A stretch of DNA of 64,000 nucleotides from Mytilus californianus (GCF_021869535.1 NW_026262712.1:44020001-44084000), one strand, 5' to 3'. Shown: positions 1 to 64,000, counted from the first letter of the stretch. The notes: generated by a model from the sequence alone, not told the origin. Numbers and translations are program-made.

Positions 1-1145
1 TTTCTTTTCGAGAACATTTTCACCATTGTTTTCATGTTTGCAACCGGAAGCTTTGCCACTCACTTTCAAGACTGATAACTCTGTTAAAAACGAAAATAAA
101 AATAACGATAATAATTTTTTAGTGACAAAAATACAATAATCCAACATTTTAATCAATCAAAATATTAAAAATAAATATTGAGTTTACGACACAAAATTTT
201 TCGTGTGCATGGTAATAATGCATGCGTGAAATTCTGTGCAGTGGAATAGTCCCGATCCCCCCTGAAGGAGGATGACCCCTTTCATGTTTTTGTTTAAAAA
301 AATTAAAACTTTGTACTCATATTATGCATTCAAATGTATGTCTTATTTCTTTATCTTTGAAGGTTTATAAATCAATTGGACTCCCTTTCATTTTTTTTTC
401 TTCAAAAAACTAAAATTTTGTAATCTTTATTATCTGTGTTTATTATGCATTCCAAATGTATGTCTTATTTTCTTTATCTTTAAAGGTTCATGCATCACTG
501 GGACTGTCTCCTAGACAGAAAACAATAAAAAAAAAGGGCTCTAGTATCAATATAAAAAAAGCAAAAGAAAAGGCACAAACCAAAGAAGCTAAGAGAAGAC
601 GTTTTTATTTAAAGCCGACTAGATCGTCAAAGACTGCTAGTAAAGAAATAAAGATAGGAAAAACTTATGAAAGTGAAATAGGTATAAACTAATATTAAAA
701 GGGTAACCACCATGACAGTTTTCCGAAATGTGATGTCAGAAACTATGTATTTGGTCACATGTAGATTTATGTTTTTATTTACCCTGAAAATTTGAATTTT
801 GAAATTATGTTTGGATCAATTCGGACATGACATAAACTTTCCTAATCTATAAATTTCGATATTTAAACAATCCATCGTCATATGTCATCAACTGAAATTA
901 CTATATATGCCTAAACATGATAAAATCTGCTGAATCTTAAAACATGTAAAAGTGACCAAAACTATGCCAATCCGATACTGTATACTATTATTTAAATAAA
1001 GTCTTGCTGAACCAACGCCTCTAAAGTTTTGTATAGGTAGGGATCTCTTTAATGGATACCGATACCAGTATGCAGGATTGTCATATGAAATAAATATAGA
1101 TACAACTAGATTGAAAACAACACTTGAGTGAACTGCAAATTTATT

Positions 1146-1186
1146 TGTCGACATGTTTCGCCGATTAGATCGGCGTCATCAGGACA
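1146..1186 (-). ncRNA. Minimal type I hammerhead ribozyme (PLE/retrozyme type)
   Basis: Minus strand reads UGUC-CUGAUGA-C-GCCGAU-CUA-AUCGGC-GAAA-C-AU-G-UC^GACA. Core CUGAUGA/GAAA/GUC is intact, stem I is UGUC:GACA, stem II is 6 bp, and stem III is a palindromic ACAUGU. One extra C follows the CUGAUGA box, a variant seen in PLE hammerheads. AATAAA follows directly. Confidence 0.85.
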
Positions 1187-1335
1187 AGGTACACAGTAAA
1201 TGAAATCCCTGAATTACAAAAAAAAAATAAAATCTAAAATTTAACGTCATAATGTAATTTATCTTGTCTATGTTGGTATTGGTATTGGTTACTTATGTAT
1301 AAATGTAATGGATCAAATAGAATATGTTAATAAAG

Positions 1336-2115
1336 TTATAAAATTGATATAATCAAGAGTTCAAATGTTATTGTCGACTGTTTTGAACTTGTAAAGATGT
1401 TGTAGATACCTCTGACTGATAATTGTGTCTTCCGTTTTTCCTCGGAAGGTTCATCTGTGACTGATAGTAGTGTCTTCCGTTTATCCTCGGAAGGTTCATC
1501 TCTGAATGATAATTGTGTCTTCCATTTATCATCGGTAGGTTCTTCTCTGCTTACAATTCCTCACTGGTACTGTCAACTGGTCCCTTGTATCTACTGTAAC
1601 TATTAATAACTTGGTATACGTCTTCACTTTCTTCAACTAAATAGCCGTAGCTGTTTGTGCTATAATTTGGTGGTCCGATGGTCTTTACATCAATTATATC
1701 ATCATCAGTCTTACGAGTCGCTGATGTGCAGTTCTTCTCTCAGTGTATCAATGATTGTCTGTACATGTGCAGGTACCTTGTGCGGGTTGACCGGAGTTGA
1801 AACTATTTTGAGGGTGCTGATACTACTTTAAATGTTGGTGTCAATTCATTTTTTAGCGGGCTTCTAATGGTGGAGTCTATTTTAATACTGGTTTAGCTGT
1901 GGCATTTGGTGTTGCAGTTTTTTCACTTAAGTCTGTTCCTGGGGTTTCTTGGTGTTTGGTCATTATGTGTTTCTTTGTTGCATATTTCCTGGTAAAATTA
2001 GCCGGGCAGTAGAGATTCGAAGATTGTTACCGTCGGTTCAATGAAGCTGAAATGGTGTTTACGTAGTGTGCTAATATTAGCAAACTTCTTGTCATATTTA
2101 AGGCATATTAATTCT
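1336..2115 (-). pseudogene. Decayed ORF with two C2H2 zinc fingers, Pro/Thr-rich and acidic tracts and three 15-aa repeats (probably mobile-element derived)
   Basis: Manual translation across frameshifts and stops: ICLK(Y)DKKFANISTLRKHHFSF...FE(C)LYCPANFTRKYATKKHIMTKH...K*TPPLEAR...LREELHISDS...DEPSEDKRKTLLSV repeats. Confidence 0.6.
1414..1548 (-). repeat. Three in-frame 45-bp tandem repeats (REEPTDDKWKTQLSF / RDEPSEDKRKTLLSV / TDEPSEEKRKTQLSV)
   Basis: Units at 1504-1548, 1459-1503 and 1414-1458, read directly. Confidence 0.9.
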
Positions 2116-2142
2116 GGTCTTTAATTGTTTACCCCCTGAATG

Positions 2143-4215
2143 AAAAGTAAAATAGCAAAAATACCGAACTCCAAGAAAAATCCAAAACAGGAAAGTCCAT
2201 TTTCAATGGGAAAATCAAAAGCTCAAAGACACCAATAGAACGTATAACAACTGTCATATTCCCGACTCGATACAGGCATTTACTTATGTAGAAAATGGTG
2301 TATTAAACCTGGTTTTGAAGCTAGCTTAGCCTCTCACTCGCATATAATTCCTTTACAGTGGCAACAATGAGTGAGCAAAACAAACAGACATAATAGGTAA
2401 AACTGTCAAAAATTGGGATACAGCAGTCACCGTTGTGTTCTAATCTCAACCGTTATAGAAACAGACAACTATGTCAAAAAAGAAAAACAAAATAGCACAT
2501 AGTCACTATAGACAAGGCACATAAGCAAAAATGAAAGACAAAAATACAAAAAATGACTATAGCACAACACAATGGCGGGATGTTCAAATAACGAGCCACG
2601 TCAAGATATTACCAAACATGGACTAAACAGACAAGGTTAAAAATATACAAAGACAATTAAAATGAGCACTACAACACGCAATTAAGATGATAAACAACGT
2701 CAGTACCTAAAATATATACTTCAAAATCATCATATATTATTTGTGAAGTTGATACGAAATATTTATCAATAAGGTAATGGTATCTTCCAATGAACTCTTT
2801 TTAAGAAAAAGGACGAGACGTTTTTTTGACATAACCCTGGTTCATCAACTTTTTGCCCAGACACTGATGACGTTTTATGAAGGTTTAGTAGCAGCTGCAA
2901 CCTTGAATACCCAATGAGGTGGTAAATGTATATCCCATATGCAGATGAAGTTGGTATATTGCTGCTTAGTTGGGGGGAAATTTATAATTACAAAATTAAA
3001 ATCGACTCGTTTGTCGTAGATTCTGGCACCAAGATGACCGTTTATGTAAAATTCGAGGTATACGTCTAAAAATGATTCAGTGGAAGCATTGTCTGTTGTT
3101 TCTTTAATTTCTAGTTCTGTAGGATTTATTAATGAAACCCAATCAGAAAAGTTTGGATTGTTAATGGAAAGAACATCATCAATATATCTGAATGTTAAAT
3201 TATATGATCTGCGTTTTGAACAAGCGAATGAAGAAACTCCGACTCATGAAAATAAGGAGATGTCGGTAAGGAGAGGCGCACAGTTCGTTCTCATAGGAAT
3301 GCCGACAATTTGTTGCAAAAATCTTCCTCCAAATTCATCAAATGTGTTGCCAATAAGAAACTTCAGCATACTGATCATTTGTTCCTAGGTGTATCATATT
3401 TTATATTTTCGTTCACTAGTATCAAAATATGCTGTATGGTATTCGAAAGTAACAAATTTATAGCGTATTCTATCATTTTCATATTAAAAAGCATTGCGGA
3501 TAATTTCTGTTAAGATGAATTTTTAATTTAACATGAGGAGTCGTGGTTTAAAGAGTTGAAAAATCAAAGGTGTTACAAGAATGAATTTTAGAGAAAGATC
3601 GCGATTTAAAATTATCCAGAAGTTCTTTAGAGTTGTTTTTTAATATCCACATATTGTTATAATAGAGTTATAATACCACTATGCGAGTAAACAGTTTGAC
3701 GGTATTTCTGAAGACCCTCTTTCACTGCGGACAGATTTTTTTTCAATCTAATGGATAATTCCATCGTAGATGATGCAGATGAGCCGGCAATGTACCGTTG
3801 TTTGTACGGAATTTTGTGAAACTTAGGTATTCAATACAATGTCAGTCCTCAGATTTGCTGTTCAAAGTAATCTTAAAATTAAATTATATCTGGCTTATTT
3901 TGTCTTCTTGAATCTCTCAGACATTCTACTTTCCTTGGCGTACGTTTTGTCATAGTCATTTTATTTTTGTCTGATTAGTCCTTAAGGTTCGGCAGTTCCC
4001 AATTTATGATTTCTGCTTTCTTCCGTACGCAAGCGAATGTTGATGCCGTGTTTCGTTATTATTATACGTTAAATAGTGACGTTTTTTCCTATCGTGATGT
4101 TCCGACGTAAAGTGATGTGATACAGGTTTATGTTGGTTTGTACATTAATCTCATTGAAATTTCCCGTAAATCGCTCTTTTAAGTTGTCGTCTGTTTGTCC
4201 AACGTATTGTTTTTT
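2143..4215 (-). mobile_element. Degenerate Naiad-type Penelope-like retroelement: GIY-YIG endonuclease N-terminal to RT, plus 3' tail (family A)
   Basis: QYVGQTDDNLKERF at 4209-4165 and KLGTAEP*GL near 3975 (GIY-YIG). Then LY(W)IPKFHKIPYKQRYIAGSS, TFDFSTL, GIPMRTNCAPLL, RYIDDVLSINN (YIDD at 3186-3175) and YDKRVDFNFVIINFP. Many stops and frameshifts. Confidence 0.85.
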
Positions 4216-4347
4216 TTTTTTTAGCTACCTCACTATATATATATATGTTGACCTCTAGATTATGTTTTTTATTGTTGTTGGGTTGATGTCTCATCATAGC
4301 AGTTTACTCAGTATCACCCGTTTTATCATGTTTTAGCATATTTTTAA

Positions 4348-4720
4348 ATACCACACAGAGAAGGAATACGTGCAGCAAAAGGAAATGCTATAGAAAAGGG
4401 AAAACAAGAATCCGCCCACTTGGATATTATTACGATTCGTTCATTTTCTTCTCACGAAAAACTGTTTCCGATTTGATGACAAAAATTACATGCAGAAAAT
4501 GGTACTTCTATGGAAAATTTCATAGCCCCGAAGTATGCCATTATTTTTATGGCTAAAGTTGAAAGGGAATTTTCAAATGCACAACACGAAAAACCATTTG
4601 TATGGTGGTCATAGACGTTTTTATCGTATGGTCCTTTTCGAGCTAGGATCTACAATATTTCTTACAGTCCTAAATTCTTTCCACTACTCTTATAAAATTC
4701 AACTAACAATAAGCAGCATC
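4348..4720 (+). mobile_element. Canonical Penelope/Neptune-type RT fragment
   Basis: IPHREGIRAA...GTSMENFIAPKYAIIFMAKVE...KPFVWW, matching the IPHxEG / GTAMGxxxAPxYANIFM / WWRYIDD motifs, with frameshifts. Confidence 0.7.
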
Positions 4721-4849
4721 CTTAAAATATTAAAGCTGTAGCTAAAAAATATGTAGCAGGAGAAAGCCGGACAAACAATGTATCTATATCCGGACGGATT
4801 GACAAGGGTAAATTAATATGCCCCTCGATATTTTGTCGCGGGGCCATTA

Positions 4850-5930
4850 AAAACACTCAAGACTAACAGGCTAGAGGTTCCTGACTTGGGACATGCGCAA
4901 AAATGTGGTGGTGTTTAACATGTTTTGTAAGATCTCAACCTTTCCCTCATACCCCTAGTCAATGTGGAATAAACAAACACGCAGCAATACGCAAAGTAAA
5001 ATTCAGTTTAAAAGATGAACAAATGACAATAATCAACATAAATTAACAAAGAGCTTCTAACAGTTACTAACATGCCAGCTCCCGACCTAAATTCAACTGC
5101 TTGAGAGATTATATCATCAACGTATGATAATCAATCACAATCCCTCCCGTTAGGGATTTAGTATCATGCTATCATAAATTATACGAGAAAAATTTTACTT
5201 GTATCATGCTTACAACTGGTTTTAGAATATATTTGTTTATTTCCGATGCAAAGATCCTATGAGTGAATCAATAAATTCCCCTAAATGCCATCTTTAATGA
5301 CTTGACAACAGTAACGTATCTATATCCCTTCTAAATAAGTCTGTTTAAAGCTTCGGTTTTGCCATATCATATTACCATAAAATAAGGAATATGAAATTCA
5401 TGAACATACTAAATGTCTGAAGGTTGATATATATTTACGAGTGATGTCCTTGTACCGATGATAAAATTTAGTAAATTTTTTTATAATGAAAAACCAGGTG
5501 TAATAATTTTTCAGTTATACAGAGATTTCTTTAGTTTATATCAAATACGTTGTTACATAACATACACGAGCTAAGAGTAAAAAAAATGGTATATATAAAC
5601 ACAATAAGATGGTGGCAAGGGAACGTCACCTTCTTAAAATGGATAATTAACCATAAAATGAAAAATAATTTCTTTTATGATAAATTTTAGTATTAAACTT
5701 CCCGTTAAATATATAGATATCAAGACCCAGGAAAGTACAGCGTTCATTGCTGCTTTATGTAAAGTAAGTTCAACAGTAAATCATTTTATCTTACATACTG
5801 AAGTCGTCTTTATTGTGAGCCAATGTATCATCAAATATTTAAAAGTTATTAATTTTTGCTTAAATTCTTCTGAAAATAGTTAATGCTTATGAAGAGACTA
5901 TGCCAACCAGAAATAAAGGAAAGAACACTA
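4850..5930 (-). mobile_element. Naiad-type PLE 3' fragment (family B): RT C-terminus plus tail
   Basis: Degenerate YLDD-x-LA-x-N-x-DDFSM near 5830, FPIVNYPF-x-EGDVP near 5630; tail resembles 26270-26910. Confidence 0.65.
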
Positions 5931-5959
5931 AATAGGGTTACTATTTATGTAGTAAAGAC

Positions 5960-6110
5960 TACAAAAGAGGGGCGAACGATACCAGAGGGACATTCAAACT
6001 CATAGATCGAAAATAAACTGACAACGCCATGGGTAAAAAAAGGTAAAGACAAACACACAAACAATAGTACATAAGACACAACTTAGAAAACTAAAGACTA
6101 AACAACAATG
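5960..6110 (-). repeat. Family C 3' remnant (short interspersed repeat)
   Basis: gggacattcaaactcata...gacaacgccatgg...aaactaaagact shared with 34700-34800 and 61130-61260. Confidence 0.7.
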
Positions 6111-6161
6111 CTCAATTTTAAGTGACAATTAAGTAATTTACGTGCGTTCTATCTTTAATGT

Positions 6162-6616
6162 TTATGTAAACCGATAGACATATAGTTCATTGGTGCTGTA
6201 AGATGGAGCAAACACTTCAACAAAAGAGTCTCCATCTACATCAGCAAATGATAGTTCACCGACAGTTCCATCGCCGGCATCTAAAAACATCATCATACTG
6301 TATGTCCAATCAGAAGGTTCGTTACTTAATGGTTCTAAGTAATACGCTTTGCCATCATCATCTCCGGATAGTAAAATTGAGGGCTTCGATCTGCAATAAA
6401 TTAATCATATTTATATGAATTTTAAATGAGATTTTTTTTATAACAAACCGGAGCATTGGCACGTTCAATTTACTCATACATGCATATTAAACAATGGTTT
6501 TTCTTCTTATAGACTGTCATCCCTCACTCCATTGCGACTCATAAGATAATATAAATAAATTATCAGAAAATCAAATATTCTAAATGATAATGATTAAGAA
6601 TAACATGCGAAAAGTG

Positions 6617-6660
<44 letters not shown>

Positions 6661-8713
6661 GCAGTAATTTTGCACTGTACCATATTCTTGAGTTCACTTA
6701 ATAATAAAGCAACGAAAACATACGCGTTAACTTTGGTATTTGGATACACCGGCATTGCTGCTCCTGGTGCTCCTTTCCCTGTTCCAGATTTTCCTGGTTT
6801 AAATCCTGCCGCTAATGAGTGTCTCTTGAAGTCTCCAGATCTATATAAAAATGTATAAACATGGTGATTATGGAACGGCAAGAAGACATCTTACCGTATA
6901 AAATAAAAACTGAAAAGGTTCCCCTTCCGAAAGATAACCCCCTATTTTTGGTTTAGTTCGTGCTACTCATTCTTTAGTTCTCAAATTTGTGTTATATATA
7001 TATTGGTGTTTGTCTTTTGGTTGTTGTTGTTGTTTTGCCATGGCTTTTTCAGTTCTTTTACGACTTATGAGTTTGAATGACCCTTTGTTATATACTGCCT
7101 ATCTTTTTAAACATTCGCTGTTTCCGGTATCAATTGATGAATTGTAAACTATGCTTTATTATTTGTGACAATACGATTAAGTTGAAAGAATCTAACAGAA
7201 AGTGCATATAAATCCGGAATGCGTCTAGAATGTTAAGAGTTTTTTTTTATTCTGTTCATTTTATTATCCCAGTTACATATTGGACGGGTGTCAAAGAAGA
7301 TGTTGTCAATAATTGAAACTAAATTAATATTTGTGTTTGATATATATCTATTGGCAACAATTTAGTGCATATACAGAACGAGGGGGAAAATAACAATCAA
7401 TGCAATATTGAGGGTCTGCAAAGTGGGTCAATTGGTATGAAGATTTTAAAGTATTCCAGAAAACAGGTAGGTTGAGATAAATGATACCTTGTGACAGACA
7501 TGAAAACTAACCCCCTCGATGAGATGTAAGGGTTGTTTTATTGCATATAGGCCAGGCCAAAATTACCCTATGCCAGATTCAAACCACCTGATTTATACAG
7601 TCAAATGGACGGCTCTCTTTATTTTGTGTAAGAAGTCCAGCTGACTGAATCAATCACATTGTTTACTTAACAAGAATACCAGTGGCGGATCCAGGGGGTT
7701 GGGTTGGGGGGGGGGGGGGGGTTGGAACCCCCCCTTTTTTGGACGATCAATGCATTTGAATGGGGACATATGGTTGGACCCCCCCCCCCCCCCCCCCCCC
7801 CCTTATCCTGGGTTGGAAACCCCCCTTTTGGAAAATGGCTGGATCTGCTCCTGAATACAGGGTCTTAAATATTTCAACGTAAAGCGACTAATACAAATAT
7901 TGTACCTAAAGTCTGAAGGTACTTCATAAGCGTAGAGGGACCCAGATTCACCATTATTAGTCACAAGTAAGTCTGGTTTACCATCATTGTTCAGATCAGC
8001 CACAGTCACATCAAACACATTACCAATGCTATTATCTATTACTCTGGATTTAATCTGAAATAGACATAACAGATATTCGCAAAAAAATATTATTAAAAAA
8101 AACGTAACATTTTGGTTAGGCCGAAGATAAAACTATTACTCTTTTCAACCATTTTGTTGACATACATGACTGTATGAGTGAAAAAAAACCTAACGGAAAG
8201 TTGATTCGTTATGATTGATCGGTTTTTCAAGAATTTATAATTGAAACTCAAATATCACATTCATTAACAAAGCAAGCATGAGGGACAAATAGTGTGCTTC
8301 GGGATAAATTTTGTTGAAATCTACAATATTTCTAGTACGAAAAGCACATTACAATTCAATAACGAGAAGAATATATTTCATTAATTATGTTTCATACGTT
8401 TTAAATCTTTAATTGTAATCACGGAGATGAAGGTATAGTAGCATTTATCTGGCATTCAAAATATTTTAATTCTTCCATCTTTGTTGAATATGTTTATTTC
8501 ACTGTTAAACCAATTAAATGATAATCTCGATACATATGGCAGGGATCTTTTTTTTTTATTATTTCACTGCCAAGTCCAAAAACTGTTTTAAATTAAACGA
8601 ACGTGACCACTGTTTGCGTTAGTGCAATCAGTTATTAACAAGCAATTCTTATCACAATAACGGTATAGTTTAATTGCCAAAGAGATAATTATTCACCAAA
8701 GACCAACAAAACG

Positions 8714-8757
<44 letters not shown>

Positions 8758-11700
8758 CACAGGGTCTTAAAAAATGACCAAAATCAATACCGTATACTAA
8801 GCTATAAATTGTCCTACCTTGACATTTTGGTAAACGAGACAACTTAAGGGAAAACATTAATTAAACTAAAACCATTACAGACAACTCAAAAGAAAGCTCA
8901 TGATTTACCGGATGTCTTTGGATATGCAAGAATGTGACGAGGTTAATCATGTTAGCGATCATCTCATTAATTTGTTTACCTTAACATGGCACAGAGGTTT
9001 AAAAGCATAACAAAAGAACACATCTTAGGTAACTGGCGAATAGAAATATGATCTATTAGTCTTAGATTTTTTTTATTAGTTGTTATTGGCTTTGAACTAG
9101 CTGTCAGTTAGTGCGAGTGCACTAAGATCTGTACTTGGTGTCTTTTTGTTATAGGGATCTATAAGTACCCGTCCACTTCCACTGTGTTTTCGTGAGATAT
9201 ATTTCTATATGAATCTATCTAATAAGTTAATCATTTTTCAAAGGAACCTGTATTTCAGTGGATGTCGTTTGCTTGCTGTGTAACATATTTGTTTTTCGTT
9301 CATTATTTTGTACATGAATTAGGACGTAAGTTTTCTCGTTTCAAATAATTTAATTTGTCATTTCGGGGCCTATTATAGCTGACTATGCGGTATGGGTTTT
9401 GCTCATTGTTGAAGGCCGTACGGTGACCTAAAGTTGTTAATTAAGTGTTGTCTCATTTGCAATCATATCACATCTTCTTATTTTTATACTTATGTCTTCT
9501 TTCACTCGGAAGTAAAATCCTTGCTAAAGCGAAGCTTCCGTTTGGCTACGCGGGATGTACAAGTACGCAGATACGTCCGGTCAGGCGTTAAATCTGATGC
9601 CTCGTGTACAGAGTGCCAATTTCTTTGATGGGTCCGTAAAAAATGGGGGGAGGGCGCTGCAAAGCAAAAACTCAGTTCTAGTCCAATTTATCCTGATTTA
9701 CCAATGGCAGTCCAAACTTCCCCGACCTCATCACGGACGGTCTCTATTACATGACCTACCTATAGTATTTATTAATAATTTGTTCCCATCGTCCTGAACA
9801 TGCATGCAATATTTACCGCTGGACGTTGAGCAACAAAAAATCAATCGATCATAAGAACAAACCAACTACATCAGTTTTAAAAGGGTTGACCCATTAGATC
9901 GACACGAAGCACTTAAATAACACTAATTACTGATCTAGTATTTGCATTTACTGATACCTAGTTCAAAATTACAAAAAAAATCATGTTTTAGTATTTTTCA
10001 TATTTTTGTTTCCTTGTGTTCATACTTAATGTTGAAGAACTTAACATCTAATTTTATAATACCTTTGATACGTCGGTCCAGTTTGCTATCTTATTATCAA
10101 CCCAATAAATCGTCAAACTAGATGTGAAAAACTGTGCAGCTATCAAACAGTCTCGTGGACCATCTGTCGTATTAAAAACTGCATCGATGACAAAGATGTC
10201 TGGACCATGTGCGATAACAGTTGGTCGCCAGGGTGTATAGTAATTCCCAGGATTTTCTAACCATAGCATTTCAGAATCTTTCCCTGTGTTTAAAAGGTAA
10301 AACAAGTTTTAAATTTAAGTAACAAGTAAAGAATAAAGTCATTAAGAGTGACATTTCATCAGGACCCCCATGTCACAGGGCCGTAGACCAAGAGTTGACT
10401 CGGATATAGAAATATTGTGATTGTATCGTCTTTCTCCGCTTGGGCCCATGCTGAACTAAAGCGCTCGCTTGACTGTGCGGGATATATACATACACAGACA
10501 CATCAGTTTTCTGCACAATGAAGAACATATGCAGTAGCTGTCCGGAGGTCAATATGCCGCTTGTTTCAAGGTAAAACTTCTGTCCCTATCAACGGACCTT
10601 AGTTTTCAAGTGGTAGTCCAAACATACCACCCTTTATGCAGGTCGACTCTACCTACTTGTATTGTTTGTTTAATTTTAACGTCCTGATCATAATGAATTA
10701 TTTGCCACTGAATGTTAAACATACATCAGTCAGAGCGCCCCCTTACTCAAGACAATGAGCTACTTTCAGGTTTCCATGGTTATTGACATGAACCTCACTC
10801 CTGGGAATATAATTAATTCTATCACAAATCGTTCTAATTTGTTGTAAATGAGGTATGTTTCGGGAAATATATTTAGAACCCGTCTGTTCACCACAATATA
10901 ATTAGCTTCATAATACCCGATCAACAGAACAATCCTCCGTATAGTCTCGTGTCAGTTTATTAGCATTATAAAAAGTACTAATAAAATCCGACTCAAAAAT
11001 CTATAAATCAATAAAGATCACAACTCCTGCACCCAATGTTGCTTTTGGAATGTTCACTTAAATTCCCTCACACGGATTTTACAATTGTCACTTCAAAATA
11101 ACATATGCATCATTTGCCCAACGGACAAGATTACGGAGAGTTCTTTTTAACATATCAAGTCTGAAGAATGCACTTTGTAAATACAACTAATTCACAAACT
11201 TTCTTGGGGAGATATTCAATATTTATAGATATTTTGTTTTGTTTTCGTACTGGTTCCCAGATATTATCTCTATGTTTCATCTCATAGAGATATAACTTGG
11301 GAATGTAATCATTTTTTTACGAAACTTCCTAGTTAAAGTGGCACAGTTTTAACCGTAAAAGTTCCTATGGGAAATTGCATTGTCTATATTAACACAAGCG
11401 CAACCTAAATGGATATTGATTCATTTGCATATTTTTCATGTTTTATAACAGCCCATTTCATTCAAGAAATCAGAAAAAATGATCCAGCATTGTTCTATAT
11501 GACAACTGCGGTCAAAACCGTATCAATCTAAATCAAATTGAAAATCTTCTAAGATTTAAAATTTAATTGGTGTTTTTTTCGTAACTATCTCAAATATAAA
11601 CAAACAAAAGATTTAAACAAGGTTTTTGGTCATTCTGAATTAAGATTCGTGCATTGTAAGGCACTCACATAAACCGAAAAACAGTATGATTGAAATACAG

Positions 11701-14022
11701 ATCACGTGTCCAACCTTCGCTGACAACGCTTCGTTTTTTCTGTTTACATTTTGGGAATCTCTGGTTTTGTTGTTAAGAATCGCACCTTCAAAAATTTGAC
11801 GGCAGAAATTTCACGAGTTGATATAATTATTACCTGAACTGAAAGTACAACGGATTGTTTTAAGTCAGATCTTTGCAAGCAGAGCATGGGCACAGGATAG
11901 TTTCATAATTAAATTTATCGAATAAATGCTCAACATTGTCACATTCATCTTAAACATCGAACTTATTAATTATCAAAGATACCAGGCTTATAATTTGATA
12001 CGCCAGACGCGCGTTTCGTCCACAAAAGACTCATCAGTGACGCTCAGATCAAAATAGTTTCAAAGCCAAACAAGTAAAAAGTTGAAGAGCATTGAGGACC
12101 CAAAATTCCAAAAAGTTGTGCCAATTACGGCTAAGGTAATCTATGCCAGGGATAAGAAAATCCTTAGTATTTTGAATAATTCATACTTTTGCAATCAGTA
12201 CATTTATAAAAATGACCATATAATTGATATTCATGTTAACACCGAAGTGCTGACTACATCGAACTAACCTATTCCTATAACAGGTTCCCTGGCTCTACAA
12301 GTAAGTATATCTAAGTCTCCATCTAAGTCCATATCTTTCCACACTACTCTGTGATAAAACCATTTTCCTGTTTGGTCGTCTGTTAGTTTGTAAGGTCCTT
12401 TCCCATCAATATCGACCAGGCTAATGGAACCATCTGTTTTAAATGGAACGAGAAATCCATCGGGAATTGCAACCATTGTTTTGTTGAAAACGGATCCTTT
12501 ATATTGAAATAAAAGAAGTCAAAGTATTAACATCTTCGTGAATATTGGTTGATTGTTGCTTGTTTAACGTCCAGTGGAAACTATTTCATGCATATTCAAC
12601 ACTGAATACAAAAGATCGGCGTTCAAAAAAATATTGTAATTAATAAATTTGTTAGGCATGTGAGTTGCGATTGAAAAATGAAAGTACGATTTCTAAAAGG
12701 CATATGCTTTTTCAGATTTTTTCTTGAAAATAACAGTAAGAACAAAACTCATCAAAGATAACAAGCTAATAACAAGCTAATAACAAGAAGCCAACGAATG
12801 CTTTTTCGGGGAACATTTTCAGCATTTTCCCATTAAAGATACATACTTTTAGAAGAATAACCATCAAATGATCTTATTTTGTTTAATCGGCAATTTTGCA
12901 TCTAAATTAAATTTAATATTAGTTTAAACTTATTTTATTGTTCAGAAAACTTATATAATATTGTTTGATTGACAAATGTTGCTAGCGCACGTTTAGCACT
13001 CTTGACTATATATTGGCGGTGGAGAGTGGAGATAACCACTGAACCTAGGCTGGAAAACAGGTCAAGATCAGAGTCGACCGTACCGTGCCATGATCAAGGT
13101 GCCAGCTCTCAAGTTTAATGTCGACAGGCGGGTGATCACCGTACTTTAATACGTATATCTTTAGGCCACCAGGCTCAATTTTTATTAAGGATATTTAAGA
13201 TCGGAAAATGTAGAGAGAGATTTACTATTTAATGAACATATTAGTAATTTTTGGTAATCTAACGTCCAGTGGAAAATAGTTCATGCATGTTGAGGACGAT
13301 GACCGTATTATTATACTGAACTAAATCTTTAAACTTCAACTAATTTTAATAAATTAATTTATAATGTGTAGGTTATGAATTATATGTTATAGCAGCATAA
13401 ATTTTTGTATAAAGGGACAATGATGATTAACAAACTATTATACAGTTGCTTGCTGTGTAGCAAAATCATTTTCAAATGCCTTATACTATAAAGCATTTCT
13501 ACGAAATGATAGTAAACTTTTTAGTTATTACAACTAATGCATGAAATACTTGCCACTGGACATTAAGTCAGTTCCAATAATTCAATCTCAATCTCAAGGG
13601 CAATTATATATAATATATTTTGGTACTGCTCTTAGATTAAATTAACTTAAAATTCTAACTTACTTAAAGTGTAATGTTTTACTTATATTTCGACCATACT
13701 TACTTGGAACTCCTGAAATCTCGTTTGGCCATGTTACTTTTGTTGTGACTATTTTTGGAATTATATTACTGCTGTTCGATAATAAGTGTTTCCCTACGTC
13801 CGGAACTATCTGTACAGTGTCTGTGCTGAACGGCACTGGATCAAATGTTGATATAAGCAAGTCATATTTGGAGGAGTCCCCAGTATTGTCAAAAATTTCG
13901 TACAATGACGTAAATCCAGGATATTTAATAGGAAACGACGTCACTTTAGTCAAATTGTATTTAAACGCAAGTACATGGCTGCTTAAAATAGCGACAACTG
14001 AGTATTTTAAAAATAAATTCAT
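6162..14022 (-). CDS. Intact 6-exon gene: 420-aa secreted FG-GAP/VCBS-repeat (Ca-binding beta-propeller) protein, uncharacterised
   Basis: Exons 14022-13704, 12496-12269, 10283-10063, 8054-7906, 6840-6724, 6390-6162. All introns are GT-AG with matching phases (1,1,0,2,2); total 1263 nt with no internal stop. N-terminal signal peptide MNLFLKYSVVAILSSHVLA; blades with DMDLDGDLD, DLNNDGKPD, DVDGDSFVE. Confidence 0.93.
6618..6657. repeat. (TA)n microsatellite in intron 5
   Basis: Read directly. Confidence 0.95.
6915..7110 (+). repeat. Family C 3' remnant
   Basis: cccttccgaaag...gttcgtgctact...gccatggc...gacttatgagtttgaatg motif series. Confidence 0.65.
7680..7853. mobile_element. MITE with CAGTGGCGGATCCAG-type TIRs and poly-G/poly-C interior
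   Basis: Left CAGTGGCGGATCCAG, right CTGGATCTGCTCCTG; AATAC on both flanks. Confidence 0.8.
8717..8754. repeat. (TA)n microsatellite
   Basis: Read directly. Confidence 0.95.
9066..9485 (+). repeat. Family B 3' remnant
   Basis: ttattagttgtt...gaactagctgtcag...gaaggccgtacggtgacc...gtctcatt..caatcata.cacatctt, as at 56365-56915. Confidence 0.8.
9495..9850 (+). mobile_element. Mollusc SINE-like repeat (reverse complement of 63128-63530)
   Basis: ccttgctaaag...cgtttggct..gcgggatgtaca...cgtcctgaacatgcatgcaatatttaccgctggacgttgagcaac with a caat tail. Confidence 0.7.
10370..10730 (+). mobile_element. Degenerate SINE-like repeat
   Basis: Shares the ttctgtccctatc and tatttgccactg.atgttaa 3' block with the other SINE copies. 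Confidence 0.5.
11964..12255 (-). mobile_element. Retrozyme-like (hammerhead-bearing) non-autonomous retroelement, about 292 bp, in intron 2 of the FG-GAP gene
   Basis: Flanked by direct repeat ACATCGAACT (11954-11963 and 12256-12265); carries the hammerhead at 12000-12043; no meaningful ORF. Confidence 0.85.
12000..12043 (-). ncRNA. Type I hammerhead ribozyme, intact core
   Basis: GCGUCA-CUGAUGA-GUC-UUUUGUG-GAC-GAAA-C-GCGC-G-UC^UGGCGU. Stem I is 6 bp (2 G:U), stem II is 3-4 bp, stem III is 2 bp with a palindromic GCGC loop. Predicted cut between 12006 and 12005. Confidence 0.92.
13000..13190 (-). mobile_element. Degenerate tRNA-derived SINE 5' part
   Basis: Minus strand begins gagcctggtggcctaaag (A-box-like). 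Confidence 0.4.
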
Positions 14023-15179
14023 GTCACAAGTTTATCGTAAATCTGAGTGTTAAAACGATATCAGTACAAGTAAATATAATTATAGTAGATAACGGTATCA
14101 AAATTAGTCGAAATAAATGTGTGATAAACGGTATCAAAATTAGTCGAAATAAATGTGTGATAACGAGATAATGTTCAAGTTATCTTGTTACCTTACTTTA
14201 AATTGGATTGCACATATAACATGCATATTCAGGAGAATTGAAAAAAAAAAGAATTTGAACAAGGAGAACTTTTCGAAAGTGGTCGACAAGAATGAAGGGC
14301 GGCGAATGTAAATAGTTGCATGATGGAAAAATTGAGCAAAGATAAATGTTGCCTTCATACAGGCCACCTGAGTAAATGCAAATAATTTTAAATATTCAAG
14401 GAGCTTTACGCTCTCTATTTATTCATACATCCATTCCACAAAGCAAAACAGATGCCGCCACTCTGTTAACGGTGACGTCAAATTGCAATTTATCAATTAA
14501 ACAATCTAGGATTGACCCAATCCTTTCAGAAAAATGCCTTAAATCTCTCAAAAATAGTTCCATTTAAGTTTTGATTACTACATTCTTGAAATAATCAAAA
14601 TGATTTTGAAAACGGAATCGGGGTTTCGCGAGATGTGAAAATGCGAGCAACTGATAGTTTCTTGTCAACAATCGTTACAAGTTTCATGGAAACAATATAT
14701 TTTACATAAAATAACTATTTTTTTTCAATGTTACTGTGATTTTTAAGTAAAACATGCATCACAATGACACTGTCTTGAATAACTCAATGAATGAACATAG
14801 CAATAATAATAGAAAATATCATATGATTTTTCAATATCACAACCATATCAACCCGAGACACCAATATAATCCCAGGAGCTCTGCTCGATGATTATATTGG
14901 TTGAGGGTTGATACAGTGTGTTCTGAGTCAAAGAAAAAAAAGCAGGATGAGACACTTTGCAAAAAAAAAAAAAAAAAAAAAGGCAGGATTACAATTTATG
15001 TAAAAAAAGTCAGGATAAACTTATAAAAAAAGGCAGGACCGTATGGAGTGAAAAATAAAAAGGCAGGACAGGGATAACAACTAATAACAAATGCAGGACA
15101 AAATTTTTCATCCTAGCAACAGTGACTAAAATCGATGACGTGACGTCATACAGATAAACGGTGTGATAACGCCTGTTTA

Positions 15180-15545
15180 AAAGTAAAATCACAAAAAAAC
15201 TGAACTCCGAGGAAAATTCAAAAAGGAAAGTCCCTAATCAAATGGCAAAATCAAAAGCTCAAACACATCAAAAGAATGGATAACAACTGTCATATTCCTG
15301 ACTTGGTACAGGCATTTTCTTATGTAGAAAATGGTGGATTGAACCTGGTTTTATAGCTAGCTAAACCTCTCACTTGTATGACAGTCGCATCAAATTCCAT
15401 TATATTGACAACGATGTGTGAACAAAACAAACAGACATAATAGGTAAAAATGTCAACATTGTGTTATAATCTTAATCACTATAAAAACAAAAAAAATATG
15501 TAACAAAGAAGCACAAAAAGACATATAGACAAAGCACATTAGTGG
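15180..15545 (-). repeat. Family A 3' remnant (well conserved)
   Basis: aaagtaaaatcacaaaa...gacttggtacaggcattttcttatgtagaaaatggtggattgaacctgg, homologous to 2143-2520. Confidence 0.85.
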
Positions 15546-15770
15546 GGGGTGGGGTGGGGGTGGGGGGGGGGGGGGGGGGGGGGGGGGCCGGACCTTTATC
15601 GGGAATTCGGGATCAGGTGTTTTTAAGCTCGGGATTTCGGGATTGATCCTTTCGGGATCCGGGAATGCTTTTTTCGAATTTCGGGATGTCGGGATTTAAT
15701 TTTTTTTTTAATTCGGGACCTCGGGATTCCATGTTTTTAAGCCCGGGATTTCGGGATCAGGACCCCTCCA
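15543..15770. repeat. Poly-G followed by a TCGGGAT-rich subterminal-type repeat (DNA transposon fragment)
   Basis: About 10 copies of tcggga(t/c/a) after a G run. Confidence 0.55.
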
Positions 15771-16334
15771 ATATTTTGATATTTAAAACATTATTCAAAA
15801 TATGTATATTAAGTGTGAATCAGTTACCATGATTATCCGTTTACTATGCCATTTCTATAATGTTATACACACCCTCGGATTATTGATCTTGTTTTCTTGA
15901 TGCATCGACTAGTTTTTGCAGCTGAGCTGCTACCAAAAAGAGCCAATGGTGATGATCTAGTTTTACGAAGTCGATGACATTACCAAATTTCGATTTTCCT
16001 TTTGATATGATCATTGAATATGTAATGCAGTATCATCAAATGCAACTCGTTCGGTGGGTCTGAAACACCTATATCCTCAATATGATAAAACATATGGTAA
16101 ACATGACATAGAACGCCTTCGTAGAGATCACACAAAAGTCTTTCAATGTGTTGATTATGAGTGTTTGTCCTGTAATCATGCTTCCTGTTCCATTTAATCC
16201 TAGCATGCAATCGGCAACAGGGATATTTTCTTAACCTTTGTCCGATCTTACACGTTTTGGCGTTCCATATCGGGAATTTCCAGTGCGATAACATTCAAAA
16301 ACTGTTTCCGATTTATGCCAAAGATTGTTTGATC

Positions 16335-17580
16335 CCCCCACATTATAAATTACCAACCTCACCATGATATGGGATGTTCATTTCCCAACTGATTTGGTAT
16401 TCAAGAGCTTGAAACTGCTACTCGATCAGACTTTAAAAACGTCACCAGTGTTTGAGCAAAAAGTTGATGAGTCAAGGTTATGTCAAAGAACGTCTCTTCC
16501 TGTTTCTAAAAGTTCATTGGAAGATACCAAGACATTGTTGATAAATATTCCTTACCAACTTCACAAATAATACATGATGGTCTTGAAGTATAGATTCTCG
16601 GAAAAGACGTTGTTTGTCATCCCAATTACGTGTTAAAGTACCCCTTTTTTTGTCCTAATATATATTTTTAATCTTTACTGTTTATCCCTTTTTGATTATA
16701 TACCTGACGTGGATCGGTATTTATATATCCCGCCATTGTGTTATTGTGCTATGGTCAATTTTGAGTTCTTGTCTTTCATTTTTACTTATGTAGTTTGCTT
16801 ATTTGCCATTTTGTGTTTCTCAGTTGAAACAGTTATTTTTATGCCCCACTTAGGGGCATTATGTTTTTCGGTCTGTGCGTCTGTTCGTTCGTCCGTTCGT
16901 CCGTCTGTCCCGTTTCAGGTTAAAGTTTTTGGTCGAGGTAGTTTTTGATGATGTTGAATTTGAAACTTAGTACACATGTTCCTTATGATATGATCTTTCT
17001 AATTGTAATGCCAAATTAAGAGTTTTGACCCCAATTTCACGGTCCATTGAACATAGAAAATGATAGTGCCCGCTTCAGGTTAAAGTTTTTGGTCAAGGTA
17101 GTTTTTGATGAAGTTGAAGTCCAATCAACTTGAAACTTAGTACACATGTTTCCTATGATATGATCTTTTTAATTGTAATGCCAAATTAGAGTTTTGACCT
17201 CAATTTCACGGTCTACTGAACATAAAAAGTGATAGTGAGAGTGGTGCATCAATGTACTATGGACACATTCTTGTTTTTATAGTGATTAAGATTATAACAC
17301 AATGTTGACTGCCGATCCGATTTTGGACGTTTTTACCTAATATGTCAGTTTGTTTTGCTCACACTTTGTAGTCAATACAATGGACTTCCATACAGACGAG
17401 AGTTTTAGCTAGCTATAAAACCAGGTTTAATCCTTCATTTTCTACACAAGGAAATGCCTGTGCCAAGTCAGGAATATTACAGTTGTTTTCCATTCGTTAA
17501 ATGTGTTCGAGCTTTGGAATTTCCGTTTTGAATTTCCCACGGAGTTCGATATTTTTGTTAATTTACTTTGTTTTTTAAGC
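16335..17580 (+). mobile_element. Naiad family A 3' fragment (RT end plus tail) with an internal Helentron insertion
   Basis: aagttgatgagtcaaggttatgtcaaagaacgtctc...ggaagatacc matches 2700-2860; the tail resumes at 17278. Confidence 0.8.
16837..17275 (+). mobile_element. Non-autonomous Helentron/HINE-type element with GTCC/GTTC microsatellite and two 161-bp internal repeats
   Basis: ttttatgccccacttaggggcatta 5' hairpin, then cgtccgttcgtccgtctgtccc, repeats starting at 16914 and 17075; inserted in a T run. Confidence 0.8.
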
Positions 17581-18519
17581 CGTCCTCTGCGATTTATTTC
17601 TGGACTGTTTTCGTCGATCCTTTTAATACATTCTCGTAGATGCAAACTCGGAACATGTATTCATTTTCTTTTCAGTATGGTTCTTGTATAGGTTTACCAT
17701 CTTCTATTTCAGAGAAAGAAGTTTTGTTCGTTCAGAGACGTACATTATTTTAGAAATTTTGGGATATTTTAATCCAATCTCCAGTATGTTTTGTAATATT
17801 GCCTTTGGAATGTCAAATTACTTTAATCGGCTTTGAGGTACCATTTTTAGAGCAAACTTTTAATTCATCATGTCTGACCTGTTTTGGACACCAAGTTCCT
17901 CCATTCCATTCGAAGACAACTGAGAAAGAATTTCTGGAGATATTTCTATGCAACAAGTGCTTCAATCCATGATTTTTAAGAATTTTCCTGCATAACTCAT
18001 CTGTTCGCCATATTCACCTCGAATTCATTTAATTCTACGTAAACCAAATTGTGCCTTTTTTACATTTCTTGGTCAGGATTACTGTTTTATCAATACGTCT
18101 TTTGAATATTATTTCTCAGAGTCAGCAATAAAACCAATTTCATTGTTACCTTCTGAAATTACCAATAATCAAGGTAGCCCTATCCTGTAGTTTAATATCT
18201 AACAAGAATAGGAAAAAGAAAGGATACGGGGTATGTGTCAATGAGACACCATCACAATAAAATAGAACATGGCAAAAATGCCATCATCTAGGGGTCGCCG
18301 TGTTGTCTTCAACATAGAGCAACAGTCCACACCATATAACAAGCACTAAATAGCCACAAAGTAAATGTGAAAATTTAAATCATAGACATAAAAAATCAAA
18401 TAAACAAGGTATTTGACATTAGGACTTATAACAATTAAAGAACCTTACTGAGCGCGCTTATTTACCCAATGCCCCCACATTGTCACTGGGTAAACGATAT
18501 CCATGGGAGTGAACCTCAG

Positions 18520-19060
18520 ATTGCATTTGAAGAGGCTTAGACACGAAATGAAGACGCTTTCCAGATACATCCAGATATATATATGTGCAATTCTTACAGG
18601 TCCTTGTCACAAAAAAGGTCCCCCTATTTCAGATTTTTCTACAAATCGATCTCATCTAAGGTTATGAGAATGAGAGGAGACCTAAATTTGAATTTGAAGA
18701 GGCTCTAGCAAGGAATGGAGATGCTATCCGATATCAATATGTATGTGCAAAATTTACAAGTCCCTCTCCAAACACAATAGTCCCCCACTTTCAGATTTTT
18801 CTGAAAATTGAGCTCATCTATGAATTTCATAAAAGTGAACCACAGTGTGAATTTAAAGAGCCTCGGACAAGAAATGGGGACACTATCCAGGCGACATAGA
18901 TTTTTACAAGCCAACCTCCCTTAAAAATGACCCCCATTTAATATTTTTCTGAAAATCGAGCTCGTCCAAGTTTTCCTTGAGAGTAAACCTTGGTTTGGAT
19001 TTGAAAAGGTCCGGACAAGAAATGGAGACGCTATCTTAGCGACATCAAGTCCCCCTCCCC
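18520..19060. repeat. Degenerate tandem array, unit about 165-170 bp, about 3.5 copies
   Basis: Recurring tttgaa.agg.....gacaagaaatggagacgctatc and tttcagatttttct..aaat.gagctc.tc. Confidence 0.75.
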
Positions 19061-19690
19061 AAAATAGTATGAAAAATTGCCCAATGTTATATAAGGATGT
19101 CTTTATAATGCTGAAATGTAATATTATGATATAATAATCTACCAGAATAGCAAAATGAGATGATAAGATAGTATGAAAAAGTGGGTCCATATTATATCAA
19201 GATGTCTTTGTAGTAAACAACTTTATAGTCGTAAGTTAGTAATATAACAGAATAGTATGAAATAGATGCTCCATGTTATATCCTCATTATTGTATAGTAT
19301 ACAAATTTATCGTAATAAGATAGTTAAAGGACATATCAGTATAGTAAACTGACAAAATAATATGGAAAAATTGATCAAAGTTATATTAAGATGTCTTTAT
19401 AGTAAAACAGTGCTTCTTCTTGATATAGCAATATTACATAATAGATATTAAAATGACAAATCAGAATGACAAGGTAGCTCCATGCTATATCAAGATGTCT
19501 TCAAAGTATAAAAGAATATCCTTTTGACAGAATGCAAAGACAGAATAGTATAAAAAGTAACTCCATGGAACATGAAAACGTCTTTATAATATATAAATGT
19601 ATCTTCGTGATATACATGACATAGCAAATTGACAAGAGTAGTATAGTCAACTGTCGTAGTAGTTTAGAAAATTTGCTTCATGTTATATCT
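19060..19690. repeat. Highly degenerate tandem array, unit about 100-130 bp
   Basis: Recurring atagtatgaaa....tccatgttatatcaagatgtctttatag. Confidence 0.65.
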
Positions 19691-20234
19691 CAACCCTTAA
19701 TTAAATGAGTATCGTTATCATAAGGCAGCAGTGGCGTTCCATATATTTGCATCTATTTAGAAAATTTATAAGACTGCATGAACACTTTTTTTTTATTTTG
19801 AATAAAAGTTTAAGAAGCTTGAATTATACAAAATCTTAATTATTTTTATATATATAATTATTTATATATATATTTAATTCATTTATTTATTTATCTATTC
19901 ATTTATTTATTCATTTATTTATTATACAAAATATGAAGAAAAAAATCTATTTATTTATTTAACTATTTATCTATCTCATAGGATACAAAATATAATTTGT
20001 TATTTCAGTCAAATTCACAAGATACATCGACACACATACAAAAGATAAACTAGAGCGTGAAGCGATATAAAGAAAGCTACCAGGTAGATTGTTGTTATAA
20101 CCGCATCACAAATCACTATAGATCTCATTCAAAATAATTTGGTCATCAATTTCTTTAAAATAAATAGCATGTCAGTTCTATCTAGGTCATCGTTAGAAAT
20201 ACTAATGTTGACTAAGTTAGGGTCTAGTATCAAT

Positions 20235-20590
20235 TTTTGTCGTGTTTACACCACGTTTGAAAAATTCAAATTGACCGGAAAGTATACATACGTATTGGGG
20301 TAAGTTGAACTTGAGGTTTAAATTAGGGTCAGGTATAAAGTTTTGTTGTTTTCACACCTCGTTTGAAAAATTCAAATTAACCGGAAAGTATACGTATTGA
20401 GGTAAGTTGATTTTGTTGACTTAGTTAGGGTAAGGTATGCATATTTGTCAAGTTTGCACCACGTTAAAAAAATCAATCTGACTTGAAAGTAGGTATTCGG
20501 GTAAATTGATCTTGTTTGCAAAATTAGGATGGAACGCTGGAAAATTAAAATTAACCGGAATTATAATTAGGTATATTGAGGTAAGTCGAC
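20235..20590. repeat. About 100-bp tandem repeat, about 3.5 copies
   Basis: caccacgtttgaaaaattcaaatt.accggaaagtata...gtattg.ggtaagttga recurs. Confidence 0.8.
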
Positions 20591-21201
20591 ATGTAAAGTA
20601 CGTAATATATACTTATCAGTTTGGATATACAAACTTAAGCTTTAACTTTTGAATATTAAATGCTTATTTAAATGGTTTGTTATTCGCAACAAACATATAA
20701 TATAGGTAAGAACTTAAAGAGGTAAGAAGAAATGAACACGGGAATGAATGTCACACCTAGGACGGCTCTTTACAATAACTCATCTTTTATCTTTTATTAT
20801 TTTCAGATCTTTTAAAAACCAAACAGCATACAAAACTTTGTTATTAATGAAAAACATCTATTTATTACAAAGATAGAATAATACCGACTATGAAAATGTT
20901 ATATATATAGAATTATTAAGTCATGCATTAACATTTTATGCGTGGTGAATATTTTATCAAGTTTCAATATCTGAAAAATATTTAAAACCAGGTTAACCGA
21001 TCTGTGTATATGTATTAACAATATGTAGTTAAGGTCAAAGACACGCGCCAAAAGCAATTCCCCAGTAAAAATACACAATTCAAAAATAGCTAGTACTGGA
21101 ACTTTCATGACCAGAGCATTGGTAATCATGTAATATATGTATAGTCTGGTCTTCAAGTAATGATAAACAGATTAACCTGTTTATTCTTATATTATCCTTA
21201 A

Positions 21202-21447
21202 TGTGGTACCCAACACCTTGACTTTTATTAATTTGGCTCGTTTAATTTTCATAAAATTTTGACAAAATGTTTACGTTGACCCTTTGACAAAAATATAAAA
21301 ATTTCAAAAAATTCATTGGTTATATAGCAGTTTGACACACACTAATTTTGATCATTGAGAAGCTTAATATTTTCTTAACAATACAACGTAATTAAAACGT
21401 TTATCTGATTTTGACAGAGTTATCTCCCTGTAGTGTTAGGTTCCACC
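21202..21447. mobile_element. TTAA-flanked MITE (Kolobok-type)
   Basis: TTAA at 21198-21201 and 21448-21451; TIRs (t/g)gtggtacc.aacac and gtgttaggttccacc; second copy at 41983-42252 in opposite orientation. Confidence 0.8.
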
Positions 21448-24400
21448 TTAAGGCATGCAAAGCTTATAAAATCGATGATCCTCAAGGCATGTAAAGCTTA
21501 AAAAATCCGATCTAGAAAATATGCATGTGAGAATCATTTTTTGCAGTTGGACACATCAAGCTTGCTTGGTATGTACGTGGTATTGTGTTTTTAATATAGG
21601 AATAATAAGATGTGGCATAATTGTCAATGATATTACATGAAACAAAAGGACAATGGTGTAGTTTACTTTCAAATGAAAATTCCTACACATTTCATTTTAT
21701 TCAAGATCAATAGTGTTACAGCAGTGCATATACTTTCTTTGATTTATGCAAACGTGTTCAATAATGTCAGCACAAACTATCGTGCTTTTACCCTTTCAAT
21801 AGTTTTACTAGTAAGTACATGTATTAACAGATTTAAATAGCTAAATAAATAATTATAGTTAGTAGTTAGCAAACGCTGATAAACAGAACATGTATTTAGG
21901 GAAGAATTTAGCACTCACATGTCTTGTTATGCATCTTTGAAAAATGCTGAAAACAAATTTAGAAAAAGACCAAACAATATTTTTTTAAGTTTCCCGTCAC
22001 ATAAAACACTTCCAGACCCTCACATATTCTCGTAGTGAGTATGCATTTGATTTCTCCTTAGACATGAAATAACCATCCATCCATCCATCTGTCACCATCC
22101 CCATCAAAGAGAAATATTTCATTTTTCGCCGTATTTTCTTCCTGTTCATGTATTGTAGTGTAGTTCAGGTTATTTTGGAAGTTATTTTTGGAAATATAAC
22201 CACAAGCAAATTGTACAGTAAAATTTCAAGATTTATCCTGGCGAAATAAAATTTTATTTACAGGTAACAACCATGACAGCAGAGGACAGCAGGTATGTAT
22301 GACTAACATTCTAAAATATGTAAACACATGTAAATGATGTTGATGTCGGAAATTAATTATATATTTTTTTTACTAAAATGATATCTTTTAAAAGTTGTCA
22401 TATTCATTGTGTAAAATTCTTACGCTTTTACAATTCATGCATGGGTATGATTTACTGTTGTACTATTTGTTACTGTATCATGTGTATGTGCACGACTAAT
22501 TACTGTATGTGCATGCATGATTACTTACTGTATGTACACTATTTCCTACTAAACATGACTCGGAAGCATTATATCAACGTTTATGATCATGTACGCCGGT
22601 ATTAAATGTACAAGCTCAATCTGATAGAAATCTTCCTTCGTGTTAGTTCACGTGTTACTAATAAAACAACAACTTTACAACTATAAGAAGTATTTCCCCC
22701 TTCGGCAAATGATTCATTTTAAATGTTTTATATTGGTTCTCTTTTGTATAGTTTCTGTTTGTTTTCACTCTTCTTACAATGTCTATCTGTGTCCAACACT
22801 AAGTTCTCCGTAACAAATCAATGTGTAACTTTAACCTATGAGTTTGACTGTCCCTCTGGTATCTTTCGTCCCTCCTTTATAATACTTCTTATATCGAACA
22901 CAGCGAGTGACAAAAAAAAACAGCATATTAACAAGTAAATGAACATTAAGTAATTGATGTGTGTATGTTTATAACTAAATTTATGGTATGATCAACTGAT
23001 TATCGGTACAGTACTATATTTTGGACAGTTCGTACATGAGATTAAAAAAAGCAAACAATAGCAGCAATATACAATAAAGCTTTAAAAAGACAGGTCCATT
23101 TTACACCGATTATAAAGATACCGTTGACAGTTCATCTGACTACAGATTCCGACGTTGGTTTTCTTTTTTTGCAAATTGGCAAAGTGGCACAACCATATAC
23201 TCTATTTTTGGCGATACTGATACTAGGTGTTTTGAAAACAAGTCGCGCAAATGTAGCATTGGCACAAATGAGTCATATTTAGGATGTATATATGAGTGTA
23301 CACCAATAAGATAAGAAGTAAGGTATACATCAATGAAACGTTATCCAAACGGTAAAAATGACAAAAAGTACATCGAAAGGTCAACAGTCTTCTACAGTGA
23401 ACTCTCGAGTTAAACAATGCTCATATAGGAGTAACAATCTTATTTATGGCCTTCCGAGCTATCATTAAATAACAGGCTCCTGATTTTGGAAAAAACACGT
23501 TAGTACTGTCTTGAACTTGTATTTTTAATGGTATTTTTGATTGATTAAACAATACGTCTAGAAGTTACCATTTAAATATGTTAATCGTTGCCGAGCTATG
23601 TATTTTCGTAGATTGTTATCCTAAATTGGCATTTTAATATGAAGTTTATTTATCCATCAGATGGTAAATGTTCAATTAATTTTTTTGACACGGTGTTGCT
23701 CTTAAGAAATATTTATCAAAACTTTCAACCCTCTTCATTTATACCTTTTTAGTTTCATAACTTCAACACCTTCATCCAAGAAAGATCGAAGTAAAAGTAA
23801 AACACAAGGTTTAACGACTTTTATGGCGTCGACGGTAAATTTATGAACTAATATCCAATCTTCTATTGGCATTTTTTATAGTGATAATTTTGGCAGCTAT
23901 TCTGCAGAGCAAAGAAGGAAGTGGTCAGCCTAGAAAAATTACAGTACGAAAGGGAGCAGTTGGAGCTGATCATGAAGTGTGTTCCAGAATTGGAAAGTAC
24001 ATTTTAGCAAGCAAAAGAAACATAGCAAAATGCAATATGAATCACTCGTTAAATTAGCCCTAGTGTAGCCAAAATGACTTTTAATCTGTAATTTACTGCT
24101 CATAGTTTGGAATGAATTATTTTTGGAAAATTTCTAATTTATGATACAAAATCATGATTTTTACTTGAACCTCCATAGATCAATAAATGTGCAGATCAGA
24201 ACTAAAATGAGTAAAATATACAGTAAGAAGATATAGTCTAAGATCAAATGAAACAGAAATAAACAACTGTAGGCCATCGTACGGCCTTCAACAATGAGCA
24301 AACAAAATAAGTCAGCTATAAAAGGTCCCGAAATGACAAATGTAAAATAATTCAAACGGGAAAAACAAACAATTTAAGTGCAAAATAATGAACGGAAAAT

Positions 24401-25674
24401 CTTTATATTTAAAGAAAATATATACGAACTTGCAAACAAATAAGTCCTGTATAAAGATTTGCCACCAACACAAAATTCTCCAAATAACAAAACAGTTAAA
24501 AATTTCACCTTAAACACGTTTAAAGCTGAATAAGTATTGCGACACTGTGTTACAAGGAATATCATAATGTGAAGATCAGTTAGACAAAACGAACAATCCC
24601 ATGATTTATCACATAGGAATGCGCATATGCCAATTTACATAATCATGATAATTGTACAACACTGAAAACTTAAACTTGATTTATACTAACTCTAAATAAT
24701 CTGTGATTAACATCAGGTGCTATAGCATGGTAGTCAAACCCCATTTGGAATGATGCACATGCTGTAATCTTTAGTCGTAGCAAGTATCTGATTATGTGGT
24801 GTTATATGGATGTTAAATGTTTCTCATTGTTGAAGGCCGTACATTTGCCTTTTATTGCTAATATCCACTCCATTTGAACTTTGGTGGATAGTTGTCTCAT
24901 TGGCAATCATACCACATCTCTTTATTGTTATATTGATATCACAATCTGAATATTTTTAATTTTTCAGGGACGTACTAGTAGATGGTGGATCTGCTGTCGA
25001 TGCTGCTATTGCTACTCTGTTATGTAACGGTGTCATGGCACCTCACAACATGGGGATAGGTGGAGGTATGTTATGAATATTTTTTACAAAATGTATATCA
25101 GTGTACACATTATCAACTGCAGTGTAAGAAAAATCACTCACGATTTTACCAAACATCTGCTATTAAGAATGATAAATATACATATGAAAGAAACAACCAC
25201 TGGCTTGTTACAAATACATAGAGATTTGGAGTGTTTAGAAAATTAAAACTTATCTCCGGTCATTCCTTTTATTACTATTACTATTACTGAAAGAACAAAA
25301 ATGCAAATCGAAAACATATAATTTTAATTTCAGAACATAATAAATTAACCGATTGAAATTGAAATTCATATAAATGACCAGTTGTTCCGACAGATTTTTA
25401 AAACTAAATGATGTATACCAATTAAATGAAGATATATACAATTCTCGCAAAATAAAATCAACGTCTGAGGGACATGTCATTTGACAAAAATGATTACTTC
25501 TAGTTGCAAGCATTTCATGTATATCAAGGACGACTCCTTCCTTTATGTAGAGAAAAGACTCTGCAAAGTCAGTAAACGTATTACCGAAGAAGTGAAATAA
25601 GCACGTGTACATATCATTAGACAAGAAAAATAATTAAGAAAAAAAAAGATGTCATTTCGACAAAAAAAAAATAA

Positions 25675-25920
25675 GTGAGATCTGCTTACCCCTTCCAGAG
25701 CACCTGAGGATAACCCCAGGTTTTTGGTGGGGTTCGTGTTGCTCAATTCGTCTTTGTTGTATTTTGTATATTGTTGTTTGTCTTTCGATCTTTATAAAAA
25801 AAAAGAGGATATGGTATGATTTCCAATGAGACAACTCTTCTTTGTCTATTTTTGCCATATGGTGTTGTCAGTTAATTTCGACTTATGAGTTTGAATGTCA
25901 CTTTGGTATCTTTTACCTCA
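25675..25920 (+). repeat. Family C 3' remnant
   Basis: gatctgcttaccccttccagagcacctgagg...ggggttcgtgttgctc...gacttatgagtttgaatgtc. Confidence 0.7.
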
Positions 25921-26269
25921 TTCTAAGATATAATGTAAATGAGATTAAGTAATACACATGTTAATTTCAGGTTGTTTTATGGTTATATACGATGCACAGA
26001 ACAAGAAAACATTAGTGGTAGATGGACGTGAGACAGCACCGTTAAGTTCTTCACAAGAAACATTTGTAAACGAATCCGGTTACATAGGTAAGGTTAATGT
26101 AGAACTTAAGGATATAACAGGGCCTCAACAAGACTCTAGAAATAAAGGATCTAACAGTTCATGGTTAAGACTCTTAAATCTATATCAATATAGCAAGACA
26201 CGGTTGAAGGCTCTAGAAACATATAAAATTGATATATTTTATAAATGTTGACAGTAACATATATATAAA

Positions 26270-27420
26270 AAAGAAATTGTGCCAATGAGACAACTTTTCG
26301 CAAGAGACCAAATGACACAGAAATTAACAACTATAGGTCACCGTACGGCTTTCATCAATGCGCAAAGCCCATACTGCATACTCAGCTATAAAAGTCCCCG
26401 AAATGACATATGTAAAACAGTTCAAACGAGAAAACTAACGGCCTAATTAATGTACAAAAAAATTAACGAAAAACAAATACGTATCACAGCAACAAACGAC
26501 AACCACTGAATTATAGGCTTCTGATTTGGGACAGGCAAAAACATACAGAATGTGGCGGGGTTAAACATGTTAGCGGGATCCCAACCCTCCCCAAACTTTG
26601 GACAGTGGTGTAACAGTACAACATAAGAACGGACTATAAAAATCATTTGAAAAAGGCTTAACTCATCAGATGGATACAAATAAAAATACATCTAACAAAA
26701 CACAGAGTGGACGTGGCCGGGTACTTGTACATCCCAACAACAAAAAGACACTAAAGACAGATCTGAGAGTACAATTACTGACAGCTAGTTCAAAGCCAAT
26801 AACAACTAATAAAAAAAAAATCATGCATCTAAGACTTAATTATCAATCAATACACATCCAACATCCAATGGATTTAGTGTACGTCATAAACAGTCAGAGA
26901 AAAACATGACTTTGAGCAATGCCAAGATACAGGTATCGACAGATTGTAGATCCATGAAAATGCATATGTATATAACAATAATATTAGTTTGCTTTTAATT
27001 TACTGATAACAAAATCAATATCAATACCAATAAGAACAATATTCAAAGATTTAATTACGGTGTTGAATTAATAACCTTTTAGAATAAGTTTATTTAAAGG
27101 ATCGATAAGTTTACCAGTATCTAAATTTCCGGGCACGGTAAACAACATCTCCGTTAAAATGAGGTTGTGCTATCTCGTTTGAAATAAGTTTTCTACAGGT
27201 ACAACCAAACTTCAAAACCAAATCTTTATTTCTATGCAAGAATTTAGTTAAGGTTTTAAGTAATTTGTGGTAACGAAATCCCTGACTTAATAATTTATCA
27301 GTAATACATAGATTACGTTCAATTAAATCTAAAACGTCACAACCGACACGGGCATAGCGACGAGTTGTGAAATATAAACACCGTAAGATGGTGCAAGGGA
27401 AAATGTACATGTTTATCAAA
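26270..27420 (-). mobile_element. Naiad family B 3' fragment: RT C-terminus (27111-27400) plus full tail
   Basis: RYARVGCDVLDLIERNLCITDKLLSQGFRYHKLLKTLTKF runs continuously into the family B tail. Confidence 0.8.
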
Positions 27421-30400
27421 CCGATGTTTCCATATATTAAGTACTAGTACACACACATATATATACACTGTTACAGATATCCTTGACACGAGTAGCTGCT
27501 AGGTCGAATCTTATTTATCTTACCGACTATCTTCACATGTGGTAGTTAGGCTATCGGCCTATCAAAGTGATTAAGTCTTCAATACTTAGTATAACCTACT
27601 TCCATTTTTTTATACAAAAAAAACAAAAAAAACAAATGCCAACAATAACAATTTGTTAGCTTTAAATTTGTTTTATGAATTTATTTCAATGTCATTATCA
27701 ATTTCTTAGTCTCATGAAACCTTTCAGATTTCTTTTTTGTTTTGAAAGGGAAGTAACTCCTTACTAACCCCATATGGTAACTAACCCTATATGGTAACTA
27801 ACCCAATATTTTTTAGGACACCCTATATCAAATATATGTAGTCACCACGTGTAGTCCTTTAACCAATTATAACCCCATAAATCTATAGAAGGTACGATAA
27901 TATTAGTTACGCAGCGTGCATTTGTCCTAATACTTGAATTTATCGGGTCAATAAAATCCATATCGGGTGAGGCGAATTTATCCTGATTTTGTTATCAGAC
28001 CACTTATTATTATTTTTTTCATAATAAATTCCGTATTAGGACAATTGCACACCGTTTAACGAATTTATCCTGATTTTTTTATGACACCACGTCAGTAATA
28101 CACAAAGGGAAGCAACTAAATTTATTGGGGTATAAAAGCGTTGACCGAAGTACATTATCTCAAGGTCGTCCAGAGAATATACCAAGTGTGAATAAATTAA
28201 AAGAGAAACAATTAATTAACGATCTTTTACAGCATATTGTATATTAATTATTCAGGTCCGAGTTCATTGCTGTTCCTTGTGAAATTGCAACATATTGGAA
28301 AGCACATCAAAGATATGGAAAAGTACCATGGAAACGATTATTTGAACCATCGATAGACCTACTACAAAATGGATTCCACGTTTTACATGCTGTAGAACGT
28401 GCAATGAAGCGCTTGATGGCTAATAACAACAGTATTTGCGAAATACGGTGATTCGGGTATGTTTTAGTTTATACTTCGCAAAAGTTAAATTTAGGTTATC
28501 CACAAAAACATGCAAAACAGAGAATTACAGTTCTATGAGTTTGGATGGGGGTCTATACTTTATTTGGTTTGGCCTATTTTTCACAATTCTTTTTTTCTCC
28601 CTTTATTCCATTATTCTCTATTCTGTAAACCCCATTTAGACCATCTTATATATATGATGCTTTAGAAGATTTTATGTTTATCTTTGATGCAATGATTGCA
28701 TCCCATTTATCATTATTTCCACAAATAAACTATGTATACCGTGGTTTAAGTTATACACATTTAAAATTATTCAAATGTTTAATGCTATTCATTTAAACAA
28801 GAAGATAGATGATGTAGTGACATACACTGGTGATTGTTGCACTTTTCTAGCCGATCTTCAAATCTGAAAATATTCAAAAATATTCTTACTATCTTTCAGT
28901 GAAATTTTCTGTGATGAGATGGGAAATAGTCTACCAGAAGGAACCTTTGTTCAGTGGCCCAGACTAGCAGAAACTTAAAAACAACTAGCAGATGTAGGAC
29001 CTGATTACTTATATAAAGGCAAAATCGCAAAAACTATGGCACAGGAAATTAGGAATTTAGGTCAGTTGTCAGTATAGTATTTATGAAAAAATTTATGATT
29101 TAAGATTGTGAGAAAAATCAAGCTTCTTGTTTAAGCGAAAAACAAAATGTCAGCTATCAAGAGACACTACGCGAAATTATAGGGACAAGGACACGCAATA
29201 TGAAATCTTTTAACAGTAACGTACCCATGATGACGTTGCTTTTTTTGTATTATGATATTTGTAACTAATCATTAGTTTGCTGTTTATCGTAAGTAGGACA
29301 TTTTTCATTTCTTAATATATAAGTTTACATCATAATCTTCATTGTAATCAAAAACATTAAAATAGATACAATTTTGATATTTTTAGATCGTAAAAAGGAT
29401 GATATCTGAAGAATTCGCTACATACTTACGTAGAAAAATAGATTTGACCAAAACATATGATATTGAATACTATGCAAATGTGACTGAGGCAGCACATGAT
29501 CAAGGCACTGCGCATGTCAGCGTTTTAAGTCCGGAAGGGGATGCTGTATTTGTAACGAGCACAATTAATGCATAGTAAGAATATAACTTAAAATAGTAGT
29601 TGAAAGAGTAAGAAAATTCGAAGCTATATCTATCGTGAGAGGTTTAGGTAGATATAAAACCATGTTTCTACATAAAGAAATCCCTGTACTAAGTCAGGAA
29701 TAAGACAGTTGTGTTGCATTCATTAGATGTGTTTGAGCTTTTAATTTGCCATTTGATACAGGACTTTTTTTTCGCAAATAAAATTACAGAGATCTGGATT
29801 AAAGTTAGTACAGCCTGATTAAAACGTTTAAATGTGAAAAGTAAATCCATCTTGTGTGTACAATTTCTATTTTGTCAGGACTGTAGCCCTTAAAATACCC
29901 AAAAAAAAAGGGAAACCATTTTATAATTATGTTTCGTACTATATCTTTTCGATTGATATTTTTCTGTTTTGTTTTCCTTAATTGATTTTATTAAAGCAGG
30001 TGTTTTGTTTAAGTAAATTTACACAGTCACACTCTTTACTTTATAAGTTTCGGATCTTTAACGGTTTCGGAGTCCACTGGAATAATATGGAACAACGCCA
30101 TGGCGGATTTCTCTTTGTTTGATGATGGTCTGAAGGTAAATGTTGAATAATATATGTTAGGCACCATTATCACTGCTGGTTGAAAAAGCTCACTTTGAAC
30201 AGTTGAATCAAGTTACATTGCGATCTAGTGTATACTTAGATGTATCTATACAATACTGCTCAATGTTATTCTGTGTGTTCTTGGACTTAATACTATAGAC
30301 ATCAAATATCTTCTGTTTATATCTGATACACAAAGATTAAAGTTATATCTTTGCTAGTCTGACTTTATACCATTGATTAATATCGACAACTTGGTGGATG

Positions 30401-31264
30401 TAATCAATTCAATATCTTATATAGTTCGCCAAATATTTATAATTGTTGTCAAGTCAATGATACTTTTTTTGTCCACACACGTGGGTTTAGATCAAACAAC
30501 ATGCAGGTCAATATAAATCTTGTAGTTCAGTATTGGTCGTTCCCTTACTGAACATTCAGGCAAAGTTGACACAAAGACATTTTTGATGTAGTGATCCCTT
30601 TGGGTTCTTCGTGCATATCAGCATACACTTAGTTATTTTGACCTTCGTGTCTCATGATTGTAAAATATGAAGGCTAAGCCTGAAACCAGTGTTATGTGCA
30701 AAGAAGCTGATTTCCTAATGTTTCAATTGAAAAGTATGATGAAGTTTTTTAAAATATAAATATTTAAACCGATTTTTGTGACTACAGTTCTCATTAACCA
30801 TGGTATTTTTTCTTTGTTGATTAACTTTACATTATATCTGAAGGCAACAGTTCCAAATAAATTACAAGCAGGAAAAAGGCCGTTGTTTTCCATGGCGCCA
30901 GCCATTTTTGTTGACAAGAAAACCGGAAGTGTACGAATGATTATCGGAAATGCAGGAGGGTCTCGAATAACGACAACAAATATACAGGTTAATTTCATGA
31001 AAAAACCTGCACTTTATGATTGTATTATTTTGTTTATCTATCAAGGCCATTTTTTCTTACATGCATGAAATAGATTCAGGCATAATGACTCTTAGGAAAA
31101 TGTTAAGTGATGATATTTGAACGATAATTTCTCTTTCAGCTTTCAAATGTTCACCAGGAATGGTGTATTATGTGGACTTACATTTAAAGATTTTACAATT
31201 CAAACCAACAGGACAGTGAATTACGATACAATATCAATTGAATATGTTATTTGCTTTTATGCAA

Positions 31265-31460
31265 TTGTGATACAAGTGAGAGGTTTTGCTAGCTATAAAA
31301 CCAGGTTTAATCCACCATTTTCTACATAAGAAAATGCCTGTCCCAAGTCAGGAATATGACAGTTGTTATCCATACGTTTAATGTGTATTTGCCATTTGAA
31401 TAGGGACTTTCCGTTTTGAATTTTCCTCGGATTTTGATTTTTTTTTTATATTTTTCTTTT
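31265..31460 (+). repeat. Family A 3' remnant (further copies at 29630-29770, 33420-33598, 34435-34700)
   Basis: gctagctataaaaccaggtttaatccaccattttctacataagaaaatgcctg.ccaagtcaggaatatgacagttg. Confidence 0.85.
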
Positions 31461-32171
31461 TGTGTAGATAGCCATACGATTATTTCTCTCTCAGCTTTTA
31501 AATGTTCACCAGGAATGCTTTATCATATGGACTAACATTTAAATATTTCATCATTTAAACTTACAAGAGAGTAAATTACTTTACAAGTGTTATTGAAATG
31601 CTATTTGTTATTATATAGGTAGCCGTTAGAAATTTATGGATGGGACAAGACATAGAGGATGCAGTTTGGGAAAAGAGATTTCATCATCAACTAAATCCTA
31701 ATCTATTGGTCTATGATTTTGGTTATCCACAGATGGGAAAGATTTTTAAAACATAAACATTAACTACATAAATATATTCAACTACTTTCAAGGACTAATT
31801 TGTTTGCAAAGCATCAACGTGTTTTTTTACTTAAAATAGAATTTGCAGAAACGTCAAAAACTGATTTAATAAGTTCGCATAATTCGTCAAGTTCAGCTAC
31901 TAGTAAACTTTACAGAGTAGCATGTTCGGAATGTAGATCATGTGAATTATAGGGTTACCATGCGTAGAATTCGTACCTAAACCTGCCATCGCAATAACAA
32001 ATTGACGAAAATATTGTGTATATGAATGATTGAAAGAAATATATTACAATTTTTTATGATACTTTGAAATTGATATCTTCATTGTGTCAACAATTGATTT
32101 CATGTAGGATAATCACTGCATTATTTATCTGCTGAAGTTTTGTGTTTTAAGTTTTAATTTCAATTTCAATT

Positions 32172-32420
32172 TGGGGCCTCGGTAGCCAAGTGGTCAAAAT
32201 ACTGTAGCACTTACCAGTCAATACTGAGGTTGTGATTTCGAATCCCACACGTGACAGGTGACCTCGACTCCAATCTTAATTGACTAGGATTGTCAGGCTA
32301 CCAGGTCAGTGGATCTCTCTGGACACTCCAGCTTCCTCCTACAATAATTACTGACCCTCACAAATACATGTACCACAATATTTATGATAGTGGCGTTTAA
32401 CACCAATCAACCAATCAATC
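32172..32420 (+). mobile_element. tRNA-derived SINE with V-domain-like core
   Basis: A box tagccaagtgg, B box-like ttcgaatccc, core ctctggacactccagcttcctcc, (caat)n tail. Confidence 0.7.
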
Positions 32421-33899
32421 AAATTTAATTGTTAATAACATATACACAGATCTGTTCTTATAAGAAAAACCGCTGTTTTTTTTAAATGAAATGCAAGTTA
32501 ATCACCTCCATAATTTTTCTCTCTCTAAAGTGACCTACATTTGTTAATTATTGTGTCATTTGGTCTCTTGTCATTGATAATCGTACCACATCTACTTATT
32601 TGTATATCAGAAAAAAAAGCATTTCAATTTATGATTGCGGTCTTGATGAAATATCAAAATGATTTGTCATTGTGCAAATTTAACAAGACAAGATGTGTTG
32701 ACAAGCATTTAAATGTATGTTTTACCTGTTTGTTTAACTCTTTATTTTGTACATGTTCGAAAATGTACATCTAGAAACCAATAACCAAACGACATTAAAA
32801 ATCAAAATTGATAATGGCCTATTAGAGGGATATGCATATTTTTGTATTGAGTTGTATATTTTGTAAAACACAGTTGTTTTCAATAACAGGACATTTTAGA
32901 AGAATTGAGGAAGTATGGCCATGAGTTGAAGATAACAGATACTTTAATGTCGGTTGTCAAGCTATATCGAGAAACATGCACACACGGGCGATAAATGGCT
33001 TTTCCGATGAAAGAAAATTTCAAGGGAAAGCAATGTTGTACACTACGGAAGAAGATGTCTTTATGTGATATTGGTCGCATTTCACTTGAAATGCAAAATG
33101 TGAAAAACAATATTTTAAAGTAGTGATAATCTTTTGTCCCAGAACTATCCAGGAACTGTTGTTGAATTCAGGGACGTTAAATGATGGTGCCATGAGTTAA
33201 GTTTGTAATGAAATTGCATTATTTGAATAAAAGTTGTTGGAATTTGTCACAGTTGATGTTAAAATTTACAGGAACTTGAAAAGTAAAAAAAGTTAATTCT
33301 ATTTCTGTTCTTCCCCTTTCGGATCAACTGATACCATTCCCGTTTCTTATGTTTATGCACATTGTTAACCGAAACGAGACAAAACCAAAGCGCTTTAAAA
33401 AACCTAAAGCTATGTCGAGCATTGGTTAGTTATAAAACCAGGTTTAATCCTCCATTTTCTACATGTACCAAGTCAAGGATATGTAAATTTGTTTTCCATT
33501 TGTTTGATGTGTTAGAGCATTTGATTTTGCCATATAATAAGGAACTTTCTGTTTTGAATTTTCCTTGGAGTTCGGTATTTTTGTAACTTACTTTTTACAG
33601 TAGATAACACATTTTGAATAGAAATACAATTCACGTTCTTTATGTTAATATAGATTATAGTATATGAATTGTTCTCTAGCAACTCTTTCTCATAATAGTA
33701 ATTTTAAGACCACGTTTATATGATACTGTAAATGCAGAACTTTGCCGTGTTTGTTAAGTGTTGTGAATTGTTAAACAGTCTGATATCGATTAATGCTGTA
33801 TCGTTTTGATGCAAAAAAATAACCAATAATTCGTCATATTCTGAAAAATTAATTCGAAAGTCTTTCAATCATTTAATCGGAATGATTGATAAAAATTAC

Positions 33900-34105
33900 G
33901 ATTACATGTTGAGCAGGATCTGATTACCCTTCTTGAGCACATGAGATCACTCCGGGTATTCGCTGGACTTTGTGTTGGTCAGTCTATAGTTTTATATGTT
34001 GTCTTTTGTCTAATGTTGTTTGCTTTTTCGTCGTTTTTGGAAGTTGTCATTCTATTTTCGACTTATGAGTTTGAATGTCCCTTTGGTATCTTTCGCCTCT
34101 CTTTT
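33900..34105 (+). repeat. Family C 3' remnant
   Basis: gttgagcaggatctgattacccttcttgagcacatgagatcac...cctttggtatctttcgcctctttt. Confidence 0.75.
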
Positions 34106-34699
34106 TTAGTCATACGATTTCGAAATAAATAGTATAAAGTAAATTAAAGGAATATTATTAGGTAAAGCGATTTCAAGCATCAGACTGTTCACCTGCATGT
34201 GCAAATGAAATTTATTTATGTCACCACTGACACCAAGATTAGTTTGGTCTGAGTTTTAAAAAACCTAGCTATGGAAAGTATAATATATGATTTATATGCA
34301 CGACGATTGTTAGTGTGTTCATTTTAAAACATAATACAACGGAACTGGATTACATAGATTTACTTAATAAAGAATTGATGAAAACAAGTTGTTTTATCCA
34401 ATTAGCACATACTTGGAATATGTTTCTCATTGCCATATAAGCGGGAGGTTTTGCTAGCCAAAAAACCAGGTTCAATCCACCATTTTTTCTTAAAATGGCC
34501 TGTACCAAGTCAGGAATATGACAGTTGTTAACACATAGTCCGTTTCTTTGTATGTTGGCGTTTGTTTTTGTGACAGTTCAATGTTTCTGTTGTTCCGTTT
34601 TGTTTCCTGTTATACATGTAGTTGATGTGTTTCACTCAGTTTTTGGTGTGTGACCCGGATTTGCTTTAGTTAAATCGATTTATAACTATTGAACAGCGG

Positions 34700-35420
34700 T
34701 ATGGGACATTCAAACTCATATGTCGAAAATAAACAGACAACGCCATGGCTAAAAAAGAAAAGACCACCAGACAAACAACAGTACACAAAACACAGCACAG
34801 AAAACTTATGACAGCACACGAACCCCACAAAAAAACTGGGGGTGATCTCAGGTGCTGCTGAAGGGGATGCAGATCCTGCTCAACATGGGGCACCTGTCGT
34901 GTGCTCATGTTAGTACAAACCCGGTAATAAGTCTAATTCGGTAGGTCACATTCGAGAAAAGGGTACGGGATTATAGTTACGACATTAGGAACATATCCGT
35001 TATCATCTGTGGAAAGGATATGCTTTTACGGTCAACCAACTCGTGATGGCGTCCGTAAAACCTACGAAGGGATGACTTCAACTTCACTACTTGGAAATTT
35101 TGGTTTAATAGCTTCATTGTTAGTGGCAACCCTCCATCAAGGAAATCATGATAGGAATTACAAGCCCTGGATTATCGTATCACAGCTATCATCTGTGAAA
35201 CGGATATTCCATAACGGTCAACCAACTCGTCATGGAGTCCGTAAAATTTACCATGCTTACGAAGGAAAGAATTCAACCTCACCATTTGGAACTCTTTGTT
35301 TAATAGCATACTTTTGAGCAGTAACCCCCTATCAAGGAAATCATGATAGGAAATACAAGCCCTGGAATATCGTATTAACTGGGAGATATATACTTTTATC
35401 TTACCTCCTGTATATTTCAA
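34700..35420 (-). mobile_element. Naiad family C 3' fragment; the RT C-terminal segment is duplicated in tandem
   Basis: YISQLIRYSRACISYHDFLDRGLLL...FYG-HDELVDRYGISVSQM, followed by a second copy of the same segment (35010-35160) and the family C tail. Confidence 0.8.
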
Positions 35421-36011
35421 GGAATATGATTGGTTAAAAGCAACCGATTGGAGACCGTGTATATTTCAATACACTCTTAGTAGTGGTGTAACGTCCCTTT
35501 ATAAAAACAACCCGTTGTTGAGAAAAATCTGAAAGGTTTCAACAGACGAAGAAATTGATGTTGAACGATTGAAATAAATTCATAAAACACATTTAAAGCT
35601 AATAAGCTGTTATTGTTGGCATTTCTTTTTGTAAAGACAAATGGAGGTAGGTTCTTAATACTATGTATTGAAGACTTAAAGACTTATATAGGCCACTAGA
35701 CTAAATACCACATGTTAAGATAGTCGGTAAGATAATTTCGTTGCACATTATTCTAGTGACCTAATACGGTATATATAGAGCCTCGCTCTCACTCCATATG
35801 GAATTTACTGACCCCATACATATCGTATTAGGTCACTAGCAACTAATAATATACTCCGTATGCAGCTGATTAACATCTGTGACTAACAACAGTGGATATG
35901 GTATGGTAGTCAATTCCCATTTTGCATGATGCACCACCGATAATTTGTTGTCGTTGGTAATATGGTGTTAATATCACTTTTTGAAAATATGTTAAATACT
36001 TCTACCTTCAG

Positions 36012-36109
36012 GGACGTATTAGTAGATGATGGATCTGCTGTCGATGCTACTATTGCTACTCTGTTATGTTACGCTGTCATGGCACCTCATATCATGGAGA
36101 TAGATGGAG
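36012..36109 (+). pseudogene. Isolated duplicate of GGT exon 3 with flanking intron sequence
   Basis: DVLVDDGSAVDATIATLLCYAVMAPHIMEIDG; 98 bp like 24968-25065, AG/GT retained; flanks 35865-36190 resemble 24705-25140. Confidence 0.9.
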
Positions 36110-38543
36110 GTGTGTTATGATTTTTCGATTACAAAATGAATATCAGTGTTTAAAAATCAACTAAAGTGTAAGACAAATCAATCATTAGTTTTTACGAAAA
36201 TACTAAAGATCTGTATTTAACAAAAATATCCTAAAACACAGATGGACAAAACAATACCATAAACTTGATAAAGTAATGCATGTTTTATTTTGGAATGTAT
36301 GTATATCAAGTTGTACCTAACATTATATATGTCAAGGACATACTTGAAATACTTTGTTCAGTATAAATTCTTTTTAGAGGAATTTCTTTATGCAGTTGAA
36401 AATTGTTCGACGTGCCTTTGTTAAATTTACTTGAAAATTAACGCTTGTACCTTTAGAATTGGAAATGGAAGTAAAGGAAACACTCTACCTTTACCTTCAA
36501 CTACGTAATTTCATTTTCTTTGTTAGTCTCAGTGGACGCCGCGATTCTATCATAGATCTTCAAGTAATTACCAAAAAGTAATACCATATACAAGACTTGC
36601 CTTTAAAAGCATTATCCTTTATTTTCCTTGGAAAAGCATTTCAACTATATTGGGATAAAGATGCCGCTAAATAAAGGCAACAGTAGTATACCGCTGTTCA
36701 AAAACTCATAAATCGATAGAGATAAAAACAAATCCGGGTTACAAACTAAAACTGAGGAAAACTAAGTAAGCGTTGTATCAGGCTTTGAAACTAAATTCTA
36801 TTAATATGAACGAACTCCTTTTCAACAGACTTTTGTTACTTTCGTTACTTAATTATGACTCATTTCTTGAATGTTACTAAGGTATGTTTAAAAATATAAA
36901 CAAAAAACTACACTTTTTTTTAAATACGTTTTGAAAGTGAAAAATTAATCATCTGATTGTAAACAATTACTTGCAAATGTGCCGTTAACTGTACATCACT
37001 TAAAGATGAGAATCAGGAACTTTTGATCACGTAAAATATTGTTTAGAAGCTGATATGCAGACATATGAGTTGGTAACCTTGTGGAGAGAAAAAGGAAGAT
37101 GGTCTTTACCAGTCTGATCAAATTAAACCTCTCAGCGCTTCTGTTTTCTGATATGTCGCGTAAACGATACCAAGTGAGAGGTTTGATTCTCATCAGACTG
37201 AGCTTTTATCATCGATAAAACAACAAGTGAACTTATCTCTGATTTCTGTTTTGCCGACATAACGATGGATGCCAATAGTGGAGCAGGTTTAACTAAACAT
37301 GATTTGCAAAATTAATGACATGTTCACATGATCAATACTTTTTTTTAAATTCAAAATTAATTTAGATAGAATAATTTTAAAATTTGAATCCATTGAAAAA
37401 TATCAATGTATGCCAGTGTGTAGTTATCTATCGAATCTATAAGGTTGTGTACATTGTGTCATTAAGTGAACCATTACACAACCTACCGACTTTTTGTATT
37501 ATGGATACTTAAAAGGATTCATAACGCACACAATCCGTAAGTAGATAAGACTACCTATGAATTGGTTATCACATACCTGATATATTGTCAGAAACAATCA
37601 TATATCAAATTTACCACATTTGTGTAGGACGGTTAAAACTAAACATTGAAGGTAATTATTTAGTTAAAGGACATATTTTTACTTTGATACAATATTTTTT
37701 GGACCATTAAGCCATTGACTGAAATATTAATATATTGTGACATTGCATTTTTCTGACATATGTTTCTCCACATTATTATTATTATATAGATAACAACAAT
37801 ATATATAATACATATATAATCAAGACACTCCAATTGATACATATAATTATGTATGTTCAATTTAACAACGTTGTAACTTATTTGGTAGTATCGTGTAATT
37901 TTCTTCTGCACACCCAGATTATAAGTCGATTACAAGTCTCAAGAATAATCCCTCTATACTTTTGCTCGATTTTAAATTTAAGGAAGCAACATACCTTAAA
38001 CATTTGAAAGCATCTAAACCAATAAAGGACAAAGCCATACGTGTCGTATCCAACTCCATAGTTTACTAATTTTTATTTCGTAATTTATTTGCTGTTTAGG
38101 CGTTACACACCAACAATGATATTTGCCAAGGTAGAACAGTCTATAATGTGTCTAAATACTATGCTGAATTTGAGATTAACTTGTATTTTCGTGCTTTAAA
38201 TATTTAAATATCAATATGTTTGTTACATTGATTGGTCTTTTGAAATGAAATTGTATACCAAATAATAAGCTTGTGACGTTCAAGATCCAATAATAACATT
38301 CTTGAGATGTTTTAAAAATGATCTTTACAATGAATGTGAATAGAAAAAAACAAGTAAACGTAAATTTAAACATGTGAAAGTATGATGCCCTTTCAAGATA
38401 ATCTACAGAGCAATGTTCTAAATTTTTAGAATTATGTAAAATATAAGATATACACATATTAAACTGTTTGAAATGTAAACCTCATTGTGACTAATGTAAC
38501 CTTACAGTAAATACATTAACAGATTAACGGTTCCAATTGTACT

Positions 38544-38587
38544 GCACCAGTTGCGCATTTCGATAATAAATGTCTCTTTGGTGAAGT
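38544..38587 (-). ncRNA. Degenerate (probably inactive) type I hammerhead relic
   Basis: ACUUCA-CCAAAGA-GAC-AUUUAUU-AUC-GAAA-U-GCGC-A-AC-UGGUGC: same geometry as 12000-12043, but the CUGA box and cleavage triplet are mutated. Confidence 0.55.
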
Positions 38588-40257
38588 TCAAGGCCGTAAT
38601 ATTTAAAAATTAAAAAAACTCATTGAAAATATGTATGCTTATGTTATGTTGTTTTTTTTTTCCAGATGATAATTTTTTTTCAAACTGCAGCATAGATATA
38701 GTTTAAAGAGATAAAATCGATATTTCAGATACATATAACGCGTACAAACGTTTCAATCCCCAAACCGTGTCCATTTCGTTGAAACTTTCCAATTCGCTCA
38801 AATGTATCATCGAAAATCACTAATCGGCCATCAGTTTCAAATTTCACATTTCAAGAATGGGTCTGTTTTTTTTTTCTCTGCTCAAACGTACATATGTTTA
38901 GTTAAAAACGTTTATGACGTCCCTGACGTGAAATGCTATTTTTCGCAACGTAAAAATGTGATATATTAGAAGATGCTTTATTCAACTCAGTTTTTTCATT
39001 ATCATTTGGCCTAATTGTATTACAAACTATAAAAACAAATTCTTGAAAACAAATAACAGAAACATGTGATATGAATAGATAAATTTAAAGCAAACATTTT
39101 CGTTTTTTTCTAAAATCACGACAATTAAACAACACTTTATCATTTCTAAATAATATTCTCACAAATTTAGAGCATATGTATATGTAAAGACAATAGTACA
39201 AATGCTTTTACAAAAATCCTTTTCTGTACCCTCTGAAACATAACTTAAGCATGCATTTCAAATGGATAGAAATCTCCCAGAAACTGAAGTTTTGAGTAAG
39301 TATCTAAAATTTCGACAATATTTATCGCTGAAAAAAAGCACATGAAAATATTTTATGGTATCCTAGATAAAATGTCACGTCGTTAAATTTCAGGGATTGT
39401 CAGAAAAGTCATAGACAGGATAATAAAAAAAAAAATTCAATTATAACTTAAGGGAATCCGGACTCATTGAAAATCTTAACGTAAGCCAAAGACAATGCTT
39501 TACAAAAGAAGAAGTAACAGCCTTAGTTTTAAAAACATACTAATTGTATTCAATGTTCATTTGTATTCGTCCCTGAATATGCCTGACATTTTGCCACTAG
39601 ATATAATGCAAGCAACTATTATACAATGTATCAACTACTATCTCATTTTGTATTTTTTCAATAATTCCAATATAATGACAAAAAATACTTGTCTATGAAC
39701 TTTATTCTTATTTCATAATCGGTTATTTGAATAGTTTAAAGTATTGTCATCATAATTGTTGTTACTTATATTTCCATGCTTATATTAAATAATATGAATT
39801 AGGTTTGCACACCCTGATGATCCCTCTTAGGTTTAAGTATATTACGAACGATCACATTATCTGCGTACGTTAATTGACGATAAAATAATCTGGTACAACC
39901 CTTAGGTTGAATTACTGTAAATTTACATATGCATGCATTAACTACCCGTTAATTTTGTAAAACCTTGAACGAAAAACGATAGGCCTTAGAGAATTTTGAC
40001 GAAACCACGATACAATTTTAATATATTTGACACAAAAGATAGCAAAATACAAAAATCTAACATTTTTCTACCCTCTTGTGATAACAAATCACTTTTCATA
40101 GATTGAGGTGGACACGTTTCTGCATTTAAAAAAATATGGCTATAAAAAGGATACGTTTCGGCCTCCTACACACGCTTACAAGTTTGGGCAAACAGAAAAG
40201 ATATATGGACACGTTTGTAGGATTAGATACGTTTGGGGAAAGGACAACATTTAAGAG

Positions 40258-40647
40258 TAAACCAAAAAGAGAGGCGAAAATTACCAGAGGGACATTCAAA
40301 CTCATATGTCAAAGGATATACAATGATGCTATCGATAATACTCATAATACTGATAGAGTATATATAATTTTCTGTTGAGTAAAATGTTATCTCTGGCGTA
40401 TCTAATTAAATTCTATAAATATTCCTTCTATGTTGCTTTTGATTTTATTACATAAACCAAAAAGAGAGGCGAAAAATACCAGAGGGACATTCAAACTCAT
40501 ATGTCAAAGGATATACAATGATGCTATCGATAATACTCATAATACTGATAGAGTATATATAATTTTCTGTTGAGTAAAATGTTATCTCTGGCGTATCTGA
40601 TTAAATTGTATAAATATTCCTTCTATGTTGCTTTTGATTTTATTACA
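40258..40647 (+). repeat. Near-perfect 195-bp tandem duplication
   Basis: Units 40258-40452 and 40453-40647 differ at only a few bases. Confidence 0.95.
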
Positions 40648-40648
40648 G

Positions 40649-41920
40649 ATGACTTCTCAAAATAGTTAGCTCTGTACCAATATATGTGTCAAAGAATAGT
40701 GGGATCAGAAAATTATGTTAGGACAATACGAATGATGAACACTGTTAGGGACAATTTAGTAATCAATGATTTATCCGTTCCTATTACCGGAGGAAGTTTT
40801 GGAGAGGGACTTGATTTACGTATGGGTGACATTGATATCGCACATGCGCACAAATATATCGATGTTTTTGAAGATCGGAAATTCGCTTTTGATTATCGCA
40901 AAACATATTTGAAAATGGAAAGTAAGACGATACAAGCAGGCTACACTATGTTACATTGTATTTTTATTAACAATAACAACGCATTTCAAAGCTGTAAGAA
41001 GATAAATGGGAAATATTACTTTTCAAACGCATTATTAAAACAAAGGTTTTTAGTCGATCAAAACATGCTTACCGTTATTCGTGGACCTTGCCTTTCAAAT
41101 GAACAGGGAGACTATGACTTTGCACAACCATTGCATAGTAAATTATGGATATCTGCTGCACAAAACTGGAAAACAAGATAACAAAACGAATGGCCAAGTT
41201 ATGAAGTCAAGCAGAGTATTGTATTTTTTTTTTTTATTTTACTTCATTGATATATTTCGGAGTTTAGTATGACGTCCATTATCAGTGAACTAGTACACAT
41301 TTTTATTTAGGGACCAGCTGAAGCACGCCTCTGTGTGCGGGATTTTCTCGCTGTGTTGAAGATTCACTGGTGGCTGTTTTCTGCTCTTTGTTCGGGTTGT
41401 TGTCTCTTTGACACATTCCCCATTTACATTCTCAATTTTATTTTTATGTATTGTATTGTTCGTTCCAGTAGGCTATAAATGATCTCCAAACGGAAAACTT
41501 CAATAGAGGATATCCTTCAATGTGGGTGAAAAACTATTAATTTATACCTTTACTCATTCACAACTGCTGTGCTATTGTGTTATGAAAATTCTTCTGAAAG
41601 ACGTCATTAATGAAAACATAGATGTTAAGTATCGTGAATATCTCTGTTCTTACTACCTTAAAACCATAATGTTCTGGGTATCTGAAGGAAGTCCCTACAT
41701 CAGTATTGAAACCTGGAAATCTGTTACCTTGCTTTATAAGATGCTTTAAGAGATTGATTTATTTCAGTCGAATTTTCCGTTTGCCCGCATTATTTTATTC
41801 CAAAAAGCAATTTGTTTGCGAATAGAATCATAGGTTGTGCACGTAAGGTTTTGTTAGAAAGACTTTGTTCATTATATAAATCTGGATGGCGATGTTTTAA
41901 ATTTTCGACACACTTTTTCT
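40649..41920 (+). pseudogene. cGAS-like receptor / Mab-21 nucleotidyltransferase pseudogene
   Basis: TGGSFGEGLDLRMGDIDI (GS..DxD), GPCLS..DYDF, WPSY, LFVPVG, RISFNVGEKLL, LCSYYLKTIMFWVSE, CPHYFIP. Stops at 40663, 41179, 41480, 41504; frameshifts after 41690; insertion at 41226-41447. Confidence 0.88.
41226..41447 (-). mobile_element. Retroposed short repeat inserted in the cGLR exon
   Basis: Flanked by GTATTGTATT (41216-41225, 41448-41457); A-rich tail on the minus strand; removal restores ...QSIVLFVPVG. Confidence 0.8.
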
Positions 41921-41982
41921 CCCGCTAGTCCGAACATTTTATACTGAGCCTTGTGTGAAATATTAAGAAAGAATTAAATTAA

Positions 41983-42252
41983 GGTGGTACATAACACTAT
42001 AGGGAGATAACTCTGTAAAACTCAGCTGAACTTTTTAATCACGTTTAATTGTTAAAGAAATATTAAGCTTCTCAATGATCAAAAGCATGGTTTTTCAAAC
42101 TTCTATATATCAAATGAAATGTTTCCGATAGAGTGTAAGGTTGAATATTTTTGAAATATTTATATATTTTATATGTAGTAAATATTTTGTCGAAATTTTA
42201 TGAAAAGTGAACGAGCCAAGTTAATTTCATTCAAGGTGTTTGGTACTAACGT
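41983..42252. mobile_element. TTAA-flanked MITE (Kolobok-type), same family as 21202-21447
   Basis: ttaa|ggtggtacataacacta.agggagataactctgt; reverse-complement similarity to 21202-21447. Confidence 0.75.
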
Positions 42253-43854
42253 TTAACTTCGTATCAACACACGATTGAAATGTCAATAGCAGTTTATTAC
42301 GGCCTTCAAAATGACAAAATCCCATGACATGATAGAATGTGAAATGATTCAGACAAAAATCACCTAATGGCTTATTTAGGACAAAACACTAAATGAAACA
42401 CAATTATTACAAACAAAAACAAATGGCAATCTGTGAATTACATTCAGGCAATATATAATATATGGAGGGGCAGACACATGCTTGTGATCGCTTTAATCAC
42501 CTCTCACTTGGCATAGCGGCACAGTTACAGAAGCATGGGTTTCTTTTTGATCGAGTTAATTAATTTTGATAAATAGTTTATGGTGTGTCTTTTTATGTTG
42601 TAATGTCACATACTGTATCAGGTTAGGGTGAATATTCAATCCGCTGCATTTTTATTCACCTGTCATAAGTCAGGAAGGAGCCTGTTGTTCAGTGGTTGTC
42701 GTTTGTTGGTGTGATTCATAAGTTTATCTCGTTTCTCGTTTTTTATATAGATTAGACCGTTGGTTTTCCTGTTTGAATTACACTGTCTAGTCATTTTGGG
42801 GCCCTTCATAGCTTGCTATTCGGTGCAAGCTAATGCTCCGTGTTGATCGCCGTACTTGTATATTCAGTAAATTAATTTGCAACGCCGATTATCTCAAGAT
42901 TCATTATATCAAATCAGAAATCTTCAGTTCGGTAAGATTGTTTGAAGTGTAGTGCATAGGTATTAAAAGCACCATTAAATGCACATTATTTAGCGGAAAC
43001 CAGTATGTTTGATTCCCTATGATTTACTCAAACAACTGTAAATCAACTGTGTCCAACAGGATCTCGTTCAATATTAGATTGTGAGAAGGATTAAAAGGTA
43101 CGTTTGAAAAGAACAAGTGAAGAAGTTCTATATAATCGAAAAAAAAATGCTTATCAAAATTATTGGCCTGTTATTACTTTGACAAGAACAACTGATATAT
43201 ATATATATATATTACTAAAAAGACCATGTTAATTATTCGTAATGCCTTTCCGTTTATTTTACTGTAAACAATATGTGTTATATATTTATCTATACATAAA
43301 AGTCTCACTATAAAGCCAGATATACCGCGAAAAAACATGATATAATTTAACATGAAACATATATTTTCGTATAAACGTACATATTTAGCCTGATAATAAA
43401 GTGTGGTTATCATTATTTTCTTGATTTATGCTTTTACAAAATTGATTATATTGTTTTCTAATTCGTAACGTTAAAATAGATGAACACGGTAGAATCTTAA
43501 AATGTAGTTTATGAGTGACCGTTGTTTCCACTTCCTTTATCATATCGCAAACCACGCTTGCCCTGTGTTTTATATTATATCCAAAATTTTATTGCATATT
43601 AACAAATAAGACTTAAATCATAATTCAGTCATTATTTAGTTTTATCAAATAAAAGTTATAATCTTTAGTCTTCAAGAAGAACTTTTTGTCGTTTTTCTTT
43701 TTTTGCAATGGTATTGGCATTTTATGTTTGACTTGTGAGTTTAAATATCCTTATATTAACATCCCCCGCTCTTGTACGAAACAAGAATGTAACACCAAAA
43801 AATATAAACACACTTCTCATTAGCGCATGCTTAGTTTTCACTATAACTACATAG

Positions 43855-44135
43855 ATATAAGAAGATGTGGTATGAGTGCCAATGAGACAACTCTCCATCC
43901 AAGTCAAAATTTATAAAAGTAAACCATTATAGGTCACAGTACGGTCTTCAACACGGAGCCTTGGCTAATACCGAACAGTAAGCTATAAAGGGCCCCAAAA
44001 AATTACTTGTGTAAAACCATTCAAACGGGAAAACCAACGGTCTAATCTATATAAAAAACGAGAAACGAGAAACACTTATGAACCACATCAACAAACGACA
44101 ACTACTGAACATCAGATTCCTGACTTAGGACATCT
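43855..44135 (-). repeat. Family B 3' remnant
   Basis: agatgtggtatgagtgccaatgagacaactctcc...caaacgacaactactgaa. Confidence 0.8.
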
Positions 44136-44404
44136 ATTTTAGCTAAATACACGAGGTCCTGGTGCATTGGAATGGCCATACTTTTACTCATTTTTTATAT
44201 TGTTGTCAGCAACATAAAATGCAATGGAAAACAAAAGGTTGTTATCCTGCGTGGTCTTCACTTGGAAGTTTTGAGAAATATTCTATAGAATAAGTTAACA
44301 TGGTTAAAGAACAATTAAACAAAGCAACATTATTATAACTTAATTAATTTTTTTTGGTGGGTTAAACCATATTACACCCATTTTGTGTGCATAATACGCG
44401 TTTC

Positions 44405-44548
44405 TGAAAATTGCACTGGATCGAATGTGGATGCCATGGAGTCCACAGTATTGTCAACAATTTTGTATAACGACATTAATCAAAATTATTTTATTAGAAA
44501 ACGAGGTCACTATAGTCATATTGTATTTAAACGCAAGTACTTGGCTGC
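44405..44548 (-). pseudogene. Decayed duplicate of exon 1 of the FG-GAP gene
   Basis: CSQVLAFKYNMTIVTSF..SLYKIVDNTVDS..STFDPVQFS versus SSHVLAFKYNLTKVTSF..SLYEIFDNTGDS..STFDPVPFS (13830-13982); frameshifted. Confidence 0.85.
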
Positions 44549-45364
44549 AAAGCGGATTTAACCAGTGAAGTATAACGTACGTATATCTCGGTGTTCACAG
44601 ATTATCAATATCAGTAAAAATATATGTGCGATAACAGAGATTCAGACCTAATAATTGTACCTGTTGGAGGACAACCAAATGCTATTGGTTTGTAATTACT
44701 TGCTTATAAATCACTTTTCATGTTGAAGATTTGTGTAATATAAAGAAGCTTATCGCAAATCGTAACACACATCTATACTATCAAATTTGTATACTGAAAT
44801 TTTGTAGCTGGTTTGTCTGAAGTATTATATCAAAATAAAAAGTTTGTGTACAAAATGTACGTAATATACTTTATAACTTCATATAGTAATTGCTTTAATT
44901 ACAGTAGCTTAATTAAATAAACCAAAAATGTTGTCTTCTTTTCTGATTTCCGCTTTAGGAGCACCTGTGTCACACAGAAACAGAAGATACCAAATGGACA
45001 TTCAAACTCCTTATTGAAGAAAAACTGACAAACGATCAAAATCATGCATACAAACTATTCTTTTTTGTTGTAAAAACCATGCATCAGTGCACAAAAAACA
45101 GTCTGAGAAACACGAACCAAACTTAACGATGTAGGGCTGTGCTGTGTATAACCATAAACATTTCAAGTATCCTTTAAACCTCGCTGGCATGGGTTTCTTC
45201 TAGTATATATACATATATTTATGTACAATTTTTTTCTAATTGTAACTGTTAGCTGATGAATTCATTGTCATTTTGAAATATCATTAATACATGTAAGTTA
45301 ATTTGTGAAAAGTGAATGTCAGCAATAGGAAAACACTGATAAACCAGCATTAACACAATTGTTT

Positions 45365-46536
45365 ATGTCTGCATGCAATCCTGGTAAGATATTTTTGTAT
45401 GTTGAATATAGTTATTTATTTTGGAGGTTCCTTTATAGGTATACAGGTATAAGGATGCAGTGTAGAAATCGCCCTGTCTGTCAATTGTTTTGAAAATGCA
45501 ACTTCTTTTTAACCTGTGAATGGACTTCAATGAAACTTCACACAATGATAGCCCACCATATGAATATGTAATTTGCATAAGACTGATAATAAAACTAATA
45601 TTATACTAATGTATTATGTCCTAAGTTTGCAGATGGCAAGCCTGACAAAATACCCACATATTTTTACACTTTTGTACCACTAATTTTCAGTTTTCGACAT
45701 TTGTTTTTCGTCATACTTGTCGATGACATTAATTTGATATTTGTTATATAGTTATAACATGACAAGTTAAAGATCATGTACTAGAATTACTTCCATCCAT
45801 GACAGCCACTATTCAAATCATGGGTACTTTATATAGAAGTAGTAATCGCTTCAATTTTCCATCCTGTCAACTGTTAATAGACATAGTTCTACAAATTTAA
45901 ACAGTTAAACCCCTTTTATTTCATTTAGGTTATAAGACTAATACCTGTATGGTTCTTGACCAAGCAAAAGAGATGCACCTTGAAATGAAGAAATTTCTGG
46001 AACAGTATACATCTAACTCCAAGTCACTACTAAAAATTGGTGAACATATTCTTAGGGTGAATGAATATAAAGATTTTACAATGGGCATTACAGAGGAATT
46101 GAGAGATGAACTAACCAACTACATTAGCACTTTTAAAGAAGTTCACCTGTCTGTTCCAGATATTCAATCAATGGTCCATGATACTATTGTATTCATTCTG
46201 CAAAATTTTAATAATACAGGTACAGACATTTTGAACTTTAGTCTATTATACAAATTGCAGTTAAATATTTAGAATACATGTTCTTTATTAATATTCAGAA
46301 ACTGCTTTTTTTCTATGTGTAGCTCAACAGGATAACTTGATTCAGTCGTTGGATGAAATGCCAGATGTTAGAACTCAAACAGATGATTTTAATAAAGGTA
46401 TTCTTGTTTTGTGTCATTTTGTTATAAAGACCATTTAACCACCACAATTCTTGTTTTTTCATGGCATTTGATGATTTCAGATGAATTTCTTAAAAGGGCA
46501 CTAGCTGTCAAATTCATGATCACCGATTTGACTTAA
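45365..46536 (+). CDS. Spliced orphan gene, about 159 aa, predicted alpha-helical, function unknown
   Basis: Confident exons 45929-46219 (291 nt), 46323-46397 (75 nt), 46481-46536 (to TAA), all phase 1, GT-AG, no stops. Tentative 5' exons 45365-45383 (ATG..G|GTAAGA) and 45785-45823. Confidence 0.6.
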
Positions 46537-49500
46537 ACTCTTATACTATAATTGGAATTTTCTAAAGTGTCAAAAGTAATCATATTGTGCTTTTGTCAGG
46601 AAAATAAATGAAATCATCAATAATTCTGAGAGTATTTCTTGTGCAATACAGTATCCCCTACTGGCTGTTAAAAATAAATATTTTTTGCAATCTTTATATT
46701 TCAAGGGCAATAACTCTCACAAAGGACGATGTATGATAAGTGCAGTATTTGGCCCCTTTGTATGCAAAAAAATTTAAGAACAATATCTGGGGCAAAAATG
46801 ACCATAAAACCTTATTGAAGTTTTGTATTTTGTTGAAATAAACTTAGTTTTCAAGGTTATGCAGGATATCGATTATAATTGATACTATGAATACACCATA
46901 AACGGGTGTCTATACGGAAAATCGGACTTTCCGACTCTACTTTGGATGATTTAAATATGAGCGCAAGTGAGAACATGTAAGATATTTTACATATGGTATG
47001 TATGATATAGTTTTGACATTATATACAAATTTCATAGATGTTCTCAACTGCGCTCATAGCAAAATCTTTAAAAAATATCATGTATAGTCGTTGATTTTTG
47101 CGTGCGGTTTATCTTAGTCTGACAACTTCCGGTTTCAGTTGCCAGGGAAGCTGGATATCATCAGAGTCAACAAACTATGCTGCTGTAATAATGTATGAAT
47201 ATAGAATGGTAAATGTGATACTTATTCATGCAAAAACAGAGATATATCATAAATCTCATGTGGGATAGTGCACGGGTTCCTTAAATAGTTCCAAGAAAAA
47301 AACAAAAGAAATCATTAAATAAATTCACGAAAAAGAGCAGACGTCATATGTTAGCTCTCTATTTCAAAGCATAAATTATGATAAAGTGATAAATGTGAGA
47401 GTTGTTTGTCAAAAAACTGATATATATATATTACAAACATTACGTGAGATAATGTATATGTTCCATAAATACTTCCAAACCAAAGAAGTCTAAATTCACA
47501 AAAACACGGGGTCACCGCCGACGGCGCCGTTCATGCTCAGAGCAGACGTCATACTTGTAATTCTCTATTTGAAAGCAAAAATATATTGCCCTTTCAGATC
47601 AATTATTTTCCGAATATAGATGTGGTTTATGCAATTGGACATCCAGATGGTCAATAATTGGGTTTGAAAAAAAACAATTTGTATTTTTGTACGGAATGCT
47701 AAAAATGATTATCTCCCCTCGCGATTAGTATAAAAGTAATTTTTATAAAATTCTCCTTTCAAGTATTTGTTAAAAATATATTAACACAACCATAAAATCA
47801 TTTCATATAGTATTATTGAATATATATCAGAAGATAAAAAGAAGAAAATGCAAATTTAATAAAATTTTGCAACAACAAATAACAAATTATGTTAATATTG
47901 TAAACCTATTGACTTGGAAGAAGGTAAATGTATGACTTTATATACCCATTTAAAATTCTTAGTTCGCCCAATTTTGAGCATTGTATTGTTGGGAAAATAT
48001 TCCAGAAGAACAAATAATTGTCAAAACTGTGCTTGAATTCTTGAAATGACAATATCTCAATGTAACATACATAGAAAAATGCTAGGTTAACTGAATCTAA
48101 TAAATAAAATTGAAAAAAAAATCATCAAAGATCATTCAGGTTGACAAATTGTTCCCAGAATGTTGCAAATAAAAATACTTACCAATGTTTCTCAAATCAA
48201 AACGGTTGGGAGTTGGCCTCCCAATTAAAATTTTGAAGAGACTAAAAACCAAAAATTCGATATTTGGGTGAAAATGAATTAATTAAACGTGTGGTTTTTA
48301 GGTATGTAAAAAAGCAAGTTTCCTTTTATTTAGGTTCACTTCCTTTCATTGGTTTCCTTAACCCTGTTTGAAATATTCAAGATTATTTTAAGAAATAAAT
48401 CCCTTGCTGTTTTTGATTTTCATAAATATTTAACATATTTTGTAGAGCCTGTAGATTGTCTCCAAAAAGTTTTGAATGTGAATTTATATGCCTGATGTAC
48501 AACAAATACGCCATGAAATGAATTAAAGATGAATTGTAACCGTAAGTATTTGCTATTCCAAATTTTTGTTCAGTTTGATACTATATCAAAACTTGCAAAT
48601 ACAAATTAGTTTAACATGTGTGGTTCTCTGATATGAAAAAAAAAGTTTCTTTTATTTAGGTTCACTTTCTTTCATTGGTTTCCTTCATGTAGGAAATATG
48701 CAAATGTTAAAGTCATTTAAGATTATTTCAATAAATAAATCCCTTGCTGCACTTGATTTTCATCAATATTTTATTTAATTTATTTTGTAGATTGCCTCCT
48801 AAAAGGTTTGAATATGTATTAATATGCCATGTACAACAAATAAGCCATGGAATGAACTAAGAAATGAATTAAGGATGAATTGTAACAGTAAGTATTTGCT
48901 AATTTTTGATGAGTTTGAGACTATACTAAAACTTGCAAAAGTACATGTTACACATCATAGCAATCTAAAGCACCTATTATGTATACATTATGTGGACAGA
49001 GGCAGTGGGGTCATCATTTGATGGTGTTGAGTCTGGTGTTGAAGATTTCAAACAGGATATCTTAGTCAGACCTTTATTGAAGTGATAAGAAACTTTAACC
49101 TTTTTAATAATAAAAAAACCCAGCTAGTACAACAAAATGTATATAAAGCAAAAGTTAAAAAATATTTGTGTTTTCCATAGTTTTTAAAGATAGCTAATAT
49201 GGAATTGCAACCCCTCTTGAACCCACCCCCCCACTTTTAAAATATGGGAGTCCTGTAACCTAATACATGTACCCTGTCCAGGACTTTGCAGAAAATTGGT
49301 GCCAAGAGAAATCACCTCAAAATAAGAGCTGATCTGGCAGTAAAAAATGGGGGAAAAAGGGGGGGGGGGGTTGGCTCAGAACCCTCTACCCACCCCTGAG
49401 TGCCTATGCATTATTATTAAATATTAAACATGCTGCATTCATAATAAAAAAATTGAAAATATATATCCTGTAAATAAACGCAAATTGTTAGAAATTTTTT

Positions 49501-50030
49501 CTTATAGAAAGATCAAAACCGCTTATTTATATAAATTACATAGATAGTAAGTAACATCATGTACTTTCATATGTCAATTACAACATTTATTTATTTCTTA
49601 GTTCATTACTTTTGCACTCTTACATTTTCCCTCCCTGTTGTAAAATTTTTGTTTTTCAAAATTGTTTCATAATTTTTCTTGTGTTATTTGTAAAAAATAA
49701 TATTTTTTTTCCTTTTCAGATTTCTCCATAGATACACTGTACCATAAATGTGAATTTTGCTATAACATGTATGAAGAACACCTATGCCTGATGTTGAATA
49801 GTAGATAAACAAATGCGTACTTCACAGTAAGTATTTGTTAATTGTTTTTAACAAGAAAATTCAAAAGGAATTTTTCCGATAATAAATATGTCTAAAGCAG
49901 TAAAAAGAATGGTGTTTTATATTGACAGTTTTGTATAAAACAACAAATAAATGAAATTGGTTTCAAATGAATATATCCGTTTAGTTCTTGCTCGGATTAT
50001 TAAATAATTAAACACTATATTTCTCTTCTA

Positions 50031-51999
50031 ATTTTTATACGAGAACGCGGACGACAACGACGACAACGTGACACCAGTATACAACCGCCAAAATTTTTTT
50101 GCAGTCGTATATTGGTGTCATGTTGTCGTCGTCGTCCGCGTCGTTCAAAGACACTTTGTTTCCGGACAATAACTTTAGTTGAAGTGAATGGATCTCTATG
50201 AAATTTAAATACAAGGTTTGAACCACAAGAGGAAGGTTGGGATTGATTTTGGGGGTTATGGTCCCAACAGATTAGGAATTAAGGGTCTAAAAAGGGGTCC
50301 AAAAAAGCATTTTGTTAGTTTCCAGATAATAACTTGTGTGTAAATGTATGGATCTTACTGAAATTGTATCACAAGGTTCCATACCAAAAAAGGAATGTTG
50401 GGATTGATTTTGGGGGTTATTGCCCTAACTGTTTAGGAATAAGGGGGCCAAATAGGGGCCAAACACAATACTTTTCTAATACTTTGTATAAATTAATAAA
50501 TTCTTGACCAATTTTAATGGGGTTTTAATCTTGAATTCTTGGGGTTCTTTAATATGCTGAATCTAACCATATATTAAGTTTTTTTATTTTGGACCCCGTT
50601 TTTAAATTGGTCCACATTGAGGTCCAAAGGGTCCAAAATTAAACTTAGTTTGATTTAAACAAAAAAATGAATTCTTGGGGTTTTTTGATATACCGAATAT
50701 AACCATGTATTTAGATTTTTTATTTTTTGGTCCCATTTTCAAATTGGTCTACATTGAGGTCCAAAGGGTAAAAAATTAAACTCAGTTTGATTTTAACAAA
50801 AAAAATGAATTCTTGGGGTTTTTCGATATGCTGAATCTAAACATGTATTTAGATTTTTGATTATGGGCCCAGTTTTTAAGATGGTCCAATTCGGGGTCCA
50901 AAATTAAACTTTGTTTTTTTCGATAAAAATTGAATATATGGGGTACTTTGATATGCTGAATCTAAACGTGTATTAAGTTTTATGATTTTTGGGCCCCGTT
51001 TTAAATTAGTCCACATTGAGGTCCAAAGGGTAAAAAATTAAACTTTTTTTTTGATTTCATCAAAAATTGAATTATTGGGGTTCTTTGATATGCCGCATCT
51101 AATCGTGTTTTTAGATTTTTAATTTTTGTTCCTCTTTTCAAATTGGACTACATTAAGGTCCAAAAGGTCCAATATAAAACTTAGTTTGATTTTAACAAAA
51201 ATTGAATTCTTGAGTTTTCTGATATGCTGAATCTAAACATGTATTTCGATTTTTGATTATTGGCCCAGTTTTCAAGTTGGTCTAAATCAGGGTCCAAAAT
51301 CAAACTTTGTTTGATTTCAACAAAAAATGCATATATGGAGATCTTTGATGTGCTGCATCTAACGATGTATTACGTTTTTTGATTTTGGGACCTGTTTTTA
51401 AATTGGTCCACATTGAGGTCCAAAGGGTCCAAAATTAAACTTTGTTTGATTTAATAAAAAATTGAATTCTTTGGGTTCTTTGAAATGCCGAATCTAATCA
51501 TGTATTTAGAGTTTTTATTTTTTGTTTCCGTTTTCAAATTGGTCTACATGAAGGTCCAAAGGGTCAAAAATTAAACTAAGTTTGATTTTAGCAAAAAAAC
51601 TGAATTCTTTGGGTTTTTTGATATGCTGAATCTAAACATGTATTTAGATTTTTGATTATGGGCCCAGTTTTTAAGATATTCCAATTCGAAGTCCAAAATT
51701 AAAATTTGTTTAATTTCGACAAAAAATGAATATATGGGGTACTTTGATATGCTGAATCTAAACGTGTATTAAGTTTTTGGATTTTTGGGCCCCGTTTTAA
51801 ATTAGTCCACACTGAGGTCCAAAGGGTCCAAAATTAAACTTTGTTTGATTTTAGCAAAAAACTGAATTCTCTGGGTTTTTTGATATGCTGAATCTAACCA
51901 TGTATTTAGATTTGGGATATTGGACCATAGTAGGTAAATCTCCAATTTAAAATTTTCAAGTTCTTAGACCACATTCATTCTGTGTCAGAAACCTATGCT
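50031..51999 (+). mobile_element. Non-autonomous Helentron-type element with a large internal tandem array; 3' end deleted
   Basis: ttttatacga start in a T run, gtcgtcgtc microsatellite, array 50533-51930, ends abruptly at cagaaacctatgct. Confidence 0.75.
50533..51930 (+). repeat. Satellite-like array of 125-138 bp monomers with a trimeric higher-order period of about 398 bp
   Basis: Monomer starts at 50533, 50670, 50807, 50932, 51069, 51204, 51329, 51464, 51602, 51728, 51864. Confidence 0.9.
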
Positions 52000-54769
52000 C
52001 CTGTCGATCTTAGGGCCTTACTTTGCAGACGGTCACAATAACGATGCATCAATAACAAAACATGCCATAACAAACAACTTGGAGAACATAACAGCATGGT
52101 TGCAGGATGATGATATTTGCATTGTAGATAGGGGTTTCAGGGATGCAGATCAGTACTTGGAGGATCAGGGATATATGGTTAAGATGCCTGTTTGTTTGGT
52201 AAAAGGGAAAAAGCAGTTAACAACGAACGAAGCTAATCTGACTCGCTTAGTAACTAAATGTCGCTGGGTTGTAGAGAGCACAAATGCCAGATTGAAACAG
52301 TTTCATTTTTTGGAAAAGGTGGTTCCAAATACCATGATTTCCAGTATTGGTGATTTAGTAAAGATTACTGGTGGTATACTAAATAAGTACAAACGACCTC
52401 TTGTCTGCAACCCTGAAAATGAAGAAGTAGCTAAGAAGATGCTGACCGCGCTCTGTCCTAGAAAACAGTCTGCAAACTTTTGTAGAACAGAACAACTTGA
52501 TAAGACGGATAACTGTTTACTTACCAATTAATGCTTCTGGCACAGTACTTGAAAATTTTCAAAAGCTGACAGAGGAAATATTAAGGGATATCACTTTAGG
52601 TATCTACCAACTTAAACAGGCACCATGATACACAAGGGAACATCTCTCTGAATCTGGAAATTATGAACTTTTACTTTGCAAAGAATCTGAAACTCTTCTG
52701 CAAGTCAAAATTCAATCAAGACATTCCAAATCTACCATCCATACATAATGGATTGACTACAATGCTGGGTCAAGTGCGGAAAAGCCTGTAAATGGATGGT
52801 ACCCCAAGTTAAAGTGGACAGCAGTTCTTTAGCAGTTTATTAGCATTCACAGTTCTTACTTGACAGCTGTTCTTTAGCAGTTCATTAGCATTCACAGTTG
52901 CCAAATTCAAGGCAATAGTTAATTTGCATATAGGCATTCCAATAGCATTCCATAGCAGTTTCTTAGCAGTTTATTTAGCCTTCACAGTTATTTAGCAGTT
53001 ATTTTTTACGAAAAATTTAAATGAGATACTCAAAAACTGCTATCTTCTCTGAATATTCATGAGAACTGCTATAATAACAGCTATCAATAATGAATATTCA
53101 TAGAAACTGCTAAGTTGTACATCCTAATATGGTTTTCTAAACTGCTAATAACTGCTATGGAATGCTATCAGATCTGTCAAAAGTTGGAATACAAAGGTAC
53201 ATGAATAAACTGTGTACAAGATATGAATGCAAAAATAAAATTCTAATTTTACTGTAAGTCTTGTTGAAATTTCAAAAATACATGTTATATTTGTAATTTG
53301 AGCAGTAACTGCAATCAAATCACTCTATTTCAATCCAATAAACGACTTGTTAAGGGGTTGTAAACATGTTTTTTTGAGTACTGGTACTTTACCTGGCCTT
53401 AGAATAGATCCCTCATTAATTATGGAAGTGGCTGAATAATAAGAACAGTTAAGAATGCACTTTAAATATCAGTGCTTTTAAAAAGCAACTTATTCAATAA
53501 GAGTGGTTACTAGATTATAATAACTATTAATTACCTTGACTTTGTGTTTTTTAGATTAAAAGTTCAATTTCTTTTTTATTATTATTTAATTACCAAATGT
53601 ACTACTAATTTCTCTCTATATACAATATACAAATGATATATATTTTTTTATGTGGACCAAAAGACAACAGTTTTCTCCTCTTTCTCTTTTGGATTTAAAT
53701 AAAAGAAATCTTAATACACGTAATATATTAATATAATGTTTCCACTTTCTGAATCAAACCTAAGTAACATATATTAACTTCATTAAATGGATTGTTTGAT
53801 CAATATTAACCAATCAGCTATTTGCGGCCTAGGTTTCCATAGTATTCCCTCCCCCTTTTTTCAACTCTTGAATATGATTCATTTTTCGTTTTTTTACAAA
53901 ATTTTATAAAAATATTCATATTTTTATTTTCATAAATAACATCTTGCACTGTAAGTATATGCTAGTATTTTATTACAATCCTGTAAACATCAGATATTTT
54001 ATTTGAATAAACAACTATCCCCCTTTTTTGGGGCTTTCTGTATCATGTTTCTGTTTTCCCCTACAAAGTTATGTCAGAAAATTTACATGCATTAACTGTA
54101 ACTTCAACTTACTGTACTGCAGGTGTTTGAAATTATTCCATTTAGCCTAAACTAAACCTTATAATTTAGTTTTTCATTAGCAAGCATTTACACACAGCTT
54201 GGAGCCAAAATACACATTTGAAAATGATCAAATAATCTTCAAATAAAGGTTTACTTTCAAGCTGAAAATACAGCCAGATCCAAGCATTTTTATAACAGAG
54301 ATTATAACCAAAACTGCTATCAAACTGCTATTGAACTGCTGTCATAACTGTTGTCCAATTGACAAATTGACAGCAGTTTTAGAAGGTATTTAAACTGCTA
54401 AGATGAATGCTAAGATGAATGCTAAGATGAATGCTAAGAAATGGTGAAATAAGGCAGTTTTTCAAACTTCTATAAGATGGACTGCTAAGAACAGCTGAAA
54501 GACTGCTAAAAATATTAAGAACTGGTAAATAACAGCTAAAAAACAGCTAATGATAGCAGTTCAATTTGACTTGGGACTGCACGTGCAAAGTTGGGGCTAG
54601 GATTGTGGGCTGCTGTGCACATGTGGCAAGTGTGCTGTGGTATTTGGGACTAGAGAGGCACATGAAAAGTCTCAAGCCATCACGTTTATCGGGAAATACC
54701 TCCATTTCATATGCACATACCGGTACACTGTCAGAAAATCCCTCATCATCAGCTGGTATTGAAGAGTAG
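52000..54769 (+). mobile_element. 5'-truncated ISL2EU/Harbinger-superfamily (DDE_Tnp_4-like) transposase with C-terminal SWIM zinc finger, interrupted by a CACTA-type element
   Basis: GPYFADGHNNDA, IVDRGFRD, TRLVTKCRWVVESTNARLKQF; later DITLGIYQLKQA, VKIQSRHS; rejoined NGWY|CTCKVGARIVGCCAHVASVLWYLG. Frameshift near 52500 and stops after it. Confidence 0.85.
52803..54575. mobile_element. Non-autonomous CACTA/EnSpm (CMC)-type element, 1773 bp
   Basis: TIRs CCCAAGTTAAA / TTTGACTTGGG, 2-bp TSD AC (52801-52802, 54576-54577), many subterminal AACTGCT/AGCAGTT repeats at both ends in inverted orientation. Confidence 0.85.
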
Positions 54770-55559
54770 ACAATAGTTTCCTTATCAGTATAACCTAATT
54801 AACATTAATTAGTAAATAGATGAAATTAATTTGTATTCATATATTTAATTGCTTGAAGTTCATATTATCTGATAATTATCTGTTTCCATATATTTACAAT
54901 TAAGGACATCATAAAATCAAAGTATTTGCCTGTAAATTGTGAAATCTATATACAGCTAGTTACTTTTACAGGTGATGAACAATTTGAGCTTGAATAATTA
55001 AATAGTAAATGCTATTTCTTATAAAATCCATTTGTAACAGGAAATCTAAAAACTCGCTTGACATTTATATCATAAGAACTTTAGTATGGTTCAAAATATG
55101 GAACTCAATCACAAAAGACCTTTGATTTTTTTAATCTAATAACTGCATTAATGGCCTAGTCTATGTATCCATAAATCTTCCACAGACAAATTTTTTTCAC
55201 AATAATCTTAGGAATTTGCATTTTTCTAGTCGTTACATGAATACAAATAATTTAATTGTCTGAAATTGATTAAGGAGAATTATGACATTCAAAACAAAGT
55301 CTTTGTCACAAAAGATAATATTTGATTTTGCCTGTTGACCATAGTCATTTTCTGAAAATTAGCATATTGCATTTGATAATTTTGTCTGTGTATATTTGTA
55401 TGTGTGTGTGAATGTTGTTCACTTACTTTGGAGAGGGATTATTTTTTCATGCTTAAATATGATTAAGTTGATCTTGTTAATTTTTAAATTCCGCAATCAA
55501 ATAATATACAAATAATCGATTTAAAATACTCATGATACATGGATGAAATTCTATTTGTA

Positions 55560-55930
55560 GGAGAGAAAGAGCAAAAGAGAGACAGTAAGATAAAGAGCAA
55601 GAGAGAAAGAGAGAGAGAAAATGTGTGTGTGTGTGTGTGTGCAAGTTACTGCTACTTATGATGCACTTATTTTATTAAATACACCAGTCCTTGTTTCAAT
55701 TATAGTATACGGGAAACAGAGATATTTACAGAGAAAGAGAGAGAGAAGCAACATGTGTGTGTGTGTGTGTGTAAGTTCATATCCTAGTTACTTATAATGT
55801 ACTTATTTTATTAAATACAATGTATTTCAATGAAAGTATGGTACTTAATAGGGCGACAGACAGACAGACAGACAGAGATATATTTTCCTGTTACTTATAG
55901 TGTATTTATTTTATTGCATTTCAATGATAG
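55560..55930 (+). repeat. Three diverged units of about 125 bp carrying (GA)n, (GT)n and (GACA)n microsatellites
   Basis: Each microsatellite is followed by gttacttat..tg.a(c/t)ttattttatt. Confidence 0.6.
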
Positions 55931-56364
55931 TAAGGGAAATTAAAATGATATTTGTTTTTAAAGGTTTGGTTGTTTTCTTCAGTACCAAATGAAATCTGGT
56001 AAACAAAGTTCATAGGTCAACACAAAAACACCCTCTTCTAAAAAAACTGTGTAATGAAACAGAGGTAAAATAGTACATTTTTAAAATCAACAGAGTGTTG
56101 TCACCTGGATACACAGAAAATGTGACACTTTATTTACTTAATATATAGAATTTGTATAAACAAAAATGATTCTTTGAAGAATGGACTGAAAAAAACCCTA
56201 TTTACTAAAAAAAGGTTTGCAGCCTCTTATTGTAAGTTTGATTAAAAAAAAACAAAAAACACCCCCGAATTTTCCAAAAATACTGCAACCACGATTACCT
56301 AACCCATCTGAAAAAACATGACATACAAAGAAAGGCGATGCTGTAACTGCATATTTAGTCTTAG

Positions 56365-56915
56365 ATGCATGATTTTTTTTATTAGTGAGTGGCTTTTAAC
56401 TAGCTGTCAGTAACTGCGAGTACTCTTAGATCTGTACTTAATGTCTTTTTGTTATTTGGATGTACAAGTACCCGGCCACGTCCACTTGTATTTGTAGTAT
56501 TTGTATTTTTATCCATCTGATGAGTTAAGCCTCTTTCAACTGATTTTTATAGTTTGTTCTTATGTTGTATTGTTACACCACTGTCCCAGGTTAGGGGGAG
56601 GGTTGGGATCCCGCTAACATGTTTAACCCCGCCACATTCTGTATGTATGTGCCTGTCCCAAGCCTGTAATTCAGTGGTTGTCGTTTGTTTATGTGTTACA
56701 TATTTGTTTTTCGTTCATTTTTTGTACATAAATTAGGCCGTTAGTTTTCTCGTTTGAATTGTTTTACATTGTCATTTCGGGGCCTTTTATAGGTGACTGT
56801 GCGGTATGGGCTTTGCTTATTGTTGAAGGCCGTACGGTGACCTATAGCTGTTAATTTCTGTGTCATTTGGTCTCTTGTGGAGAGTTGTCTCATTGGCAAT
56901 CATACCACATCTTCT
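56365..56915 (+). repeat. Family B 3' remnant (well conserved)
   Basis: Near-identical to the reverse complement of 26270-26830. Confidence 0.9.
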
Positions 56916-56929
56916 TTTTTATATATACA

Positions 56930-58113
56930 ATACATCTTCCTTTGCAACCATGCACTTAATTTAAAACCTGTAGTGACTGTTAAAAAAATACTATACTAGT
57001 ATGCTGATGAAATCCTAAGATACATACATTGTTATGCAGCTACATTTAGAAAGTTACTGCAGCTTATATATATGAAAAAATCATGGACATGTCGAAATGT
57101 ATTTTCTTCAAAAATGTAACAATACAAAAAATGATTGCTATGCAAAATTGAAATTGCTAGGTAGTTTTAGGTGACAGTACCAATCTGAAACTGATGCATA
57201 GGCAAATATAGCTTGCATGAAGAAATAGTTTGTTGTTGTCATGCCATGAAAATTGTATATGCAAATACATATTTAATTGCTTGAAATAGTATGGTTGCTA
57301 TGTAAAATTTATGTTGCTAGGTAGTTTCTGAGCAAAATACCAATCTGAAACTGATGCATGGAACAAACTAGCTTGTTTGTATTAATAATGTGTTGTTGTC
57401 AAACACCCAATGTTACTTATATATGCAATTACATACACTAAATGCCTTAAATAGTATGGTTGCTATGGAAAATACACGTTGCTAGGTAGTTTTTATGGAA
57501 AATACCAATTTAAAACTAATGCATTAGAAAATCTAGCCAGTAGATATGAATTATTTATTTGTGGTTTGTGATTTTGGTGGTATGTGCAAATACATACTTT
57601 AAATGCCTAAAATAGTATGGTTGCTATGCAAAATCCACGTTGCTAGGTAGTTTCTCAGCAAAATTCAAGTCTTAAACTGATGCATGGAACAAACTAGCTT
57701 GTTTGTATTAATACTATATTGTTGCCATACACTGAATGTTACTTGTTTGTGCAAATACATACATGAAATGCCTGCAATAGTATGGTTGCTAAGCAAAATA
57801 TCTGTGTTATGTAGTTGCTATAGGCATAAGACATTTATTTTTTTTGTTTAAGGAAACAAAAAAACTTATACAGATAACCAATATAATATGATGTAACATA
57901 ATAAACCATCAAAAATCATTGAAAAGATATTTTTTTAACGAAAAGCACACACTGCAAGTTTGATTTTAGAAATCGGTTGCTAGGCAACCAATAAGTCACA
58001 GGAACGAATAAAAATTGTTATTTTTTGTAGTACCTGTCCAAGGGCTATTGATGGTATGAATATGAACTGGTTCCGAGAGGGGGCCAAAAATGACCCTTAT
58101 CATATATTGTCCT
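56930..58113. mobile_element. Kolobok-like element remnant with internal 160-165 bp tandem array; only one terminus seen
   Basis: atagtatggttgcta recurs at 57286, 57451, 57612, 57777; end catatattgtcct|TTAA at 58113. Confidence 0.55.
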
Positions 58114-58380
58114 TTAACATTATCAGCATGCCACTCAAATTTAATCTGTTGCTCTTAATCATATAATCACATACAGTGCACCCAAAAAAAACATTTGAAT
58201 AAAGCATTTAAAAAAATTGGAAAATTGTAGTGTTAATCAATGCAACCTTGTTGGCAGAGATGTTATTTTTTAAAGTTTGTCTAGTACAAAGCTAAACATG
58301 GATACAATGTAAAAATGTGTTTTAAGTAGCTTTCATTTCACTATTGATGGTTAAAAAATATAGATATATTTGTTTAAAAG

Positions 58381-58652
58381 CTGCCATGCGTAAACAAGAT
58401 GCTGCCTCTGAGGCCGAAGAGCGGTATTTCCTACAAGAAGAAAGTAAGCTCCAAAAAATAGAGATGTACAGAGCCAAAAAGTTGAAGATCATGGAGCAGA
58501 TGCTGGAGATACAACGGAGGTCTACTGTGGCCCAAGAAGCCATTAGAGCTTCACAGCGGACAGAACACCAGTTTGGAATAGATCTCCATTGTTTCTCACC
58601 AGTTATTAAATTCTCTGAAAGTTATTTTTTTTTTGTTATTTTGAAAAATTAA
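58381..58652 (+). mobile_element. Terminal exon of a probable Harbinger Myb/SANT-type partner gene (coiled-coil C-terminus)
   Basis: Acceptor tttaaaag at 58380; AMRKQDAASEAEERYFLQEESKLQKIEMYRAKKLKIMEQMLEIQRR; convergent with the transposase, stops 39 bp apart. The Myb domain itself is not seen. Confidence 0.5.
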
Positions 58653-58690
58653 TCACTACATAAGCAGTGTTTTCCCAAATTTGATTTGAG

Positions 58691-59750
58691 TCAAAATCTC
58701 TGGATTAATCTCCTCCTTATAGCGTTTGCCTCATTATTTTGTTGGTCGTCATTAATAATGTTATGATGCGCTAACTGTTGAATGTCCACATCTTCACTAC
58801 AAGCCTTGTTATGCAGTCTGAAACATGCCCTAATCATCTTGCAACACTTAAGAGGGTAGAATTGGAGGGATCCACCGGTTTTATGAAGACATCTGTAAAA
58901 AAAAAGTTTCACATGTTTAAATTGGTTACTTGTTTAAATTGTGAATTATTATTCCACTACTCCTACTACAGGGTTTTTTTAACGATTATTCCATCTCCTG
59001 TTGATGTAAGCAATTATAGGTCACAGTTTACATCCCTTTGCCCATTAATGTTCTTGGCATAACTCAGGAATCATCTCCTTATTAGATAAAATATATATTT
59101 CTAACTTCTATCAATGACATATATCATTTCTGGTATTTTGCTTCAATATACTCGACTGATATTGGATTATAGAAAAAAACAGGTTGTCTGGTTGGGTGGG
59201 CACATCCATTCTCACCTAAGACACTAACCCTGTTATAGTGTTGTAAAAATCAAGAATAACTTTGTTCAAGCTTAAGAGATTCTTTAATATGATTATAACA
59301 TAAGCCTGTCAAGTGGAGATGGATCGATACGTGACCTCTCATTGTTGATGGACTCAGACATTTTAATTTAAGTAAATGATGAGTCAGAGCATACATATTT
59401 GCTGTCTTCATAACGAAATTGTTTCAATTTTATAAGTCATTTGATACAGAAAGTAAGATAACAGCAAAAGAGCTTTTATCAAGTATTAAAAGATTACCTG
59501 ATGCGAGCTTTAAGCACACCAAATGCCCTCTCTACCGTGTTCCTCGTCTTGCAGTGAGACTTGTTGTAGCCTATTTCCTGCTGTGAATTGGGATTCATTA
59601 AGGGAGTCATGAGCCATCTCTTCAATCCATAGCCGGAATCCCCAAGAAGCCATCCATTCTAACCTTCCATTATTGTTGGTATATTTGAATTGGCCAGAAT
59701 GACGGCATCATGACTGGCTCCTGGCCACTTAACAACTGTGTGTGTAAAAC
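58691..59750 (-). mobile_element. Harbinger/PIF (HARBI1-like) transposase, last two exons, inactivated
   Basis: Exons 59750-59498 and 58892-58691: [40 protein letters not shown]|CLH..GG.L...C..LHN; in-frame TAG at 59661-59659. Confidence 0.9.
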
Positions 59751-59871
59751 CTTTTAAATAAATAAAAAAAACTTTATTACTAAAAAAATAATCATGATCC
59801 TAGATACTCATTTAAATGCAAATCTGACTTGGACTTTTTTCCTTGGTTTCTGTTCAGATTATGTTTATTGT

Positions 59872-60232
59872 TTTATAGTTCGTTCTTATGTTGTACTGTT
59901 ACACCACTGTCCCAGGTTAGGGAGAGGGTTGGGATCCCGCTAACATGTTTAACCCCACCACATTATGTATTTATGTGCGTGTCCCAAGTCGGGAGGCTGT
60001 AATTCAGTGGTTTTCGTTTGTTGCTGTGTTACATATTTGTTTTTGTTCATTTTTTGTACATTAATTAGGCCGTTAGTTTCTCGTTTGAATTGTTTTACAT
60101 TTGTCATTTCGGGGCCTTTTTTCCCTGAACATGCGGTATGGGCTTTGCTCATTCTATAGTTGTTGATTTCTTTGTCATTTGGTCTCTTGTGAAGAGTTGT
60201 CTCATTGATAATCACACCACATCTTCTTTTTT
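59872..60232 (+). repeat. Family B 3' remnant
   Basis: ttatagttcgttcttatgttgtactgttacaccactgtcccagg...gtctcattgataatcacaccacatctt. Confidence 0.85.
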
Positions 60233-61119
60233 TATATTGAATAATCTGCCTAAAGGATTTAAAACCGAGCACTTGCACGTTAGAACCCCTTACAATAACT
60301 TTTTGATTCATCCTACACACGCATAATACATTTGCCACTTGACCTTAAGCAATCAATAATTACTCAATCAAGATACTTGCTAAGGGATTGACAAGGGTAC
60401 ATGTACTCGACATACGATTGCAGAAAGTAAGCTTCAATATATTAAATCAAATTTCCTGGTTTTGAAATGTTTGTGTTGGAGCGTTCCTAATGTAAAAGTA
60501 GGTAAATCTACAAAAACACTTCGGACAGACGACATTTAGTAAGCTTGCACTAGGTGGATTCCGCTTCTATAGGATTGTTAGTCCCCGAGGGTATCATCAC
60601 TTATTTAAAAATCCTCATTCATAAATAAAAAATTTATTAAAAGTGTTCGGTTCTAAATCCTTTAGGCAGATACGTGTACGGCTTAGATGAATGTGGCTAT
60701 TCTGTTCTGTTGATGTCCTTTTCGATCATATAGCTCATAACGTAACAGCGTGTTTATGGATCCCTAATTTTTGAAATATTAAGTTGAGAGTTCTTGTTGA
60801 CAGTAAATCAAGAAAAGCGCTTCGGACGCACGAATTTACAAGTTGTTTATTACAACTACTAGCACTGTGTCAATACCTTTGCTAGTAGACTGATTTTAAT
60901 AAGCTCATGATAAGTATTTAGTGCTTCCATACGGAAAGGCTTCATAACATATTCTATCTAAAATTCCCAGTGTATGAATTTAGAGATTATTAAAAGAAAA
61001 TGGATACTAACTCCCTCAGATAACGTAGACTTTTTGCTATTCTGTTTGATATGTCCTTTTTGGTCATAAAGCACCTAACGTTGCATTGTATCTCCCCATC
61101 TCTGGTTATCAAATGTTTA

Positions 61120-61285
61120 CCTTTGGAAGAGGGACGAAAGATACCAGAGGGACAGTCAAAGATCGAAAACAAACTGACAACGCCATGGTCAAAAATAAAA
61201 AGACAAATAGACAAATAATAGTACAGATGACACAACACAGAAAACTAAAGACTAAGCAACACGAACCCCACCAAAAACTGGGGTG
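61120..61285 (-). repeat. Family C 3' remnant
   Basis: gaggg.cgaaagataccagagggac...gacaacgccatgg...aagactaagcaacacgaaccccac. Confidence 0.8.
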
Positions 61286-62459
61286 TGTACCTTTGAGTGT
61301 ACCTGATGGAGTAATTTAGAAAAAATCTTTTTAAAATATTATTTATTAAAAATGACTGTAAACGGCAGGTCAAAGAATAAGTTTGCTTTTGTTATTGTTT
61401 TGGAAAGACATTTTAATTTCACTGCATTGGAACATCGAATTCTAACTTTATTTCGAATTTAAGTGATTATAGTTATTGTTAATTTACAACGATGAACATA
61501 TGAATTTCAGTTAAGAGACATGATTTGGGAGAATGAGTGGTGTTTACGTCCGTTTGGAAGGGATGTTTAAATTTGCAGCTATATTCGGTCAGATGAGGAA
61601 CGTTTAATTCGATGCCTCTAGTACAGGTGAAAAGCTGTCTGCACGTTTAAGAACCCTATAAACAACTTTTCCGTGGTTGCAGTTGACATGATGCAAGGCA
61701 TTGTGTCTGTCCTTATCCAACATACAATTGATTTTCAGTGGCATTTCAAAATTTCCCACCCTCTATACTTGCTTTACCGATTTTCAGAAACCACCTTTTT
61801 TAATAGTAATAGTTTCTACTCATTAATATGTATGATATTGCTACGTTAATCAAGTAATATTCAATCAAACAATGAATCAACAGAAAGGTAATACGATTTT
61901 ATTCTTTAAAAAATACAACTCTTAACATTTACGCAATTCACTATCATGAATAGGTTCACTATCACGATGTCTAAATCGAGAAATGGGGAATTTTAAAAAA
62001 CAAATTGAACATATATATTATATTTATGTACATCCATATGAAAAAATACGATACAATCTAAAATAGAGTGACTACCAAGCGCTTTAAGCTGACATTACAA
62101 CGTTTGATACATTATGGGTTCAAATGATCAATAATGATGGCAAGATACGTCTTTCGTTTATGTTTATACTTAATGGAATCAAAAGATGAACAAGAAAAAA
62201 GAAATAATTCTAGATATACATGCGATAATTGATTCCTGAGATGCTAAAAAAAGAAAAAGAATTCGTTTATACATAAACACATGTTATTTAAAAGAACAAA
62301 CCTATAAGATGATTAAACATAATTCACCTGCGGGAAACCGTAACCTGTTTACCATAGTTAAAATTGGCAGACATAAAAAAAATATCTTGCGAGAAATGTT
62401 CGAAACCATAGAAAACATATCTCCATAATTCCACGTTTCGCTAAATAGATGTTTCAGCT

Positions 62460-62640
62460 TCTTAATTGTAAACTTTTCATTTCTATATAGCAACGGTTTA
62501 ACAGCGCCGGCTTACGGAATATGCGTCTCATATCCTTGATTAAAGATTGCTGCTTACAATGAAGTTTTTGTTACCAAGAGTTTAAAGTGTAAGAAAATAT
62601 TTTTTCCTATCGACAATTTACTTCAGATATAAGGTTTACT
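62460..62640 (+). mobile_element. Small Naiad-type RT fragment
   Basis: IVNFSFLYSN..APAYGI, matching the FPIVNFPFLxSNIPxxPAYGVY motif. Confidence 0.5.
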
Positions 62641-63127
62641 TAATCCAAAATCCTGAAAAAATTGTGTGGTTTAAGGGTACAATAGTAATTTTAGTATATT
62701 TTTGTTTCGGACTCTGTATATTTTTAGCTACTGTCCCATATGCGAATATCTAAAATAAACTCACGGTAGATTGACGGTCGTAGCGTGTGGGACAATTGGG
62801 TCGGCTTGACATCATAACTAAAATATAATACGCGTATTGATATATTGCTGGAGATGAATCCTATCTGTGATATGAAAGGGAGCGTTAAAATAAAATCAGT
62901 AGAAAACAGAAACACAAACGTTGTTAACTCATAATAAAAAAATAGTAATATAATATGATCTAACCGAATGCACTGCCAGGTTATGTGCTTTTTTCGCTCC
63001 ATACAAATTTTTATATGCTATGGCATGGGTTTCATTAAACAAGTCACCCCTTGTTGATGAGTAATTATTAAAATATATTTAAACTATTGAACAAAGGAAA
63101 TAGTATATGATTAATAAAAAAAATAGA

Positions 63128-63530
63128 AAAATAAATTGATTGATTGATTGTTGGTTGCTTAATGTCTAGTGGCAAATATTTCATGCATATTCAAGACGAG
63201 AACAAATTAACAATAAATACAATAGGTAGGTTCTTTAATAGGGGCGTCCGGGATTAAGGTCCTGCCACGGGAAATGAGGGTATATTGGATAGGGACAGAA
63301 ATTTAGCCTTGCAACAGGTCACTTCGGACCCCTCAAAGAGTTGTTGCAAGGGTTCTTCACGTGCAAAGAGCGTGGCATTTTCTTTACACGAGGCATCGGA
63401 TTTAACGTCCCCATTCTGACCGGACGTGGCTGCAAATTTGTACATCCCGCACAGCCAAACGGACGCCCCACTTTAGCAAGGGCTTAACTGCCGGTCGGAA
63501 GAAGACCAATGGTGACCATACTTCTATTCC
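63128..63530 (-). mobile_element. Mollusc SINE-like repeat
   Basis: (GATT)n tail, gtctagtggcaaatatttcatgcatattcaagacgagaac block; homologous to 9495-9850. Confidence 0.75.
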
Positions 63531-64000
63531 CCAGTCACCCTTGGGGGTCTAGAAAAATAAATGAAAACATTCAAAACAAAAACTTAGAGAAATCAACATC
63601 TATGTGTATCTAGTCTTCAAAAATACAGTTACATTACTTATCAGTTATCTATACTTTCATGTGTTTGTCTTTACCTACTGCGGTTGATTTGAAAATGAAG
63701 AATCCGTTATTCATAATATTGAAAGGCTATACAGAGTCTACGAGACATCAACCCAAGAAGAATAAATTGCCTGTAAATCCAAAATGATATGGAGATTATT
63801 ATACCGTGTGACACAATAATCTCTACACAAAATCCTAAAGTTGGTTCGAGACTAGAAAAATAATAATGAACATTACATACAGACTATCAATGATCTGCAA
63901 TGAACACCAAACTCCGCAAAATGACAAAGAAACACAATCAAATTTGAAGGGAGCAATTTTTCTGACATGTTTGGGGTTGCTGCTTGTATTTTCTACTTTT

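What the first reader, a model, noticed from the sequence alone, without database searches (positions are those of the whole stretch)
11954..12269. Sense-strand self-cleaving hammerhead retrozyme inserted right beside a 5' splice site of an intact gene
Seen: a 292-bp element with an intact type I hammerhead (12000-12043) lies in intron 2 of the FG-GAP gene, on the transcribed strand. It is flanked by a 10-bp direct repeat (ACATCGAACT) whose upstream copy occupies intron positions +4 to +13, so the element starts 13 nt after the GT donor and the predicted cut is about 260 nt into the intron. Known: non-LTR retrozymes with minimal type I hammerheads occur in Mytilus and other metazoans; those with a 2-bp stem III and palindromic loop (here GCGC) cleave poorly as monomers and well as dimers. 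Inference: the host pre-mRNA carries a latent, dimer- or trans-activatable cleavage site, which could couple retrozyme RNA abundance to this gene's output or promote premature termination. It may also be a presence/absence polymorphism.
Basis: partly seen in the sequence, partly recalled or inferred. Interest (0 to 1): 0.8.

Follow-up and report, generated by a model that had tools for sequence, protein, structure and literature searches.

The report
Solo mussel retrozyme copy in intron
This is one truncated copy of a published, very abundant mussel mobile element that carries a self-cutting hammerhead RNA motif; it sits in the sense direction just inside an intron of an intact FG-GAP gene, and nothing found here shows that it affects that gene.

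Summary
A full-length type I hammerhead lies at 12043..12000 on the minus strand (Rfam RF00163, 33.2 bits against a gathering score of 34, E 1.6e-6). It sits in a 292-bp element (11964-12255) flanked by an exact 10-bp duplication found nowhere else in the window. The element is in the sense direction and starts 13 nt behind the G|GTTAGT donor of exon 2 of an open six-exon FG-GAP gene.

It is a 0.82-unit, 5'-truncated solo copy of a 355-bp tandem-repeat family, with about 4,800 first-look candidates in this 1.65-Gb genome. This is the mussel non-LTR retrozyme of Cervera & de la Peña 2020. The hammerhead differs by one base from their Mg353 construct, which self-cleaves with a single hammerhead at about 0.1 per min.

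With one hammerhead the copy cannot release a circle. It is about 5% diverged from the family consensus and is present in contigs of at least one other individual. The only RNA run laid showed no reads on the gene, so cleavage and any effect on expression remain untested. Published work shows that slow intronic hammerheads do not block splicing. The scan already holds 17 notes on hammerhead/retrozyme elements in introns elsewhere in this genome. Verdict: an ordinary passenger insertion.

The parts
11964..12255 (-). Solo retrozyme copy of 292 bp. It corresponds to positions ~30 to ~322 of the 355-bp family unit, so it is 5'-truncated and ends at the family's usual 3' end. GC 0.346, no long ORF.
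12000..12043 (-). Type I hammerhead ribozyme motif with an intact core. It is identical to the published Mg353 hammerhead except for one A>G, which turns a stem II U-A pair into U-G.
12005..12006 (-). Predicted self-cleavage site: GUC (12008..12006), then the cut, then U at 12005.
   Evidence: alignment; (cleavage site marked in Mg353 at the same GTC|TGGCGT)
12256..12265 (-). Upstream copy of the 10-bp target-site duplication (AGTTCGATGT on the minus strand). It fills intron 2 positions +4 to +13.
11954..11963 (-). Downstream copy of the 10-bp target-site duplication.
12269..12496 (-). Exon 2 of the FG-GAP gene (weak FG-GAP_3 match). The donor is G|GTTAGT in phase 1. Two paralogs keep a phase-1 donor within 1-2 codons of it.
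10284..12268 (-). Intron 2, 1985 nt (1683 nt without the insert and one repeat copy). It also holds another high-copy repeat at about 11169-11450.
10063..10283 (-). Exon 3. The acceptor is ACAG|GG, which joins exon 2 in frame (..PVIGI-G-KDSEM..).
13704..14022 (-). Exon 1, with the start codon and a hydrophobic N-terminus that looks like a signal peptide. The donor is A|GTAAGT in phase 1.
6162..8054 (-). Exons 4-6 (8054-7906, 6840-6724, and 6390 or 6297 to 6162). Exon 4 matches Pfam FG-GAP above its threshold. The whole model has 420 or 389 codons and no internal stop.

Best explanation
This is a dead-on-arrival solo copy of the known mussel non-LTR retrozyme. A retrozyme RNA, either circular or multimeric, was reverse-transcribed at a nicked target from the family's usual 3' start point. 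Copying stopped after 0.82 of a unit. The cDNA was joined with a 10-bp target-site duplication, 13 nt behind the 5' splice site of intron 2 of an FG-GAP gene, in the sense direction. The first 13 intron bases, which include the donor consensus, were left untouched.

When the gene is transcribed, the intron RNA carries one sequence-intact hammerhead. This may cut itself slowly (inferred from the near-identical Mg353 ribozyme, about 0.1 per min in vitro). With only one ribozyme, no unit-length RNA or circle can be released. A slow cut inside an intron is not expected to stop splicing. The copy is therefore most likely a neutral passenger.

Shown: identity, anatomy, orientation, the duplication, family membership and an open host gene. 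Inferred: the insertion mechanism, self-cleavage of this copy, and the lack of effect on the gene.
For: - Hammerhead: full-length Rfam match. It differs by one base from the experimentally self-cleaving Mg353 hammerhead, and the published primer 109R matches 12006-12030 with 1 mismatch.
- Family: about 4,838 first-look candidates in the genome (72 scored matches at E <= 0.001) and arrays of period 355 bp. This matches the ~5000 hammerheads in 350-390-bp repeats reported for M. galloprovincialis.
- Insertion ends: 27 of 30 sampled insertions end at unit positions 318-329. Their 5' ends are scattered and their lengths run from 0.82 to about 4 units. The window copy ends at the common 3' end. That end lies 41 nt past the cleavage site, so the template was not a cleaved linear monomer.
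- Duplication: an exact 10-bp repeat, unique in the window.
- Truncation point: contigs of other family copies run on into the missing 5' part exactly at 12257 (table 7).
- Age and spread: the copy is 94.5% identical to the consensus of 49 sampled copies. The 3' junction is bridged in a contig of another sample at the same depth as the flanks (table 8).
- Host gene: six exons with GT..AG introns of matching phase, 420 or 389 codons and no stop. FG-GAP Pfam hits. Paralogs keep a phase-1 donor within 1-2 codons of this one and have no retrozyme behind it.
- Splicing: an intron cut by a slow hammerhead is still spliced in vivo; only fast ribozymes abort splicing (Dye 2006 and Fong 2009, as reported in PMC2995048).
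- The authors' model already holds that retrozymes lack promoters and are transcribed by read-through.
Against: - No RNA evidence either way. The one RNA run laid (about 6% of it read) has no reads on the exons, and its reads on the element are partial matches from other copies.
- The hammerhead core is intact and the copy lacks the 5' unit segment GTTTCGTCC, which is complementary to the ribozyme core. Cleavage of the pre-mRNA is therefore quite possible.
- An intronic ribozyme can affect output: the CPEB3 ribozyme does so in mouse (PMC10919898, abstract only).
- Nearest-neighbour folding prefers a non-hammerhead hairpin for this motif (-13.1 against -5.7 kcal/mol). The same holds for the active Mg353 motif, so folding decides nothing.
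- Most other solo copies examined show no clear duplication; only 2 of 10 do. The integration mechanism is therefore not uniform.
Confidence: 0.8

Rival explanations
1. The intronic hammerhead is inactive alone. It is switched on when it pairs through its palindromic stem III (ACGCGCGU) with a second hammerhead supplied in trans by abundant retrozyme RNA. Retrozyme RNA level would then set how much of this gene's pre-mRNA is cut.
For: The 8-nt stem III segment is self-complementary, at -13.3 kcal/mol as a duplex. For the family consensus motif, the lowest-energy dimer is a double hammerhead with an intermolecular stem III. Mussel retrozyme circles are reported as very abundant in tissues. Amphibian type I hammerheads do work as dimers.
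Against: A single-hammerhead mussel construct with the same stem III cleaves on its own, and the authors class invertebrate motifs as monomer-active. Retrozyme RNA is mostly circular and highly self-paired. An intron cut slowly is still spliced. No RNA ends or expression data exist for this gene. Many other intronic copies lie in both orientations in this genome (unchecked notes).
Confidence: 0.05
2. The hammerhead cuts constitutively as a monomer in the nascent intron and measurably lowers the gene's mRNA. This would be an insertion with a mild cost, or a co-opted brake like the intronic CPEB3 ribozyme.
For: The core is intact and one base from an active ribozyme. The copy lacks the unit's segment complementary to the core. 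The cut site is 263 nt behind the donor and 1722 nt ahead of the acceptor, so the intron is exposed for some time. There is a precedent in the CPEB3 ribozyme.
Against: The rate of the near-identical ribozyme is slow, about 0.1 per min. Slow hammerheads placed in introns did not reduce splicing. There is no sign of selection: the copy is 5% diverged like its neighbours in the family ranking, and 21 of 64 sampled family hammerheads have lost the core pattern. No expression data.
Confidence: 0.12
3. The element is not an insertion by retrotransposition. It would be a fragment of a tandem array left by deletion or recombination, with the 10-bp repeat arising by chance.
For: Most other solo copies examined lack a clear duplication.
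Against: The 10-bp repeat is exact, abuts both ends and occurs nowhere else in 64 kb, against 0.08 expected. The 3' end coincides with the family's common insertion end. Paralogous introns have no such element.
Confidence: 0.02

Closest known systems
Mytilus galloprovincialis non-LTR retrozyme (genomic clone Mg353; Cervera & de la Peña, Nucleic Acids Res 2020, PMC7229834)
   Same: Same hammerhead apart from one base, and the same cleavage site context GTC|TGGCGTAT. Unit length of about 355 bp against 353 bp. Thousands of copies in tandem arrays, low GC, non-coding. The duplication is longer than 4 bp.
   Different: This copy is a solo, 5'-truncated 0.82 unit with one ribozyme, so it cannot yield a unit-length circle. 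The rest of the unit is only roughly 80% like Mg353, judged by eye.
Amphibian satellite 2 / axolotl retrozymes with dimer-dependent hammerheads
   Same: Type I hammerhead with a very short helix III capped by a palindromic tetraloop, in tandem repeats of about 330-350 bp.
   Different: The amphibian motifs cleave poorly as monomers and well as dimers. The mussel motif was shown to cleave in a single-ribozyme construct.
Conserved intronic ribozymes of amniotes (intronic hammerheads, de la Peña & García-Robles 2010; CPEB3 HDV-like ribozyme)
   Same: A self-cleaving motif on the sense strand of an intron of a protein-coding gene.
   Different: Those are single, deeply conserved motifs thought to be co-opted. 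This one is a member of a repeat family with thousands of candidate copies, has ordinary divergence and shows no evidence of conservation or function.
5'-truncated non-LTR (LINE/SINE/Penelope-like) insertions made by target-primed reverse transcription
   Same: Fixed 3' end, variable 5' end and a 10-bp target-site duplication.
   Different: No poly(A) or other recognisable tail. The template carries a ribozyme and can be longer than one unit, which points to a circular or multimeric RNA. The partner element supplying the reverse transcriptase is unknown.

Membership tests
Metazoan non-LTR retrozyme (Cervera & de la Peña 2020) | Canonical type I hammerhead with conserved core CUGANGA / GAAA / RUH and three helices | tested here: met
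   Rfam RF00163 matched over the full model at 33.2 bits, E 1.6e-6. Core and helices were read directly.
Metazoan non-LTR retrozyme (Cervera & de la Peña 2020) | Short tandem repeats of 150-450 bp, each with a hammerhead | tested here: met
   Met for the family: arrays of period 355 bp. This particular copy is solo and 0.82 of a unit, so it is a derivative insertion and not an array.
Metazoan non-LTR retrozyme (Cervera & de la Peña 2020) | Non-coding, low GC (<50%), no LTR | tested here: met
   GC is 0.346. The longest open stretch is 43 codons on the sense strand and 66 on the antisense. No terminal repeats within the element. PBS and PPT were not tested.
Metazoan non-LTR retrozyme (Cervera & de la Peña 2020) | Target-site duplication, when present, longer than 4 bp | tested here: met
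   Exact 10-bp duplication.
Metazoan non-LTR retrozyme (Cervera & de la Peña 2020) | Sequence kinship with the characterised mussel element | tested here: met
   The hammerhead is identical to Mg353 at 43 of 44 positions. The published primer 109R matches with 1 mismatch. The whole-unit alignment was not run.
Metazoan non-LTR retrozyme (Cervera & de la Peña 2020) | Expressed and processed into circular RNA | not testable with these tools
   RNA reads on the element are partial matches from other copies. A single ribozyme cannot excise a unit.
Dimer-dependent (double) hammerhead | Little cleavage as a single motif, efficient cleavage as a dimer | not testable with these tools
   The published single-motif construct with the same helix III cleaves at about 0.1 per min, which speaks against membership. 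This copy itself was not assayed.
Co-opted intronic ribozyme (as in amniote intronic hammerheads or CPEB3) | Conservation of the motif at the orthologous intron across species | not tested
Paralogous introns lack the element.

The most novel reading that the evidence does not exclude
The sense-strand hammerhead 263 nt into intron 2 is cut in trans-assisted fashion: a double hammerhead forms with abundant retrozyme RNA. Retrozyme RNA load would then tune, or prematurely end, transcripts of this FG-GAP gene. By extension the same would apply to the many other genes with sense intronic copies.
Probability: 0.04. Interest if true: 0.6.

Novelty: new member of a known kind. Interest (0 to 1): 0.15.

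Why it matters
As it stands it matters little. It is one more copy of a published mussel retrozyme family, and sense-strand intronic copies appear common in this genome.

It would matter if such copies were shown to cut host pre-mRNAs in vivo. Thousands of ribozyme-bearing insertions would then form a genome-wide layer of transcript processing tied to a mobile element.

One by-product may help in looking for the still unknown element that mobilises metazoan retrozymes. Insertions of this family share a fixed 3' end 41 nt past the cleavage site and have scattered 5' ends.

Tried and rejected
- Rfam at gathering thresholds over the whole window gave nothing. The motif scores 0.8 bit under the threshold, as does much of the family.
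- Minimum-free-energy folding of the motif and of the 292-nt element does not give the hammerhead fold. The same is true of the active Mg353 motif, so folding is uninformative here.
- RNA evidence was sought with one search for runs and one laying of reads. There were no reads on the exons, no molecule ends at 12005/12006 and no exon 2-exon 3 joint. Expression, splicing and cleavage remain untested. The reads on the element are cross-matches from other repeats.
- No joint skipping the 302 bp of an empty allele was listed in three contig sets. Nine joints were not shown, and contigs drop rare variants, so absence is not proven.
- Target-site duplications were sought at nine other solo copies. 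Only one (L026, 9 bp) was clear.
- I looked for further copies or other hammerheads in the window. There are none of this family. Rfam found nothing at 900-2400, where another note places a hammerhead.
- The big protein searches were not used. The gene's family was clear enough from Pfam on single exons and from paralogs.
- The joined coding sequence was built only inside a script to check the frame and was sent to no search tool.
- One script printed far too much by mistake. Its coordinates were recomputed cleanly.

Full report
**What is there**

The stretch reads as a hammerhead only on the minus strand. Rfam's type I hammerhead model (RF00163) matches 12043..12000 over its whole length at 33.2 bits, E 1.6e-6. 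That is 0.8 bit under the gathering score of 34, which is why the whole-window scan at gathering thresholds was blank. Other copies of the same repeat family score 29.7 to 35.3 bits, so the family as a whole sits around the threshold.

Read directly, the motif has:
- stem I of 6 bp, two of them G-U;
- the CUGAUGA box;
- stem II GUCU/GGAC, with a 5-nt loop;
- GAAA;
- a helix III of A-U and C-G capped by GCGC;
- GUC, then the cut between 12006 and 12005.

The 10-mer ACATCGAACT occurs exactly twice in the 64 kb, at 11954-11963 and 12256-12265, against 0.08 expected. The two copies abut a 292-bp element at 11964-12255.

**The host gene**

Minus-strand open frames carry FG-GAP repeats. Pfam FG-GAP scores 31.3 bits on exon 4, above its threshold, and FG-GAP_3 matches weakly on exons 2, 4 and 6. 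I searched exon by exon only.

A six-exon model has GT..AG introns of matching phase: 14022-13704, 12496-12269, 10283-10063, 8054-7906, 6840-6724, and 6390 or 6297 to 6162. It gives 420 or 389 codons with no internal stop. The joined sequence was built only in a script to check the frame and was sent to no search tool.

The exon 2 donor is G|GTTAGT, with the last exon base at 12269. It joins exon 3 in frame (..PVIGI-G-KDSEM..). Two paralogs in the same genome (70% and 51% identity over exon 2) keep a phase-1 GTAAG donor within one or two codons of this position. Neither has a retrozyme behind it.

The upstream repeat copy therefore fills intron positions +4 to +13 and the element starts at +14. 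The cut would fall 263 nt into a 1985-nt intron, 1722 nt ahead of the acceptor. Gene and ribozyme are on the same strand.

**What the element is**

The 292 bp have about 4,838 first-look candidates in this 1.65-Gb, 175-contig genome. The 72 scored matches are 90-96% identical to the query, and the best full-length ones 91-95%. Many lie head to tail, in arrays of period 355 bp.

This matches the published mussel retrozyme. Cervera & de la Peña (PMC7229834) report about 5000 type I hammerheads in the M. galloprovincialis genome, in repeats of 350-390 bp. These are expressed as abundant circular RNAs, and a cloned genomic repeat self-cleaves at about 0.1 per min. Their supplement gives that clone, Mg353. 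Its hammerhead and cleavage context (..GAGCGTCACTGATGAGTCTTTTGTAGACGAAACGCGCGTC|TGGCGTAT..) differ from the window's by a single A>G, which turns a stem II U-A pair into U-G. Their primer 109R matches 12006-12030 with one mismatch. The rest of the unit is visibly homologous by eye.

**How it got there**

I compared 30 sampled insertions with a full 355-bp unit.
- Twenty-seven end at unit positions 318-329.
- Their 5' ends are scattered over the unit.
- Their lengths run from 0.82 to about 4 units.

The window copy runs from unit position 30 to about 322, so it is a 5'-truncated insertion with the family's usual 3' end. Contigs of other copies run on into the missing 5' part exactly at 12257 (table 7).

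The common 3' end lies 41 nt past the cleavage site. The template therefore cannot have been a self-cleaved linear monomer. A circular or multimeric RNA copied from a fixed start fits the model the authors proposed.

The exact 10-bp duplication fits target-primed reverse transcription. Among nine other solo copies only one showed a clear duplication. The authors likewise write 'when present'.

**Age and spread**

The copy is 94.5% identical to the consensus of 49 sampled copies, in the lower part of their range. Its hammerhead carries two changes from this genome's consensus motif, neither in the core. Of 64 sampled family hammerheads, 43 keep the core pattern.

In contigs of another sample (X2), a 632-nt piece bridges the 3' junction by 33 nt. 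A 185-nt piece reaches 18 nt into the 5' end. Both have the same depth as the single-copy flanks (about 6). A third set (X8) reaches 26 nt into the 5' end. No joint skipping the 302 bp was listed.

The insertion is therefore not private to the assembled individual. Polymorphism is not excluded: nine joints were not shown, and in X8 the junction piece has about half the depth of its neighbour.

**Does it do anything?**

No data here speak to that. The only RNA run laid (about 6% of it read) has no reads on the exons, no exon-exon joint and no molecule ends at 12005/12006. The reads on the element are partial matches from other repeats. Several match only the hammerhead itself, at 12000-12045.

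Mg353 has one hammerhead with the same helix III and cleaves on its own. The authors class invertebrate motifs as monomer-active and the amphibian ones as dimer-dependent.

A double hammerhead is physically possible. The 8-nt ACGCGCGU is self-complementary, at -13.3 kcal/mol as a duplex. It also appears as the lowest-energy dimer of the consensus motif. That is no evidence that it happens on this pre-mRNA.

Energy folding prefers a non-hammerhead hairpin for the window motif and the active Mg353 motif alike, so it decides nothing.

Two points bear on consequences. With a single ribozyme the copy cannot release a unit or a circle. And published in vivo work, as reported in PMC2995048, found that an intron cut by a hammerhead is spliced as well as an intact one; only a fast ribozyme aborts splicing. 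The counter-example is the CPEB3 intronic ribozyme, whose inhibition raises expression (abstract only).

Given a rate of about 0.1 per min and an untouched donor consensus, the most likely outcome is no measurable effect. This step is inferred, not shown.

**Context in this scan**

The scan's notes list 17 findings on hammerhead/retrozyme elements in introns of this genome. The eight shown include both sense and antisense copies. Two were followed up and judged ordinary passengers, one of them in a gene said to splice normally. I did not check those notes. They agree with my reading and did not change it.

**Verdict**

The identity (retrozyme, sense strand, next to the donor, real duplication) is supported. 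The regulatory reading is untested and unlikely. This is a new copy of a known kind, of low interest. The fixed 3' end of the family's insertions is a small lead for finding the element that mobilises them.

Noticed in passing
L001-L030 (30 loci of the family in G000), e.g. L010:1114-2146: Insertions of the retrozyme family share a fixed 3' end: unit positions 318-329 in 27 of 30, ending ..GATAACTATT, 41 nt past the hammerhead cut. Their 5' ends are scattered and their lengths run from 0.82 to about 4 units. This looks like reverse transcription of a circular or multimeric RNA from one defined start point. It could help identify the unknown mobilising element.
   Followed up: partly
L010:1114-1145 and unit positions 1-29 of the 355-bp unit; absent from the window copy (it would lie above 12255): The unit's first ~30 nt begin GTTTCGTCC, the complement of the hammerhead core segment GGACGAAAC. 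With the preceding GGAC they form a GGACG/CGTCC hairpin. The window copy lacks this possible blocker. Its effect on folding of the full unit was not computed.
   Followed up: no
window 12000-12045: RNA reads and contigs match only the hammerhead itself and diverge on both sides (loose ends at 11999 and 12045). Other expressed repeat families in this organism therefore carry nearly the same ribozyme, perhaps the second hammerhead family reported for Mytilus.
   Followed up: no
window 11169-11450 (intron 2) and 13425-13566 (intron 1): Other very high-copy repeats, with summed contig depth in the tens of thousands. The one at 13425-13566 draws RNA reads with a strong strand bias (about 25 against 2) and loose ends at 13535-13537 and 13565-13567, so only a core of about 30 nt is shared.
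   Followed up: no
window 1140-2115: Another first-stage note places a hammerhead at the end of a zinc-finger ORF cassette here. Rfam finds no ribozyme in 900-2400 even at E up to 1, and a simple core pattern finds none. Minimal Penelope-type variants could escape both checks.
   Followed up: partly
L032 (G000:C132:91955188-91955418) and L033 (G000:C1:97208680-97208913): Two paralogs of the FG-GAP gene (70% and 51% identity over exon 2), with the same phase-1 intron position.
   Followed up: partly
window about 7700-7800 (intron 4, minus strand): Long G runs and C runs (more than 20 nt each) next to each other, giving spurious proline- and glycine-rich ORFs. There are also (TA)n runs near 6600-6650 and 8700-8760.
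   Followed up: no
window 36752-36793 (+): A loose hammerhead-like core pattern (CTGAGGA..GAAA..) turned up in a regular-expression scan. Rfam does not support it at gathering level, so it is probably chance.
   Followed up: no
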